Origin: a virus
DNA: 64,000 bases
Reading direction: 5' to 3' (one strand)
Virus record (IMG/VR): IMGVR_UViG_3300035698_016797
Location: 1-64,000 of that record
This document shows, piece by piece, positions 1 through 64,000 of this stretch. The translations under genes and the position numbers were made by a program. Under the pieces are notes generated by a model that ran no database searches, was not told where the DNA came from, and saw only the letters and a program-made list of their open reading frames with translations. Within the stretch, counting starts at the first letter, position 1. Each line of letters opens with the position of its first letter.

Positions 1-279
1 ATAGGAGATATTCACGATTGTGGATATGAATACGCAGAACCCACATGGTCTGCTAAACAGATTCAAGATTGGTTTTTTAAGGACAATTTGACAACATGGA
101 TCATTGCCAAGTCAAAATATAAGTGGCTTGCCGCAACAAGACTAAAGAGGGTAGAGAAATACTACAAGCTTCTTAAGTATTGCGGTGGACCAGCATTCTG
201 GGCCAACAAAGGCTTAACACAAGAAGAACTTATAACCCTGTGCCAAAAGACTAAAAAGGAAGCTTCGGTAACTCAGTGA
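1..279 (+). CDS. 5'-truncated hypothetical protein (possibly DUF1353-like)
   Basis: Frame is open from base 1 (IGDIHDCGYE...); HDxxY motif; the stop overlaps the 5' end of tRNA-Lys. Confidence 0.45.
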   Translation: MGDIHDCGYEYAEPTWSAKQIQDWFFKDNLTTWIIAKSKYKWLAATRLKRVEKYYKLLKYCGGPAFWANKGLTQEELITLCQKTKKEASVTQ

Positions 280-337
280 TTAGAGTGGCGGATTCTTAAT
301 CCGTAAGTCGTGGGTTTGAATCCCGCTCGGAGCACCA
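262..337 (+). tRNA. tRNA-Lys(CTT)
   Basis: Cloverleaf; anticodon arm GCGGA-TTCTTAA-TCCGT; encoded CCA. Confidence 0.9.
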
Positions 338-350
338 ACTAAAACAATAT

Positions 351-426
351 ATCCCTGTAACTCAGTAGACAGAGTGACTGCCTCCTAAGCAGTAAGCCGT
401 AGGTGCAACTCCTACCAGGGATACCA
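351..426 (+). tRNA. tRNA-Arg(CCT)
   Basis: Acceptor ATCCCTG/CAGGGAT; anticodon arm ACTGC-CTCCTAA-GCAGT; CCA. Confidence 0.92.
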
Positions 427-505
427 AAATAAAAGACCTGCATATGACATGTATACAGGTCTTTGACTATTATATACAGAACCCTTAACCAAAAGGAGGT
501 ACATA

Positions 506-919
506 ATGGTTCATCATACAACAAACAAGGGTGATCTAGGAGAGTGTAAATGTAGAGTTGATCTTATTCAACGTGGCTACACTGTGCTAATGCCCTTAAC
601 ACAACAGGAGCCATTTGATTTAGTCGCTTATAAAGATGGAAAATTCATCCGAATACAAGTAAAGTACAGATCTGTTAAAAAAGGATCTCTTTGTATTATG
701 ATGAGAAGCACATGGGCTACTAAAGGCGAAATACACAAAAAACCAGTTGATAAAAATGAGATAGATGTATTTTGCGTTTACTGTCCAGAAACAGACGAGT
801 GCTACTACTTCAAGCCGGAAATTTGCGACAAAGCTTTTACTCTCCGGGTGGAGAGGCCGAAAAACAATCAAACAGTTGGAATCAATTTTGCATCAGACTT
901 CCGAGAAATACCCGAGTAA
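506..919 (+). CDS. Free-standing PD-(D/E)XK endonuclease (group I intron-associated PDDEXK_5-like)
   Basis: KGDLGE...PFDLVAYKDGKFIRIQVKY motif; directly after tRNA-Arg. Confidence 0.78.
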   Translation: MVHHTTNKGDLGECKCRVDLIQRGYTVLMPLTQQEPFDLVAYKDGKFIRIQVKYRSVKKGSLCIMMRSTWATKGEIHKKPVDKNEIDVFCVYCPETDECYYFKPEICDKAFTLRVERPKNNQTVGINFASDFREIPE

Positions 920-1082
920 TTTTTTTGGGAGAATGAAATGGAATGTAACATATGTAAAGTGTATATTTACGGAGATGACAGTTTGACCTGTCCCGAGTGT
1001 GAAGGGATGGTGTGCGCTAACTGTTTTCATCTGCTTACGAGTATGTGTTTTGATTGTTCAGACAAAATAAAGGAAAGATCGA

Positions 1083-1817
1083 ATGCGAAAAAACAACACA
1101 ACCTGGGACGAATATTTCTTTGGATTAGCGATGGTTTGCGCCTCAAGATCAAAAGACCCAAGTACCACAAACGGGGCGGTAATAGTCAACGAAGACGACT
1201 TGCCAGTAGGATTAGGATATAATGGATTTCTAAAAGGACTTGAAGATGTTGAAGAATACTGGAATGATAAGCTTGAAAAGTACAAGAGAGTTTACCACGC
1301 AGAGCGCAATGCTATAGCAAATGCCAATAATTCTGTCAAGGGGTGTAAAATGTACCTCTGGTCTTCTAAGGACTACTTTTCGTGTGAAGAGTGTGCGTCA
1401 TCAATTATCCAACATGGCATTTTAGAAGTTCACTTTATGAAAATTACAGACCAGGATACGAACGACTGGGGATTCGACAGTTCCAAGGAGCTTTTTGAAG
1501 AAGCTGGAGTAAAGATTTTTGTGCACGAAGATATCACAGATGAAGTCATTCTTCGAAAGTTAACCGAACTTAGAGGGAGCTGTAAGGATCTTGTGGAAAT
1601 AAAAAAGTCTATTGGCAAAGAAGTTGAAAATATGAAAATGTCGTTTGCTCAACAGATCATTTGCGATAAACTCATTCCACATATGCAATATGTTCCAGGT
1701 TTTCAGGGACACGGATTTACTCTTCGAGACGGTGACCTGAATCAAATAATGTCTCAAGAAGAAGCTAAGATTGTTAGAGAGTACTTGGAAAAATATTATA
1801 GAATCAGATTGCGTTAA
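1083..1817 (+). CDS. dCMP deaminase with C-terminal extension
   Basis: WDEYFF..A...RSKDPST..GAVIV; HAERNAI; CEECA zinc motif. Confidence 0.88.
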   Translation: MRKNNTTWDEYFFGLAMVCASRSKDPSTTNGAVIVNEDDLPVGLGYNGFLKGLEDVEEYWNDKLEKYKRVYHAERNAIANANNSVKGCKMYLWSSKDYFSCEECASSIIQHGILEVHFMKITDQDTNDWGFDSSKELFEEAGVKIFVHEDITDEVILRKLTELRGSCKDLVEIKKSIGKEVENMKMSFAQQIICDKLIPHMQYVPGFQGHGFTLRDGDLNQIMSQEEAKIVREYLEKYYRIRLR

Positions 1818-1818
1818 T

Positions 1819-1847
1819 TTGACAAGTGTCAACTGTTCAGGTATAGT
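1819..1847 (+). promoter_or_regulatory. Sigma70-type promoter
   Basis: TTGACA-17 nt-TATAGT. Confidence 0.75.
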
Positions 1848-1991
1848 ATCTAATGTGAGGACCGATATAAACTCACACGCTAAAATACGCTGACAAAAAT
1901 AAAGAGGCTCGTTATTTCACTATTGCATTGAAATACAGCTCAAGGTGCCCCAGCTCAGCTCACCTTATCGGGAATAAAACGGGGCACCTTT

Positions 1992-2327
1992 TTATTGGGG
2001 AAGATTTGGGTCAAACGTTTCTATCTTAAGGTTGCAAGGGCGCATTGCTTCATCAACACTGGCGTCCAAATGCCCCTCAGAGCGAGATACGGCCATTCTA
2101 AGCCACTTCTGGAACTTTTCCGACTCTACCATGCGCTTAAAGGCAATCTTCTTGTTACGTCCTTGTTTGCGCGTTTCACGACACTCTCCAACCGCCTTAG
2201 AGTCTCTATGCACAATACGCACACCGCTATTGCAGGTGTTCTGATGTTGGCCACCCTTTCCTCCAGAGCGAAATGTCTGAACGTCTAGGTCTTTTTTGGT
2301 TACACTAAGTATAGGTGTTCTTTTCAT
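1992..2327 (-). CDS. Peptide chain release factor-like protein / peptidyl-tRNA hydrolase (ArfB-like)
   Basis: FRSGGKGGQHQNTCNSGVRIVH (GGQ motif); single RF-1 domain. Confidence 0.88.
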   Translation of the reverse strand: MKRTPILSVTKKDLDVQTFRSGGKGGQHQNTCNSGVRIVHRDSKAVGECRETRKQGRNKKIAFKRMVESEKFQKWLRMAVSRSEGHLDASVDEAMRPCNLKIETFDPNLPQ

Positions 2328-2333
2328 AATGTT

Positions 2334-2408
2334 TGGCTGTCCTACTAGGATTCGAACCTAGACTAGCTGGTCCAGAGCCAACCGTGCTTCCAATTACACT
2401 ATAGGACA
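2334..2408 (-). tRNA. tRNA-Gln(CTG)
   Basis: Acceptor TGTCCTA/TAGGACA; loop CTCTGGA; CCA. Confidence 0.92.
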
Positions 2409-2420
2409 ATCCTTTCTTTG

Positions 2421-2996
2421 TTATCTACGAGATCTTATTGCAGGATCAGGATCAATATGAGGAGTTTGTACGAAATTGGCAGTGTACTCTCTAGTTAGTG
2501 GAGTTCTACCATTCTCTGCTAAAAACTCTTCCCTTTGACGTCTTGCTATTTCCTGATTAATACGCTCTCTTTCTAATGTCATATCAATATTTGGATATGC
2601 CTCTTCAAAACGATTCCAAGTTCCATAGTTGTTTGGATTCTCATTTCTAAAAAAAACTATCATTCCAATTTGATTAAAGTTGTTTTTAAGGACATGAATA
2701 TTTCGTATTGAATGACGACGTCCCCTAAAAGACCTGTGCCCTTGAGCAATATCTCTAATGAGCAAAGATACACAAGGGAATGACAAAGAGTGCATTTGTG
2801 CCGAAAATGACTCATACCTATCATTCGAATGTAGGTGTTGCAAATTTCCAGCTCTATCTAAAACTCCAGCTTCAGCTCTTAGATCAAGAGAAAAAAGACA
2901 AACCCTTTCGTTTCTCATATCAATAATGTCCAGTTCGAATTCGTTTGTTTCCAATATTACTACGTTTCTTGAATTGCCTAGTCTTGAGTTTAACAT
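2421..2996 (-). CDS. Hypothetical protein
   Basis: Start trimmed to MLNSRL because the upstream part of the ORF call overlaps tRNA-Val. Confidence 0.55.
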   Translation of the reverse strand: MLNSRLGNSRNVVILETNEFELDIIDMRNERVCLFSLDLRAEAGVLDRAGNLQHLHSNDRYESFSAQMHSLSFPCVSLLIRDIAQGHRSFRGRRHSIRNIHVLKNNFNQIGMIVFFRNENPNNYGTWNRFEEAYPNIDMTLERERINQEIARRQREEFLAENGRTPLTREYTANFVQTPHIDPDPAIRSRR

Positions 2997-3008
2997 TGTA
3001 ATCCTTTC

Positions 3009-3085
3009 TGGTGGGGTGTGCCAGACTTGAACTGGCGACCTCCTGAATGTCACCCAGGCGCTCTAGCCAACTGAGCTAACACCCC
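3009..3085 (-). tRNA. tRNA-Val(GAC)
   Basis: Acceptor GGGGTGT/ACACCCC; loop GTGACAT (atypical G32); CCA. Confidence 0.85.
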
Positions 3086-3260
3086 ATCTAATTTCTTTCC
3101 TTGAAAGCGCCGTTATGACGCCAAGTGGCCAAAAAACAGTATTGACAATCCACACCGTTGGAACTCTCCAATATGACCACCCATAAGCTTTAATCTGTCT
3201 GCTAACAGCATACATACCCCACGAGATGGCAAACGGTGCATTGATATACCAATAGTTCAT

Positions 3261-3914
3261 TTACTTCTCCAATTCTACATTCCAATACATATCGCTAATG
3301 AAGTCTTCCCAAGATTTAGGTACACGCTTGAACGGCTTGTTCTTTGCGCTGTATACTGGCTCTATAGGGTCACTAAGCAAAGTCATACCACAATCTTTGA
3401 GAAGCATACTTCCCTTTAGGTTATTACACCTCTTACACGCAGTGGCAACATTTTTCCATTCTGTAGTTCCACCTCTGCAACGAGGATTAATGTGATCAAT
3501 ACTTAAATCTTTAGGGCTGAATCCTATTCCGCAATACTGACACACATACTGGTCTCTTTGAAAAACTGCTCTGCGTGTCAAAATTGCCTTGGTATACTTA
3601 CGCTTCTGATATTTGTTGAGAACGATGATTTCTGGAACCTTAATAGTTATTCCTGGAGAGCGAACCATTCCATTAGGATTCCTTTCCATCTCTTGAGCCG
3701 CAAGTACTGCATCGGACCAATTTGTGACCCATTCATCCCATGTGTATAGCTCACATGCTGAAAGTTTGCCATCTTCCTTCGTATATTGAAGAATCTTGGC
3801 TTTGTCTTGAAAAACCTTAATGATTGATCTATACGCAGGAATAAATCCCGCATACTCCCAACGGTGTCCTTTTTGGTTTACAACAAGAACCTTGCTATAT
3901 CTCAAAGCTTCCAT
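3261..3914 (-). CDS. HNH endonuclease (McrA-like)
   Basis: RRAVFQRDQYVCQYCG...IDHINPRCRGG...NVATACKRCNNLKG. Confidence 0.9.
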   Translation of the reverse strand: MEALRYSKVLVVNQKGHRWEYAGFIPAYRSIIKVFQDKAKILQYTKEDGKLSACELYTWDEWVTNWSDAVLAAQEMERNPNGMVRSPGITIKVPEIIVLNKYQKRKYTKAILTRRAVFQRDQYVCQYCGIGFSPKDLSIDHINPRCRGGTTEWKNVATACKRCNNLKGSMLLKDCGMTLLSDPIEPVYSAKNKPFKRVPKSWEDFISDMYWNVELEK

Positions 3915-3933
3915 TTTTATAACTCCTTACGTT

Positions 3934-4011
3934 TGGCGGGAATGACGAGACTCGAACTCGCAACCTCCGACGTGACAGGCCGGTGCTCTGGACCAATTGA
4001 GCTACATCCCC
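3934..4011 (-). tRNA. tRNA-Asp(GTC)
   Basis: Cloverleaf; GTC anticodon; GTTCGAG T-loop; CCA. Confidence 0.93.
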
Positions 4012-4017
4012 ATATTG

Positions 4018-4093
4018 TGGTGAGCGTAGCAGGACTCGAACCTGCGGTAACCTCCTTGTAAAAGAGGGGCTTTTGCCACTAAGCTATACGCCC
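4018..4093 (-). tRNA. tRNA-Val(TAC)
   Basis: Anticodon loop TTTACAA; CCA. Confidence 0.9.
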
Positions 4094-4333
4094 AATATTT
4101 CTTTCAATCCATCATCTTCTGTAGTGTCTGATTGAGTTTCTCTTCCATACCACTGTTCGCGTTGACGTGTTACCGTCTCAAACACTTTTAGGCAGTTACA
4201 CAGATAGTCTCGCAAAATAAAGTCTGGTGTATTACTATTTTTTTCCTTACTGTAGCGATTTATCAAACTAGTTAACTCACTTCTAAAATCTGGAGCATCT
4301 GCTTTTTTACTCATCTTTTTCATCTTTCTATAT

Positions 4334-4408
4334 TGGGGTGGTATACGAGAGTTGAACTCGCTCTAACTGGGCCACAACCAGTCGTGCTACCACTACACTA
4401 ATACCACC
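4334..4408 (-). tRNA. tRNA-His(GTG)
   Basis: Encoded G-1; acceptor GTGGTAT/ATACCAC; GTG anticodon; CCA. Confidence 0.92.
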
Positions 4409-5073
4409 ACCTATTTCTTCTTTTCTTCATCTTTCTTCCTGAAAATTCTATCATATCCTTCGTCCCATTTCTTTTTGTCACAAGGACGTGGTTTGTCACC
4501 TTTGCCTGCCATGCTAATCTCCTACTTCAATACCAATGTTGATATCTTGGAAGCTTCCTCTATTCTTTCTGAATCAGCCTCCATTTCGTCTAGTAAGTCT
4601 GCATGAAACTCTAACGAGAAATCACCAGCTCTAATCAGACCAACCAAAGCCTTGGTGTCACCGTTAAGCCTACTAATACGATCCATGGTACTAATAACCT
4701 CGTTCGTATTTCTGATCAACTCTACAATATCAAATTTGCTTTCCATGTGTTTTACCTTCTTGCTATTTCGACTGCCATTTTAAGAAGTTTCCATTTCGTA
4801 CGAGTAATGTCATCTACATTCTCCGGTTCATATCTAAGGATGTTTTGAGCCGCTTCTAAGAGACCGGGAGAAGAGGATCTTAATCGAGCGTTGACTTTTA
4901 TCTCATCACTGACATCTGGGTCATCTTCTATACACTTTAGACAATCATTGCCCAATTCAACACCGTGAATACAACACCCTGACCCAAAGTGACAAGACCG
5001 AGGAACTAATTGGTTTTCTTTATCTTTTCCTGGACCTAAATCCCATTCTAAATTTTTCATATCGTAACCTTTC

Positions 5074-5152
5074 TGGTAGCTCCAGGGGGATTTGAACCCT
5101 CCGTCTCTGCCTTGAGAGGGCAGCATCCTAAACCTAACTAGACGATGGAGCC
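5074..5152 (-). tRNA. tRNA-Glu(CTC)
   Basis: CTGCC-CTCTCAA-GGCAG anticodon arm; CCA. Confidence 0.92.
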
Positions 5153-5168
5153 TCATTCTTTTGATTAT

Positions 5169-5243
5169 TGGCAACCCCACGGGGAATCGAACCCACGCTT
5201 TCTTGGATGAAAACCAAGTGTCCTACCAATAGACGATGGGGTC
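5169..5243 (-). tRNA. tRNA-Glu(TTC)
   Basis: CTTGG-TTTTCAT-CCAAG anticodon arm; CCA. Confidence 0.92.
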
Positions 5244-5249
5244 ACATTT

Positions 5250-5327
5250 TGGTGGGCGTAGAAGGATTTGAACCTTCGATTTCCTCCTTATCAGGGAGGC
5301 GTTCTAACCTGGCTAAACTATACGCCC
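5250..5327 (-). tRNA. tRNA-Ile(GAT)
   Basis: CCTCC-CTGATAA-GGAGG anticodon arm; CCA. Confidence 0.93.
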
Positions 5328-5500
5328 TCATTGACCAAGTCATCCCATTCAGCATCCATTTGCTGTAGGGCAACTGCAATCTGCTTCTTACCTTCTCTTC
5401 TAATCTTCTTTTTGAGAACTCTTTTAATTCTCTGTCTTGCTGGCTGAGACTCTTCTTCTAATGCATAACTTACAATACATTCTTTCATTTTCAAACTCCT

Positions 5501-5574
5501 TGGCTACCCTTCTAGGACTCGAACCCAAACTAACTGGACCAAAACCAGTCGTGCTTCCATTACACCAAAGGGTA
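5501..5574 (-). tRNA. tRNA-Gln(TTG)
   Basis: Cloverleaf; TTG anticodon; CCA. Confidence 0.92.
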
Positions 5575-5970
5575 TCATTTAACACATAGAGAACTTACTA
5601 CCTTTTTCAACTTTGTCAACCAATGATTCTTACCTTTCTTGATAAATGGGTCTATTTCACCCTTGTCGAAAAACAATCCTCCGCAAAATGTACACTTGTC
5701 TAGTTTGATACCTTCCTCTATCCAATAGCACATTTCACCTCTCGAACACTTTGGACATAGGTGATCCAATACAACCACCATCTTGCCACGACTCATTCGT
5801 TCCGCCTTCGCTTGTTTAGAAAGCTCTGTTATGTCTTCCTGCCTACCGGTTCTAATTTTTTCCAATTCTCCTTCATCGAGCCATATTGAATTGCAAACTT
5901 CGCACCAGTCAATAAGAACTCCTTCAAGAATTGTCTGTTTGGTTTTAGCATTACATCTTAAACATAACAT
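5575..5970 (-). CDS. Tandem zf-TFIIB-like zinc-ribbon protein
   Basis: Two CxxC...IDxCxxCxxxWLDxGE repeats. Confidence 0.75.
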   Translation of the reverse strand: MLCLRCNAKTKQTILEGVLIDWCEVCNSIWLDEGELEKIRTGRQEDITELSKQAKAERMSRGKMVVVLDHLCPKCSRGEMCYWIEEGIKLDKCTFCGGLFFDKGEIDPFIKKGKNHWLTKLKKVVSSLCVK

Positions 5971-5979
5971 TGCTCTCTC

Positions 5980-6291
5980 CTATTGATAATGTAGCTCTCT
6001 ATGGCAATTTGCACAAATAAGAATGCATTTTGCCACCTCTGCATCTATTCTGCTTTTACTCCACTTATCCTGTGAAGCTCTGTTTAGACCGTCTCCCTTC
6101 TCACTGACGTGATGAAAGTCCAAGGCACCGACACACTTATTGTATCCACATATGGAACAGCCTTTAATCTTAAAGCCGTCTATATATTTCTTAACTTCGG
6201 CCCTTCGTCTTGCCTGCTTGGACAAGTATTCTTCTTTATTCTCTCTGTAATGATTGTGTTTCCACAACTTTTGTTTTTCTGATTGTCTCAT
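5980..6291 (-). CDS. Small HNH endonuclease
   Basis: CSICGYNKCVGALDFHH...KCILICANCHRELH; start trimmed to avoid tRNA-Pro; paralog of 62034-62429. Confidence 0.8.
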   Translation of the reverse strand: MRQSEKQKLWKHNHYRENKEEYLSKQARRRAEVKKYIDGFKIKGCSICGYNKCVGALDFHHVSEKGDGLNRASQDKWSKSRIDAEVAKCILICANCHRELHYQ

Positions 6292-6307
6292 ATGATACCT
6301 ATTAAAT

Positions 6308-6384
6308 TGGTCTGTGCGGCAAGATTTGAACTTGCGATTTCTTGGTCCCAAACCAAGCGTGATACCAGACTTCACTACGCACAG
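6308..6384 (-). tRNA. tRNA-Pro(TGG)
   Basis: CTTGG-TTTGGGA-CCAAG anticodon arm; CCA. Confidence 0.93.
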
Positions 6385-6399
6385 TCACACACTTTTACT

Positions 6400-6476
6400 T
6401 GGTGGAGCTACTCGGAATCGAACCGAGGACATCCTGCTTGCAAAGCAGGTGCTCTATCCATCTGAGCTACAGCCCC
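6400..6476 (-). tRNA. tRNA-Ala(TGC)
   Basis: GGGGCTG 5' end with G3:U70; TGC anticodon; CCA. Confidence 0.94.
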
Positions 6477-6477
6477 A

Positions 6478-6512
6478 AACAAAAGCCCCTGAGGATTTCT
6501 CCTGAGGGGCTT
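6478..6512 (-). terminator. Intrinsic terminator / attenuator directly upstream of the tRNA array
   Basis: Minus strand AAGCCCCT-CAGG-AGAAAT-CCTC-AGGGGCTT followed by TTGTTT. Confidence 0.75.
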
Positions 6513-6544
6513 CACTCTCTACGATATAACTAGGAAAGTACGTC

Positions 6545-6637
6545 CTAGACACACACGAGACAGCCCCTGCCGCATGGTGCGACCGGAATGGCTTCTTGTA
6601 CATCAAGATGCTGTCTTTGTGTTTTGTATAGTCTCAT
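6545..6637 (-). CDS. 30-aa leader peptide MRLYKTQRQHLDVQEAIPVAPCGRGCLVCV
   Basis: AAAGGAAAG ribosome-binding site; lies just before the terminator; contains AGGGGCT, complementary to the terminator 5' arm. Confidence 0.65.
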   Translation of the reverse strand: MRLYKTQRQHLDVQEAIPVAPCGRGCLVCV

Positions 6638-6693
6638 AATGCTTTCCTTTCCATAAACGAATTGAATGCTTCTTTTTCTACTCTCTACATATA

Positions 6694-7194
6694 CTACTCT
6701 CTTAATTGAGAAATGTCAACACCTTTTGACAAATTTTCTTTTTTTCTGCCTCTTTTTTCAGTTCTTGCTGGAATTGTGAGGGTTTTTAGCAGTCTGCTGA
6801 TATCATTGTATATAGTGGCAATGGATGGACTGGGTCCATACTTCATGCCGTATATACCTTGCACATGGCGAGCAGATGGGGTTCCGTCAAACTCGTCTAT
6901 GATACATCTTACTCTTCCTCTTCTCTGACTTATTCTGTTTTGATTTTCAGTGACGAGGTCGAGCGGCCCCTTTACTCTATATCTAGTTTTACAACCACAC
7001 GAAATGGGACTTTGCAATCTTCCCACTTTAGTAAGACTATACAGGTGCTTCTCGCAAAGGTTTCCACACTCACATCTACAAATGGCCATTGTTCTATACT
7101 GAGAGCTAATCTGACGACGTTCAACGCCAACAATGGTTAGAGCATCAACTACCTTTCCTATATGTTTTCTTCCGGCCAGTCTTTTCATAACCAA
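6694..7194 (-). CDS. Hypothetical DNA-binding protein (CxCxCG...SCGC module seen in phage homing endonucleases)
   Basis: CRCECGN...ISCGC. Confidence 0.5.
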   Translation of the reverse strand: MVMKRLAGRKHIGKVVDALTIVGVERRQISSQYRTMAICRCECGNLCEKHLYSLTKVGRLQSPISCGCKTRYRVKGPLDLVTENQNRISQRRGRVRCIIDEFDGTPSARHVQGIYGMKYGPSPSIATIYNDISRLLKTLTIPARTEKRGRKKENLSKGVDISQLRE

Positions 7195-7216
7195 CTCCTT
7201 ATCGTTATCTCTTCCA

Positions 7217-7582
7217 TTAAGAAACTGTTATTGGCTTGTGTGGCTGCGTTTCTGTCGTTCCATTGTCACTCTCCAATATAGCCTCTAGTCTGTCCGTTTT
7301 AATCTTCATCCAAGATCGGACGTCGTCTTGTCCAAAAAACAAAGAGATTTGATCCGCCATCATTCGGACGTCTGCCAACTCTTCAAGCACCGCCTCTTTG
7401 CCCACCCTTCCTCTACTGAAGTGCATCAGGGCGACTACCAGTTCTGCCATCTCTTCTAGGAGTAGTCTCTCTTGAGACTTTATGCCCCACTTTTCAACAG
7501 CCTGTACCATTAGGGATTCGGCCCTGTTGTGATAGGAGATCTCTTCTCCATATTCGTTTGTATATGTGTATTCTGGAATCAT
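7217..7582 (-). CDS. MazG-like NTP pyrophosphohydrolase
   Basis: LLEEMAELVVAL...VLEELADV (ExxE...EExxD). Confidence 0.72.
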   Translation of the reverse strand: MIPEYTYTNEYGEEISYHNRAESLMVQAVEKWGIKSQERLLLEEMAELVVALMHFSRGRVGKEAVLEELADVRMMADQISLFFGQDDVRSWMKIKTDRLEAILESDNGTTETQPHKPITVS

Positions 7583-7585
7583 ATA

Positions 7586-7921
7586 TTAGTCCTCTCCTAG
7601 TTTTCTCATTATGATCTTCTTTTTCCTATTCATCCAGTATATCTTAGCTTTATTCATTCCGTTACTCAGACCAAGGTCTGTATAGAAGACAATATAGTCC
7701 GCACATTCTCCCCATGCAAATCCAGCCTCAATACCTAGTTTTCGATCTTCAGGTATTTCATCACAGAGGATTCCTTCCTGAGTATAGAGCAAATGACTAG
7801 CAATAGGAGCTTCACCCCTATGAAGGGCGTCTGCCATACATTTACGGGCGTATGTTACATTCTCTTCTATTCTTCCTGCGTAGGGGCTTTCAATTACAAT
7901 TCTTATCATCTTGTTCTGCAT
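7586..7921 (-). CDS. DUF4406 / nucleoside deoxyribosyltransferase-like protein
   Basis: IVIESPYAG...GEAPIASHLLYTQ...LGLSNGM. Confidence 0.62.
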   Translation of the reverse strand: MQNKMIRIVIESPYAGRIEENVTYARKCMADALHRGEAPIASHLLYTQEGILCDEIPEDRKLGIEAGFAWGECADYIVFYTDLGLSNGMNKAKIYWMNRKKKIIMRKLGED

Positions 7922-10900
7922 TTTTCAATCCTTTCGCCTTTTCTGCCATCCTTATAAACTTGACAAGCTCAAGCCTTAGCCCTGCTGCCGCTTTTTCTAC
8001 CAACTCTTCTCCGGCAACCATGTCTGCCTGCTCAAGAGATTTGTGTAGCTGTTCCTCGGCTCTGATTAGAGAGCTAAAGTGACTTCGCGACAGACGTTGG
8101 CTAATGAGTGTGTCAATTAGTTCGTCAACAGTAAGGACAATAACCTTATTGCCTTCACGTACTTCAAACTTAGATTTCCATTCATCTTTGTCCATAATTA
8201 CTACTCCACTATTAGATCTGGAAATTTACCACAACAATGATCTTCACTTTTCAAGTCAAATTTCAAATCTTTCGAAATTATATCCAACACATGAAAAACG
8301 GTGTGGGCATGACAAGAACATGTCACTTTTTGATCTCCATCAATATAGAGTGCCCATGCTCCGTCACTAAATAACAACTTTACCTTTTTCATCATCTTTC
8401 TCCCTGGCCATATCCATAAATGTATTCAAATAGGCTTCTGTGGTTCTTTGTGTTATTTCCGTTTCCCTTTCTGACTCGTCTACCACTTTTTCTATCCTTT
8501 CCTGGATCTCGTTCATAAACTCCATGTAGTCTCCAATACGTCTGCTGAATTCAGTTTCGTTTTCTGAACCTTCGTCCCAAAGCTGATGAAACCTTCCTAC
8601 AATCTCTGAAACGTCTGAAAGAAGTTGAGTGTAAGACTTCATTACATACTGACGGGTTGTAACCGGCCTCAGGTCTGGATTTGTAATCTCGAACGCCCTT
8701 ACAAACTCCTTCTCTGCAAACTCCAGCTTACGGGTCATTGCCGTCTTCAGTAAGAATTCATACCTTTCTCGTTCTGGTGATATATCAACCATTGACTACC
8801 TCCTTATGTTTGTTTTCACAAAGTTCAATTGCATGGTCAAGCTTCCTTGAGAACCTTGGAGTACTGATACAGAGGTCGTCAGGCTTAAGATGCTTAACCT
8901 CCTTCATAACCTCTTTGAGTCTCGATAGAGTGACCAGTTTGTCTTGAATTCTTTCTATCCCTGCATTACGAGCCTTATCCATAAAGTACATCCCTTGTAT
9001 AAACCTTTGCTCCACAAAATGGACAGAATTCAAGTGTATACGTACTGAACCTTGCTCCTGGGTAAAGCATGAGCATTTCCGTCTGTCCGTCTTCAAATTC
9101 AAAGATGTCAAGCTTGAGTCCGTAGAAGGGGTTGTTCAAAACTGACTGTAGGTGTCCACACGGTTCTAGCGTTCCATCTTCTGTTACTTTGCACTTTTCC
9201 ATATCATATACTCCTGTACGTTTTTCGCGCAACGCTATAATCCTTTTATCGCGCCACTCCTTGTTCCATGCCTCATCCTCTTCCATTTGATCAAAGAGAT
9301 CAGACGGCATGTTTTCACTACACCATTGTTTCCATTTTGGGTCCATAATTACTTCCTTGCGAATATATACCCTTGAGCATTAAACTTGGGCACATAGTCA
9401 CCTTTGCGCCAGTCAATTGGTCCACACTCTTTTTCGAACATGACTTTGAATCCAAGTGAATCCATACATGTCAAAAGGTCCGTATTTCCAATAGCCCATT
9501 GCCAAAATGAAGGTCGGCTAATTATTTCGACGTCTCTTTCCTCTTTGACGTTAGCAAGCTCTTTGAGCAGATTTGAATACACACTATCAACGTTTGGATC
9601 AAACGGTACTGTGTTTTCGAACTCTTCAAGGGACAAATCTGTAAGCCTGACTGTCTTGTCGGCAATATTCATTGGATTGTATACTACGACCACTTTCTTA
9701 CCATCACAGTGAAGCTTTAGGACTTCATCCCACGATGGATCAACCATATGCAGAAGGATGTCAAAAAACACAACAGTATCTACTCTTTTAGTTCTCCTTA
9801 CGACGTCCGAGTGTCCAATGCGTCCCTGAACCATACGAACCCTGTTATCATCGTCAACTTCTTCTGTCAATCCATCGGGACAATACTTATCAACAATTGT
9901 GCCACGAACACCCTTTAGATTGTTAGCCGCCCAGAATGTATATCCTGCCATGACGTCTCCAACTGCACCAAGCTCTGCGAAGTCTCTTGTTCCAAACTCT
10001 TCTGCCGCGATTCTTAAGAGCGAAAGCTTGTTTTCATTAAGATTAGATTTCATACTAACTCCTTATACCAAATTTCTCTTTTCACCTGTTCCAAGAAACT
10101 TCTCCGACACATGCTCGCTTGCCTCATATGAAACGAGCGCAACCAACTGAATTTCTCTATACGTCATCTTTTTCCAACTACTTCTCAACCACTTCGGTAT
10201 CATACATCTCCAGTCTGGCAATGGAAGGGCATCTTCTTCTACATCTCTAAACTCTTCTCTGAACAAGTCAAGAGGGTTAAAGATTGTAGATATATGCTTG
10301 TGTAATTCTTCGTTTAATGTATACCCACACTCCGGCTCAAGCAAACCTATTGCTCGAAATAGTGTATCATCCATCGCATTCCAATCTTCTCCAATTGGAT
10401 CATTACCCTTCAAAATCTGGAGATACTGCTGGATGTCCCTCAAAGTCTTTTCTTTAGGCTTCTTCAATGGTCTCATTTTTCTTCTCCTTATCGTTCCACT
10501 CAACCACCTCATCTTGCTGCTTTTTATACAAAGCTGCGGCCACACTCAAATTGTTCCACAGCAAATCTCCAAGAGTCAGGTAATCATCAGGTGTGAGATT
10601 CTCATCTGAAGTCTCGCGCAATTTTTCCATTTCTGCCTTTAGATCTACCAAGAAGTGACGAGCTTGAATTGAAGTCTGCAAATAATGCTTATACATCATT
10701 CCTGGAAAGCCCATTATTTCTTCATCGTAATCTCCATTGAGGAATGATTTAATCTCAGATTCAGTCATTGATATATTCTTTACCATATTACTTCACCCTT
10801 CTAAAACGCCGATACGGCAACATTGTCACTCCACCCAACACGATGAGCACAACTCCACTCATTATAGCTATCTCAAAACCTGTATCGCGAAATAAATTTT

Positions 10901-12134
10901 GGAACCCCTCTACTACGACACCTACCTTGGTAGCTGTGAGTCCTACCAGTATCAGCGTTCCGACTGCAATCATTCCTCCGCCTATATTCTGTTTCAAATA
11001 CATCTTAATCTCCTATCTTAAAGTCCCAGCTCATCAAGGATTGTCATGGGCTTTACGGTTAGAGTCTCTCTTTTGTTAAGAGTCCTTGAGTTGTCTTCAG
11101 TGCGTGCAAACATTGCACAAAGTGTCCCGATTCCAAATACGATTAAAGCTCCGGTAAACAAGTCGTGATTATAATCTTTCAGTGCAAACATGGAAAAGAC
11201 CAACTGTGCACAATTGACAGAGAGACCTCCAAGCATCAGACCTATACCTGCAATAAATGTTTTCATGGTTTAATACCTGCCTGAGCCTTTGCTGAATCAA
11301 AATCATGCTTTGTCATCGGCTCGTTTGCATATTTTTTCAATGCGTAACCTTTACTAATTAGACCTCTCCATAAGCGTTGCCCGAGAGTACTGTTTCCAAC
11401 CGTAATATTTTTAGGTGTCATAATTACCACCATCCTAACTTGCTTCCGCAGTACAACAAGACTATTGAATATGCCAATATAACACCGGCACACAAGTTAA
11501 ATACATTTACCACTCGTGCTACCGGCTTCAAGCCTTCTGAAGAACTGATGTGTTCAAACTTTTGCCTGAGCATGAGAATGGTTACTTTATCCATATCGTC
11601 AATCTCCTATTCTTTCCACTTACACTTCGTACATTTTTCAATTTCACTACTGCCAACGGCTATTGTGGAGCTTCCACATTCGGGACAACATATCCATATA
11701 CCGCTCGTATAGCCCAGTGCACATATTAAAAACCACTTCATTATATACTCCATACTCCGCAAATAACCACGGCCAGATAAACGACATAAAAAGCCCACAT
11801 AATCCAGTCTATGTTTTTAAACATCCATCTTTTCAGTGCTTTCATCTTCCACCTCTCTGTAAACGATAGTCATTTCGACCATTGCGCCATTCTCACTGAA
11901 CTCAATACGGTCCAGGATATGTCCTTCAATTGTGTCAATACGAGGAAGGGCCATATTTACAGCCGCCCCAAGCATATAGTTCCTTTGACCCCTTAGCTCT
12001 TTAGCTCTGAAACTTACGTCTGACAAGATTCTCTTCATAGTATTTTCCTTTTGTTTACGAACGGGTGGAGGCAACTTGCCTTCGAGACCTTCGATGAGTG
12101 CCAGCACTTTTTTACTCATACTTTTCCCTTTCAA
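7890..12134 (-). other. Run of small minus-strand hypothetical CDSs (7890-8195, 8201-8395, 8367-8792, 8785-8991, 8975-9346, 10063-10476, 10454-10786, 10788-11003 and 11018-11266 membrane-like, 11263-11493, 11817-12134)
   Basis: Tiled ORFs with overlapping or abutting start/stop codons; no motifs recognised. Confidence 0.6.
9349..10053 (-). CDS. Class I SAM-dependent methyltransferase-like protein
   Basis: FAELGAVGDV...IVD...VDTVVFFDILLHMVDP. Confidence 0.55.
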   Translation of the reverse strand: MKSNLNENKLSLLRIAAEEFGTRDFAELGAVGDVMAGYTFWAANNLKGVRGTIVDKYCPDGLTEEVDDDNRVRMVQGRIGHSDVVRRTKRVDTVVFFDILLHMVDPSWDEVLKLHCDGKKVVVVYNPMNIADKTVRLTDLSLEEFENTVPFDPNVDSVYSNLLKELANVKEERDVEIISRPSFWQWAIGNTDLLTCMDSLGFKVMFEKECGPIDWRKGDYVPKFNAQGYIFARK

Positions 12135-12534
12135 GATGGATTTGAGGACGCCTGTCTAATTCCATTGTTTACAGTTACAATATACTGGTGTATTCATTTT
12201 AATCAAGCTTTGTCGCTGACTTTTTTTGCGATTCTTCAGCGCCTTTAAGCCTGTAATATCGGTGACTTTTGTAGAATTACAAGTGAAAGTTGAGAATTTG
12301 ACGAATAATAGGCTGAGAGGAGAGTGGTGAGTTCAAGTTAAGAATAGGGGTGAGAATAAGTGCATATACCACCCCCTATGCTCTACATTCAGCTACAAAA
12401 AAAGAATATTTAGAATGCAACTAACACACTTTTATTATATTCTGTAGTATGGCAAGCTATGCCAAACAACAACCTGTGCGTGATGCGGGCGACGCACGAG
12501 GTTCACATTCACAAGCTCGTAGGAGAACGTTACG

Positions 12535-13155
12535 ATGTCAGAGACACTGAACAAGGCACTCATGGAAGCAAGCGACGGAGTCGCTTCGCGTCTCGCACAG
12601 ATGCTCGCTGAGGGGACTTTGTCCCCTTTCATGGCCGTCCTTGTGGGCGGGCATGTGAACTTGGGACTTCGTCCCAAGATGGCACTTACCGGCTCCAAGG
12701 GAGCCAAAACGCTCGTAGTGGCAGAGCCACTTCGGATGAGCCTCTGCGAAGGCACGTTTCTCGCCAGCCCGCAAGCACAGGCACCCGAACTGGCAGAGCC
12801 AGTTCCAGCAGGGACAATTATGTTCACTCATGTGAAGCACCCGGCTTCCGACCGTTCCGGTCGGACCTACGTCTCCTCCTGCCGGACGGATCTGGACGGC
12901 ATGGCTCCCACGTTGCTCGCGGTGCGCAACCGGGTCAACGAAGCGTTGACCGTCGCCTTCCCGGACAAGGTGGCTGTGGCTGGCAAAGCCAGCGGCTCTG
13001 CCGATGTGTTGTCCCAAGTCGCGGCTGATCTCGCAAGCGCGAACATCGCCGTTCGGGAAGTGGCCATTGACCGTGGTTTTGCCCACGGAATGACCCCTGA
13101 CGCTATGAAAGCGATCTTGACACGGCACGGTCACGACGTGAGCACGCTTGGGTAG
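12535..13155 (+). CDS. Hypothetical protein, GC-rich, first gene after the strand switch
   Basis: GGAG RBS; visibly higher GC than flanks; followed by hairpin plus T-tract near 13180-13212. Confidence 0.6.
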   Translation: MSETLNKALMEASDGVASRLAQMLAEGTLSPFMAVLVGGHVNLGLRPKMALTGSKGAKTLVVAEPLRMSLCEGTFLASPQAQAPELAEPVPAGTIMFTHVKHPASDRSGRTYVSSCRTDLDGMAPTLLAVRNRVNEALTVAFPDKVAVAGKASGSADVLSQVAADLASANIAVREVAIDRGFAHGMTPDAMKAILTRHGHDVSTLG

Positions 13156-13454
13156 TCGTCCCAAGGCGCAAAGAGAGTGTGCCACCCCTTCGGGGGTGGT
13201 TACACTTTTTTTTGTCTCTGTTGTGGTGTCTGGCATAATACCGCTTGATACCGCCACTTCTGTTTACCCCTTGTGTGTAGTAGGAAATTTGACCTCAGCT
13301 ATACCATACAGCGTGGTACGGTTGATGTCAAGCGTCCTGTTGTGTTCGCTTATGATAAAGCGTTCTAATGGGTTGTTTGAAGGGTTAAACTAGTAAATAC
13401 CTAGTTACCCAGTTTCCTCCAAGGTTCTATTCCATTTGGAAGGGCAAAGGAACC

Positions 13455-14327
13455 ATGTACGAATTCATCAACGCAATCCTCAGAGGTGAGGTTTCTCACC
13501 TAAAGACACTCTGTGCCGACCTTAACAGGCGGTTGAGGCAATCCAACACTATCGCTGATGACTACGGTCGTAAACTGGTAGTCGCACACCTTCAGGACGC
13601 ACACAACAAAGGCGTTTTTGACAGGCAGAGAGAATCACTCTCTCGTGCCATGTTCGCCAACATCGAAGCGCAAGAGGACATTGCAGCTCTCAAGATGGCC
13701 GTGAACCACAACGCTTCTGTGGTGGATGAGATCGAGAAATCTCTCACAGCTCAGTACTCTGGCGAAATCGAGAACGCCATACAGTATGCTCACTCACTGG
13801 AGCAGGAATTGGTGAACGTTAAGTCTGAGGCTCTCAGGACACAGACTCAACTGGGGATGCTCGAAGATCGCACCCTCGGTGATGATCCCAGTGATGTGCT
13901 GTTGCTTAACTCTCAAATTATGGCCGAAAGCAACAGATTTCTCCAAGACGAGATTGCGGCACTTCTCGTGGAGAAGGAAACGGCTAAGGAACAGCTCATC
14001 TTCGTCACTGGAGAGAGAGACTCCTTTGCTGAGAGTCTTGCACTATCCAGGGCCAGTGTACAAGAGATCACCCACAGTGCCATTCAGACCATATGGCTCA
14101 TGTCATACAATCGTTATGGAGAAGTGGGCACCGTATGCGTAGAGTGGCACGACCACAGTACTGCTGTGGCTCAAGCCTTCTCAGAGTTCATGAGAGAGAT
14201 GAAGCGGGCCAAGCTCCCTGTGTTCGCCGTCTGTACATTCGTCCATGAGCAGATTTCTCCTCGGTCAACAGGGAAACTGCAAAAGGACAAGCTCTTCGCC
14301 ATGATAAGAGCTATGATGTCCGCCTAG
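13455..14327 (+). CDS. Coiled-coil hypothetical protein
   Basis: AAGGAA RBS; E/Q/L/A-rich helical sequence. Confidence 0.65.
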   Translation: MYEFINAILRGEVSHLKTLCADLNRRLRQSNTIADDYGRKLVVAHLQDAHNKGVFDRQRESLSRAMFANIEAQEDIAALKMAVNHNASVVDEIEKSLTAQYSGEIENAIQYAHSLEQELVNVKSEALRTQTQLGMLEDRTLGDDPSDVLLLNSQIMAESNRFLQDEIAALLVEKETAKEQLIFVTGERDSFAESLALSRASVQEITHSAIQTIWLMSYNRYGEVGTVCVEWHDHSTAVAQAFSEFMREMKRAKLPVFAVCTFVHEQISPRSTGKLQKDKLFAMIRAMMSA

Positions 14328-15130
14328 TGTTCTGCCTTGCCACCTGTCCTATTGGGGTCGTACTTCACGATGCGCCCCGATAGGACGGGTTTCTTACTGT
14401 ATAGCGTATATACAGTGTATATAGACGTTTTAACACTTTGGAGTCCAAATGTACCGCAAAACACCCTCAAAAACACATATTTGCCCCATTTGTGGGCTAA
14501 AAGGGTGTGTTATGGACAGCGTAACTAGGGAGGGTATGCGTAATAGTACATGTGCGTACTACCCCAATGACTTCATTTCCCGATTCTTTATCCAACTTCT
14601 TTCCCAGCGTAATGATTTCTGTCCCTACATATTGCGTACATTTTGGCTATACACGCTACTGGTAGTGTGTGGCACTGTGTATATGTTGAATAACCGAAAA
14701 GATTCTTCGGAGGAATTACGGGATGTTGTTTCGGAGTATAGGATGGTATATGGTGTATATAGAGATGTATATGCTAGTCACTTATCTTTGGCCATTGATT
14801 TAAGCAGAAAAGGGTTGATTCAGACTCTCTTTTACATCCAAGTGTTGGCCCCCTGCCTTGAAAGGAGTAAGGGGAAAAGCGACCTTCCCGATACAGTTCC
14901 GTCGCTGATAGACCAACACCCGGATTGAGCAACTTACCGCACTGTAAAAATTGAAAGAGATGCCTCCTGTTAGTCTGGTCGTGGACTTTTACGCATGACT
15001 ATCGTGGCTATATGGAGGCATCTTATATCTACCTTATCCTGCTACTAGAGACTATCTGTATATGGTGGTTTCTAGTATAGGGATAATCTTATCCATTGTT
15101 TAAGCAAAACGTACCACACTGTAAGGTTAC

Positions 15131-15562
15131 ATGATGACGATAGCAAAGAAGCAGAAAATTGAACGCAGGGTATGGAACGGGATATACACTGTTGAGCAAG
15201 TACTCTCTAAGATTAAGCCTGTGAACGCTGTCGATGTGATGGTTGACTTTAATGGAAACCTCATAAAGATGAGTTCTCAGCGGTATTTGCTCTTTTCTCG
15301 CAGTTGCACATGCTGTGTATGTGGTGTTATCGGTATATTCTTCGCCAAGGAGAGACATTCAGGTAGCACAAGGTGGCATTTTAATCTATACGCCATTGAT
15401 GATGATGGCGATGAAGTGTTGATGACAAAAGATCACATTATTCCTCGCAGTAGAGGTGGGGAAAACACCCTCAATAACTATCAGACAATGTGCACTGTGT
15501 GTAACGGTAAGAAAGGTGATAAGGGTGAAAGCTCTTTACATATTCAACCTGATGTATCGTAA
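15131..15562 (+). CDS. HNH endonuclease
   Basis: CCVCG...LMTKDHIIPRSRGGENTLNNYQTMCTVCNGKKG. Confidence 0.88.
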   Translation: MMTIAKKQKIERRVWNGIYTVEQVLSKIKPVNAVDVMVDFNGNLIKMSSQRYLLFSRSCTCCVCGVIGIFFAKERHSGSTRWHFNLYAIDDDGDEVLMTKDHIIPRSRGGENTLNNYQTMCTVCNGKKGDKGESSLHIQPDVS

Positions 15563-15580
15563 AAACGAAAGGACGTTGAA

Positions 15581-18500
15581 ATGCCTGCTCAAAACACAAT
15601 CAACATCAAACCTCTTACATGGGCTATCATTGGCCTTGGCCTTTTGACGGCATTGCTGTTTGAGGAGTGTGCTTTCACATACATCGGCATCTTCGTCGGT
15701 GTGGCAATTCGATACGTCTTTCCTCTTCGCACTTCTACCGGCAATGCTCCCAAAAAGAGATTGTCAACCATATGGCACGACTTCATCAATTCCTAATGTA
15801 AAGGGTAATGAATCATGAAAATGATTGCTACGATAGGCTGTTCTCACGAGATCCGTAACATATTGCTCGCACTTGCAGCTACTGAAGTTGAAGTGATAGT
15901 GGTGGTTGGAGAGATGGAGCTTGAAGGCCCATCCATGGTTGCACTGTTGGACTCCAAAGTATTTCCTCCACAAAAAAGCTCTGACGATGGTCAATTGGCC
16001 ATTCGTACTGGTCGATTCCACCTCCTCATCCACCAAATCGAGGTGAAGAACATCGTTATCAATGCACACAGCGTGTGTATCAACCTCTGCAACAAGGACT
16101 ATACAAGACTTCCCATAAGCCACTATAAGGGGAAAAGATAATGGCTAAGTTTGGAAGATCTGGATCTATGGAGATAGTGGACCATGTAAGAGGAAATGCT
16201 GAAAGTGCTCGTCGTACTTCTGGGATCTTTGGTCCACCAGTGTTAGCTGAAAGTCATACATGTAACCCTCCTGGCTTTGAAGGCAAGAGAGTTGTTCACA
16301 CCCTTGAACGTGGTGAAGAAGTGATGAAAGCTATTCTCACTATGATTGCACTGGCCAATGTCTCATGCCATGTTGAAAGTGATTTCAGCACAAGGGAAAA
16401 CGTTGGCCTCATCATGTCTGAACACGAGGAAGTTGCACTGTTCACCTGTCATTCAACACGAAGGAGTGACAATAGGGGCAAACAATCATTCACAGCAAAC
16501 GATGTGGACAGAATTGAACTCCTTGATCAAAGTCACGTTGCAGTGCTCGTCAAAATAAATGCATTTGTGTAATCTAGTTAAGAGGAAAAGATAATGGCTG
16601 GACTCGGAAGACTTGGACCTATGGCTGTTGAACCTGTCAGGTCTTGTCATTTTAACGTGGAACGTCTGCTCATCCATTGTGGTACTTGTTCAATTGAGTG
16701 TTGCATTGATGGATGGGAAGAAGGTTCAGATTACCATTGGAATCTTTGTGGTGTTCCAATATGGAGCAATGTATTGAGAGCCTTTGTGACTACGGAAAAC
16801 AATAGAACTCAAGTGGTGTTCCAGCCTAAAAATGTACAGACCATAAAGATTGCTGGAAGAAGCTGTGTTGTTCAGTTGTGCCGTGGTGTTGTTCCTATCA
16901 AACCTTTTGAAGAAACATATCCAAACGTGGAGTGATGATGAAAGATTGCATTGTCATGTATGGTGGTTTTGTGATGTTGCCTGCTTTAGTGGGTAGTATC
17001 ATCGTGTTAGCAAGAAAGTTGAGAAAGAAAGGGCAGACAGATGGACAGGTTGGCAGTAGGGCAAGGATCGACGTTCAAGCATTGTACAATGGTAAATCCG
17101 TTCGTGCTATGTGTAGTCGTGAGTGCAATCTTGGAGAAACTGAGTTGGATGAGAGAGAGGGTTGCCAAAGATCGCAAAGATGGAGTGGTGAACGACCACT
17201 TTCCTTGCGACGGAGCCATGCCTCTGTTCATGCGGGATTTTATCCTGCTCGATGGATCATGTAAAGAACACTATCGAGTTGACCCAGATCCCAAAGACAG
17301 AATACACTACTGGCCTGTAGAGCAAAGTGAGAGAGAGTATGAAGACAGACCACATGGTGACAATGAACTGGTATTCAAACCCAATCCAGACGTGATATTC
17401 ATTCAGTTCCGTGCAGCTGATGAGGCTCCCGTCACTGTTGCTGGATTCCAGTTCAAGCCAAGATGGGAAAACAGTCACCAAGAGGCATTTGGCCAAGTTC
17501 TCCGTCATGGTGGAAACCATGATTGGAGCATGTCTGAACTGAAGGCTAATATCTTCTCAATGTGTGACCTCTACTACAGTCGCCACCTTCACCGCTTCAT
17601 TGCTCCTTCCTGATCCCAAGTAAAACTCAACGTGGTGTGAACACTGAGGATGGGCGTTAATGGTATTGCCCTGCTGTTAGCGTTTGTCTTTAGTGTTCAC
17701 ATCATGTTGAACTCAACGAGGTGTATCATGTTGACCGTGAGAATGGCAAGAACAACAGGAAATTTGATCGTTGAGGATAAATTCCGCAAGAATAGAGCAG
17801 TTATCACGTTAAAGGGACAGATTCTCTTTATAAGTGGGCTGGCTGAAAGTGCGGTAAGATGGGCAGTGAAAGACTACGTTGATAAGTACCCTCGACCAAT
17901 AGGGTGTAAACACACATCCGTTCAGTGTTATGTATAAGGGAGAGAATAGAAAATACCATGCAGTACTCTACATCCACATATAGTAGTAACTACTTTTCTA
18001 CGTCTGACCGTTCGTTAGACTATGGTAGTTATAACCTTGATGGGTTGAAGAGTTCTCCAAAGTCTCACATAAAGGTTCGCTTCCTGTCACATGGCAAGGT
18101 TAAAGCAAATGTGAGTGGTATTGTAGTGTCAGAACGTACTGATGATGGTGATTGCTCTATCAAAGAACAGTTTCCTGTCATTGTGTTGGTTGCCAATTTT
18201 GAAGGAGTGAGTAAGATTTACTCCACGGTGAGAAGCAATGGAGTTGTTCAGCATGATGTGTTCACTCTCGACGGCATTATGATGATAGAGCTTTTAGGAC
18301 GCATACCTCTGTATAAGGCACAAACTTATCTGGTTGAAATATGCAAAACTAAAGGCATTAAGACTGGTGGATGGCGTTTTTTGCTTGCCGACTGGCCAAG
18401 TCCACAAGAAGGAGTTGCAGCATGAGTGGAATAAAGGAAATGACTTGTCAATGTCAAATCTTTACGCTCTCGTATGAAGACTCTGACTGTGGACAAACAA

Positions 18501-18649
18501 TAGAGTGTCCTCTTTGTCATAGATATATGACGTTGAAGGACAGAGGATTTCTTAACAGCGAGAGAACGTTTGAGCCTACTCTCTCTGCTCCTGGACATGG
18601 AATTGATTTACAACAGGCTCTGAAAGAATTGAACGAAGCATGGGGTTGA
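15581..18649 (+). other. Run of small hypothetical CDSs (15581-15796, 15815-16141, 16141-16572, 16594-16935, 16932-17264, 17041-17613, 17650-17937, 17958-18425, 18422-18649)
   Basis: Tiled plus-strand ORFs; no motifs recognised. Confidence 0.55.
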
Positions 18650-18672
18650 TACCTCTAAAGAAAGGGCAGACA

Positions 18673-19233
18673 ATGGAATTCGGCATCACGGGTACACAAA
18701 TCGGGTTGACTGATTTACAGAGTGCGAAAGTTCATAACGTGCTGGAACGTATTTGTGCCAGAATCAAACCTCGTGTTGAAAAAGGTGAAAGCCTCATTCT
18801 TCACGAAGGGTGTTGTGTTGGTGCTGATGATCAAATTACCACAATGTTCCTGGCAATGGCTTCTTATGCTTTCGTCACCGAACATCCTCCTGCAAACACT
18901 AGCAAGATGGTTCCTCATATCAATGGAAATACTCGACTAGATCCACACCCATATCTGGTTAGAAACCGACACATCGTTGATTCGAGTGAGTTTATTCTTG
19001 CTTGTCCAAAGCAAATGACGGAAAACCAGCGTGGTGGGACATGGTACACCATCAGATATGCCAGAGCACAAAATGTACCAATCGTGATAGTGTGGCCAGA
19101 TGGAAGTGCCACTCACGAAGGAGATTTTGAGTTCATCAATCAGACCGAGAATGTTGCCACCATCAACAAGATGGCAGGAAATGTTGACGATCCTATGTAT
19201 GCACCAATTTCATTTAAAGAGGATGAAGAATGA
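18673..19233 (+). CDS. SLOG-superfamily (YspA/DprA-like) nucleotide-binding protein
   Basis: GITGTQ...LHEGCCVGAD...YLVRNRHIVD...GGTWYTIRYA. Confidence 0.75.
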   Translation: MEFGITGTQIGLTDLQSAKVHNVLERICARIKPRVEKGESLILHEGCCVGADDQITTMFLAMASYAFVTEHPPANTSKMVPHINGNTRLDPHPYLVRNRHIVDSSEFILACPKQMTENQRGGTWYTIRYARAQNVPIVIVWPDGSATHEGDFEFINQTENVATINKMAGNVDDPMYAPISFKEDEE

Positions 19234-19697
19234 AAAAGATTCTTCTTAAAGTAGCAAGGTTGGATGGTGTTACGACAGAGTTGTTTATCAACTTAATGCT
19301 ACGCTTTTCTAACTTTTTGTCGAATTGGGCCGATTACGAAACTAATCGGCTACTCTTCGTAGAAGTACGCATTGGAGCCAAGGCTAGAGCACGGTTTCAG
19401 TTCGTTGGATGGACAGTTGAAGAGGCAAGAGATGAGATGGACAACAACTTGCCTGATGGATACCTTTCAGTGCCGTATGTAAACGGTCTGTTTGCAGAAG
19501 ATAGCGTGGTATTAAGACCACTCGATGTACTTGTGTTTATTCCTCCAACAGCAAAAAGGATATTATTCGTATCATGGCTAAGAAAACAAAAGTCCCAACT
19601 GAGACATTGGACTTTGGTACTGCTGGAAAGATTAAGGTTGTGCTGGTCCAAGGTTCGCTTGTGCCTAATTCTATTCTCCCAGAGACGGTCGAGGTAG
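19230..19697 (+). CDS. Protein with a ThiS/MoaD (ubiquitin-like) domain
   Basis: YVNGLFAEDSVVLRPLDVLVFIPP resembles the MoaD C-terminal half. Confidence 0.45.
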   Translation: MKKILLKVARLDGVTTELFINLMLRFSNFLSNWADYETNRLLFVEVRIGAKARARFQFVGWTVEEARDEMDNNLPDGYLSVPYVNGLFAEDSVVLRPLDVLVFIPPTAKRILFVSWLRKQKSQLRHWTLVLLERLRLCWSKVRLCLILFSQRRSR

Positions 19698-20239
19698 AAT
19701 CAGGCTTCGTGTATGGGAGATACCCATTCGACGTTAAAGATTCAAAGTGCTTTCGGTATATTGTCAGTATGACCGGTAACGGTTCACGTTCGGACACTAA
19801 CTATATCAACATAGGAAGACACACTACAAGAGCGTGCTATGTAAGGAATATGAGGAAGACGTGCACTGCCAAATTTAAGGTGGTATCTGGTTCTGTTCGT
19901 GCTGCGTAGAGTGAAACGTGTCAGTTCGACACGACACTATAAACCCATTCTGCAAAAGGAGCAAGAAAATGGGTAAGGGCAAGGGTTCGATGGTTTCATT
20001 GTTTAGCGTTGGACAAGTGATTGTCTTTCGTGACAATGATGAAAGTGGAAAAGCCATCGACAGAGTAGGTCGCATAACCAAACTTCACAAGTCCTGCACT
20101 TGCGGAGTTGCGGAAATCCATCCTCTTGACGAGAAGGGGAAACAAAAGAAGCTGGCAAGAAAGCTGAGAGGCGTTCACAATGCGAATGCAAAACAGCTTG
20201 AAGAGCTTCGTCAAGCCATGGCAGAGAAGGAACAAAGTC

Positions 20240-21181
20240 ATGAGTAGGAAGATCGTTCAGAAATTGGCTATCACATTTCGTGTAGCCTTCATCTCTAAGC
20301 GTGACGGCAAGTACCTCAAGTACTTTCGTACATATGTTCCATTCCCGGAACACATGGCACTTCCTGGGCAAATATTTGCCGGAAACTCGTATGTTACGGC
20401 TTTCAAAATTGCTCTTGGATACAACAACAAGTTCGAGAATAAGAAAGATTTCTCTGTACGTGAGTATTCGTACAGGAAGTCTCAAGTGACAGAGGAAGGG
20501 AAGAGACGTGTCATTAAAGCCTATGAGAATGGTGACATGGAAGCGTATGCTAAAGAAGGTACGCTAATGGTCTCTCCTCACAGAGCTGTTGCTCGACGCT
20601 ACCAAGTGCTTCCACTCGTCATGGTTTGCTGTGACACGGTCGAAGGAGTTGAGTGGCGTTGGAGACTTGAGTATACCGAGATTGACCTTGAGGCACAATC
20701 CATGAGTGATAGAGATGGTGACAGGGTGATTCCTCTGCTACCAGACTATTCTGCTTATGGAGAAGACGTGTCTCCATCGAAGGATTCTAACGAACCACCT
20801 CCTGTTATGGGACAAGAGGTGATTGAGTACGACGAAACAGATGCGAACAGTGTGCCTAAAATGCTTATTCGTCTCGAAGACGAAGGGTTTGAGATGAAGG
20901 TGCATGAACGTAGAGGAAAGAATGATGGTGAACCTCTCAATCTTGCTCAGAAAAGAACAAAAGCCAAGAAAGATACCGCATTGAGAGAGAGACAAGGGAT
21001 TGTTAACGCTATCACGGCTGAAGTTCCAATCCTCACAACGGTTGAGAGCGATTCCTTGTACGATCCAATTATCATCGGAAGAGAATATGATGATGCTGAG
21101 CCAGTAACGGCAACCAAACCAGAACAGACAATCGCGGCTGAAGACCCAATGTATAAATCAATTAGCTTCGAGGAGAAATGA
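20240..21181 (+). CDS. Hypothetical protein with acidic tail
   Basis: Start at MSRKIV; two YxPI-like motifs near the C-terminus. Confidence 0.7.
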   Translation: MSRKIVQKLAITFRVAFISKRDGKYLKYFRTYVPFPEHMALPGQIFAGNSYVTAFKIALGYNNKFENKKDFSVREYSYRKSQVTEEGKRRVIKAYENGDMEAYAKEGTLMVSPHRAVARRYQVLPLVMVCCDTVEGVEWRWRLEYTEIDLEAQSMSDRDGDRVIPLLPDYSAYGEDVSPSKDSNEPPPVMGQEVIEYDETDANSVPKMLIRLEDEGFEMKVHERRGKNDGEPLNLAQKRTKAKKDTALRERQGIVNAITAEVPILTTVESDSLYDPIIIGREYDDAEPVTATKPEQTIAAEDPMYKSISFEEK

Positions 21182-22590
21182 TGAGTAGCAAGAAATTCAC
21201 GGCTTTTGAACTTGGCACCGACGGCAAACCGATTGAAGAGGTATGCCCCAAGGGAACAACAAGTCCTGTTACGTTGCATCGTCTCATTCGTAAGGCTTCC
21301 GGTGATACTGGTGAAAACGGACATCTCAAGCCAATGAGTAGTGTAGATGCAGACAAAAACATCGAAGTCATCTCCGCTTGTGGCACGCTAGAAATCAATG
21401 GCAAGAAGTACGAAGTGCGAACCGTTGGTGACAATTCCGATTTCGGCAACATGGGAAATGAGTTCGGCGGTTTGATGGAGGCGGCGCTTGAGGAAATCTC
21501 AGAATGCCCCGTTTGTCGTGGACACATCGTTCCAGATGCCAACCTGTGGATGTCAGAAGATGGTCTCGAAGGCTTCGTCCATGATGAATGCAAGGATCTG
21601 TTCGGCAAGGCCATTGAAAGAGGAAAAGCAGAAGATCACGAGAACAAGCGTGAACGTTTCCGTCAACGCCGCTACAAAGAACTCCAAGTGTTGATGCATG
21701 ACGCGGAACTTGAGGCGAGAGCAGACAGGCTTGAGTGGGTTGATCCTGAGCCTCCTGAATCCTTCCCAGAAGGTGCTGAAAGATGCTTCCTCTGTTCTGG
21801 CCATGTAACTATCGGAAACAACAATGTTGTTCCTCGTGATGTCCTCCGTGGACAAATTCAAGACACCGGTGAGGCTTGCTACGCACACATCGAATGCCTC
21901 CGCAATGAAGTACTGAAAGATCCAGAGTTACGGATTTTGATGTTCTTCGAGTCTTATGGGTTGAGACTTCACGAAGAAGTCATCAAGTCGTGCGTCAAGC
22001 TCCAAGCCGCTATCAAGTATGGCTTGATTCGCCGGTTGAGAGAAGAGTATGGTGGAAACACGGTTGTTCGTCGTGATGCTGTTGCTCCAGAGCAACTGAT
22101 AACAGAGTCTGCAAGAAGTCTGCGAGCTGGAGATTTCCTCGGACTGGCACATACTGGTCAAGAGGTGCCCGTTGCGGCTATGTCTCACATTACGGATGAG
22201 ATTACTCTTGCAGCACGTCATGCAAGTGACATGCTCAGAGAACGTCTCAATCTTCAACCGGCTCCTGTTGCAGGGATTCGACCGGTAAGAGACGGTGTGA
22301 ACATGATTACTCACGAAGGGGAAATGTACGCTCCCATCATCATCGGTAACGATGAAGACGGTGTAATAGAAACCAATGCCGATGAAACTATTCCGGTCAG
22401 TGGTGGAACTTCCAACGAGAACGAAGTGGTAAAAACCATCATGCTGGATGAAGGATCTGTTGCCAAGGATATGTATGCTCCCATCTCATTCGCAAGTGAA
22501 GAAACACAGTGTGTAGCCTGTGGAGGTACTGAAGTTGCCTCTAGCGGTGAACCGTGTGTTCCATGTCAGCAAAAGAAAGACTCCAAGTAG
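21178..22590 (+). CDS. Zinc-finger-containing hypothetical protein
   Basis: Two CxxC...HxxC modules, a C-terminal CxxC...CxxC, and two MYAPI motifs. Confidence 0.7.
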   Translation: MMSSKKFTAFELGTDGKPIEEVCPKGTTSPVTLHRLIRKASGDTGENGHLKPMSSVDADKNIEVISACGTLEINGKKYEVRTVGDNSDFGNMGNEFGGLMEAALEEISECPVCRGHIVPDANLWMSEDGLEGFVHDECKDLFGKAIERGKAEDHENKRERFRQRRYKELQVLMHDAELEARADRLEWVDPEPPESFPEGAERCFLCSGHVTIGNNNVVPRDVLRGQIQDTGEACYAHIECLRNEVLKDPELRILMFFESYGLRLHEEVIKSCVKLQAAIKYGLIRRLREEYGGNTVVRRDAVAPEQLITESARSLRAGDFLGLAHTGQEVPVAAMSHITDEITLAARHASDMLRERLNLQPAPVAGIRPVRDGVNMITHEGEMYAPIIIGNDEDGVIETNADETIPVSGGTSNENEVVKTIMLDEGSVAKDMYAPISFASEETQCVACGGTEVASSGEPCVPCQQKKDSK

Positions 22591-22631
22591 GGATTGCGCG
22601 AGTGCGGTGCAGTTCGCAGTGTAAGTAGGAG

Positions 22632-22672
22632 AGGGTGCGTCCATTCGGGGCGCACCCTAACTCCTCTTTTTT
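22632..22672 (+). terminator. Intrinsic terminator
   Basis: AGGGTGCG-TCCATTCGGGG-CGCACCCT with downstream T-tract. Confidence 0.65.
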
Positions 22673-22750
22673 GTCACCGTATTTCGCATTAGATAGATAT
22701 GTGTTTACATCGACCTTTCATTTTCCCCAGCCATCTTCTAGGAGTTTATT

Positions 22751-25042
22751 ATGTCTAACTTTGTATTTGGTGCTCTTCAAATAGCTCTTGGACTGACGGC
22801 GTGTTTTGCTGGGATGATTGGATTTGTCATCGTGTGTGCGTTGTCTGTTGGATGTTACATGAAAAGGAAAGAAATAAAAGAATGTAAAGCTACAGAAGAG
22901 GAACAAAGACCAAAAACTCTTCTTGCTACTGATTATATAAAAGACCTTCAAGGTCTTGGAGCTGAAACCAGGCTCAACATAAACAGATTTAAGAGGCAAC
23001 ATAGAAGGTCTCAAGTGGTAGTGATGAGCACAGGACTTCAACACTATGAAAAGGATACTCCACGTTGGTGTTGTGTTAAATGCAACACAGTCTCCTATCA
23101 TCACTTCGCAGTAATTGCTCCCGGTGGCGGTCCAAAAGAAATAGTTCCGTACTGCTGGGAGTGTCACAAACCACTCCAGTATATGCAACCCGTCAGAGGA
23201 ATGGAGACGTTCATTTGAAGTATGAACGTGAAGTGTTGATGTCCAGATGCATACTATGACTCCCACTGGTCAGCAAATGACAAACAAACCATACAAAATT
23301 GCATTCCATGAACATTATGTTGTGGAAATAAGCCTTGTTTCCAACCTGTACATAGTGCTAAACGAGAGCGCAGTGATAATAAGATTGGGGATGTGACAAT
23401 GTCTTATGATACAAGCATAAAAAGTCGTACTGAGGTCAGGCTTTCTCTCCTCATTATGGCAATCAGCAAAAGTCCTGTCAAGCTGTACATTGGAGAAAAG
23501 CTCTACTCGGACGGAACGGTTGAGTATCGTACAAACAGCGGCCCAGGTAGTGGCACAGAAATGCACAAAGGAATGGATGACGGAGCATTTGTCATCCGTA
23601 CGAGTACTGTGGTAGCTCTCTTTGAAAAACTCATATTCTTCCAAAAAGCAGACGTTGAGTCAATCGAGGTCATCAGTGGCGACGAAGAAAGTCACATTGA
23701 AATCCACCTAAAAGACAACTCGTACAAGGATTGTACGGTAGAAGAAGGTGAGAGATGAGCACACAAATAGATCTGACTCTTTCGATACAAAGCGATTCAA
23801 TTGCCGAACAGGTTGGCAGTGAATTAGACAGCAACGAGTCTGTGTGTGAATTTGTTGATTTGTTGATAGGTTCACATTTTGATACAAGAAGTATAAATGA
23901 CAGTGTAGTTGACCTTTTCATTTCACAGCTACATGAGCAGCTTGATAGAACAAAAGAAGAGATAATCAACGGATAGTGTAAAAAACGAGGTTTTATCATG
24001 AGTAAAGACGCCTTGCAAGAACTACGCAAAAGCCTTGGAATGGGTCCGGGTGAACTTCTTAGGTCTACAAATGGACTGACTGGAGACATTCTGTCCGTTG
24101 AAGGAGACAATGTCACCATTGGTGTTGTTTCAACTGGTGAAATCGTAACGGTCCCAAAAAATCGTTTGATGAAAAAGTGAACATGTTGGAACAGAGCGGA
24201 TAGTATACAGGTTAATGAATGTTTCTCAAACACTGTCCGTTCTCTTCCTATATGATTTGTGGAGGTTGATCCTTTGGACACCTGCACATCCACGCAGGGT
24301 GGTGGATATGACGCTAAGTTCGTCGCCATGCCGGTGCTGCCATAGTGCCACCGGAGATTGCAGGTGGGAATCCTGCCCCTGCTACCATTTTAAAAAGGTG
24401 AGAAAGCGTTATGAACTTGACACCCTTAGGATATGTCCTCCTCATTAAAGGAGGGTCTGAAGTACAACACTTTCGTACTGAACACATGTCTGAAGTTGAA
24501 TATCACATCGCAAAAGCTCAAAAAGATGCAGACGTGAAAGGGTCGAAGCTGTTTGTATCTCTACAAGCTAATTGGGCAACGGAGTACAAGGGTAAAAGAA
24601 AAACGGTTGAACCTCAAGCTCCAACCAATGAATCGCCAGAGATATGTGTAACCGTAGAATTACAATGAAATGACCTTGAGAGGAATGTACGATGTCACGT
24701 AAAGACGATGAAATAAGAATGAAAATGCTCAAGGAAGCTATTAAGCTCTATCAGGCACGCTCTCTTTCTTCTGAAATTTTCAGATATTTAACATTTGCTT
24801 CTTCAGAGCAGGTTGTTGAAATAAGGATTTTAGAGGACAACGTCTCAGACATTGACTTGAGAATGGTCAGAACTTTGATCGTAAAAATAGCAGGACTAAT
24901 CATCACGGGTAAGTCTGAAAGAGATCTCGTAGCAAAACACGATGGCTCATATAGTCCGAAGAGTGAGAAGGCTAAAAGTGACATATTGAAACTCTTCGAA
25001 GTGGGCGAGAAGTTTATGGAAGACTACCCTCTTGCCTCATAA
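22751..25042 (+). other. Hypothetical CDSs (22751-23218, 23393-23758, 23755-23976, 23998-24180, 24411-24668, 24692-25042)
   Basis: Tiled ORFs with RBS-like sequences. Confidence 0.55.
24293..24387 (+). ncRNA. Aberrant tRNA-like RNA (enlarged D and anticodon arms, central CAT, C1:T72 mismatch)
   Basis: CGCAGGG/CCCTGCT-A-CCA; T-arm GCAGG-TGGGAAT-CCTGC; anticodon stem CCGGT/ACCGG with 14-nt loop. Confidence 0.6.
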
Positions 25043-25059
25043 ATGGAAGGTAAAGTCGT

Positions 25060-25980
25060 ATGTTTCAGAATAAATACATCTTTCCTCACGACGTCAATAT
25101 AGACAGAGAGCTGTACCTTCGTGTTTTCAAAATGGTCCCAGAACGAATTAAGGATGTTCTTCGGACATTAAGCGATGAAAACCATTATGGAGTACAAAAG
25201 ACACTGGTTACTCATCCAATGATGAGATTACTCAGTTCTTATGTTGGAGAAGATGCTCATAAAATTGATAGTGATGCTTTGCTTTCCAACGAAGTACGTA
25301 CAGTCTATGCTCTTAGTGACGATGATTATATTGTAACATATGTTGCAATGACTCATGCGGCCAAGCTATATAAGCACGACATCGCAAAGAAAAGCCGCTT
25401 TTATCAAACTCTGCTTTCTATCAAAGGCGTTGGTAAGGCTACGGCTACGGCAATATTGACACAATGGAGTGATGCACAGCTGTTTTGCAGAGCGAATAAG
25501 ATGAAAGCATGTGCCCTTCTGACAACTAATATTCTAACCTTCATCAAAAAATCAATACCGGAACATGATTGGCTAGTCTTGTGGCATGATGTTTGGCAAA
25601 AAGAACAAATCTTTTGCGAAGAAGAGCATCTACACGATAAATACTTCAAGTATAACCCATTCACTTCGTTTATGTGGAGAGCGCACAGGAGAGCTTCTCA
25701 ACTTTTGAATCCAAAAAGGATACTCTTCAAAGGATTCAATGAAACAGGAACCCCAAAATATCTCTTCCAGTTCAGCAATTACGACGACTATGGTGATGGA
25801 CTAGATGATCAAGAGTGGAACCTCGAACTGTCAATGAAAAAATGGGAAACTTCGCTTGATGCCAAATTTGGGTATGTCCACATTTCTATTTGTGTTGAAG
25901 ACAAAGAGGACTGTGACAATGTGTGGATTGAAACCATTTGCGAAGCGTATTTGACACATGCTCGAAAATCAAAAAGCTAA
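25060..25980 (+). CDS. Helix-hairpin-helix-containing hypothetical protein
   Basis: LLSIKGVGKATATAIL. Confidence 0.6.
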   Translation: MFQNKYIFPHDVNIDRELYLRVFKMVPERIKDVLRTLSDENHYGVQKTLVTHPMMRLLSSYVGEDAHKIDSDALLSNEVRTVYALSDDDYIVTYVAMTHAAKLYKHDIAKKSRFYQTLLSIKGVGKATATAILTQWSDAQLFCRANKMKACALLTTNILTFIKKSIPEHDWLVLWHDVWQKEQIFCEEEHLHDKYFKYNPFTSFMWRAHRRASQLLNPKRILFKGFNETGTPKYLFQFSNYDDYGDGLDDQEWNLELSMKKWETSLDAKFGYVHISICVEDKEDCDNVWIETICEAYLTHARKSKS

Positions 25981-26042
25981 AACAATATGTGACCATATTG
26001 GAACAGAGCAGATAGTATATACTGTCTGTTCTCTTCCCATTT

Positions 26043-26468
26043 GGGGGCGACATGGTTTCGACATGATTAGTGTAAGGTGTACTGCAAGCGGTGGTTGGAC
26101 GAATGGCCACCTAAAAAATCGCCCAAACAAGTAACTCGTAAAGAGACTACTTTCACTGGCTTGAGGCCGGTTGCACGTAAGAGCGTTCTCGCTTTTGCAA
26201 TTGCTGCCTAATCGAGCTATCACCTCATAAGGGGTGCGTCTTTGGTGCCGATGCTCGCTGAGCGTCAACGGCGAAAAGTAGCGAGCAAAGCCTCTCTCTG
26301 ATGTTCTAATGAGAGTTGTAGTTTGAGAACTTAGCGAATGCCAACGGGTTGCTCACACTCGTCCTTGTAATATGGCAGAGCGAATAGTGGACAATGCGAG
26401 ACAAGCTTGTAGAGGTATGCCGATGTAGCTTTTTGTGGACGCGGGTTCGATTCCCGCCGCCTCCACCA
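26043..26468 (+). ncRNA. ssrA: tmRNA
   Basis: GGGGGCG 5' end with G3:U; 3' GGTTCGATTCCC...CTCCACCA; tag frame ending AFAIAA-stop. Confidence 0.95.
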
Positions 26469-26489
26469 CTCAATCTGTAAGAAAGCGAG

Positions 26490-28805
26490 ATGTCAATGAG
26501 GAACGACTACAAAGAGACTGGAACAAGAGAAGAAGATGATTTCCAAGAATTCCCCTTTGGTAGAAATTGTCCTATTTTGGTGATTGGCATATTGAAGGGG
26601 AACAAGGGGATATGGAAAGAGGAAGCTTGTGGCGAGTCTCATCTTGCGAGCCTTTTGAAAGAGGCAAAAGAAAAGTGCAAGCGTGGAAGTATTGAGCTAG
26701 TCGGAGTGTGGCCCGGAAAGTGGTCAACCGACTTGTTTGACCTCAATTTCAAGTATTGCTGGGACAAGATGAAGTCTCAAAACAGAATGTGATAACACCA
26801 CTTCATAAGGAATCATCATGGAAGCTAACTTTTTCAGCACTAGTTTTGAAGCCCACATTTCTCATGTTCACAAGGGTGTTGCACAACTGGATGGTGACAA
26901 TGAAGAATCATTTACAGTAGAGGCGTCAATGGACGAAGGGTCCATAGACATAGAGTTCATTGACTTTGACTGTAGTTACGCTCCAAATTCTGACAGGGGT
27001 TTGTTGGAACTCCCTAATGGAGGTTCGGTCAGAAATTTCTGCCTTCCGACAAAGGCGATGTTCGGAATGGTTTTGGCAACTGCCGAAATGTTCAAAGATG
27101 CTGATTGTATTGACTATTTTGCAGAAAAGATGAGCGAAGTTAACGCCATAGTTCAGCAAAAGAGGTCTGATAATGATTAGATTTCTACTTTTTCTGTTCT
27201 CAAAAGCTACCAACTCACTGCTTTTCATCTGTGCCAAACGTGGACACCGCTGGAAAGACATAAGTTTCAACTCATACTCAATACCTACAGTGCAAGAGTG
27301 CAAGTCTTGTCATGTTACCAGAAAGATTGAATCTAAACCTGCGATGTTCGGAAGCATGAGAACAAGCAACTTCTTCTGGATCTATTCAGACGGCACGGAA
27401 GTCCCGGATGAAAGAGTACTCAAACATGTGGGAGTGACCATTGAAGACTGAATTCCACGCCGGAGATAGATTGTTATATCTCGGAGGGGGAAGTCCTGCG
27501 TCTTGCAAAAACCATGTTATTGCTCGGGTGTTAAGAAGCAGCTATTGTTACCTCGAATCCAACGGTAGAAGCTTTAGTCAAGCTGTTTTTGCCAAGTTGT
27601 TTTCTGAGCAAAAAGACAACGGTACGTCTTGTGTTGGAAATCATTTTTTAGACTCTGCCAGTTGGAAAGTGGTTCAATCTTCACACTCTTTTGTTTCTGG
27701 TTCTCCTCAGTTCCCAGGAATATACATCATTAAAGATTCCAGATGGGATGGTCATGCCGTAGAGGTGGTTATCAACAATGGAATTACACGGATTTCCAGC
27801 AATCCATGGATAGATTCATGGCTGGTATGTAATGGCCATAAGGCATCGTTCAGATTTATAGGAAGGAGACATGGTGATGAAGATTGATTATGGTAATCTT
27901 ACACGTTCCCAGTTAGGAGCAATCAATCTGAAGTCTTATTTCTTCTCCGATGGAGGAGTGGTTCAGGTTGATAATCGCTTTTATTCTTCCCCTTATGGAA
28001 ACATTAAAGTTGACGATGTAAAATCTGGATACTTGGGAATGGTGATTGTAAGCAATGGCTATCTTGGTAAAATCAAAGGAGTGGACAGATATTCGTTAAC
28101 CCTTAGGTTCAATCCACGTTACAGCGATTCTTGTTCACATCAAGGATCTCTTGAAGTGAGAGGATTTACCCTTCCATCAATTGAGATGATAGACGGAATG
28201 GTTGGTAGGGCAATCGGCAAGTTTGCATCAGAGTTAGTCAACTAGTACGAGGAAATCACATTATGCAAGAAACGGCAGTTCAAATCGTCACACATCTTAT
28301 TCTACTTGTTTACGTTCCGTACCTTGTGTTGCGCTACATACACAGGTGGTTCGCAAACCGTAATGCCAGCGTAAGGAAAGGGATTCGTTGGTTGTATCCC
28401 AAAGGTAACCGGGAACAGCACGTCGCTTTACAGGCGATGACGAACAGCTCTCCTGACGGCTGGGTGAAATGTAACGTCATATATCCATGTCCTATTGGAA
28501 AAAAGTCGAGAACTTGTAAGAAGAATCCTATGGACTGTTACAATATCGGTCAGTTCAAATGGGATTCTGTTCTTGGAGTTTACATATTCAAACAATTCGT
28601 TGATTCTCCCAACGAAGGATCGTGCCCGGCAAACTCCCCAAACAACGAATGCTCACTTATGATTGCGTTCAACGCGAAACACGTCAATAGCCTTTCGATT
28701 TCCCCCATGAGGTCTCATGATTCGGTAAGTATTGCATTCAGGCAAAAGAAATCCAAAGCGTCATTCGTCCAGCCATCATCTCTAAATGAGGAGGAAATAC
28801 CATAG
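26490..28805 (+). other. Hypothetical CDSs (26490-26792, 26818-27180, 27173-27451, 27441-27887, 27871-28245, 28263-28805)
   Basis: Tiled ORFs with overlapping start/stop codons. Confidence 0.6.
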
Positions 28806-28880
28806 GCCAGTAACAACTTAAAGAGTATCCGAGATCCATGCCTTTCAAAAAGTTCAGTATTCCGACATGAAAGTTCTATT

Positions 28881-29438
28881 ATGAAAACCACAAGCCGCGC
28901 CTTCACATTCATCGAGATACTCACATGTATTGCTATCGTCGCCCTCATCGCCGGAATTTTCCTCTGCGCAATGGACAAGTCGAAGTCCGGTTCGCCCGAC
29001 AATCCTCACGCCACGGTCGTCTTTCAGAGTGAAGAATCCGTGACCGTTGTCGAACTCGACATCGCACCTCCGGCCATCATCGACCGTCTCTGCAACACAT
29101 ACGTTCCGTACGAACCAACCAACATGTTCACCTGCATCGGCGGGAATGTTGACTACGGGCCTTCGTTCAATGCTCAACTCCTCAGTATGGAAGTGACAAA
29201 AACGATTAACGCTGACACGATGCCATATATCGACATACATCGAAGCGGCAACATCGTTACATCGCGGCCAGCGGATTCGAAGGGGATGTTTGCACTCAAC
29301 GATCTCATCGAGGTTCTGATGGTTCAGAACGAGATGAATCAGCTGCAACATGAGAATATGGAAACGGCCACCGCCATACTGATGTGTCCGACGAGTCTTA
29401 ACGACGCCACCGAGAATTATAAAACATACAATTCCTGA
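28881..29438 (+). CDS. Prepilin-type N-terminal methylation-domain protein
   Basis: RA-FTFIEILTCIAIVALIAGIF; GC-richer codons; own terminator at about 29468-29510. Confidence 0.72.
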   Translation: MKTTSRAFTFIEILTCIAIVALIAGIFLCAMDKSKSGSPDNPHATVVFQSEESVTVVELDIAPPAIIDRLCNTYVPYEPTNMFTCIGGNVDYGPSFNAQLLSMEVTKTINADTMPYIDIHRSGNIVTSRPADSKGMFALNDLIEVLMVQNEMNQLQHENMETATAILMCPTSLNDATENYKTYNS

Positions 29439-29531
29439 TTTCTGCCACGGCAAACGACCTGTTCTCCTGGTGGCCCCGGCACCTATGCTGGGGCCACCGC
29501 TTTTTCTCTTTCACCCGAAAGAAAGGCTATA

Positions 29532-29789
29532 ATGCAATTTGAAACCAGAGCAGATGTTGGCGAAGAAGTCTTTGTTATTCACGAAGGTAAGATTCACAAA
29601 CAAAAAATCAGAAACATCACGGTTTACTTTGATGAAACAGGAAGTGCGAAAGAAAGATACGTCGTTGCTGTAAGAAATAAAGACCAAAAACATGTTGTTA
29701 CAAACATGAACATTAACCGTGAGAATCTAGTCTTTAGCATTGAAGAATTGTCCCAGCATCCATTCTGGACCGACTTTCGCAAGGGGTAA
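29532..29789 (+). CDS. Small SH3/KOW-like protein, paralog 1 of 3
   Basis: Aligns by eye with 54101-54361 and 54682-54966. Confidence 0.6.
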   Translation: MQFETRADVGEEVFVIHEGKIHKQKIRNITVYFDETGSAKERYVVAVRNKDQKHVVTNMNINRENLVFSIEELSQHPFWTDFRKG

Positions 29790-29796
29790 GTGAGAC

Positions 29797-30453
29797 ATGG
29801 ACACTGCAAACAAAAATCCAGCCGACACAGACTTTGTCACAGCAGCAATGATGCTCGTGAAGCCACTACCAATTTCTCCTGACGTTGACGACAACTCCAC
29901 AAAGATAGCAGGGAGCGAATACCGCAAAGCTCGTGTTATAGTCACCACAAAGTGCGACAGGACATGTCGTTACTGTTGCAATAGTTATCCTCACATCCTT
30001 CAACAAGCACGCAAAATCCAGAACATCTCAGACATTAAGGGTTATGATGAAATCATAATCACTGGTGGAGAGCCACTGTTGGACGCCAATCGCACTCTTG
30101 ATCTGATAATGGAAGCGAGAGAGTATAACACTGGTGCATCGTTCTACCTCTATACTGCGGTCTTTACGACCGGTGTATGGAGAATCCTTCCGTGGATAGA
30201 GGGACTGCATTACACCATACATTCTGACGCCAGTGCACATGATATCGGCCAGTTCGAGAACATGCAGAGAACTGTTGGTAGAAATAAACACACACACACA
30301 AAGTCACATTTTCTGACCATTGCAAACGATGTTTCCCTTGTGGTGCCTGTCATTCCAGACGTATGGACACAGGTTAGAACTAAACCGTTTAAGAGCGAGT
30401 CTGAATGTCACGTACCGAAAAGTGAAACTCTATTCCTGTTGAAAGAGGTGTGA
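29797..30453 (+). CDS. Radical SAM protein
   Basis: CDRTCRYCC (CxxxCxxC); IIITGGEPLL. Confidence 0.88.
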   Translation: MDTANKNPADTDFVTAAMMLVKPLPISPDVDDNSTKIAGSEYRKARVIVTTKCDRTCRYCCNSYPHILQQARKIQNISDIKGYDEIIITGGEPLLDANRTLDLIMEAREYNTGASFYLYTAVFTTGVWRILPWIEGLHYTIHSDASAHDIGQFENMQRTVGRNKHTHTKSHFLTIANDVSLVVPVIPDVWTQVRTKPFKSESECHVPKSETLFLLKEV

Positions 30454-31354
30454 CAATGAGTATCCATTCAATTATAAAAGGCATCGCCTCTCTCGACATG
30501 TATGGGTTGGCCAAGGTTCAAAAGGCCAGAGCAATCAGACTAGAGGAGCTTCAGAGAAAAGTTGTAATGGCCAAACGGAAACGTAATCCGGCAGTCATTG
30601 ACTTCCTTAAACACGAAGAGCAAATTACGAGAGACTCTAACGGAGTGAGAGTTTTGAAGAAGGAGATGCTTTGGTGTATGAAAACCATGGCCGCTAACGA
30701 TGCAATCAATGCATGGAAAAAGCTCCTTTGTTGTGCTTCGTGTGATGAGAATGTTAGTGCTCTTTTTCTGGCACTCGGCAAGTGGCACGCAGAGAGGCTG
30801 AAAGAGGTATAATCATGGACAAACCTCACATGCCTTCAATTTGCGTACTTAATCCGACAGCCTTCTCAACAGGCTACCACGGAAGACCACGAGAACGCTG
30901 GCTTACTGACGACATATACGGCAAAGGTTCAACAGTTGGATTTGTTAGTCGTAACAGTGTTATCAATGCAGACTCTGATATGAAAAGGATCATGGTCAGT
31001 GTTCCCGGTTCGGTTCTTTCTCACGAATGGGAGTCTCGAAAGGCACACAAAGCTTTTCCTCAAGTCTCTTTTGGTGGCTATTATCAAGTTGACCGACTTC
31101 TCGTCATGGATGACGTCCACAAGTGGTGTCACCATCACCTTGAGTTTGAAGACATTCGTACAGTGTGGGATATTCATATCGAACTAACATCAGAAGTTCG
31201 TCTTTCTTTGTCCGAAAGTATGACTGGGTGTCAATGTGAAATTGACAAATATGGAGAAACCTTGTGCATTAGCAAGGACGAAGGCGATGTTGTATTCTCC
31301 ATAGAAAACGCAAGAGTACTTCAAGCAACGTTAAATAGGATTCTTTAACAAGAT

Positions 31355-31431
31355 TCACGGGTAGCTCAGTTGGCAGAGCAGCTTCTGAAACATGGAGTGT
31401 GTCGGTGGTTCGAGTCCATCCCTGTGAACCA
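31355..31431 (+). tRNA. Isolated tRNA-like gene with non-canonical 8-nt anticodon loop (Phe GAA-like or pseudo-tRNA)
   Basis: TCACGGG/CCTGTGA-A-CCA; normal D and T arms; anticodon arm GCTTC-TGAAACAT-GGAGT. Confidence 0.65.
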
Positions 31432-32253
31432 TTTTTTTTAGGGAAAATTTCTCATGAAAAAAAACCCCACCTGGAAAGAATATGTTGACAATTCTATTTG
31501 TCAATACCCAACTCTGTATGCGAAATCAAACTGGGAAGATAGCGAATTTTCAGTTGCACATCAGACGTTTATAGTTCTAGGAAACGGAATGGAATGGGGA
31601 ACTATGAATGGAACAAAATTCGTTCTTGGTGAAGATCAGCATGAAAGAATTAATGGAGAATGGGAAAAAGTAGGTTTTGCCGTTTTAGCAGATGTTGAAC
31701 ATCCTCTACATCGGTTCATAAACAACGTATGGTGGGAGAGGATGGACGAGCATTATCACAACAAAGAAATGTATTTTTCTAAGCCTCCAGAAGCTGGAGA
31801 CGAGGAGTATACATATCTACAACAAAGTGAATTTGAAGGAAAACCTTTCCCAGATTTTTGCGGACCACGCATAGTTCGTCATGATACTCGTGTTTTTAAC
31901 CCCAAAATCAAACGTCCTGAACGGCCATATCCCAACTTTCAGAGAACCTATTCTAAGGCATGGCTGATTGAACCAGAAAAGATTGAACCAGACTGGCTAT
32001 TGGCCATGCTCAAGCACCATGAGCACTGGTTTAACTACTTCACTACAAACGAAAATCCACACTTACATGTGGCAACTGGGCCAGAATATTTAGAGAGATG
32101 GAAAGATTTAACAGTTGCAAAAGTACAAGAAGACTGGAGGGTTCCGGTATGGAATGGTTCCAATATTGATGAGGCAGTTCAATACCTCAGAGATAAGCAG
32201 TTGAAAGAAAACATCACATTTCTAAGAGAAACCGTGGAAAGATTAAGAGTGTA

Positions 32254-32715
32254 ATGAAACCTTACCGCAAATTCGGTAAATGGTTCCAAATACGATGGAA
32301 AGAAGCGTTGGGCAAGCCAGAATGTCCCTACCTCTATCGTTGGACACTGATTATCTGTGGATTTTCAATACGTCTTCACCATTGGTTGAGAAGTGATGAT
32401 AACCGCTACTTCCACGACCATTCCTGTAATCTCATCTCAATCATCCTAAAGGGACGCTATACAAACGTTATTCCTCTCAATGATACAAGCCCAGATGTTA
32501 CCAACGCTCGCTTTATACAGGCTGGAGCATGGCGTCCTTGGTTTGCTAAGGCAACTGCCAAACACTACCTTTCTATTCCTTCTGAGGGAGCGTGGACGTT
32601 ACTGTTCCAAGGAAGACCTTTCCATAAATGGGGTTTTTACGTGAACGGTAAAAAAGTCCGTCCATTAAAGTACTTTCATCGTTTCGGGATAATTCAAAAT
32701 GAAGACTACCAATAA
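32254..32715 (+). CDS. Cupin-fold phage protein
   Basis: IRLHHWLRSDD..YFHDH...SIILKGRY. Confidence 0.68.
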   Translation: MKPYRKFGKWFQIRWKEALGKPECPYLYRWTLIICGFSIRLHHWLRSDDNRYFHDHSCNLISIILKGRYTNVIPLNDTSPDVTNARFIQAGAWRPWFAKATAKHYLSIPSEGAWTLLFQGRPFHKWGFYVNGKKVRPLKYFHRFGIIQNEDYQ

Positions 32716-33291
32716 GGTGACAAACATGAGACTCAAAAGAACACGCAAAAACTTCGGTGGTGGCAGTGGAAGGTGCACCCATGAAGGCGTCAAGTTTAGA
32801 GTCGTAGTTTGGGAGTTGACCAAAGGCACTCAAACGGTCATTGAGAGTAGACTTTTTGGTAGCAGTATGGAACTTCGTTTCGACGGAGAGCACATATTCA
32901 AATCTGATATTGAATGCGCAGGACAACTTACAGGTGGAGAAATCATAAGACTCATCGACGTGGAGAGAAAAGCTGCGTATGAAAGTGGAAGAGATTCCAA
33001 GCTGAAACAGATCAAAACGGCATTGGGATTATAGTTTAATGATCAATCATCGCACAATAAAAGGTGCATGTCCACGTTGTTATAAAAATCCATGCACCTG
33101 TGGACACATGGCAGAACAGGAAGCGTGGGAAGCAGCATTCAAGGCGTGCCTACAGAGACCAACGTGGACAGCACGAGAGCGTGAAATACGTGCAAAATCT
33201 TCAGCAAAACTGACAGGAATAGAGCCAATTGAAGGGGCTGATTCGTTAGACGTTTTTGGAGTCCTAATAGAATCATTGAAAGGGTAGAAAG

Positions 33292-33783
33292 ATGAGAAAA
33301 AGAAACTTTACATTGCTGGAACTCGTGGTTTGCTTCTGTTTCCTTGTGATCCTTGGAGCTATTGCCTGCAAAATCCTTTTTGGATGCCAGAAGAAAAACC
33401 ATCCAATCACCGTGAGCGAGCAAACCGTTGAAGTTACTATTAAGCTCGATAGTGACGTAATTGCAGGCTTAACAAACGGCTTAATGGAGTCTTTTAAGAA
33501 AGAAATGACTGCAAGGATTGAATCCGAGGCAAAGGCTGCGTTTATTAAAGCCAAGAAGGACATTAAAGAAGAACGTTGGGACAACACAGTACATCCTAGT
33601 GGTGAGACGGTAAAGGAAGAGGAACCGGAAAAACCGAAACCTCCTCCAACTCCAGAAGGTCCGAAACCTCCTACAGCGCCAGAGGTTAAACCTGAACCTC
33701 AACCAGAATCGGTAGAAAAGTCTACTCTCGTGGAAGTTCCAGCTAAAAAGATCAGAAAATGGGATAATTCTATACATCATTAA
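33292..33783 (+). CDS. Second prepilin-like N-terminal methylation-domain protein with Pro-rich tail
   Basis: KRN-FTLLELVVCFCFLVILGAI. Confidence 0.65.
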   Translation: MRKRNFTLLELVVCFCFLVILGAIACKILFGCQKKNHPITVSEQTVEVTIKLDSDVIAGLTNGLMESFKKEMTARIESEAKAAFIKAKKDIKEERWDNTVHPSGETVKEEEPEKPKPPPTPEGPKPPTAPEVKPEPQPESVEKSTLVEVPAKKIRKWDNSIHH

Positions 33784-33850
33784 TGTGTATTTGAGCATTC
33801 CACGGATGAAGAGCCTCCACAAGCTACGGCTGACAGATAAGGGAAATAAG

Positions 33851-35202
33851 ATGATCACAGATTGGGAAGGTAGAATACGTGATATAATCGCGACCTGTGC
33901 GGGAGACTCTCACATTCGATTCAACATCACAACTCACGAATTCTCTTGTCGCATCACCTCTTCTGACAGCGTCGTTCTGTATTATGTAAACTGTGGATCT
34001 GACATACTCCATTGTAATGGCATCCCTGGAGTGTTTAATGGAGAACACATTTTGACCGATGCCAAGAGTGGAAAGTACAATTTAAAAAATGGCGTTAAGA
34101 GATTGATGGATACTGACATCTTTTTTAAGAGCAGTATTCAAGCACGTTCTGCTGCTTTTGCATGGATTCTCAACCATTATAGCAAAAATGCTCAAATACA
34201 CATTAATGAGGCATTTCAATGTATTTAGACGTGTTTTACAAAACAAATCTGTCTGAGCAGGCATTTTTGGCTATTGACGAAGTTGCCCAAAGAATGCATA
34301 TTAGAATAGCCGGAAGTAGACGCAACGATGCATATATGTGTTATGGGAATTTTGGTGGGATCAAAAAATATCTGCGCCATCAAGGTGTTTGGAAAGAATA
34401 CTCTGTGGAAGATGGAGATATTGTAACCGGAGAAAATGCCGGTAATGTTTGGGACGCATACTATCCACACAGCAGAGCTGCGTTTTCCGCATTTCTCACA
34501 TGGTGTATGAACAATAAACAGATTCCAAGTCTTTAGGAGTGTTTCAATGAGTAGATATCTGTCACTAAATTTTGAAACAGGCTTTGCTCCTGAAGCACTA
34601 GTCATGATTGATGAACTTGCCAGAGTTATGGATGTAGACATCAATCAAAGCAAAAGAATCAGCGCAAGTATGTGCGGTGGACGTATTGATGGACGCAGAA
34701 AGTCTCTGCGTAATGACGGCACATGGCAAGAATTTACTGATGAGGATCGGAAAATAGTAGTCTCAGAACATAGAGCAATTTGGAATGGCTACTTCCCATC
34801 TTATCGGGCTGTAATGGTTGCGTTTATTATGTGGTGCGTCAACCACAATAAGGTTTCAATCCTTTAAAGGTCAATATTATGTCAGCATATTTGAGATTAG
34901 ACTTTGACCCTGGAATTTCAGTTGCTGCTGTTCATGCTGCAAGTGAATTTGGAAGATCTATTGATCTGAGAATTCAAGGTTCCGAAGGCTGTCTGTCATG
35001 TTCCAGCTATATCCGTAATGGTAGTAATGGACAGCAATATCTTAGAAAAGATGGGATTTGGAAAGTCTTTACCCCAGAAGACCGCAGAATATGCGATTCA
35101 GGACAAAGGGAAACTTGGGATGGATTTTATGGAAACAATCAAAAAGCTGTTACTGCATTCCTGATATGGTGCATTAACAACAAGAAGATAGGCGCATTAT
35201 GA
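33851..35202 (+). repeat. Tandem paralogous approximately 106-aa genes (34219-34536, 34547-34867, 34879-35202; weaker 33851-34228)
   Basis: Shared LRxxGxWKxF/Y...WDxYY/F...AFxxWCxNNKxIxxL pattern. Confidence 0.8.
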
Positions 35203-35601
35203 ATTTCTTTCCGATAGGATTTCAACCAGAGGGAGAAGATCCATTACATCCTGACGACTATCATTTCCACACGATTAATAGGATGTTCGCATACGCTTTT
35301 TCTTGTCAACTTTGTAGACACTTCCAACCGGTCCCGGAAGATGCACTCTTTATCACGAAAGCTACATTTTACAGTATGCCCGTACTTGAGGCATGTCTCG
35401 TATGTACGGACATCGAAAACGAGGAAACAATGCAATGGGCTTACATAGTTGAGACCATTTTACCAACAACTTGGGATGAAGAGGCAAAGATATGGATACA
35501 AAACGAAGCGGAACAACATGACATTGTCTTCAATTTTAATCATACTAACTCCAATGGGTGTGCTAACGATAGTGTGCATCGCATTGGTTTTAATTGACAA
35601 A

Positions 35602-37194
35602 ATGGTTGAAAGCATAGAAGAAGAAGGAAATAGATGGTTGAACCATGACATCTATTTGGTCCAATTTGCAGAACTAAAGAGAGGATGTATTTCAATGTCA
35701 GATGGCAAGCAGAACTACAGAGAAACAGACACGCTATTACGCTTTAATGGTGACAAAGACAATTCTGTAAAGACAAAGTTGTGTCGCGTAGCCTTAAGGC
35801 CGGTTAAAAGTTGGAGATCAACCAATCAGGACAAGGACTGTTGGTATTCCATCTTTGCGTGTATTCAAGATGGAAAACAAAAGTGGTTGTTAAAAAGGCA
35901 ATCCATCCATCAAGACACTATAAAATCGTCTGTGAGCGAAACTATCATTCCACACGCGAACGGAATGAACATTCTCAAAAGCCAAAATGAATCAAAAGTC
36001 ACCACCTTCAGACAAGAAGGTTTCAGTGGTTCAAACATTATGGCTGGCTTTTTCAACAACACTCTTACTATGGGGCAGAGTTCGAAGAGAATATTCGACA
36101 TCCTCACCGAATCGTTGGCTACCGAAGCTGATGACTCACCTCTTGTCAACACCCCGGAATATGACCCTGAAGACGATCTTACTACAAGGTATCGCTGCAA
36201 GGGAACAACCACCGGCAGAACAAATGGATTTATGTTGCGCCAAATAGACAGTGAACTCGAATGTATCTATTGCAACACCATGAGATGTGATGTCTTGTTT
36301 GTTACTTCCACAGATAGAGAAGTACCGTGTCATGGAGACTGTCTTGAGGCGGAAGTAGAGATGAATCCAGATGTCGGGATTGCTCTGGTAATACATGAAA
36401 CAGTGTTCGGAGGCATTCCAGAAGGCAGGCTTCCTGCTGGAGTAAATGTGCTTGAAACACCACTATCTAACTCCTCTGTTCCAGAAGACGACAAGTGTTG
36501 TTTCTGTGACAAGAAAAAGTGCACCGCTGACGGATATGTAAAAGGTAAACTAACATCCTTTCACAGACTCTGTGCCCTCAAACAGCTCACCCTTACACCT
36601 TGGGATGCTGAACTTGAATCTTTGATAGGTGACACCGTACTTATTCCAAGTGGAAGAGTTCCTCAAAGTATGGTTCCACACAAGGCTGTATGTTTTATGT
36701 GTGGAGTTTCTGGGGCAGACAGGGTCGCAACAGACTTCGTTAATGGCCAACCACGATTTCTGCATATCAAATGCCTAGAGGATGAGATCAACAAGGATGG
36801 GATGACAGAGGATGACCTCCTTGATCTTGCCACAGAACTTATGAAAGACAGACAGATAGAAGAGTGCTGGTATTGTGGAAACAAAGAAGGCAAACTTATC
36901 TGGTCAGAGGAATATTGTGTATGGGTTCACAAAGAATGCGTTATCAGAGACGTAATGGAAGACTCTGCCGACGCAATCAACCTCAACATTGCCGCAGAAC
37001 TTCTCACCCAAGAAGAATTGAACATCCCGCAAATAATACAAGAAACTGGTAAATGTAAAGAGCTGAACGGTTGTGTCAAGATGGCTCACATTTTCCTGAG
37101 AAGGGTAAATGATATGCTCGAAGGAGAAGAGAATGTCTTCGAACCTGCTCCCAACTGGATTACGAAGTTGGAAGAGGCATTAGACAATGAATGA
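35602..37194 (+). CDS. Large protein with four CxxC...HxxC zinc-finger repeats
   Basis: CIYC..HGDC, CCFC..HRLC, CFMC..HIKC, CWYC..HKEC; start at MVESIE. Confidence 0.7.
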   Translation: MVESIEEEGNRWLNHDIYLVQFAELKRGCISMSDGKQNYRETDTLLRFNGDKDNSVKTKLCRVALRPVKSWRSTNQDKDCWYSIFACIQDGKQKWLLKRQSIHQDTIKSSVSETIIPHANGMNILKSQNESKVTTFRQEGFSGSNIMAGFFNNTLTMGQSSKRIFDILTESLATEADDSPLVNTPEYDPEDDLTTRYRCKGTTTGRTNGFMLRQIDSELECIYCNTMRCDVLFVTSTDREVPCHGDCLEAEVEMNPDVGIALVIHETVFGGIPEGRLPAGVNVLETPLSNSSVPEDDKCCFCDKKKCTADGYVKGKLTSFHRLCALKQLTLTPWDAELESLIGDTVLIPSGRVPQSMVPHKAVCFMCGVSGADRVATDFVNGQPRFLHIKCLEDEINKDGMTEDDLLDLATELMKDRQIEECWYCGNKEGKLIWSEEYCVWVHKECVIRDVMEDSADAINLNIAAELLTQEELNIPQIIQETGKCKELNGCVKMAHIFLRRVNDMLEGEENVFEPAPNWITKLEEALDNE

Positions 37195-38478
37195 TGAGTT
37201 TGTCATCAATTGTTCAAGTGCATGGAATCTATGTCCCACGTTTCCGACCATGATTCCTGAGGGATGTGGCTCTTTACATCCAAGAATGATGAGATCTACT
37301 TGGAAGACTGCAATACATCTGTATGTTGCATGTCATTTTAGAACGCACAAAACACAAGAAATGGTGCGTTCGATTGAACTCCCCTCTGATGCGATTACAT
37401 TTCTACACAACAACGAAGGTTCAATCAGAAGCAAGTGGGAGACTCACAGACTGGAAGCTATTAAGTTTGCGGCAAAAGCGTTTGCAGAACCAAACCAACT
37501 TTCATTGTTACAACTGATGGCAAAATATGAAAGAGTTGTATTTCGTTCAAGAGATACGTTTCTTGGGGTTAACGATTCTGGAGAAGGTGCCAATCAATGG
37601 CTCACATCAATGTGTGACAGCGTGCAGAATTATCACTTCCACAAAATGTTTATCATTGCCAAAGGTTCTGTTTATAACGGGAAAACAACTGGAACTTTAC
37701 TGTATCCTGAATGTAAGTGTGGTGCCAATTTGGGAAGATGCTATTCAATCCCAATGAGCAGAACCTCTTTTACTGTCGCAAAAAGAATGTTGGCAAACTA
37801 TGGATTTTCATTCATCTTAGATCCAAATCATCAAGCGTTGATGGAGGTGGACCAAGAAGAAGATGGTAGAATTGTCATAATTGATGGCACACTTGCAACC
37901 AAGGATGACGACAAGGTAAAATTTCAAACCGTATTGAGGAAGATATACACTTATCTTTTGTCAGCAGATTGTGAATCCCATGAACAGGAAAGACGTAAAA
38001 GTCATCAGCATAGAAGACGAACTGCAAGACGTCCTCATGTGGCAAAACATCGAATGGCATCGACGTTTACAATGTTCGGAACTCCTTTTGTATCTACTTC
38101 TTTTGCAGATGCATTTGATATTAACATTCCGATTGCAGAAGAGGAACCTCCGACTCTTCGAAACCTTGAACATCTAAGACCATCACAAAGAACAACTATG
38201 CAACAAAGAACAGCCTCATTCATTGACAGAAGAAGGAATACACGATGAGTAAAAGAAAAAAGAAAGCTGAATGTTTTTTCTGCAACAAAAAGGCAGACCG
38301 TGGAGACTTGGTCTCAATCTGTTACTCTGGAAAAAAGGATGACGGTACACCGTTCAGGACCGTAGTTAAAGCCTGTCTTGCACATCATGGAGTGCCAGAA
38401 TTGGCTAAAGAATACGAAGACCACGTCAACAGACAACAGGAGGAAACCCCGGATGAAGAAACTACACCGTCGTCATGA
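37187..38478 (+). other. Hypothetical CDSs (37187-38248, 38245-38478)
   Basis: Overlapping start/stop codons; the second has CxxC...CxxH. Confidence 0.65.
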
Positions 38479-38678
38479 GCAGAAGAAACGCCCTCTTGGG
38501 GTTGGAGCAATGAACTCCACACTTTTCACTCAAGTGAAGGGTAAGTGCGAGATAGCTGCCGCAGGCAGCTGTAAAGCTTCAAGTCTTGCCAACTGTCTGT
38601 CATGCAGTGTTGGAAAAAGCGTTCTCAACATCAAGCCTGAGTAAACACAGAATTCACAGTCGAAGGAGAAAGGACATC

Positions 38679-39206
38679 ATGATTAACGTACTGAAAGATG
38701 GAGCAGAAAGTACCATTGCAGGTGGTACTCTTCAGGATCTCATCAAGATCTTGAGCATCGGAGATGACTGGCAAATCAAGGTTGGAGGGATGGTTATTCC
38801 AAGCAACTCCGAAATCGAATTTTCAGATGGACACGAAGTCGTCTTCTCTTCGCCAGCATATCTACGCCTCTCTGAGAGCGACGAGAGTGTGGACGATACC
38901 GCTGAGGGTTCCAACGCAACGTCACCGGCAATGGAAGCGGTTGCCGCAGCGGGAATTCTCACAGCCGATACGGAAGCAGCACTTGCCGAACAGTTGGCAT
39001 CGACACCTTCAATTCGCATCATAGTCAGGAGTAAATCAATTGTCCTGCTTAATGATGGAAAGCCAACCCTGCATGACAAACTGCCAACTCCGTCGAAACT
39101 CAAGACGGCGCTTCACGTCATGGATGTTTTCCCTCTGTTGGGAACCTCCATTATTGTATGGAAGAAGAAAATAGAAGATGAGAATTCAGAAACACCTACC
39201 CCGTGA
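38679..39206 (+). CDS. Hypothetical protein with possible N-terminal ubiquitin-like domain
   Basis: GGTLQDLIKILSIGDDWQIKVGG...FSDGHEVVF resembles the beta-grasp pattern of 39785-40417. Confidence 0.45.
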   Translation: MINVLKDGAESTIAGGTLQDLIKILSIGDDWQIKVGGMVIPSNSEIEFSDGHEVVFSSPAYLRLSESDESVDDTAEGSNATSPAMEAVAAAGILTADTEAALAEQLASTPSIRIIVRSKSIVLLNDGKPTLHDKLPTPSKLKTALHVMDVFPLLGTSIIVWKKKIEDENSETPTP

Positions 39207-39784
39207 TCGTGGCAACTGTGATGGTTGTCTTGAAAGATGTAGATACTCCCTCTCTTCGCCGGAAAGCAAAGGGTGTATGAAAGCAGAAGGAGTAGCACGA
39301 ACAGGGGTAAAAGAACAATCGAACATTCGCAGTGAAGTTGGCAAACTAAATGCCAACCTCGCTTTAACCCTAGGTGTAGAGGAGGATAAAACATGCGCTG
39401 ACGGAAAATGAACATTCTTCATATCAGCAACTCTAACATCAAGTCGTCACTCTTGTTTTGGAAGCAGATCCATTCTGCGATCCAAACAACTGTCCAATGG
39501 TCACCAGCTTTCAACCTGGAGGAGATTTTAGACCTTGATCTAAGTATGTATGACCTTGTCATCTACGAAGAAAAGGTAGGGCTTACTTCTCTGGCAGTAC
39601 AAATGTCTGAAAACCAACACTTGGCAGAAATCATTAACCATATCAACCATAAGCTCTATGTGGTAACGCGTAGGAGATCTACGCATTCCAATACTGGGGT
39701 AGCAGTTTTTACAAGTCGGAAAGATATTCTTTCTGCACTGCAAGCCCAAAATGCGCGATAAGCGCAAAATTGTGGAGGTGACTC

Positions 39785-40417
39785 ATGTCACAGAACGTAG
39801 CAGTATCATTCGGCGTCAACAAGATGAACCTGGAAATCGCAGGCCAGAGCCTCGCCACCGTCGCGCATCAGCTGAAGAGCCTCTTGGGGCTTGCCGGTGG
39901 CGAAACCCAGAAAGTCAATGGTCGCGAAGCTGCCAATGACTACATCCTCAAGGCTGGCGACAGGCTTGAGTTTGTGAAGGTCAGTGGTCGCAAGGGTGCA
40001 AACGTCTCCGTGACGTTCGGCGTCAACAAGATGAACCTGGAAATCTCAGGCCAGAGTCTGGCAACGGTTGCTCACCAGCTCAAGTCCCTCCTGGGACTTG
40101 CCGGTGGTGAGACCCAGAAGGTCAATGGTCGTACAGTGGCCAATGACTACATCCTCAAGGCTGGTGACAGGCTTGAGTTTGTGAAGGTCAGTGGTCGCAA
40201 GGGTTCGATCGCCGTCAGTGCCGGTGTGAACCGTATGGACCTGGAGCTGGCTGGTAAGACTGTCAGCCAGGTTCGTAAAGAGCTGGCAAGCCTGCTCCAC
40301 ATCGACAATACGTGGAAAGCGGAAGTCAATGGTGCCACCTGTGGTGCCACCAAACGCCTCCGCAACGGTGACAGTCTGGAATTCATCAAGGATTCCGGCA
40401 CCAAGGGTGATGGCTGA
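39785..40417 (+). CDS. Tri-ubiquitin-like precursor (three tandem Ubl domains)
   Basis: Units of 71, 69 and 68 aa, each ending EFxKxSGxKG; 207-nt near-identical DNA repeat (39809 vs 40016); trailing DG. Confidence 0.88.
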   Translation: MSQNVAVSFGVNKMNLEIAGQSLATVAHQLKSLLGLAGGETQKVNGREAANDYILKAGDRLEFVKVSGRKGANVSVTFGVNKMNLEISGQSLATVAHQLKSLLGLAGGETQKVNGRTVANDYILKAGDRLEFVKVSGRKGSIAVSAGVNRMDLELAGKTVSQVRKELASLLHIDNTWKAEVNGATCGATKRLRNGDSLEFIKDSGTKGDG

Positions 40418-40519
40418 AACCATCAAATGCTATTGATGTAGCATTAGAGTCGGAGGGGGAATGTTCCCCTTCCGACTTTTTCTTTCCAAACTGCACTAAA
40501 ACATGGAGGAATAACCAAC

Positions 40520-41251
40520 ATGGCGGCTCCAACCACAGTTCGAACCTACATTCGTATGGAAGGTGAGAGCACTGAACTAGTAGAGGAACGAGTCAAAAAG
40601 AGCTTTGAGACTGAATCTTTTCTTGAAGCACTGAGGCTCGAAGCTGGACTATCGTCCGGTCTCATTCCTCAAGATTGCATCTTCTTCTTCCGTAAACCAC
40701 CAACATCGGCAGAATCCGGTGATGATGCAGTTTACGTGATGGAAAAAGAACCTCGTACGGTCACTATGCACTTTCGCAATTCCGGTGCCAGCGGTAGCGG
40801 AACCGTTCATCCACTCAAAGTGTCTCTTCCGTACTGTCTTTTCTTCATACCCGTTAGAGGTGGAAACATACAGGACATTTGGCCAGTATGTTCAAAGCAG
40901 CGCATCAAAACCATAGATGATCCCATCTTTGTGTTGCCGATACCAAACGTGTACGATTCGGGCCATGGAAGAATTTGTGTTGGAAATCTTCGCATCGACA
41001 ATGAGAGTCCCATCCATGTGAGACTTAACAAGTTGGTGTCGATGGTTTTCACGTCTGAGTTCAACTTGGATTTGACCACGATCTATCCTTCTGTGATGGT
41101 GAAGAAGTCTGGTGAAGATCCATCCATTTTTGGATGGGCACACAAGTCGGAAGGCAATTCGTTGTTTGGATGCTCCGATGAGGTAGAGTACCTGCCTCAT
41201 AATTACGGAACATTCAAAGGTCTAATGGGGAATATAGGATGTCAACTGTAA
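40520..41251 (+). CDS. Prokaryotic E2-like conjugating enzyme (Prok-E2 / PRTRC protein B-like)
   Basis: LPYCLFF...LPIPNVYDSGHGRICVG (putative catalytic Cys)...FTSEFNLDL; gene context. Confidence 0.78.
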   Translation: MAAPTTVRTYIRMEGESTELVEERVKKSFETESFLEALRLEAGLSSGLIPQDCIFFFRKPPTSAESGDDAVYVMEKEPRTVTMHFRNSGASGSGTVHPLKVSLPYCLFFIPVRGGNIQDIWPVCSKQRIKTIDDPIFVLPIPNVYDSGHGRICVGNLRIDNESPIHVRLNKLVSMVFTSEFNLDLTTIYPSVMVKKSGEDPSIFGWAHKSEGNSLFGCSDEVEYLPHNYGTFKGLMGNIGCQL

Positions 41252-41595
41252 AGCAGTTTGACAGAATATTGAGTGCAACTGAAAACATTCCAACCGTCAA
41301 TGCTCAACCAATCAGTTCCGTGTTTGGGGTTTTGACAAAAAACAGTGTTCCTCGGTTGCTGACAATTACCGGAAATGCGACAACTATCATGTTGGCGCAG
41401 TTTTTACTGTTCTTGCGCAGACAGTTGAAGCATGTAAAATGTTTGATGGTCCTTGACAACAAAAACAAGGGTCAAGTAGATCGCGCATTCGTTAAGGCTG
41501 AAGTGATTCAGAGAGACAGAGATGCTGCAAAAGCCATTGCGGCCAAGAAAAAAACCAAGGGTAAGACGGTCAAAAAGACCAAGGAGTTGTTCTGA
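41239..41595 (+). CDS. Small basic hypothetical protein within the Ubl operon
   Basis: Overlaps the E2 stop and the JAB start. Confidence 0.6.
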   Translation: MSTVKQFDRILSATENIPTVNAQPISSVFGVLTKNSVPRLLTITGNATTIMLAQFLLFLRRQLKHVKCLMVLDNKNKGQVDRAFVKAEVIQRDRDAAKAIAAKKKTKGKTVKKTKELF

Positions 41596-42680
41596 TGAAC
41601 AGATTCGTGACGTCCCAAGGCATCCCAATCATTACAATGGAAGATGGAGATGATGTGGAGTCCATTACGGACCCCATCTGTTTCATCGTTTCATCCAAAG
41701 GTTGCTTCGTAAAGAAGACCAATCGGTTCTACACTTCCGTAACCGCAACAGGAAAAGACGGAATCAGCGTGCTTGGAGAAGTCAAGCCGTTCGTATCTTT
41801 CGCAGTAACAAAGCTGCCGCTTCCGACATTCCGTGCCATTCGCCAGTTCTTCACTGATGTCTACAAGAAGATGCAATCTGAAGTGGCCATCATGTTGTAC
41901 TACGATTTCGATGCGAAGTTGTGGTTGTGGGTGGTTCCTGAGCAGAAGGTAACTGCCGCCAGTGTTGACTATGAGGAGACCGACAAATCCATCATCATCA
42001 ACCAGGACAACGAACGTATTGAAGGTCCGGTTCCAGACAGCTTTACGAAGCTCGGAAGTATCCATTCTCATGCAGGAATGGGAGCCTTCCATTCTGGTAC
42101 TGACAACGCTGACGAATTCCACTTCGACGGCCTACACATCACCATCGGCTCGTTCAACAAGGCAAGCAGTGGAGATTGTTCGTACTCTGCACGCTGGATC
42201 ATCGCCGGAGAAGAAGTGAAGACTGAAATCACGGAAGTGGTTGCAGATCTCGATCCTCCTGGAGAATACCCCGAAGATGCTCATGAAGCAGTAAAGAAGG
42301 GTACATCTGCCAGTCGCACTTATGGATCAGGACGTTCCATTGGTGCCGGTACAGGAAAAGGAGGTGCGGGTCAATCGGGAATAACAAACCCTACCCAGGC
42401 GGCGAAAGGCCGCCAGACGACGCAGACGACTCAGAGTGGCAAGCCTGGTACGAAACCTGGGGAAGGTGCGACGGTGGATACAACTGGTAAAGCTCCAGCG
42501 ACTGGTAAAGCTCCAGCGACTGGTAAAGCTCCAGCGACTGGTAAAGCTCCGACAACTGGGAAAGGTCCAGTGAAGGGTTTGACGGCAGGTGACACTCAAG
42601 CAGTGACTCCTCTCGTTCCGGCGAAAGGTTCAGAAGAAAAACCGGGCCAGGAAAAAAAAACCAAGACAGAGTCATCGTAG
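41595..42680 (+). CDS. JAB/MPN metallo-isopeptidase with low-complexity tail
   Basis: QSEV...GSIHSHAGMGAFHSGTDNADE (E...HxH...SxxD). Confidence 0.88.
   Translation: MNRFVTSQGIPIITMEDGDDVESITDPICFIVSSKGCFVKKTNRFYTSVTATGKDGISVLGEVKPFVSFAVTKLPLPTFRAIRQFFTDVYKKMQSEVAIMLYYDFDAKLWLWVVPEQKVTAASVDYEETDKSIIINQDNERIEGPVPDSFTKLGSIHSHAGMGAFHSGTDNADEFHFDGLHITIGSFNKASSGDCSYSARWIIAGEEVKTEITEVVADLDPPGEYPEDAHEAVKKGTSASRTYGSGRSIGAGTGKGGAGQSGITNPTQAAKGRQTTQTTQSGKPGTKPGEGATVDTTGKAPATGKAPATGKAPATGKAPTTGKGPVKGLTAGDTQAVTPLVPAKGSEEKPGQEKKTKTESS
42483..42569 (+). repeat. 18-nt tandem repeat (ACTGGTAAAGCTCCAGCG) encoding TGKAPA
   Basis: Three exact copies plus two degenerate copies, in frame in the JAB tail. Confidence 0.95.
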
Positions 42681-42840
42681 AGAATCCGGCGAGTGCGGGA
42701 ATACAATTCCTGAAAACGACTCCAGATCAGAGCAGTTCATAGAAAGAATGGTCGAAAGGTTCGGCTCTGAAGTTGGAGACAATCTTCAAGAGGCTGTTGA
42801 GTTGGCACGAGCCAGCCAACAGTCAGAAGGATAGAACGAT

Positions 42841-43551
42841 ATGTACAAGAATGTCATAGTTATTGGCTGTGGAGGAATTGGATCACATCTTCTTCCTCCG
42901 CTGACACGATTCTTCGCTTCAATGGAGAAAGAGAAGCGTCCCAAGGAAATGAGAATCGTTGATGGAGACAAGTATGAGCAAGGCAATGCCGATCGGCAAG
43001 AGTTTGTTGCTCGTCAAGTCAACCAGAATAAAGCAGAGGCGCAGAAGGAACGCTGTTCAGTCATTCACGAAGGAATGATGGACTACTATGCGTTCCCGGA
43101 ATACCTCGGTAGCGGCAATATTGACAGCATTATTGAAGAGGATTCAATTATCTTCATGTGTGTTGACAATCATGTTTGTCGCAGTATTGTGTCGAAACAC
43201 TGTCAAACGTTGAACAACGTTGCTCTCATCACGGGAGCAAACGAACTCACCGACGGCAACGTACAGATTTACGTCAGAAAAGATGGAAAGGATATGTCTC
43301 CTCCAATAGAAAAGAGACATCCTGAAATCAGCACGGCGAAAGATGGTGACAGATCAATGATGAGCTGTGAGGAGATTGAGAAGTTGCCCGGTGGTGGACA
43401 AATCATTCTGGTGAATGCTACCGCCGCGAATCTTCAATTTCAACTCGCTTGGGAATGGCTCTCTATCGGAAAGCTTCCTTTCGAGGAGGTATATTTCGAC
43501 GTTGAGTCAATCGGAATGCGTGGGGTGCCAAATGACTACTCCAAAAAGTAG
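42841..43551 (+). CDS. ThiF/E1-like activating enzyme
   Basis: VIVIGCGGIGSHL; IVDGDKYEQGNADRQ; CVDN; candidate catalytic Cys in MMSCEE. Confidence 0.92.
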   Translation: MYKNVIVIGCGGIGSHLLPPLTRFFASMEKEKRPKEMRIVDGDKYEQGNADRQEFVARQVNQNKAEAQKERCSVIHEGMMDYYAFPEYLGSGNIDSIIEEDSIIFMCVDNHVCRSIVSKHCQTLNNVALITGANELTDGNVQIYVRKDGKDMSPPIEKRHPEISTAKDGDRSMMSCEEIEKLPGGGQIILVNATAANLQFQLAWEWLSIGKLPFEEVYFDVESIGMRGVPNDYSKK

Positions 43552-46500
43552 CACAGCTCCTCCGGTAAAAAAGTCGGAAGCAAAAGCCAAAACAACCGCC
43601 AAGAAGGACGAGAAAAAAGCCGTAGTAAAGAAGGCTGACAAAGCTTCTGCGGCACCTATTCTGATTCCTGAAGAAATGAGGATTAGGTGTTTGTTTGTTG
43701 ATGGACTGGCTCCAAATCACGTAATAGTTGCCTACGGAGACGACAATGCGTCTTTGCTGAGCACTGGAGTGTGTGTTCGTGATCCAGAAAACAATAAACG
43801 GTTTTATCATATCACACAAATGTTGGTTGGTTTCACCCCAGAAACGGCCGGTCCTTACTTTCAGCCGTTGACTGGTCAAATGTTGCTGGCATCATTGAAG
43901 CATCACAAGGCTAAACTGACATTTCCTTTGACTGTATTTAGAGTTGTTCATCTGTGGGAAGATGGGAACATCATTGGATGGTCAAAAAGAAGTCAAGAGA
44001 AAGCCTTGGAGCGCAGTACTTCGATGTATCTCTGTGCACAGTGTAAAATTTCTGTGACAAATGGAGTTTACGCTCCTGGATGCTCTCCGTATTCAGAGGT
44101 TATAGCTAAAGCTGTAACCATGGCAGAGAGTAAAGTTGCGTTTCACAATCTGTTGGCAACTCGTGTGATTGAAGGCAACCACGATTTATGGTCGTTCTTG
44201 TCGGCCAACGCCTACCTTGATAGTCTGTGTACAAGGTGTCGTCTCTTGGCAATAAAAAGCCTAACTGGAGAAATAGTTACTCAGATTGCGACAACAGGAA
44301 GAATGAAACCGGTGTTTCAAAACGAAAAGGAGGTTGAGTAATGGCTCAACAAGTAGTCTCTCATACCGTTTATATGACGGCAGAGACGGATGTAACTTTA
44401 CCACAGCTGGAAGGAGCAAACGAAGCTCTCGTTGAAGAGCTTAGAGTACTTCTTCTTGGCAATAAGAAGGTTGAAGCGGTTCAGAAGTTTCGTCTGGCAA
44501 CAGGCTGTTCTCTGAAGGATGCTGTAGACCGACTGATTATCGGCTGGTGGATGGAGTTTGCACAAAGTCTCATTGATCCGTCAAAATACCCAGAAAAGTG
44601 CTGTTTCAATTGTGTTGGAACGTGCGGCAAACTTGCCAATCTTCAATCTACAAATGGAGCAAAACTTTGGGACATTGACAATCAGATTCCATGTGGAACC
44701 AATTGCAGTGTGTTTATGACCCTTGAAGCCCTCAAGAAGAGTTTGGTGATCAAGGATAGCGCAGTACAGGTAAAACTTACCAACTCTGCCAACAGCAGTG
44801 TGACGAACATCATCGTTGACACTCCTATTGTGAAGACAGAAAGAAGCAATCGTGATGGCAAGGTTCTTGAAACGAAGTTTGTGATCCACTCAAAATCACA
44901 AGTTGTAACAAAAGTTTCAGGTGCAATCTGCAAACTGTTTCTTGCCGGTTTCCAATGGTCCTCAACCAATGGTTTCGAAGGAACTCTGACTGTTGGGACA
45001 TGTGAACCAAAAAGCAAGGAAACGTGGGAAAAATATCTTGAAAGAGCTTCTGAGGAAGTAAGAAAAGCTCGTGAGTGCGTCACCGAAACGTACCAGGCAA
45101 TGGATGAAAAGACTTTGTTCGCGGCTATGGAAAAATTCCTGACAAAGCGTGGACTGAAGAATGTTATTGCCAACTATAACGGTGATATTGAGTCTCTGTG
45201 TGACGACATGTTCCCAGATCAGGAACTGGTGTATGTTGCCATTGAATTCGCAAGGGAAGATTTGTCATGATTGTTATGATTGACCAATACGTTAAATTGC
45301 CAGACACTTCCGATTTCAAACCCATTGTTCCGAAGAATGCCAATGAAGGAAAAATCATTCTTCAATTCAAAACGACCTTTCGGAATCCTGAGACGCTCAG
45401 TATTATGAAAGATTGTCTGTTGTCCGCCGGTCATGAATGTGAAAGTTCTCGCATTGACCAGAAATGGTTAAATGAAGCCTTCACGCCAATCATGCACGAA
45501 ATGATCAAAGGGTTTGTTATATGGGGACTGCCGACCTTCATGAAGAAGGCAAGAGAGCATTCTCCAAGAGGGTTCGGAAGTGGTAGTAAAAGACGAGTTT
45601 TTATGAGAAGCCTCTTTGATCAGTTTTTGGAAGAGGGTTTTGCCTTAAAGTCGGCAGAAAACTTTGCACTCTCATCATTCTCTTCTATTGGATGGAGAAT
45701 GCCTGAAAGTATTCGTGTTAGAGGACAAGGTTGGACTACTCAAATTGCTCGCTCTTTCGGAAACTTTATTAACAATGTAAACCGTGGCAGAACGTCACAT
45801 TCAATCCTCAACGTGCTAAGAAGTTGTACTCCATACCCGTATGTGACAGAAGAGGGAGATCAGTTCGTACTTCCAAACAGTGACAATAAAAATGTGGTTG
45901 ATGCATGTCATCAGTTCACTAACATTATGAACGGCGTCATGGATAACACGAACGCAATATTCAACGAGATTGAATGGGTCTCTGACACCATGTCAGACAT
46001 GAATCCTTGCGGTAGAGCAGGATGTAACGAAGGAAACATGTGTTCAAGCTGTTACGATAGGCTGTACGATCTTGTTGATGGATGTGCCGGAAAGACTGAC
46101 GCTAACAGGTATTTTGTGACAGCTGTTGAAAATCGAGAAACCTTTGATAGCATAACGCCGTCAGAATAACAACATTTAGTATTCAAGAAGGAACAGGAAA
46201 ATGGAAGAAACACCATCGTTCGTAGCAGAGGCACAGCGCCAACTTGAAGCGCAGAATGCAACACTTCAAGCAGAAGCGGAGGCTATGCTACAACAAACCG
46301 CGCAAAACGAAGAAAACATATCGGAACGTGTTACGGCTCAAGTCCCAGAAATGATGACGGCAGACAATGTTCTGTCTGAAGAACGTGAAAAAATGGCAAT
46401 TCTATATGCCGTAAACACGTATCTTGTCATCACCAATCGTGGATTTGGAGTTATTGACCTACTTAATTCGTGGGTAAGCAGCACTGGGTCAACGATTCCG

Positions 46501-46962
46501 GTTATGGATTTCTCGTGGTGTTCCGACAACTTGATCAACACCAACATCTTGAATGGGACAGTAAAACTTGATGACATTGTTGATTGGTTGAAGTCAATTG
46601 ACCCAACTCTCAGCGAAATGTTTCTTTGCTTCCATGGCAAGGTTGACGACACATTTGTCCAATTGGTTGCCAACATGGGCAGAGCAGAAGGTCTTCTGCC
46701 TTTCGCAGTTAAACTTTCACGTTCTTTCGACAAGATACCCGAGGGTACAAGAGGCTTTATCTGGCCACTTCCAAAAGGGGCAGGAAAACTCGAAGGCATG
46801 GAAGGTTTTGTACCTATCTTGCTGGAAAAAGAATTCCCCTTCTGTCACTCGTTTGAGATGGTGACTGGTGAGCCGATAGAAGGAGTCAATAAAAGAGGTT
46901 TCTTCATCTCACTTTCTTGCTTAGAACAGGATAATGGGGTGATGGTTGCCAAAAAGTGTTAA
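43532..46962 (+). other. Coupled hypothetical CDSs between E1 and RT (43532-44341, 44341-45270, 45267-46169, 46201-46962)
   Basis: Overlapping or short (about 30 nt) junctions; 44341-45270 has an L7/L12 CTD-like motif. Confidence 0.7.
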
Positions 46963-46971
46963 GGAGTACGT

Positions 46972-48249
46972 ATGCTGAATCAATTGTCACGACAGTTTGG
47001 AGAGCTGCCAGTAGAACTTGTTGCTAAAGATCAAAGCGACATTCCGATAGTGTCGTTTATTCAAGCTAGGCATGGGCCGGTATTGCCTGGTCGAAATATA
47101 AACGAGAAGGCATTTGGCCAACTACTTGAACTTCTGCTCGAAGGCAAGATTGTCAGAGTTAGATGTAATATAGATGCTTTTGCTCAAGAGATGGAGCATC
47201 TGAGAAAACTTGCATCTAAAAATGTTCTCATGGTATCTGCTACGGATATTTGGGAACATAATAGAGGTGAAGTTTACAAATTCAGGTTTAACGCATCAAG
47301 CGAATACTATATGGGACTTGATGAATTAGTAAATCCTGTTGATATAATTGCTTCTGTTCTTGGAGTGGAGGGAGAACTCCTTACAAGTCTTATGGCAGAT
47401 ATTTCGTCTCACTACAATCGCTTTCCATTGACAAAAAGGGATGGTTCGCAAAGATGGATTAACGCTCCAGACGATGATCTGAAAGGGGTTCAGAGACGCA
47501 TAATGAACAGAATGCTTTATCGTGGATGGGCAACTCCATGTGCTCACGGATTCATTCATGGAAAAAGTATTAAGACAAACGCAGAACGTCATGTTGGAGC
47601 CAAGGTTGTCGTCAAAATGGACATATCCAAATTCTTTGACAACATAGGAATTGACAAACTTAATACAGCCTTTGTTCCTCTGCTGAAAGCAGAAGAGCTT
47701 TTCACAATCAATTTTATCTCATCGTTGTGTACTCTCAACGGGGTCACCCCACAAGGAGCACCAACGAGTCCCGCACTATCAAATCTCGTGGTAAGAAACA
47801 TGGACTTTGCCCTCATGGGTTTAGCCAGAAAACATCACGCAGTCTACACGAGATATGCTGATGATTTGGTATTTTCCTCGAAAGATAATCGTGCATTACC
47901 ATCAATCATCCCTTTGGTAATGAACGTTGTCAACTCGAATGGGTTCCGAATCAACATGAGAAAAACCGGAGTCTTTCGCGACGGTGGAAGAATGCCGGTA
48001 ACCGGACTGGTAATCAATAAACATACAAACGTTCCTCGTAAGGAGCGTTATAAAGTACGTGCGGAGCTTCATAACATTGCAACTGGAAGAAAACCTGCAA
48101 GCGAAGAGGATCTTCAGCGTCTCGCCGGAAAGGTGGCGTTCATCAATATGGCGAATCCGCAACAGGGAGCACGTTTTGATAGTTTGATGACAGCAGCAAA
48201 GGCTGGTGCCGTACAATCAACGGAAGGTGCGGAAAACAATGACAGTTGA
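46972..48249 (+). CDS. Retron-type reverse transcriptase with N-terminal extension
   Basis: KRDGSQRWINAP; AHGF; NAERH (NAxxH); KMDISKFFDNI; PQGAPTSPALSN; YTRYADDLVFS; PVTGLVIN (VTG). Confidence 0.93.
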   Translation: MLNQLSRQFGELPVELVAKDQSDIPIVSFIQARHGPVLPGRNINEKAFGQLLELLLEGKIVRVRCNIDAFAQEMEHLRKLASKNVLMVSATDIWEHNRGEVYKFRFNASSEYYMGLDELVNPVDIIASVLGVEGELLTSLMADISSHYNRFPLTKRDGSQRWINAPDDDLKGVQRRIMNRMLYRGWATPCAHGFIHGKSIKTNAERHVGAKVVVKMDISKFFDNIGIDKLNTAFVPLLKAEELFTINFISSLCTLNGVTPQGAPTSPALSNLVVRNMDFALMGLARKHHAVYTRYADDLVFSSKDNRALPSIIPLVMNVVNSNGFRINMRKTGVFRDGGRMPVTGLVINKHTNVPRKERYKVRAELHNIATGRKPASEEDLQRLAGKVAFINMANPQQGARFDSLMTAAKAGAVQSTEGAENNDS

Positions 48250-48436
48250 CAACATTACAGTAGACAAAATCCCAGACGAAATTGAAGAATGCTTCAACCA
48301 AGCAGGAATCACACTGGAACAATTAGACGAAGCTTCTCTGCTTCTGGAAGAAAAATATGGAATCACGCTAGCACTCACAACCCACTTCGACAGTAAAGAA
48401 GAGGAACATATTGTTCTAGCCAGACCAATTCCGTAA
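48239..48436 (+). CDS. Small acidic protein overlapping the RT stop
   Basis: ATG 11 nt inside the RT 3' end; 65 aa. Confidence 0.6.
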   Translation: MTVDNITVDKIPDEIEECFNQAGITLEQLDEASLLLEEKYGITLALTTHFDSKEEEHIVLARPIP

Positions 48437-48439
48437 ATA

Positions 48440-48670
48440 TAGACTTTCGTTGACTTTGACTGCATAGACGTGCTCTTGACGGTGGGAATGAGGTAAAAAC
48501 CGTCACGGACGAGATCAAAAAGGAGTCTTATTTAAAAGACTTTTTCTCGTTCTTTTATATTAATTCCTCTCATGCATATGCTATCAGCTCTGATGTTTCA
48601 TCTGAGTGTAGTTTACATTCACAGCGTAGAGCGACACGGGGTCGCCTCCTGCTGTTAGAACGACCGTCTA
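48440..48670 (+). ncRNA. RT-associated msr-msd-like cassette U1
   Basis: IR TAGACTTTCGTT/AACGACCGTCTA (10 of 12 paired) then G; CTCTGATG-TTT-CATCTGAG hairpin; terminal ACAGC/GCTGT hairpin then TAG-AAC. Confidence 0.55.
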
Positions 48671-48697
48671 CTGTTGAAAACACGAAAAGGAAAGCAA

Positions 48698-48892
48698 ATG
48701 TCAGATAAAGAACACAAAACGACAGAAAAGGTATTTTTAATACCCGAAGAAGAAGTGGTTATAATGACGTCAGACTCAAGCTCTGAGGTTGTACAAAAAC
48801 CAGAAGGTGTTTCTGTAAAATTGATTTCTCCAGAAGGAGTTACGGTTACAGAGGCAGACGCCAAAGATACGATCCTTCAGATAGAGGGATAA
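48698..48892 (+). CDS. Small acidic protein between U1 and U2
   Basis: AAGGAAAG RBS; 64 aa. Confidence 0.6.
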   Translation: MSDKEHKTTEKVFLIPEEEVVIMTSDSSSEVVQKPEGVSVKLISPEGVTVTEADAKDTILQIEG

Positions 48893-48900
48893 CATAACGC

Positions 48901-49072
48901 TGTAGATTGGTTTTAGCCAGATGTTTCATCTGGGAGATTATTACGTGGGCATCATAGTGAATACTACAAGTATTCACATTAAAGCCCCAGAGAGAGCCTA
49001 TCACGACTCGGCAGTCGTCCAAAGACGACTTTAGTCGTACCGGCTCACTCTCGGGGCTTAAAGAATCTACAA
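48901..49072 (+). ncRNA. RT-associated msr-msd-like cassette U2 (best fit to retron architecture)
   Basis: IR TGTAGATT/AATCTACA then GG; hairpins CCAGATG-TTT-CATCTGG and GTGAATACT-ACA-AGTATTCAC; long hairpin 48982-49060; AAAG-AAT. Confidence 0.78.
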
Positions 49073-49096
49073 AACAAATAAAAGTGATATATACAT

Positions 49097-49750
49097 ATGG
49101 AACAACAAGAAGGTAACTTGGTGCCAATCTTCTTCTGTGAAAAACTTTCCAAAGCAGAAGTAATAGCTTGGCGAAGAGTTATCAACGTAGCATATTCCTC
49201 TCTATCCAAAGAGGAAAAGAGTGTAATTCCCCCGTTTTATGTGTACTGTACAATGGTGAGTTCTCTGTATCACACCTTTAATGCACATTTACATATGATG
49301 GAAAAGATGATGGATCAGTTCGCACAGGACAAAGTGTGGTCATATGCGTTCTTACAAGATCCTGAAATACGCAATGAGAACATTCCAGAAGAAGAGTTCC
49401 AAAGAATAGTAATAGCCAATCATCGTACACACTTGACTCCAGATCTTTCTCCAGAAATGGTAGTGTTTCACGAAATGTGGCACTTCATACTGTTCAGTCT
49501 TCATAAAATTCCGTACGTAGTAGAGAACAGGAAACAAGTCGAAGGAATGTGTGACAAGAATGCAATTATGTCATACGTTAGAATGTTGATTCGCAATCCT
49601 CAATACTCCTCCAACACAGAAGATGGAGAAGTGAGGTTGCTTGAGAAAAGAGTTAGACTGTGGCGCTCCCAAATGGAAGAAAAAGACATGCCATTAGCGC
49701 AAATCGAAAACAATATGCTCAAAGGAGTAGGAGAACTTCTCAATGACTGA
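49097..49750 (+). CDS. Putative zinc metallopeptidase
   Basis: VVFHEMWHFIL (HExxH). Confidence 0.55.
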   Translation: MEQQEGNLVPIFFCEKLSKAEVIAWRRVINVAYSSLSKEEKSVIPPFYVYCTMVSSLYHTFNAHLHMMEKMMDQFAQDKVWSYAFLQDPEIRNENIPEEEFQRIVIANHRTHLTPDLSPEMVVFHEMWHFILFSLHKIPYVVENRKQVEGMCDKNAIMSYVRMLIRNPQYSSNTEDGEVRLLEKRVRLWRSQMEEKDMPLAQIENNMLKGVGELLND

Positions 49751-50822
49751 ATCAGTGACAATTAGTGAAGAGGGAGCACTTAGACCAACAACTCTCGAAT
49801 CTTTTGTTGGGCAAGAGAGCATTCTCGAACAAATACAAGTGTCATTGATTTCAGCACTTCGAAGAAAGGCTCCATTTCCACACCTATTGCTTGCAGGTCC
49901 ACCTGGACTTGGCAAGACAACGTTGGCAGAAATTGTGGCTCGTGAACGCGGAGTTCCATTTATTTCTGCGATGGCATCATCAATATCATCAGACGAAGAG
50001 TTAGACGCCATTTTTGGCAAGCTTCCAATTGATGGATACGACGTCCGAACTGGAAAGGTGGTAGACGAGGATTCTGTAATACAGGCAGTAGTGTTCGTTG
50101 ACGAAGTTCACAGACTCAAGAGATCTGTAACAGAAACTCTGCACACCGCACTAGAAGACTTTAGAGTTACTCTTAAAAAGAAAAATCCAGTAACCGGACA
50201 AAACAATGCGGAACTTTACTGGCTTCCTCGCTTCACATTTATTGGCGCAACAAACTATCTTGGTACGTTACCAAGACCTTTCGTAGACAGATTCCCTCTA
50301 CAGTTCATTTTCGAAACATACTCCGATGAAGATTTATCATCTGTGATCTCTTTTTCAAGCAAACAACTAGGTTTTAACATTGATTCAGACAGTATCGCTG
50401 TTATTGCAAATAAAAGTAGAGGAACTCCACGAATTGCAAACAGGTTCTTGCTACTTTGCAGAGATGTTGCGATTGCGATGCTCGACGGAAGTGTAGAGTT
50501 TGACAACAGCATTACAATACAACACGTTGAAGAAATGCTTCGCATTCAAGAGATTGATGATCTTGGATTGTCAAGATTAGACAGGAGAGTTCTTCAATAT
50601 CTTGCGACCATGAAACGTCCTGTTGGACTGAAGTCGGTAGCTCAGGGCGTTGACGAAGATGTCAAAACAATTGAATTCTTTGTTGAACCATGGCTTGTGA
50701 AACAGAAGTTGATAGCCAAAACCAGCCGTGGTCGCATCGTTACAACACTTGGTCAAAGACATATTGGAGATCAAGTAGAAGATTTGGATACGTTTGGACT
50801 CAGAAGATTAGTACAATCATAA
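49743..50822 (+). CDS. ruvB: Holliday junction branch migration helicase RuvB
   Basis: LRPTTLESFVGQ; GPPGLGKTTLA; VFVDEVHRL; FTFIGAT; SRGTPRIANR; TSRGR. Confidence 0.9.
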   Translation: MTESVTISEEGALRPTTLESFVGQESILEQIQVSLISALRRKAPFPHLLLAGPPGLGKTTLAEIVARERGVPFISAMASSISSDEELDAIFGKLPIDGYDVRTGKVVDEDSVIQAVVFVDEVHRLKRSVTETLHTALEDFRVTLKKKNPVTGQNNAELYWLPRFTFIGATNYLGTLPRPFVDRFPLQFIFETYSDEDLSSVISFSSKQLGFNIDSDSIAVIANKSRGTPRIANRFLLLCRDVAIAMLDGSVEFDNSITIQHVEEMLRIQEIDDLGLSRLDRRVLQYLATMKRPVGLKSVAQGVDEDVKTIEFFVEPWLVKQKLIAKTSRGRIVTTLGQRHIGDQVEDLDTFGLRRLVQS

Positions 50823-50838
50823 ACAGGAGACTGGAAAA

Positions 50839-51267
50839 ATGACAAGTGAAGAAGCGACTGTGCTTATTGATTCTGTCAAAGTGATGACAGGAGTTATGAT
50901 AGAAGCACTGGAAGAAATCAAACAAATCAAAACTCGTATGGAATTCCAGACTGCACTACAGTCTACAATTGCATCCTCATTAAGAGATGAAAATACAACC
51001 GTAGCCGAATTTCTCGCCGACATCAGTGCCAGCTCAGGTCTGACAGCCGAATGTGAAACAGAAATGCGAGATTTTTTCGCAATCTCAGATCCAGAGACTG
51101 CTTTTTCAGGACCAATAGGAACGGATGAAACTCCTCCAGAGAGAGAGGTTGACGAAGAAGTTGAAGTACGTCATTATGGAGATTTGGAAGATCTGACCCA
51201 ATCCATGGACTCAGACGGTCTTCCTGTAGATCCAAAAGAACTCGAAGATGCAGCAGGTATTTACTAA
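50839..51267 (+). CDS. Acidic hypothetical protein
   Basis: GGAG RBS. Confidence 0.6.
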   Translation: MTSEEATVLIDSVKVMTGVMIEALEEIKQIKTRMEFQTALQSTIASSLRDENTTVAEFLADISASSGLTAECETEMRDFFAISDPETAFSGPIGTDETPPEREVDEEVEVRHYGDLEDLTQSMDSDGLPVDPKELEDAAGIY

Positions 51268-51274
51268 TTTTTAA

Positions 51275-51523
51275 TTGATCAATTGGCTTGATTCATCAAG
51301 TGTCACGTTAGTTTTCTAGTTCCATGTGCCGGTTGTTTGCAGGATTCGTAAACAGAATGGCTTTGGTTAGATTACTTGAGTGGTATATTGTGAATCGTTT
51401 GTGATGTATCATCACAATGTGACAATGTGCAAGAGTATATTTTATGTTGACTCACTCTGGCGGCCTGGTAACTTATTGTATAACTTACCAGGCAGCCTAA
51501 GATGGTCAAAAAGAATTGATCAA
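51275..51523 (+). ncRNA. RT-associated msr-msd-like cassette U3
   Basis: IR TTGATCAATT/AATTGATCAA then GG; TTGTGATG-TAT-CATCACAA hairpin; long terminal hairpin with GCCTGGTAA/TTACCAGGC; AAAG-AAT. Confidence 0.72.
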
Positions 51524-51550
51524 CAAGTTTATATTTAGAAGAGGAATAAA

Positions 51551-52204
51551 ATGGACATAATCATAAACTATGTACCAAACGGAATTTGCATTGACGAATT
51601 CAACTTTGAACAGGAGTATGAAAAGTCAATACGTAGGTATGCACGCGCAGTTAAGGATGGGGTTCGAACTCACACCTATAGAATAAGAACGTGTCTTGGA
51701 ATCGAAATGATAAGACTCCTTATTTTTCGTAAAGAATTTCCAGCTGAAGACGTTCAAGTAATCTGGAATAATAACCTAATTACGTTTGACGATACTGCGA
51801 GAACTGATTGGTGGCCAAACGGATTTTGTGACAGAAAAGACAGAATTCTCGAAGAATTTCTAGGATGGAACAAACCATTAGTAACGGAGGAATGAAGGAT
51901 GAGCAAGGGTAAGAATAGCAAACAGGCAAACGCGAAACGTGAACGTCAAAAAAGACGCAGAGACGAAAAACGTAATCGCACCAAAGCAGAGCGCAAAGCA
52001 CGCAGAGCAGACATTAAACGAACCTCAAAGGTTGGAGTAAGACGCAACACCTCGAAAGAAGAAGATACCGAGCAATTGCACGCAATCGTTAAAGAAACGC
52101 TGAATCAAGCCGTAGGACATAAGCCTTCGGTAAATGCCGCTCAACTTTTTGACCAACATATGGCACTACAACAGTCAAAAACTGCGGAAGGAAGAGGAAG
52201 ATGA
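51551..52204 (+). other. Hypothetical CDSs (51551-51895; basic protein 51899-52204)
   Basis: RBS-like sequences; tiled. Confidence 0.6.
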
Positions 52205-53274
52205 GTTCAGTTATAGCACCAGTGGCAACAATCGACAAAATCGAGCCACACCCAAACGCCGACAGACTCAAGCTTGCAACCGTACTAGGTTGGCAGACCG
52301 TCATTCCAATTGACAGTTCATGGAAAGAGGGAGACATCTGCGTCTTCGTTCCTCCAGACTGTCTACTTCCATCCAAGTGGGCAGAGCACTGGGGAGTGAC
52401 AAAATTCTTGGCCAAGAACAACAGAGTACGACGTATCAACCTTAGAGGAGAAGCGTCTTACGGATTTATCCAGCAGATTCCAGACGACATGTCTGTTACC
52501 ATTGGAGACAATCTCTCTGACGAGCTTGGTCTTGGCAAGTACTACCCTCCTCCTCCGAAGTGTAATGGTGGACCGAATCAAGGCAAGGGTGTGAGAACAC
52601 ATCCGTTGGTGCAGAAATACACCAACATCGAGTCCATCAGAAACTTCCCGTTCATTCTGGAGGTTGGAGAAGAGGTGGTAATCACAGAGAAAATTCACGG
52701 CTCCAATGTTAAAATTGGTCTCGTCAATGGTGAAGAGGTTGCATCCTCCATGAAGGTTCAAAGGGCAAAACCTGAGCACGAGGGTGAGTCTCCCGACGAA
52801 CTTGTCAAGGCCAATCGCTACTGGGGACCATGGTTTGCCCCTGGAATCAAGGATCTCATCTACTCCATTTACGAATCCTGCAAACAACCGGCACAGATTC
52901 TCTTGTATGGAGAGGTGTACGGATCTGGCATTCAGAAGGGATTCATGTATGGCCTAGACCAAGACAAGCAAGGGTTCCTGTCATTCGACATTTTGGTACA
53001 AGGACACTACCTTGGCTGGGAAGAGTTCCACGAACTGTGCACAACCTTCGGGGTTGGTACTCCAACCATCCTTTACAGAGGTCCGTTCATAGACCTTGCC
53101 CACATCAAAACCATTTGCGATGGCAACACATCTCTTGGTGGAGATCATGTGAGAGAGGGTGGAGTAATCAGACCCGTTGTGGAACGTCGCGCAGAAAAGG
53201 GTAACAGAGTTTGCTTCAAGTACAGAACCGACAGGTATCTTACTGGTAAGTTTGCAGACTCTCAAGACATATAG
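52201..53274 (+). CDS. ATP-dependent RNA ligase (DRB0094 / Rnl2-like)
   Basis: N-terminal IEPHPNADRL; EKIHGSN (KxxG); YGEVYG; FDI; REGGVIRP. Confidence 0.88.
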   Translation: MSSVIAPVATIDKIEPHPNADRLKLATVLGWQTVIPIDSSWKEGDICVFVPPDCLLPSKWAEHWGVTKFLAKNNRVRRINLRGEASYGFIQQIPDDMSVTIGDNLSDELGLGKYYPPPPKCNGGPNQGKGVRTHPLVQKYTNIESIRNFPFILEVGEEVVITEKIHGSNVKIGLVNGEEVASSMKVQRAKPEHEGESPDELVKANRYWGPWFAPGIKDLIYSIYESCKQPAQILLYGEVYGSGIQKGFMYGLDQDKQGFLSFDILVQGHYLGWEEFHELCTTFGVGTPTILYRGPFIDLAHIKTICDGNTSLGGDHVREGGVIRPVVERRAEKGNRVCFKYRTDRYLTGKFADSQDI

Positions 53275-53543
53275 GGTAAACACTATGGCAAAAGCAGACG
53301 TTGAAAACATAGAGTTGTGTGAGTCTGGCTGTTGTGACGGATGGTCCTCTATGCTCAAAGAGGTGAATGGGGAGTGTCCAGAGTGTGAAACGCCAACAGT
53401 CGATGGAGAAGCTGCATATGGATGCAACTGGTCTCCATTTACCTGTACAACCTGTGGGTATAGAGGATGTGATGATTCTTGTTGAGCCGAATGATGACTG
53501 TAAAATTCTCAAACGAGACTACTCTTAAATATAAAGGAACACT

Positions 53544-54104
53544 ATGAAAGAAATACTTGTCGTAGATATAGAAACCACAGGATTCCTGAAACAAGGTGGA
53601 CTGATTGTCGAAATTGGAATTGTCAGTCTTGATCTGGACACAGGTGGAATTTCCGTACTGTTTGACTCCGTCGTTAAGGAAGGTGGATTTGGCCGTCAAC
53701 ACGCACAATCACCATTCGGATGGATCTTCCAAAATTCAAACTTAACATATGAAGACGTTGTAGCCTCAGAAAACCTCAAATGTCATATGTATCAACTTCA
53801 GACGATCTTTGACAATCATCCACTCGGTGCAACGGCATTCAATAAACAGTTTGACTTCGGGTTCTTGAAAGCACGGGGGTTGCACTTCAGAGAGCTTCCG
53901 TGCATTATGCTTGAAGCCTGTCCTGTTGTTAACCTTCCTCCAAATCGTGGTCGTTCAACACCTAAATGGCCTAAGGTAGAAGAGGCGTGGGAATATCTCT
54001 TTCCAAACAATGATTATGTTGAACAACATCGTGCCATTGATGATGTTGAACATGAGGCGATGATTCTTCACGAACTTTACATGCTTGGAAGGTATACGAT
54101 ATGA
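53544..54104 (+). CDS. DEDDh 3'-5' exonuclease (DnaQ-like)
   Basis: VVDIETTG; AFNKQFDFGFL; HRAIDD. Confidence 0.9.
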   Translation: MKEILVVDIETTGFLKQGGLIVEIGIVSLDLDTGGISVLFDSVVKEGGFGRQHAQSPFGWIFQNSNLTYEDVVASENLKCHMYQLQTIFDNHPLGATAFNKQFDFGFLKARGLHFRELPCIMLEACPVVNLPPNRGRSTPKWPKVEEAWEYLFPNNDYVEQHRAIDDVEHEAMILHELYMLGRYTI

Positions 54105-54966
54105 CCATTGACACAAAAGCAAATGTTGGAGATGAAATCTTTGTCATTTTTGACAACGATATACAGAAGTGTAAAATTTTAGATATCAAAATCATTACTG
54201 CTGAAACCTATACCGTTGAGAAGTATTCAGTAATGGTGGAGACAGGTAGTCGTGGAGAGCGAAAATCCTTAACTGTACAAGATACAGACTTAGTCTTCAA
54301 GGTAGAAGGATTGATAAAGCATCCACACTGGTCACGAATTGCCAGAGCTAAGGCTAAATGAGGTGACTCCATGTCTATGAATCTTAATGTCACATTTGAT
54401 GGCCTGCCTGGAAGCCTAAGACAAACCTCAAGCCAAATCTCATACATGTGTATTGTTCAACCAGACGGTGCTATTCCCGGTATTCTCACTGGTAAAAAGG
54501 CAAAACATGCTCTTGAAATTTACTTACAGTGGATAAGATACTCTCTTAATGGAGTGTGGGAATCAGAAGAGGAATTACGAAGTGCTAACGCAGGCGTAAA
54601 AGAACACATTGAAAGCGTTAGGGGGATGATTCATTCATCCAAGAAAATTGAAGTATGGGTAATGTAAAATGAGGTGTTACAATGCACTTTAGCTCAAAAT
54701 ACAACATTGATGATGAAGTCTTCCTTGTCCATCAAAACAGAATCATTAAAGGAAGTATTTTAGACATCAAAGTTGCCGTCAACAGAAAAAGAGGGCTTCC
54801 AACAAGTGCCCCTCCTGCTGCTAAGAGAATCTGTCTCATCTCTTACAATATTACATTCAAACTTCCTGGATCAAGAAAAGTCCACACAATGTGGCTAGAA
54901 GAAGAAGATGTTGTTTTCTACGTAGAAGGTTTGTTTTTCCACAAACGTTGGGGAAGTTCTAAATAA
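54101..54966 (+). other. SH3/KOW-like paralogs 2 and 3 (54101-54361, 54682-54966) flanking hypothetical CDS 54371-54667
   Basis: Shared TK.(N/D)(V/I)G(D/E)E(V/I)F...I.DI...VFxVEGL pattern. Confidence 0.6.
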
Positions 54967-55137
54967 CTTTCTAATGGAGTGAACGAAGAGTCTACGCTGA
55001 GAGAAGTGTGATGTGCCCTCTTGAAAGGGTATGGTAAAACTTCGCTACGGACGGAGGAATATCTCTTCGGAAGAACATCCTTGGTGGGATGCATACCACT
55101 AAGGAACCGAGTGAAAGTCTCGGCCACCTATTTTGAT

Positions 55138-55211
55138 GTACAGCGTTAGCTCATGATGGCGAGAGCGTCCTGTAATTGGGTATGGCGGAGGTTCGAGTCC
55201 TCTCCTGTACA
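55138..55211 (+). pseudogene. tRNA-like element with degenerate anticodon arm and no CCA
   Basis: GTACAG/CTGTAC acceptor; GCTC/GAGC D-stem; GGAGG-TTCGAGT-CCTCT T-arm. Confidence 0.55.
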
Positions 55212-55950
55212 TCTTTATGTTGTCCAAAAGTCCCACTGCTCATGGTGGAGTAAAGGGAACGTGCTTGGTCTTACTAGCTGTGGGACGCCTGTTTATAGGT
55301 AGCGGAAGCTAGGAGGCTGTTTCTCCGGTCTGTTTTGGCAGGTGCAGTCGTCAGATACGTTTGCACTGAGGTGTACTTTAATGTGAAAAATGGGTCACAT
55401 TAATGCCCAACCTGCCCCCTACATTTTTTTTCCAATCCAAACAAGAAAGGTATATCATGACAACCAGAGTATGGAATATGCGGTAATGCTTGGGGATACG
55501 AACCCTTGACTACAGCAAATGTGCACGAAATAACATGCAGGTCGTGTAAAAAGAATATGGGTTCATACTTAGAGAAGGAGCGCAAGCGAGAAGAGCGTGT
55601 ACTGCGTAACCTACAAAGACAAATACGCAAAATAGCCGCTACTATTCTCGAACTTGAGAATGAAAAGCGGGCCGTGAGCAAAAAGATCAGCGACATGTTA
55701 AACAAAATTCAATAAAGTCAGGAGAAGTATTATGGGACTGAAAGAATTTAGAGATCCAAACGGCGAAGCACGTCGTCCAGAGTGGAATCGTCCAAACAAA
55801 AAAGCAGCAGCAAATCTCAAGAGACGCGTAAAGGGACACAACTCCGTCATTGGTGGTGTACCCTCCAACGTTGTATCTTCTCATACCGGCAACTGTCCCG
55901 GAAGCATGAAAATTCCCGGACGCGGAGCATAATCAGACAGACCTGACAAT

Positions 55951-56379
55951 TTCTCATTGGCTTGGTCCTCGGACAGCTTGATGAATCATCAAGCCGCTAA
56001 CATATTGAGGTCTCAATTCTCATCAAAGCGAGAATTGATTCCATGAAATATACTTTATTATACTAATTCCGCATTTGAATTCACAGGATGATAACTACTG
56101 AGAACCTGGAATCCGGCGTACATCTCATCTGTTAATGAGATGCTGTGCCGCCACAAGGCGGCACTCTGCCGGACACCTGGACTCAGAGTTCTAATCACAC
56201 CAGGTTCCTCCTCGAAGACTTACTGGGAAACCCAGTAAGAGCCAGCAGTTCCCTGGGGGACGCCCAGGGAAAGGCAGGCTGGACCAGGCTACACCTGGTC
56301 TGGGAATATCTTCGAGCCACCTGGTTCTGCAAATTCACAGGCTCATTAGTATATTAATGATATATTTCAAGAATGGGAA
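55951..56379 (+). ncRNA. RT-associated msr-msd-like cassette U4 (large, branched)
   Basis: IR TTCTCATT/AATGGGAA then GG; GCTTGATG-AAT-CATCAAGC hairpin; domain closed by TGAAATATA/TATATTTCA with several GC hairpins; AAG-AAT. Confidence 0.7.
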
Positions 56380-56382
56380 TTC

Positions 56383-56636
56383 TATGATTCATTGGATTGC
56401 ATACTAGTTGCATGTGTGATGTTTCATCACACTTTAACATTAACATAGAAAATAAGTATCCTTTCTCAGCAAAGAACCCACAGGGTTTTTGCTGCGAGGA
56501 TGCTTATGGCTCCTGGATGGTACTGAATTAAAATGAATTGGCAATTGATTTTAATACAGCACAATCACGCGCTGCACTTTCTGCTGCTCTACGCTCAGCA
56601 GAGTTCAGCTCTCAGGAACCTTAAGAATGAATCGTA
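56383..56636 (+). ncRNA. RT-associated msr-msd-like cassette U5
   Basis: IR TATGATTCATT/AATGAATCGTA (11 bp, one G:U) then GG; GTGTGATG-TTT-CATCACAC hairpin; further long hairpins; TAAG-AAT. Confidence 0.75.
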
Positions 56637-56849
56637 TTTTAGGAGTATCGTCTAACGAAATAGGATACTGTGGTAGCAATACCCAGAGATGCAGGACTAT
56701 CCCTGTTACTCCAACTTTAGAGTTTGTTGATTTTAGCTCCTTGAACCCATGACAAAGTGTGGTATATTCTAGTACTATATAGGAGTCCCGGCCAAAAATG
56801 CTGTCGGGTAGAATTTCTTATCCAGTACAAAGACTCAAGGAGATTTATA

Positions 56850-58724
56850 ATGGTTGATTTTGCAAACGAATTGTCTAAGTTTGTCTTCGTGCGTTCATAT
56901 GCACGTTGGCAACCCGAACTTGGACGCAGAGAGACGTGGGAAGAGGTTGTGGATCGTGTTCTAACTTTCTTGTTGGAGGAGAGAGGTGAACACATTCCAG
57001 AGAAAACTGTACGCAAAATTAGAGAATACATGTTGACTTTCAACGTGATGCCATCCATGAGGTTGGTTTGGACAGCAGGTGCTCCGGCAAGAAAAGACAA
57101 TACGTGCATTTACAACTGTGCGTTTTCCAACATAGATAGTATCGAATCTTTTGCAGAAAACCTATACATCTTAATGTGTGGATCTGGGTTTGGATTCTCC
57201 GTTAGCAGAGAAGCTATCTCTAAACTTCCTATCGTTCCAAACATTGATGTTATGAACGTTGTATATCATACCGTTGACGATTCTCGTGAAGGATGGTCCA
57301 ACTCACTAAAAGTTTTACTTACCGAACTGTACGAAGGGCGATTTGTTCATTTTGATTACAGTGAAGTGAGACCCGAAGGTGCACGTCTTCAAACTATGGG
57401 TGGAAAAGCTTCTGGTCCAGCACCACTTATCAATCTTCATACCTTTGTTACGGAAACACTTTTGGAAGCACAAGGTAGACAACTCACCTCTGTTGAATGT
57501 CACGACATCTGTACTCAAATAGCAGAAGCAGTGGTTGTTGGTGGAGTAAGACGCTCTTCTGAAATCTCATTGTCCGACTTAGACGATATGGATATGAGAC
57601 ATGCTAAAGATTGGCCATTTCCTGCAAAAAGAATGATGGCAAACAACTCTGCAATCTACAGAGAAAAACCGTCTGCAACAGAGTTTCTGGCAGAATGGTC
57701 TGCACTGGCATCTTCTGGCACTGGAGAAAGAGGAATATTCAATCTTGAGGGTGTACGTAATACCGCTCCATCCAGACGTGATGAAAAACTAATCGAAGGG
57801 TGCAATCCTTGTGGAGAAATCTCTCTTCGTAATAAACAGTTTTGCAATCTTACAGAGGTTGTGGTAAAACCAGATGACGATCTCGATACATTGCTTGATA
57901 AAGTTGAAACTGCAACCTGGCTAGGTACAATACAGTCTACATTCACACATTTCCCATTCATCAGTCCAGAGTGGAAGAAGAATTGTGAAGAGGAAAGATT
58001 GCTTGGAGTTTCTCTCACAGGACTATGTGACAACCCGAAGATAATCGAACCGATGGTTCTTAAGGCACTGAAAAATAGAGTGAGGAAAGTTGCCAGACGT
58101 GCCGCCAAATCACTCAACGTTTCATATCCTAAAGCATTAACGTGTATAAAGCCATCAGGTACTGTTTCTCAACTGGTAAACGCTTCATCAGGGTTGCATT
58201 CCAGATATTCACAATTCTATATGAGACGCTTTCGCATCTCTAAAATGGACTCTCTGTTTCACATGATGAGGGATCAAGGTTTTGACTTCGTTCCAGAAGT
58301 AAACCAAGAACCGGAAACTGCATCAACATGGGTTTGTAGCTTCCCCGTAAAGGCTCCATCCGAATCGTTGAAAAGATCAGACTTAGATGCAATAGACCAA
58401 CTGGAAATATACCAAACCATCAAAGAAAACTGGTGCGAACACAACGCTTCATGTACGGTGTACATCAAAGATGATGAGTGGTTTGAAGTTGGTAATTGGG
58501 TTTACAAACATTGGGATATAGTGAATGGATTGAGTTTTCTGCCGTATGATAATGGTAGATACCAATTAGCTCCATTTGAAGAGATTTCAGAAGAACAGTT
58601 TGTGGAGCAAAATGAACAGCAAATACCAATTGACTATTCGCAATTAGGAACTTACGAAAATGATGACAACACCGATGGTGCAAAAACATATGCTTGCTCT
58701 GGTGACAAGTGCGAACTCAAGTAA
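56850..58724 (+). CDS. nrdJ: Class II (adenosylcobalamin-dependent) ribonucleotide reductase
   Basis: RRETWEEVV; YNCAF; GGVRRSSEISL; NPCGEI; FCNLTE; KPSGTVSQL; C-terminal CSGDKC. Confidence 0.9.
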   Translation: MVDFANELSKFVFVRSYARWQPELGRRETWEEVVDRVLTFLLEERGEHIPEKTVRKIREYMLTFNVMPSMRLVWTAGAPARKDNTCIYNCAFSNIDSIESFAENLYILMCGSGFGFSVSREAISKLPIVPNIDVMNVVYHTVDDSREGWSNSLKVLLTELYEGRFVHFDYSEVRPEGARLQTMGGKASGPAPLINLHTFVTETLLEAQGRQLTSVECHDICTQIAEAVVVGGVRRSSEISLSDLDDMDMRHAKDWPFPAKRMMANNSAIYREKPSATEFLAEWSALASSGTGERGIFNLEGVRNTAPSRRDEKLIEGCNPCGEISLRNKQFCNLTEVVVKPDDDLDTLLDKVETATWLGTIQSTFTHFPFISPEWKKNCEEERLLGVSLTGLCDNPKIIEPMVLKALKNRVRKVARRAAKSLNVSYPKALTCIKPSGTVSQLVNASSGLHSRYSQFYMRRFRISKMDSLFHMMRDQGFDFVPEVNQEPETASTWVCSFPVKAPSESLKRSDLDAIDQLEIYQTIKENWCEHNASCTVYIKDDEWFEVGNWVYKHWDIVNGLSFLPYDNGRYQLAPFEEISEEQFVEQNEQQIPIDYSQLGTYENDDNTDGAKTYACSGDKCELK

Positions 58725-58865
58725 GATTGAAGAGCACAGGATTGAAAACCCCATGTTTCCATATGTGATACAGCAAAGAGATCCAATTCTGCATGGAATA
58801 AGGGCTGGATTAAGCCCCACTCGTGATGCAGAAAATGCTCAAATCGCAAAAGGTTGGGCTGGACT

Positions 58866-59321
58866 ATGAAGAAACAACGAACACTCTTTATAGCTCTTCT
58901 TCTGTCCTTGATCATTACATCGTGTAATGTTTTGGGACAGGAAAAGAAGGGACTGTTAGACGGTTTTGGATTGGATTCTCCAACCTCTAAAGAGGAGAAA
59001 AACTTTACATGTGATCCTAAGCCCGCACCAAAACCTCCTGCACAGCACTCTTCGGCAGAGGGGATTCCTCCACTACCTCTTCCGGTGGTCCCTCTAAGAA
59101 GAACGGAAAAGAAGAATCCTCCAAAGCCACCCGTTCTAGTTGTAAAGATAGACACCGGTAAAGATGGTGACTGGAATACGAACCCACAGGATATTGAGAA
59201 TCTTCTCAAATGGATGGCAAAGGATCTAGGTGTACATTTCAGTTCTCAAAATCGCAGATTAGAAGATATTTTAGGAATCAGACAAGAAAGAAGACTGGTA
59301 AAAAAAGAAAGGTCAAGGTAA
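58866..59321 (+). CDS. Secreted/lipoprotein-like protein ending in a possible partial DUF4159-like segment
   Basis: N-terminal hydrophobic signal; GDWNTNPQDIENLL. Confidence 0.45.
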   Translation: MKKQRTLFIALLLSLIITSCNVLGQEKKGLLDGFGLDSPTSKEEKNFTCDPKPAPKPPAQHSSAEGIPPLPLPVVPLRRTEKKNPPKPPVLVVKIDTGKDGDWNTNPQDIENLLKWMAKDLGVHFSSQNRRLEDILGIRQERRLVKKERSR

Positions 59322-59803
59322 TGCAAATTACTCTCAACACGGCGCTGAAACGAAAAAAGCGTGTACTTGGTTGGATGACAAAGGTGTCAACAAAAATCAA
59401 GATACACAATTCAAGACAAATTGTTGAAGGTGACGAAAGTCCAAAAGTAAACATTGACGATTTACTGAAAGAGCACGAAGCTCTCACTGCACACCTTATA
59501 GAGTTGAAGACGGCAATTGCGATTGCCAACGCTCCAATTCAGTCAAGTATTTTCAAACTTTCCGAGTTAAAAAGCGGAGCTACAATGTTAGCTCAAATGG
59601 CAACCAGAGAAGGAAAGTTCCCTTCGCGGTACGGTATGGGAGAGGTGCAAATGTTTGACATCTTCGAAGCTCAAATTAAAGAAGAAGAGGTTGAAGGAAT
59701 GCAGGAGTCTATTGCAGACGCAATCGAATGCACGCAAGAAGCTCTGGAAAAGCATAACGCGACCACAATCATCGAAATCGAAGATTATAAGTATAATCCC
59801 TAA
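59321..59803 (+). CDS. DIP1984-like coiled-coil protein
   Basis: MQITLNTALKRKK...LIELKTAIAIANAPI...IFKLSELK...ALEKHNATTIIE. Confidence 0.65.
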   Translation: MQITLNTALKRKKRVLGWMTKVSTKIKIHNSRQIVEGDESPKVNIDDLLKEHEALTAHLIELKTAIAIANAPIQSSIFKLSELKSGATMLAQMATREGKFPSRYGMGEVQMFDIFEAQIKEEEVEGMQESIADAIECTQEALEKHNATTIIEIEDYKYNP

Positions 59804-59810
59804 CCAATTT

Positions 59811-60080
59811 GGGTGGTGTGTAGTGTTGAAAGAAAAGTTGGCCGACAGACACTCTTCGGAATGTTTGAAAGCACAAATTCTGCTTAGGCAGATGCAAATG
59901 GACTGAAAATCCATACTCCTTAATGGGGAATAGAATTGTATTGATAGAGATGAATGAAAACCTTAAACATAGAGCCTAGTGCTTGTCAAGACTCAAATCT
60001 CATGACTTCAATGTTCAAGATTCTTTCGTCATATATCAAAACTTATCAAGACGACTTTCCTCTTAATGCTCACACCACCC
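59811..60080 (+). ncRNA. Candidate structured RNA downstream of the DIP1984-like gene
   Basis: Closed by perfect 10-bp IR GGGTGGTGTG/CACACCACCC; TTGA-rich first half and TCAA-rich second half. Confidence 0.55.
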
Positions 60081-60121
60081 TCCTTTTATTATGATAAAAA
60101 TACGACATACACACGAAATCA

Positions 60122-61974
60122 TTGAAGACGTGTTTTCCTTGTGTTCGGAAAAAAACAAGGATAGACTTAAAAAACTGGGCAGATAACAATAGCCTAAGAA
60201 TCAATCAGGAGCATCCAAAAGGTACAACTCACTACTTTCTTGTTTTTCGTTGTTCGCGCAATACTAACAAGTGGTTGATGGCCGACCACACCTGGACAGC
60301 TCTTACCTCAAAAGACCGTACAATTATAGACAAGTGGATCTATAGTGACGGAGAGCGTTGGGATGCATACTGCACCACGTACGAAGAAGCGGAAGGCAGA
60401 CTTATTGCCTTTCTGGCAAACCACAAACTAACAGCAGGTAGAAAATGAAGAAGAGAAATACAAAAAAGACTTCGAGCAGAGAAGCTGAAAAGCGTAGCGA
60501 CCGTTACGACAGAAGGCAAAAGGAAAAAGATCGAAGCATTACACGACGCAATGCACGCAAGGAAAAGACAAAATACAGCGTGGATGAAGATAATGATGAA
60601 TAACTCAGCAAGAATATATGAAGATGCAAAAAAGTGTGAATACAAAGAAGGTCATATTTGCGACCATCCGGCAGAAGCGGCCAAATGGTGCTATGACTGC
60701 GAGATAAGAGATGCGGTAGATGGAGAAAAAGTTCAATATCGCAAACTTTATGCAGATTTTCCAAATCTGTTCAGACAGAATTCTTTACCTTCAACTGAAA
60801 GTTGCATGTCATATAAGGCTGCAATTTCAGAAGGTTGGTTGCCACTTTTGCGAAAAACGTGCGAAAAGCTAAAAGCACAAAACGAAGCAAATGGCACAAA
60901 TATCGAATTTTCACAAATCAAGGAAAAATTCGGCTGTTTGAGAATTTACCTTGACAATTCAGACGAAGAGGCTTATAAAATCACAAGCGAAGCAGAAACC
61001 GAATCTGCAACAATTTGTGAGTCATGTGGGAAACCTGGAAAAAGACGTAAAGGTGGATGGATTCTCACAATGTGTGATTCTTGCAATACGGAAAGAGAAG
61101 AAACAAAGCGTAAGGAGAGAGAATGGCTCGAATCTCGAAAACGCAAATGTTCCAAATGTGAAAATATGACATATGTCAAAGAAGGCGTTCCAGACGAAGA
61201 GTTGGTGTGTTTTCGTTGTACGAGAGATGAAAGCAAATGAAATACATCAAAACAATTGCAATAGTTGCTCTGCTTTCAACATTTGTTTCGTGTGCACGGT
61301 CCAGATGCAAAACAGAACCTCCTCTCTACTACGATACAACCATAGATTATCACAATGTCTGCTGATCTTCCGAGGTAAAGACTTTTTACAGACGAATTCT
61401 GTAAAGGAGAAGATGTCTTCGTAATAAGAACAAGACACGGATGGTTTGACGGAAAACTTAAAGCTAGAATTGTAGAAATAAACAAACATTGCTGTACTGT
61501 AAAATGTCTGCAAGGTGAATTCAAAGACTTTATGTTCGAAATTGAGCATCCACGAGACATAAGGAAAAAAATGTAATGCTAAATAAAACACAGCTGAATA
61601 GAGTAAATTCGAGACTGAATAGTATTGTTGATGCAAAAGTGAAAGCTTTTAAAGCACAACAGGGAATTCAGTCTGCCGAAGATGTAATCAGAGCATATTT
61701 CGAAAATCACAAGGAAGAGTTGGCAGATGCCATTCTTGAGACTAAAGGAGCCTTGATGAGTTCTTACACTCACAGAAATGCTGTTAGTGCCCATCCAATT
61801 GCCATGCAGGCAACCCTTGCCGAACAAACGGCTAGAGATGCTTGTGAAGTTCAGGCAAAGGATTACTCGAAAGCCTTAGAAGAAGAAGTGGCAACCATAA
61901 TGGACGAACTTTACCTTGGTGAAGGCGACGCAAAGAATAGGATTTCAACATTCAGAGCGTTTGAGCCTGAATAA
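60122..61974 (+). other. Hypothetical CDSs (60122-60448; 60551-61240 with QIKEKFGxLRxY and CxxC motifs; 61576-61974)
   Basis: Tiled ORFs. Confidence 0.6.
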
Positions 61975-62033
61975 TACATTTCTGAAATGTGGAATGTTGG
62001 CTTAGAAGCAGCCAGAACGAAAGTTCCGCCAAA

Positions 62034-62429
62034 TCAGTCATTATTAGAGTGTTCAATACGATGACAATTAGCACATAGCAAATTACACTTGTCAAGCTCT
62101 CCTTTAATTCTCTCAAATGATCGAGTATTGCTTCCAATTGCAAGTTCTTTAACATTTGAGTCTACATGGTGAAAGTCAAATACTTCAAGATGGTTTATGT
62201 TATTATATCCACATGATGCACATTTTCCACCTTTGTATAATACGGCCATCCTCTTAATATTACGTCTTCTGACTAAACTGTAAGCTTTGCGACAATCAAT
62301 ACACAGCTGATCGTAATATTTCCAAATTTGACCATTCTTACCATGTTGTTGTTGCTTGTAGAATTCTGAAATTTGTTTTGTGCGCTTGCAAGCTTTGCAA
62401 GTCTTTTCTAAGGCTTCAATTGCTTTCAT
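62034..62429 (-). CDS. HNH endonuclease
   Basis: CASCGYN...FDFHH...KCNLLCANCHRIEH; AGGAGG RBS; lone minus-strand gene. Confidence 0.82.
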   Translation of the reverse strand: MKAIEALEKTCKACKRTKQISEFYKQQQHGKNGQIWKYYDQLCIDCRKAYSLVRRRNIKRMAVLYKGGKCASCGYNNINHLEVFDFHHVDSNVKELAIGSNTRSFERIKGELDKCNLLCANCHRIEHSNND

Positions 62430-62731
62430 GATATCCTCCTATTGCAATATGACTACTCATTACTATATTACAACTAATAAGTGTAATTTGTCACTTGAAA
62501 ATTCTAATAATGGCTGATTTGGTGCATCTAAGGAGTGGGACAAGTACCCAGCCAAGTGAGACTCGGCTTGGTCACAGAGCCAGAGATGACTTCTGGGACA
62601 AATACAGCTAGTGGAAAAGCACCCCGTAACTGGTAAGGCAAATCCTTCTCTTTGGCGTAATAGCACACCACATTTCCTTTCGTCTGTTCAAGTTAACGAC
62701 AATTCTCAAAATAAAAAACGGAGTAACAGTC

Positions 62732-63058
62732 ATGATGGATAGCAAAGAAATTATACTCAGAATGCTCGACGTCATTCTTGCCGAAGCATTGATTGAAAGA
62801 GCATCACAAATAAGATTCATCGACATCAGTGATGTCAAATTGTCGGTAGAATTTCTAATTGACGATGAGTGGGAAATTTGTGAAGAGATTCCTATTTATC
62901 TAGCGGACTCTATTCTTGAAGGAATCGTTTCCGTGGACAACACAATCAGAAATACCACCTTGCCTTTTGGAGATCAAAAAGAAACTGCCGTTAAAATCAT
63001 AGTCTCTCAACGTGACAATGTTACAACGGTTAAGCTAGAACCATGTCAACCACAATAG
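62732..63058 (+). CDS. Stand-alone GspE/PilB N-terminal-domain-like protein
   Basis: ILRMLDVILAEALIERASQIRF...VEFLIDD...EIP resembles the A..RASDIH...R.RIDG region of secretion ATPases; no Walker A motif. Confidence 0.5.
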   Translation: MMDSKEIILRMLDVILAEALIERASQIRFIDISDVKLSVEFLIDDEWEICEEIPIYLADSILEGIVSVDNTIRNTTLPFGDQKETAVKIIVSQRDNVTTVKLEPCQPQ

Positions 63059-63635
63059 AATGTGAGTTCCCATTCAAATCTTGCGTCCTGATAACAGAAC
63101 TTGGCTTAAGTGGAATAGTAGTAGCCGTCCTTTGGGACAGAGATGGAGTATTATACAAAGTAAGATATTTCCATGAAAAATCTGCAAAGGAAGTCTATTT
63201 CTTCTTTGAGGAATTGACAGCTGTTACCAGCGAGGATGGCACACCGAAAATGATAGGATTTGTGAAGTAATGGCAATCTTTATAATTTTAATAGGAATAC
63301 TAACACTAAGGTTTGTGTACTGCAAAACCAGGATGCCACACTACTCTGAGCCTCCTCCAAGAATTGTCTCAAAAGCTACCTCTTATGGATATGGAAATCA
63401 CACCTTTCATGCTAATTCAACCAAAGAGGCTGAACAAATCATGGCTTCCTTCGATAGGGCTGACAAAAGGGATAAAATAGAAGAAGCTTTGAAAAAATTT
63501 AATTGGTGTCACATTTTGGACGCACGCAGGAAGTGTTCATTATGTGGCATTGATAGATATAGTCCAGAGTGGGAAACAAGATGTCCACAATCAAGCTACG
63601 AAATATGTGTAGAACACTACGGATTGAACCCGTGA
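63043..63635 (+). other. Small hypothetical CDSs (63043-63270, 63270-63635)
   Basis: Overlapping start/stop codons. Confidence 0.55.
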
Positions 63636-63684
63636 GTTCATTTTAGAGGAACAAATTCAAATAAAAAATTGGACGAGAACAATC

Positions 63685-64000
63685 ATGAGTAAACAAAAAC
63701 ATAGAAGACAAACCGTGTGGGTTGGTGGAGACTTCCACTTTGATCACTGGCCAATCAATTTCCATTGCAACAGAGGATTCGACAACGTTGACGATATGAA
63801 TGATGCTCTCGTTCACAATTGGAACAGCAGAGTAAATAAAGGTGACCTGATGATTGTAGTTGGTGACCTTGCGTGGAAGCGACACAGAAAGTGGTGCAAC
63901 GTCCTGAACGGGAGTAAGATTCTCGTGCGAGGAAACCACGACAAGATGCCATTGCTGTCACTAGAACAATTCTCAGAGGTACACGACACGTTGTGCCGTA
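63685..64000 (+). CDS. Calcineurin-like metallophosphoesterase (3'-truncated)
   Basis: GDFHFDH; VVGDLA; RGNHD. Confidence 0.88.
   Translation, partial: MSKQKHRRQTVWVGGDFHFDHWPINFHCNRGFDNVDDMNDALVHNWNSRVNKGDLMIVVGDLAWKRHRKWCNVLNGSKILVRGNHDKMPLLSLEQFSEVHDTLCR

Follow-up and report, generated by a model that had tools for sequence, protein, structure and literature searches.

Putative polyspecific leader-peptide attenuators ahead of phage tRNA blocks

Known attenuators and the phage locus

The closest known counterparts of the locus described here are the multivalent enterobacterial attenuators, among which the ilvGMEDA leader carries Ile, Leu and Val codons and the thr leader Thr and Ile codons. 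In both, as at the phage locus, a promoter is followed by a short leader ORF, translated in those systems, with codons for several amino acids, and an intrinsic terminator and four RNA segments, pairing as 1:2, 2:3 and 3:4 in those systems and in predicted folds of the phage leader, lie ahead of the first regulated gene. A stalled ribosome favours read-through in the enterobacterial leaders; the phage cassettes have the same geometry, judging from sequence and predicted folds. The two kinds of system differ in what they regulate and in what they sample. The ilvGMEDA and thr attenuators control biosynthetic enzymes, whereas the phage cassettes precede tRNA genes; they contain repeats of codons for one to three amino acids, whereas the phage leaders represent six to eight amino acids with about one codon per isoacceptor. 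Also unlike those systems, the product here would feed back directly on the decoding of the leader, and the device is phage-borne and present in several copies, one per tRNA block.

Other well-known leaders are more distant. The trpL, hisL, pheL and leuL leaders share the mechanism and the geometry, with a stop codon 20-30 nt ahead of the terminator, but they use tandem identical codons that report a single signal. T-box riboswitches are likewise transcription attenuators that report tRNA status through a terminator/antiterminator choice ahead of translation-related genes. Their contact with uncharged tRNA is direct, made by a specifier codon and the T-box bulge with no ribosome involved, whereas the phage cassettes have an ORF with a Shine-Dalgarno (SD) sequence; their targets are mainly aminoacyl-tRNA synthetase and amino-acid genes. 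At the three cassettes of our phage, Rfam gave no T-box, leader or other cis-regulatory match, either at gathering score or with E up to 0.1. In the erm, cat, vmlR and bmrCD leaders, too, the downstream RNA changes its structure when a ribosome stalls in a short upstream ORF. There the stall is caused by a drug together with the nascent peptide, and many of these leaders act on translation initiation, whereas here the signal would lie in codon choice.

The virus record that we analysed is a single contig of 181,030 bp with a GC content of 41.9%, and the window is its first 64 kb. The genome has about 33 tRNA genes, covering all 20 amino acids, which the terminators of three leader cassettes divide into three blocks, A, B and C. 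We conclude, with a probability of about 0.78, that such a cassette is a polyspecific leader-peptide attenuator of transcription, which senses decoding capacity and thereby controls entry into a block of phage tRNA genes. Judging from the sequence, a block is probably transcribed more when ribosomes read its codons slowly. Because the regulated genes are, at the first cassette, 11 tRNA genes with endonuclease ORFs, and not genes for amino-acid biosynthesis or transport, this system is set apart from the classical members of the group.

The leader cassettes and their tRNA blocks

Block A comprises 11 minus-strand tRNA genes (6476-2334) preceded by leader 1. In order, they specify tRNA-Ala, Pro, Gln(UUG), Ile(GAU), Glu(UUC), Glu(CUC), His, Val(UAC), Asp, Val(GAC) and Gln(CUG), and thus eight amino acids: Ala, Pro, Gln, Ile, Glu, His, Val and Asp. 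HNH-type endonuclease ORFs and other small ORFs are interspersed among them, and no minus-strand promoter-like site with more than 9/12 consensus matches was found in the interior of the block. The remaining tRNA genes are on the plus strand, in an array that begins at 169099 and extends across the end of the record to 426. It contains block B (Ser, Tyr, Leu, Phe, Cys and Met) and block C (Gly, Trp, Thr, Asn, Lys, Arg and Ile-UAU); the tail of block C, tRNA-Lys(CUU) and tRNA-Arg(CCU), lies at 262-426 in the window, and leaders 2 and 3 of this array lie outside it.

The arrays have several further features. Block C contains a tRNA-Arg(UCU) gene (genome 178973-179654; 16974-17655 in L001) that is split by a 606-nt intron after anticodon-loop position 35, with an HNH_3 endonuclease ORF inside the intron; AGA is therefore a block-C codon. 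Between tRNA-Ser and tRNA-Tyr, at genome ~169200-169335 (~7201-7336 in L001), there is a tRNA-like sequence whose acceptor and T arms match but which has ~60 extra nt, and which neither ARAGORN nor Rfam calls. HNH, PD-(D/E)XK, radical-SAM, NADAR and methyltransferase ORFs lie among the tRNAs, at 2421-6375 of the window on the minus strand and at 7500-18300 in L001.

Elsewhere in the window, on the plus strand, a phage tmRNA at 26043-26468 is recognized by Rfam (RF00023, 116 bits) and missed by ARAGORN; it fits a phage that manages stalled ribosomes. ARAGORN assigns a four-base anticodon (aaac) to an odd tRNA at 31355-31431 (Rfam tRNA, 43.6 bits), which could be frameshift-suppressor-like or degenerate. 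A tRNA-Ile(AAT) at 55138-55211 is called by ARAGORN alone and is absent from Rfam at gathering score. The window also encodes a reverse-transcriptase-like protein at 46972-48249 (PHROG 2825/1423).

The first-pass annotation of this DNA had described a 30-codon ORF with a ribosome-binding site and an intrinsic terminator ahead of the 11 minus-strand tRNAs, and our analysis confirmed this description in every detail. All elements of the cassette lie on the minus strand. Sigma-70 promoters and intrinsic terminators were assumed for the host. A -35-like TTGACA (6719-6714), within the end of the upstream ORF, is followed after a 17-nt spacer by a -10-like TAGTAT (6696-6691); this promoter-like pair, recognized by consensus match only, has 10/12 matches to a sigma-70-like consensus. 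A purine-rich SD-like sequence, AAGGAAAG (6649-6642), stands 4 nt ahead of the ATG of the leader 1 ORF (P0001, 6637-6545), which has 30 sense codons and ends in TAG. After a 32-nt spacer comes the terminator hairpin (6512-6483), made of 8 bp, a C.C mismatch and 4 bp closed by a GAAA loop, with a computed energy of -19.4 kcal/mol (-16.9 for the core alone). Its T-tract, TTTTGTTT, occupies 6484-6477, and the next base, 6476, is the start of tRNA-Ala.

This arrangement leaves no space for a separate promoter between hairpin and tRNA-Ala, a possibility that we rejected on these grounds, and it implies that transcripts of tRNA-Ala must cross the hairpin. We also considered the hairpin as a terminator for the plus strand and rejected this, the plus strand having neither a T-tail nor converging genes at this place. 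Upstream, a 166-aa HNH-like ORF (6694-7194) lies between MazG and leader 1; in the closer of the two relatives described below, MazG is directly 5' of the leader.

The core of the argument is the codon content of the leader. Codons 7-21 (6619-6575) had been quoted as a run in which 13 of 15 codons specify one of the eight amino acids served by the 11 downstream tRNAs, namely Gln, His, Asp, Val, Glu, Ala, Ile or Pro. The quoted codons are exact in the ORF, the count and the set of amino acids hold, and both Gln codon types (CAA and CAG) and both Val types (GTA and GTC) are indeed present. Block-A tRNAs read the 13 codons. Under wobble rules, 10 of the 11 tRNAs, all except Glu-CUC, have a codon in the run, and GCC needs four-way wobble by Ala-UGC. 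The two misfits, AGA and CTT, are codons of other blocks.

The same genome contains two further cassettes of the same build, each with a promoter-like site, an SD, an ORF of 24-26 codons, a 24-32 nt spacer, a hairpin with a T-run and a tRNA within 10-15 nt. The 26-codon leader 2 (168950-169030, plus strand) is preceded by a promoter-like TTGACT-17-TATACT and an SD and followed by a hairpin (169064-169084) with seven T, then by tRNA-Ser at 169099. Upstream of the 24-codon leader 3 (173347-173421, plus strand) are a promoter-like site, tRNA-Met and an SD; downstream are a hairpin (173448-173471, -21.1 kcal/mol) with seven T and tRNA-Gly at 173481. In both, the SD is AAGGA(G/A), 8-9 nt ahead of the ATG. 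The tRNA-Met(CAU) gene between the promoter-like site and leader 3 (11209-11331 in L001), which has the same position in the closer relative, is upstream of the leader and so would escape its attenuator. The plus-strand array also has several more strong promoter-like sites downstream of its attenuators, so that gating there would be only partial.

Each leader codon was assigned to the block that supplies the tRNA reading it. Uninterrupted runs of own-block codons extend over 10, 12 and 12 codons in leaders 1, 2 and 3, starting at codons 12, 8 and 6. The run of leader 2 (codons 8-19) touches 10 of the 11 block-B tRNAs, and that of leader 3 occupies codons 6-17. The 3 x 3 table of leaders against blocks gives a chi-square of 20.6, and when codons were permuted among the three leaders the observed diagonal was reached in 3 of 200,000 trials. 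Among the 362,056 codon positions of the genome, only two places have a run of at least 12 block-B codons, and only two have such a run of block-C codons; in either case, the leader is one of the two and a low-complexity stretch the second. For leader 1, 13 of 15 codons from the block-A amino-acid set are found in 5.3e-4 of stop-free 15-codon windows, at 34 places in the six frames of the genome, which makes leader 1 alone a roughly 1-in-100 event and suggestive only. Two more cassettes and the relatives make chance untenable.

A switch also needs a competing structure. The annotation had pointed out that AGGGGCT (6568-6562, codons 24-26) could serve as an antiterminator strand, and at all seven positions it is complementary to AGCCCCT in the 5' arm of the terminator. 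In folds of the nascent transcript the complete 5' strand of the antiterminator, segment 2, consists of AGGGGCT and GTCTC (6568-6557, codons 24-27), and the terminator hairpin represents segments 3 and 4. The terminator 5' arm finds its best partner, in each of the three cassettes, within the last three to eight codons of the ORF: codons 24-27 in leader 1, codons 22-25 in leader 2 (AAGGAGG/CCTCCTT) and codons 20-23 in leader 3 (an 8-bp match), with energies of -14.7, -13.1 and -15.5 kcal/mol, respectively; for leader 1 the duplex ranges from -14.7 to -16.3 kcal/mol. Dinucleotide shuffles of the upstream RNA equal these antiterminators 59, 35 and 1 times per 1000, and the 7-nt antiterminator of leader 1 taken alone is marginally better than shuffles.

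We folded the nascent RNA as it would be before the 3' arm is made, with an assumed ribosome mask of the A-site codon and the 12 nt 3' of it. With a ribosome early or in the middle of the run the antiterminator forms; with a ribosome at the last codons of the run or at the stop codon it is absent. In the minimum-energy (MFE) fold of untranslated leader 1 RNA, segment 1, AGACAGC (6616-6610, codons 8-9), pairs with GCTGTCT of segment 2 as a putative anti-antiterminator, so that segment 2 is paired to part of the run, a pairing seen in MFE folds only. The MFE fold of the whole leader has a z-score of -4.0, and that of the full transcript contains the terminator, as in known attenuators. In silico, the layout is thus the classical one of 1:2, 2:3 and 3:4 pairings. 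Taken together, the predictions that the attenuator reading makes at the level of sequence hold: there is a leader with a cognate codon run, a terminator, and an antiterminator strand in the last codons.

Cassettes in related phages

No cultured phage is close to ours, the terminase being at most 28% identical, and BLAST of 6300-7200 against cultured phages returned only matches at the level of tRNAs or to neighbouring genes. Pattern scans for the neighbouring proteins yielded no true relatives (loci L002-L027, which are without tRNAs), the radical-SAM and MazG neighbours, used as queries in word-based protein searches, matched only the phage itself, and a DNA pattern built from the conserved terminator matched nine unrelated contigs, all without tRNAs. 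A protein search with the terminase detected metagenomic homologues 69% to 45% identical on long contigs. Our comparative evidence comes from two of these metagenomic contigs, which we call relative 1 (L037) and relative 2 (L052).

Relative 1 (148 kb; terminase 69% identical) has the same two convergent tRNA arrays. Its terminators precede exactly three tRNAs, Ala, Ser-UGA and the Gly after tRNA-Met, which are the homologues of those in our phage. Ahead of each terminator there is an SD-led ORF of 25-29 codons, and a promoter-like pair is found at the place corresponding to that of leader 1. Own-block codons make up 18/24, 18/25 and 18/28 of the three leaders. The match between leaders and blocks (chi-square 50, p = 3.5e-10) was reached in none of 500,000 permutations.

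Differences in tRNA content between the two phages are reflected in their leaders. Both Lys tRNAs belong to block A in relative 1 and to block C in our phage; correspondingly, AAA and AAG lie inside the block-A leader run of relative 1, with no Lys codon in its block-B and block-C leaders, and in our phage AAA occurs twice in leader 3, with no Lys codon inside the leader 1 run. Relative 1 has an extra Thr-GGU tRNA, and ACC occurs twice in its block-C leader; it also uses ATA for Ile-UAU. Its block-B leader keeps a Tyr codon, and no tRNA-Tyr was found in the array.

The switch elements have changed as well. The leaders 1 of the two phages can still be aligned: their terminators differ by one compensatory change, from A-U to C-G, and the antiterminator pairs that flank the GGGG:CCCC core have changed on both sides. 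The leaders 3 are unalignable, yet each has its own matched terminator/antiterminator pair. The terminator and antiterminator sequences of relative 1 thus differ from ours and keep their complementarity to each other. In shuffle tests, antiterminators of the relatives were equalled 88, 2 and 13 times per 1000. The leader 1 homologue of relative 1 is not significant when its arm only is tested (406/1000 shuffles), and it forms a longer helix in the nascent fold.

Relative 2 is more distant (198 kb, GC 59%, terminase 48% identical) and has one long tRNA array, which opens with Phe, Ala, Ile, Ile, Lys and Ala and has one cassette in front. In its leader, 13 of 15 consecutive codons specify Phe, Ala, Ile or Lys, with P ~1.5e-8 against a background of 18% for these four amino acids. 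A 10-bp antiterminator involves the last five codons (-20.7 kcal/mol; matched by 13/1000 shuffles), and the terminator lies 12 nt ahead of tRNA-Phe.

In a distant 198-kb IMG/VR phage (L041) we found no terminator abutting a tRNA. There is a weaker candidate on its minus strand at ~15700-15800, a 22-codon ORF with a terminator (-13.8 kcal/mol) 60 nt ahead of tRNA-Thr. This ORF is rich in codons for Thr, Ser, Asn, Tyr, Phe, Lys, Asp and Ile; the tRNAs that follow are Thr, Asp, Ile, Tyr, Phe, Lys, Asn and Ser, and 14 of 21 codons match these next eight tRNAs. As this phage has no cassette other than the one weak candidate, the design is not universal. Nevertheless, across seven cassettes in three genomes the design is kept while sequence, base composition and block content change. 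The first-pass annotation had proposed to look for co-variation between leader codons and tRNA content in related phages; it is present both within the genome, among the three cassettes, and in the two relatives.

A proposed decoding sensor and its alternatives

These observations suggest the following model for block A. Transcription would start from the promoter-like site at 6719-6691, and the 30-codon leader would be translated behind the moving RNA polymerase, with codons 7-21 sampling about one codon per block-A tRNA. When decoding is fast, the ribosome would reach the last codons or the stop codon and cover segment 2 (6568-6557); the hairpin at 6512-6483 could then form, and transcription would terminate at the T-tract, one base before tRNA-Ala. 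When any of the sampled codons is decoded slowly, the ribosome would stall upstream and leave segment 2 free to pair with the 5' arm of the terminator once this is made, allowing read-through into the 11 tRNA genes. Without translation, segment 1 would sequester segment 2, and termination would be the default. As the phage's own tRNAs accumulate, the leader would again be read fast and termination would resume. The leader is read by the very tRNAs whose genes lie behind it, so the circuit would amount to negative feedback on decoding capacity and work as an OR gate for the block's tRNAs.

Translation of the leader, the efficiency of termination, the direction in which the switch responds and its natural trigger are our inferences. 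That trigger would be depletion of host tRNAs, with host shut-off, codon mismatch and anticodon nucleases as candidate causes. The sampling itself may set a limit on sensitivity: each tRNA is represented by one or two codons only, where classical attenuators usually repeat the regulatory codon, so that a single hungry codon may stall the ribosome too briefly. Amino-acid starvation is a further difficulty for the model, since it would stall the ribosome as well and extra tRNA would then be of no use.

The most serious alternative, though in our judgement an improbable one, is that the same hardware responds to a signal other than the size of the tRNA pool, such as general translation speed, amino-acid starvation or ribosome availability, and that codon choice merely keeps the phage's own tRNAs from limiting the reading of the leader. 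The geometry of the switch responds to any stall, whatever its cause, so amino-acid starvation or a general slowing of translation would act on it too; one codon per tRNA provides little specificity for a single species, and the phage tmRNA points to a general concern with stalled ribosomes. A generic speed sensor, however, has no need to track the downstream tRNAs, whereas the leader codons follow block content in three cassettes and in two relatives, including the relocated Lys tRNAs. Moreover, amino-acid starvation is not relieved by tRNA synthesis. A still less probable view separates hairpin and ORF from termination altogether: they might affect the processing or stability of pre-tRNA, or translation might block Rho or RNases, with no switch between 2:3 and 3:4 pairing. 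The hairpin does lie within the pre-tRNA 5' leader that RNase P removes, the leader 1 antiterminator is not significant by itself, and the plus-strand array has internal promoter-like sites. But a canonical G+C-rich stem with a T-run is present in all seven cassettes, and each ORF contains, at the corresponding position, a complementary segment that changes with the terminator arm; a processing signal explains neither this co-changing segment nor the codon match.

It is very unlikely, finally, that leader 1 is an ordinary small gene with its own terminator, or that the hairpin is the terminator of the upstream operon, and that the codon resemblance reflects coincidence or composition. Short ORFs and terminator-like hairpins are common (77 hairpins were listed), the modest odds for leader 1 considered singly have been noted above, and the first codon letter partly separates the blocks, which means that local base composition could mimic a match. 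Against this, the empirical genome-wide background already includes composition effects, the three cassettes and the four in the relatives all match their own block, the design persists where leaders have diverged beyond alignment, and a T-tract that abuts the tRNA leaves no room for a promoter, so that the tRNAs are read through the hairpin. We consider it rather likely, beyond this one locus, that a family of polyspecific codon-sampler attenuators operates in phages with large tRNA sets, each making its block available on demand under negative feedback from the speed at which about one codon per tRNA of that block is decoded.

Studies of phage tRNAs have mainly addressed codon usage, degradation of host tRNAs and escape from anticodon nucleases. 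To our knowledge, the regulation of phage tRNA genes, and the reason why their arrays are split into blocks, are largely unexplained. Our search of the full-text literature, with many subscription papers outside its scope, came upon no account of tRNA genes controlled by leader-peptide attenuation. If the model is true, this would be the first case of leader-peptide attenuation controlling such genes, so that attenuation would reach a new class of target and take on OR-gate logic covering as many as ten tRNA species; the cassette could also serve as a compact synthetic sensor of tRNA availability. For the phage, it would provide a self-tuning tRNA supply that is switched on when the host pool fails, whether through shut-off, codon mismatch or an anticodon-nuclease defence. 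A sensor that follows decoding codon by codon would explain the block structure and the co-evolution of leaders with blocks, as well as how a phage avoids making at least 30 tRNAs when the host pool suffices.
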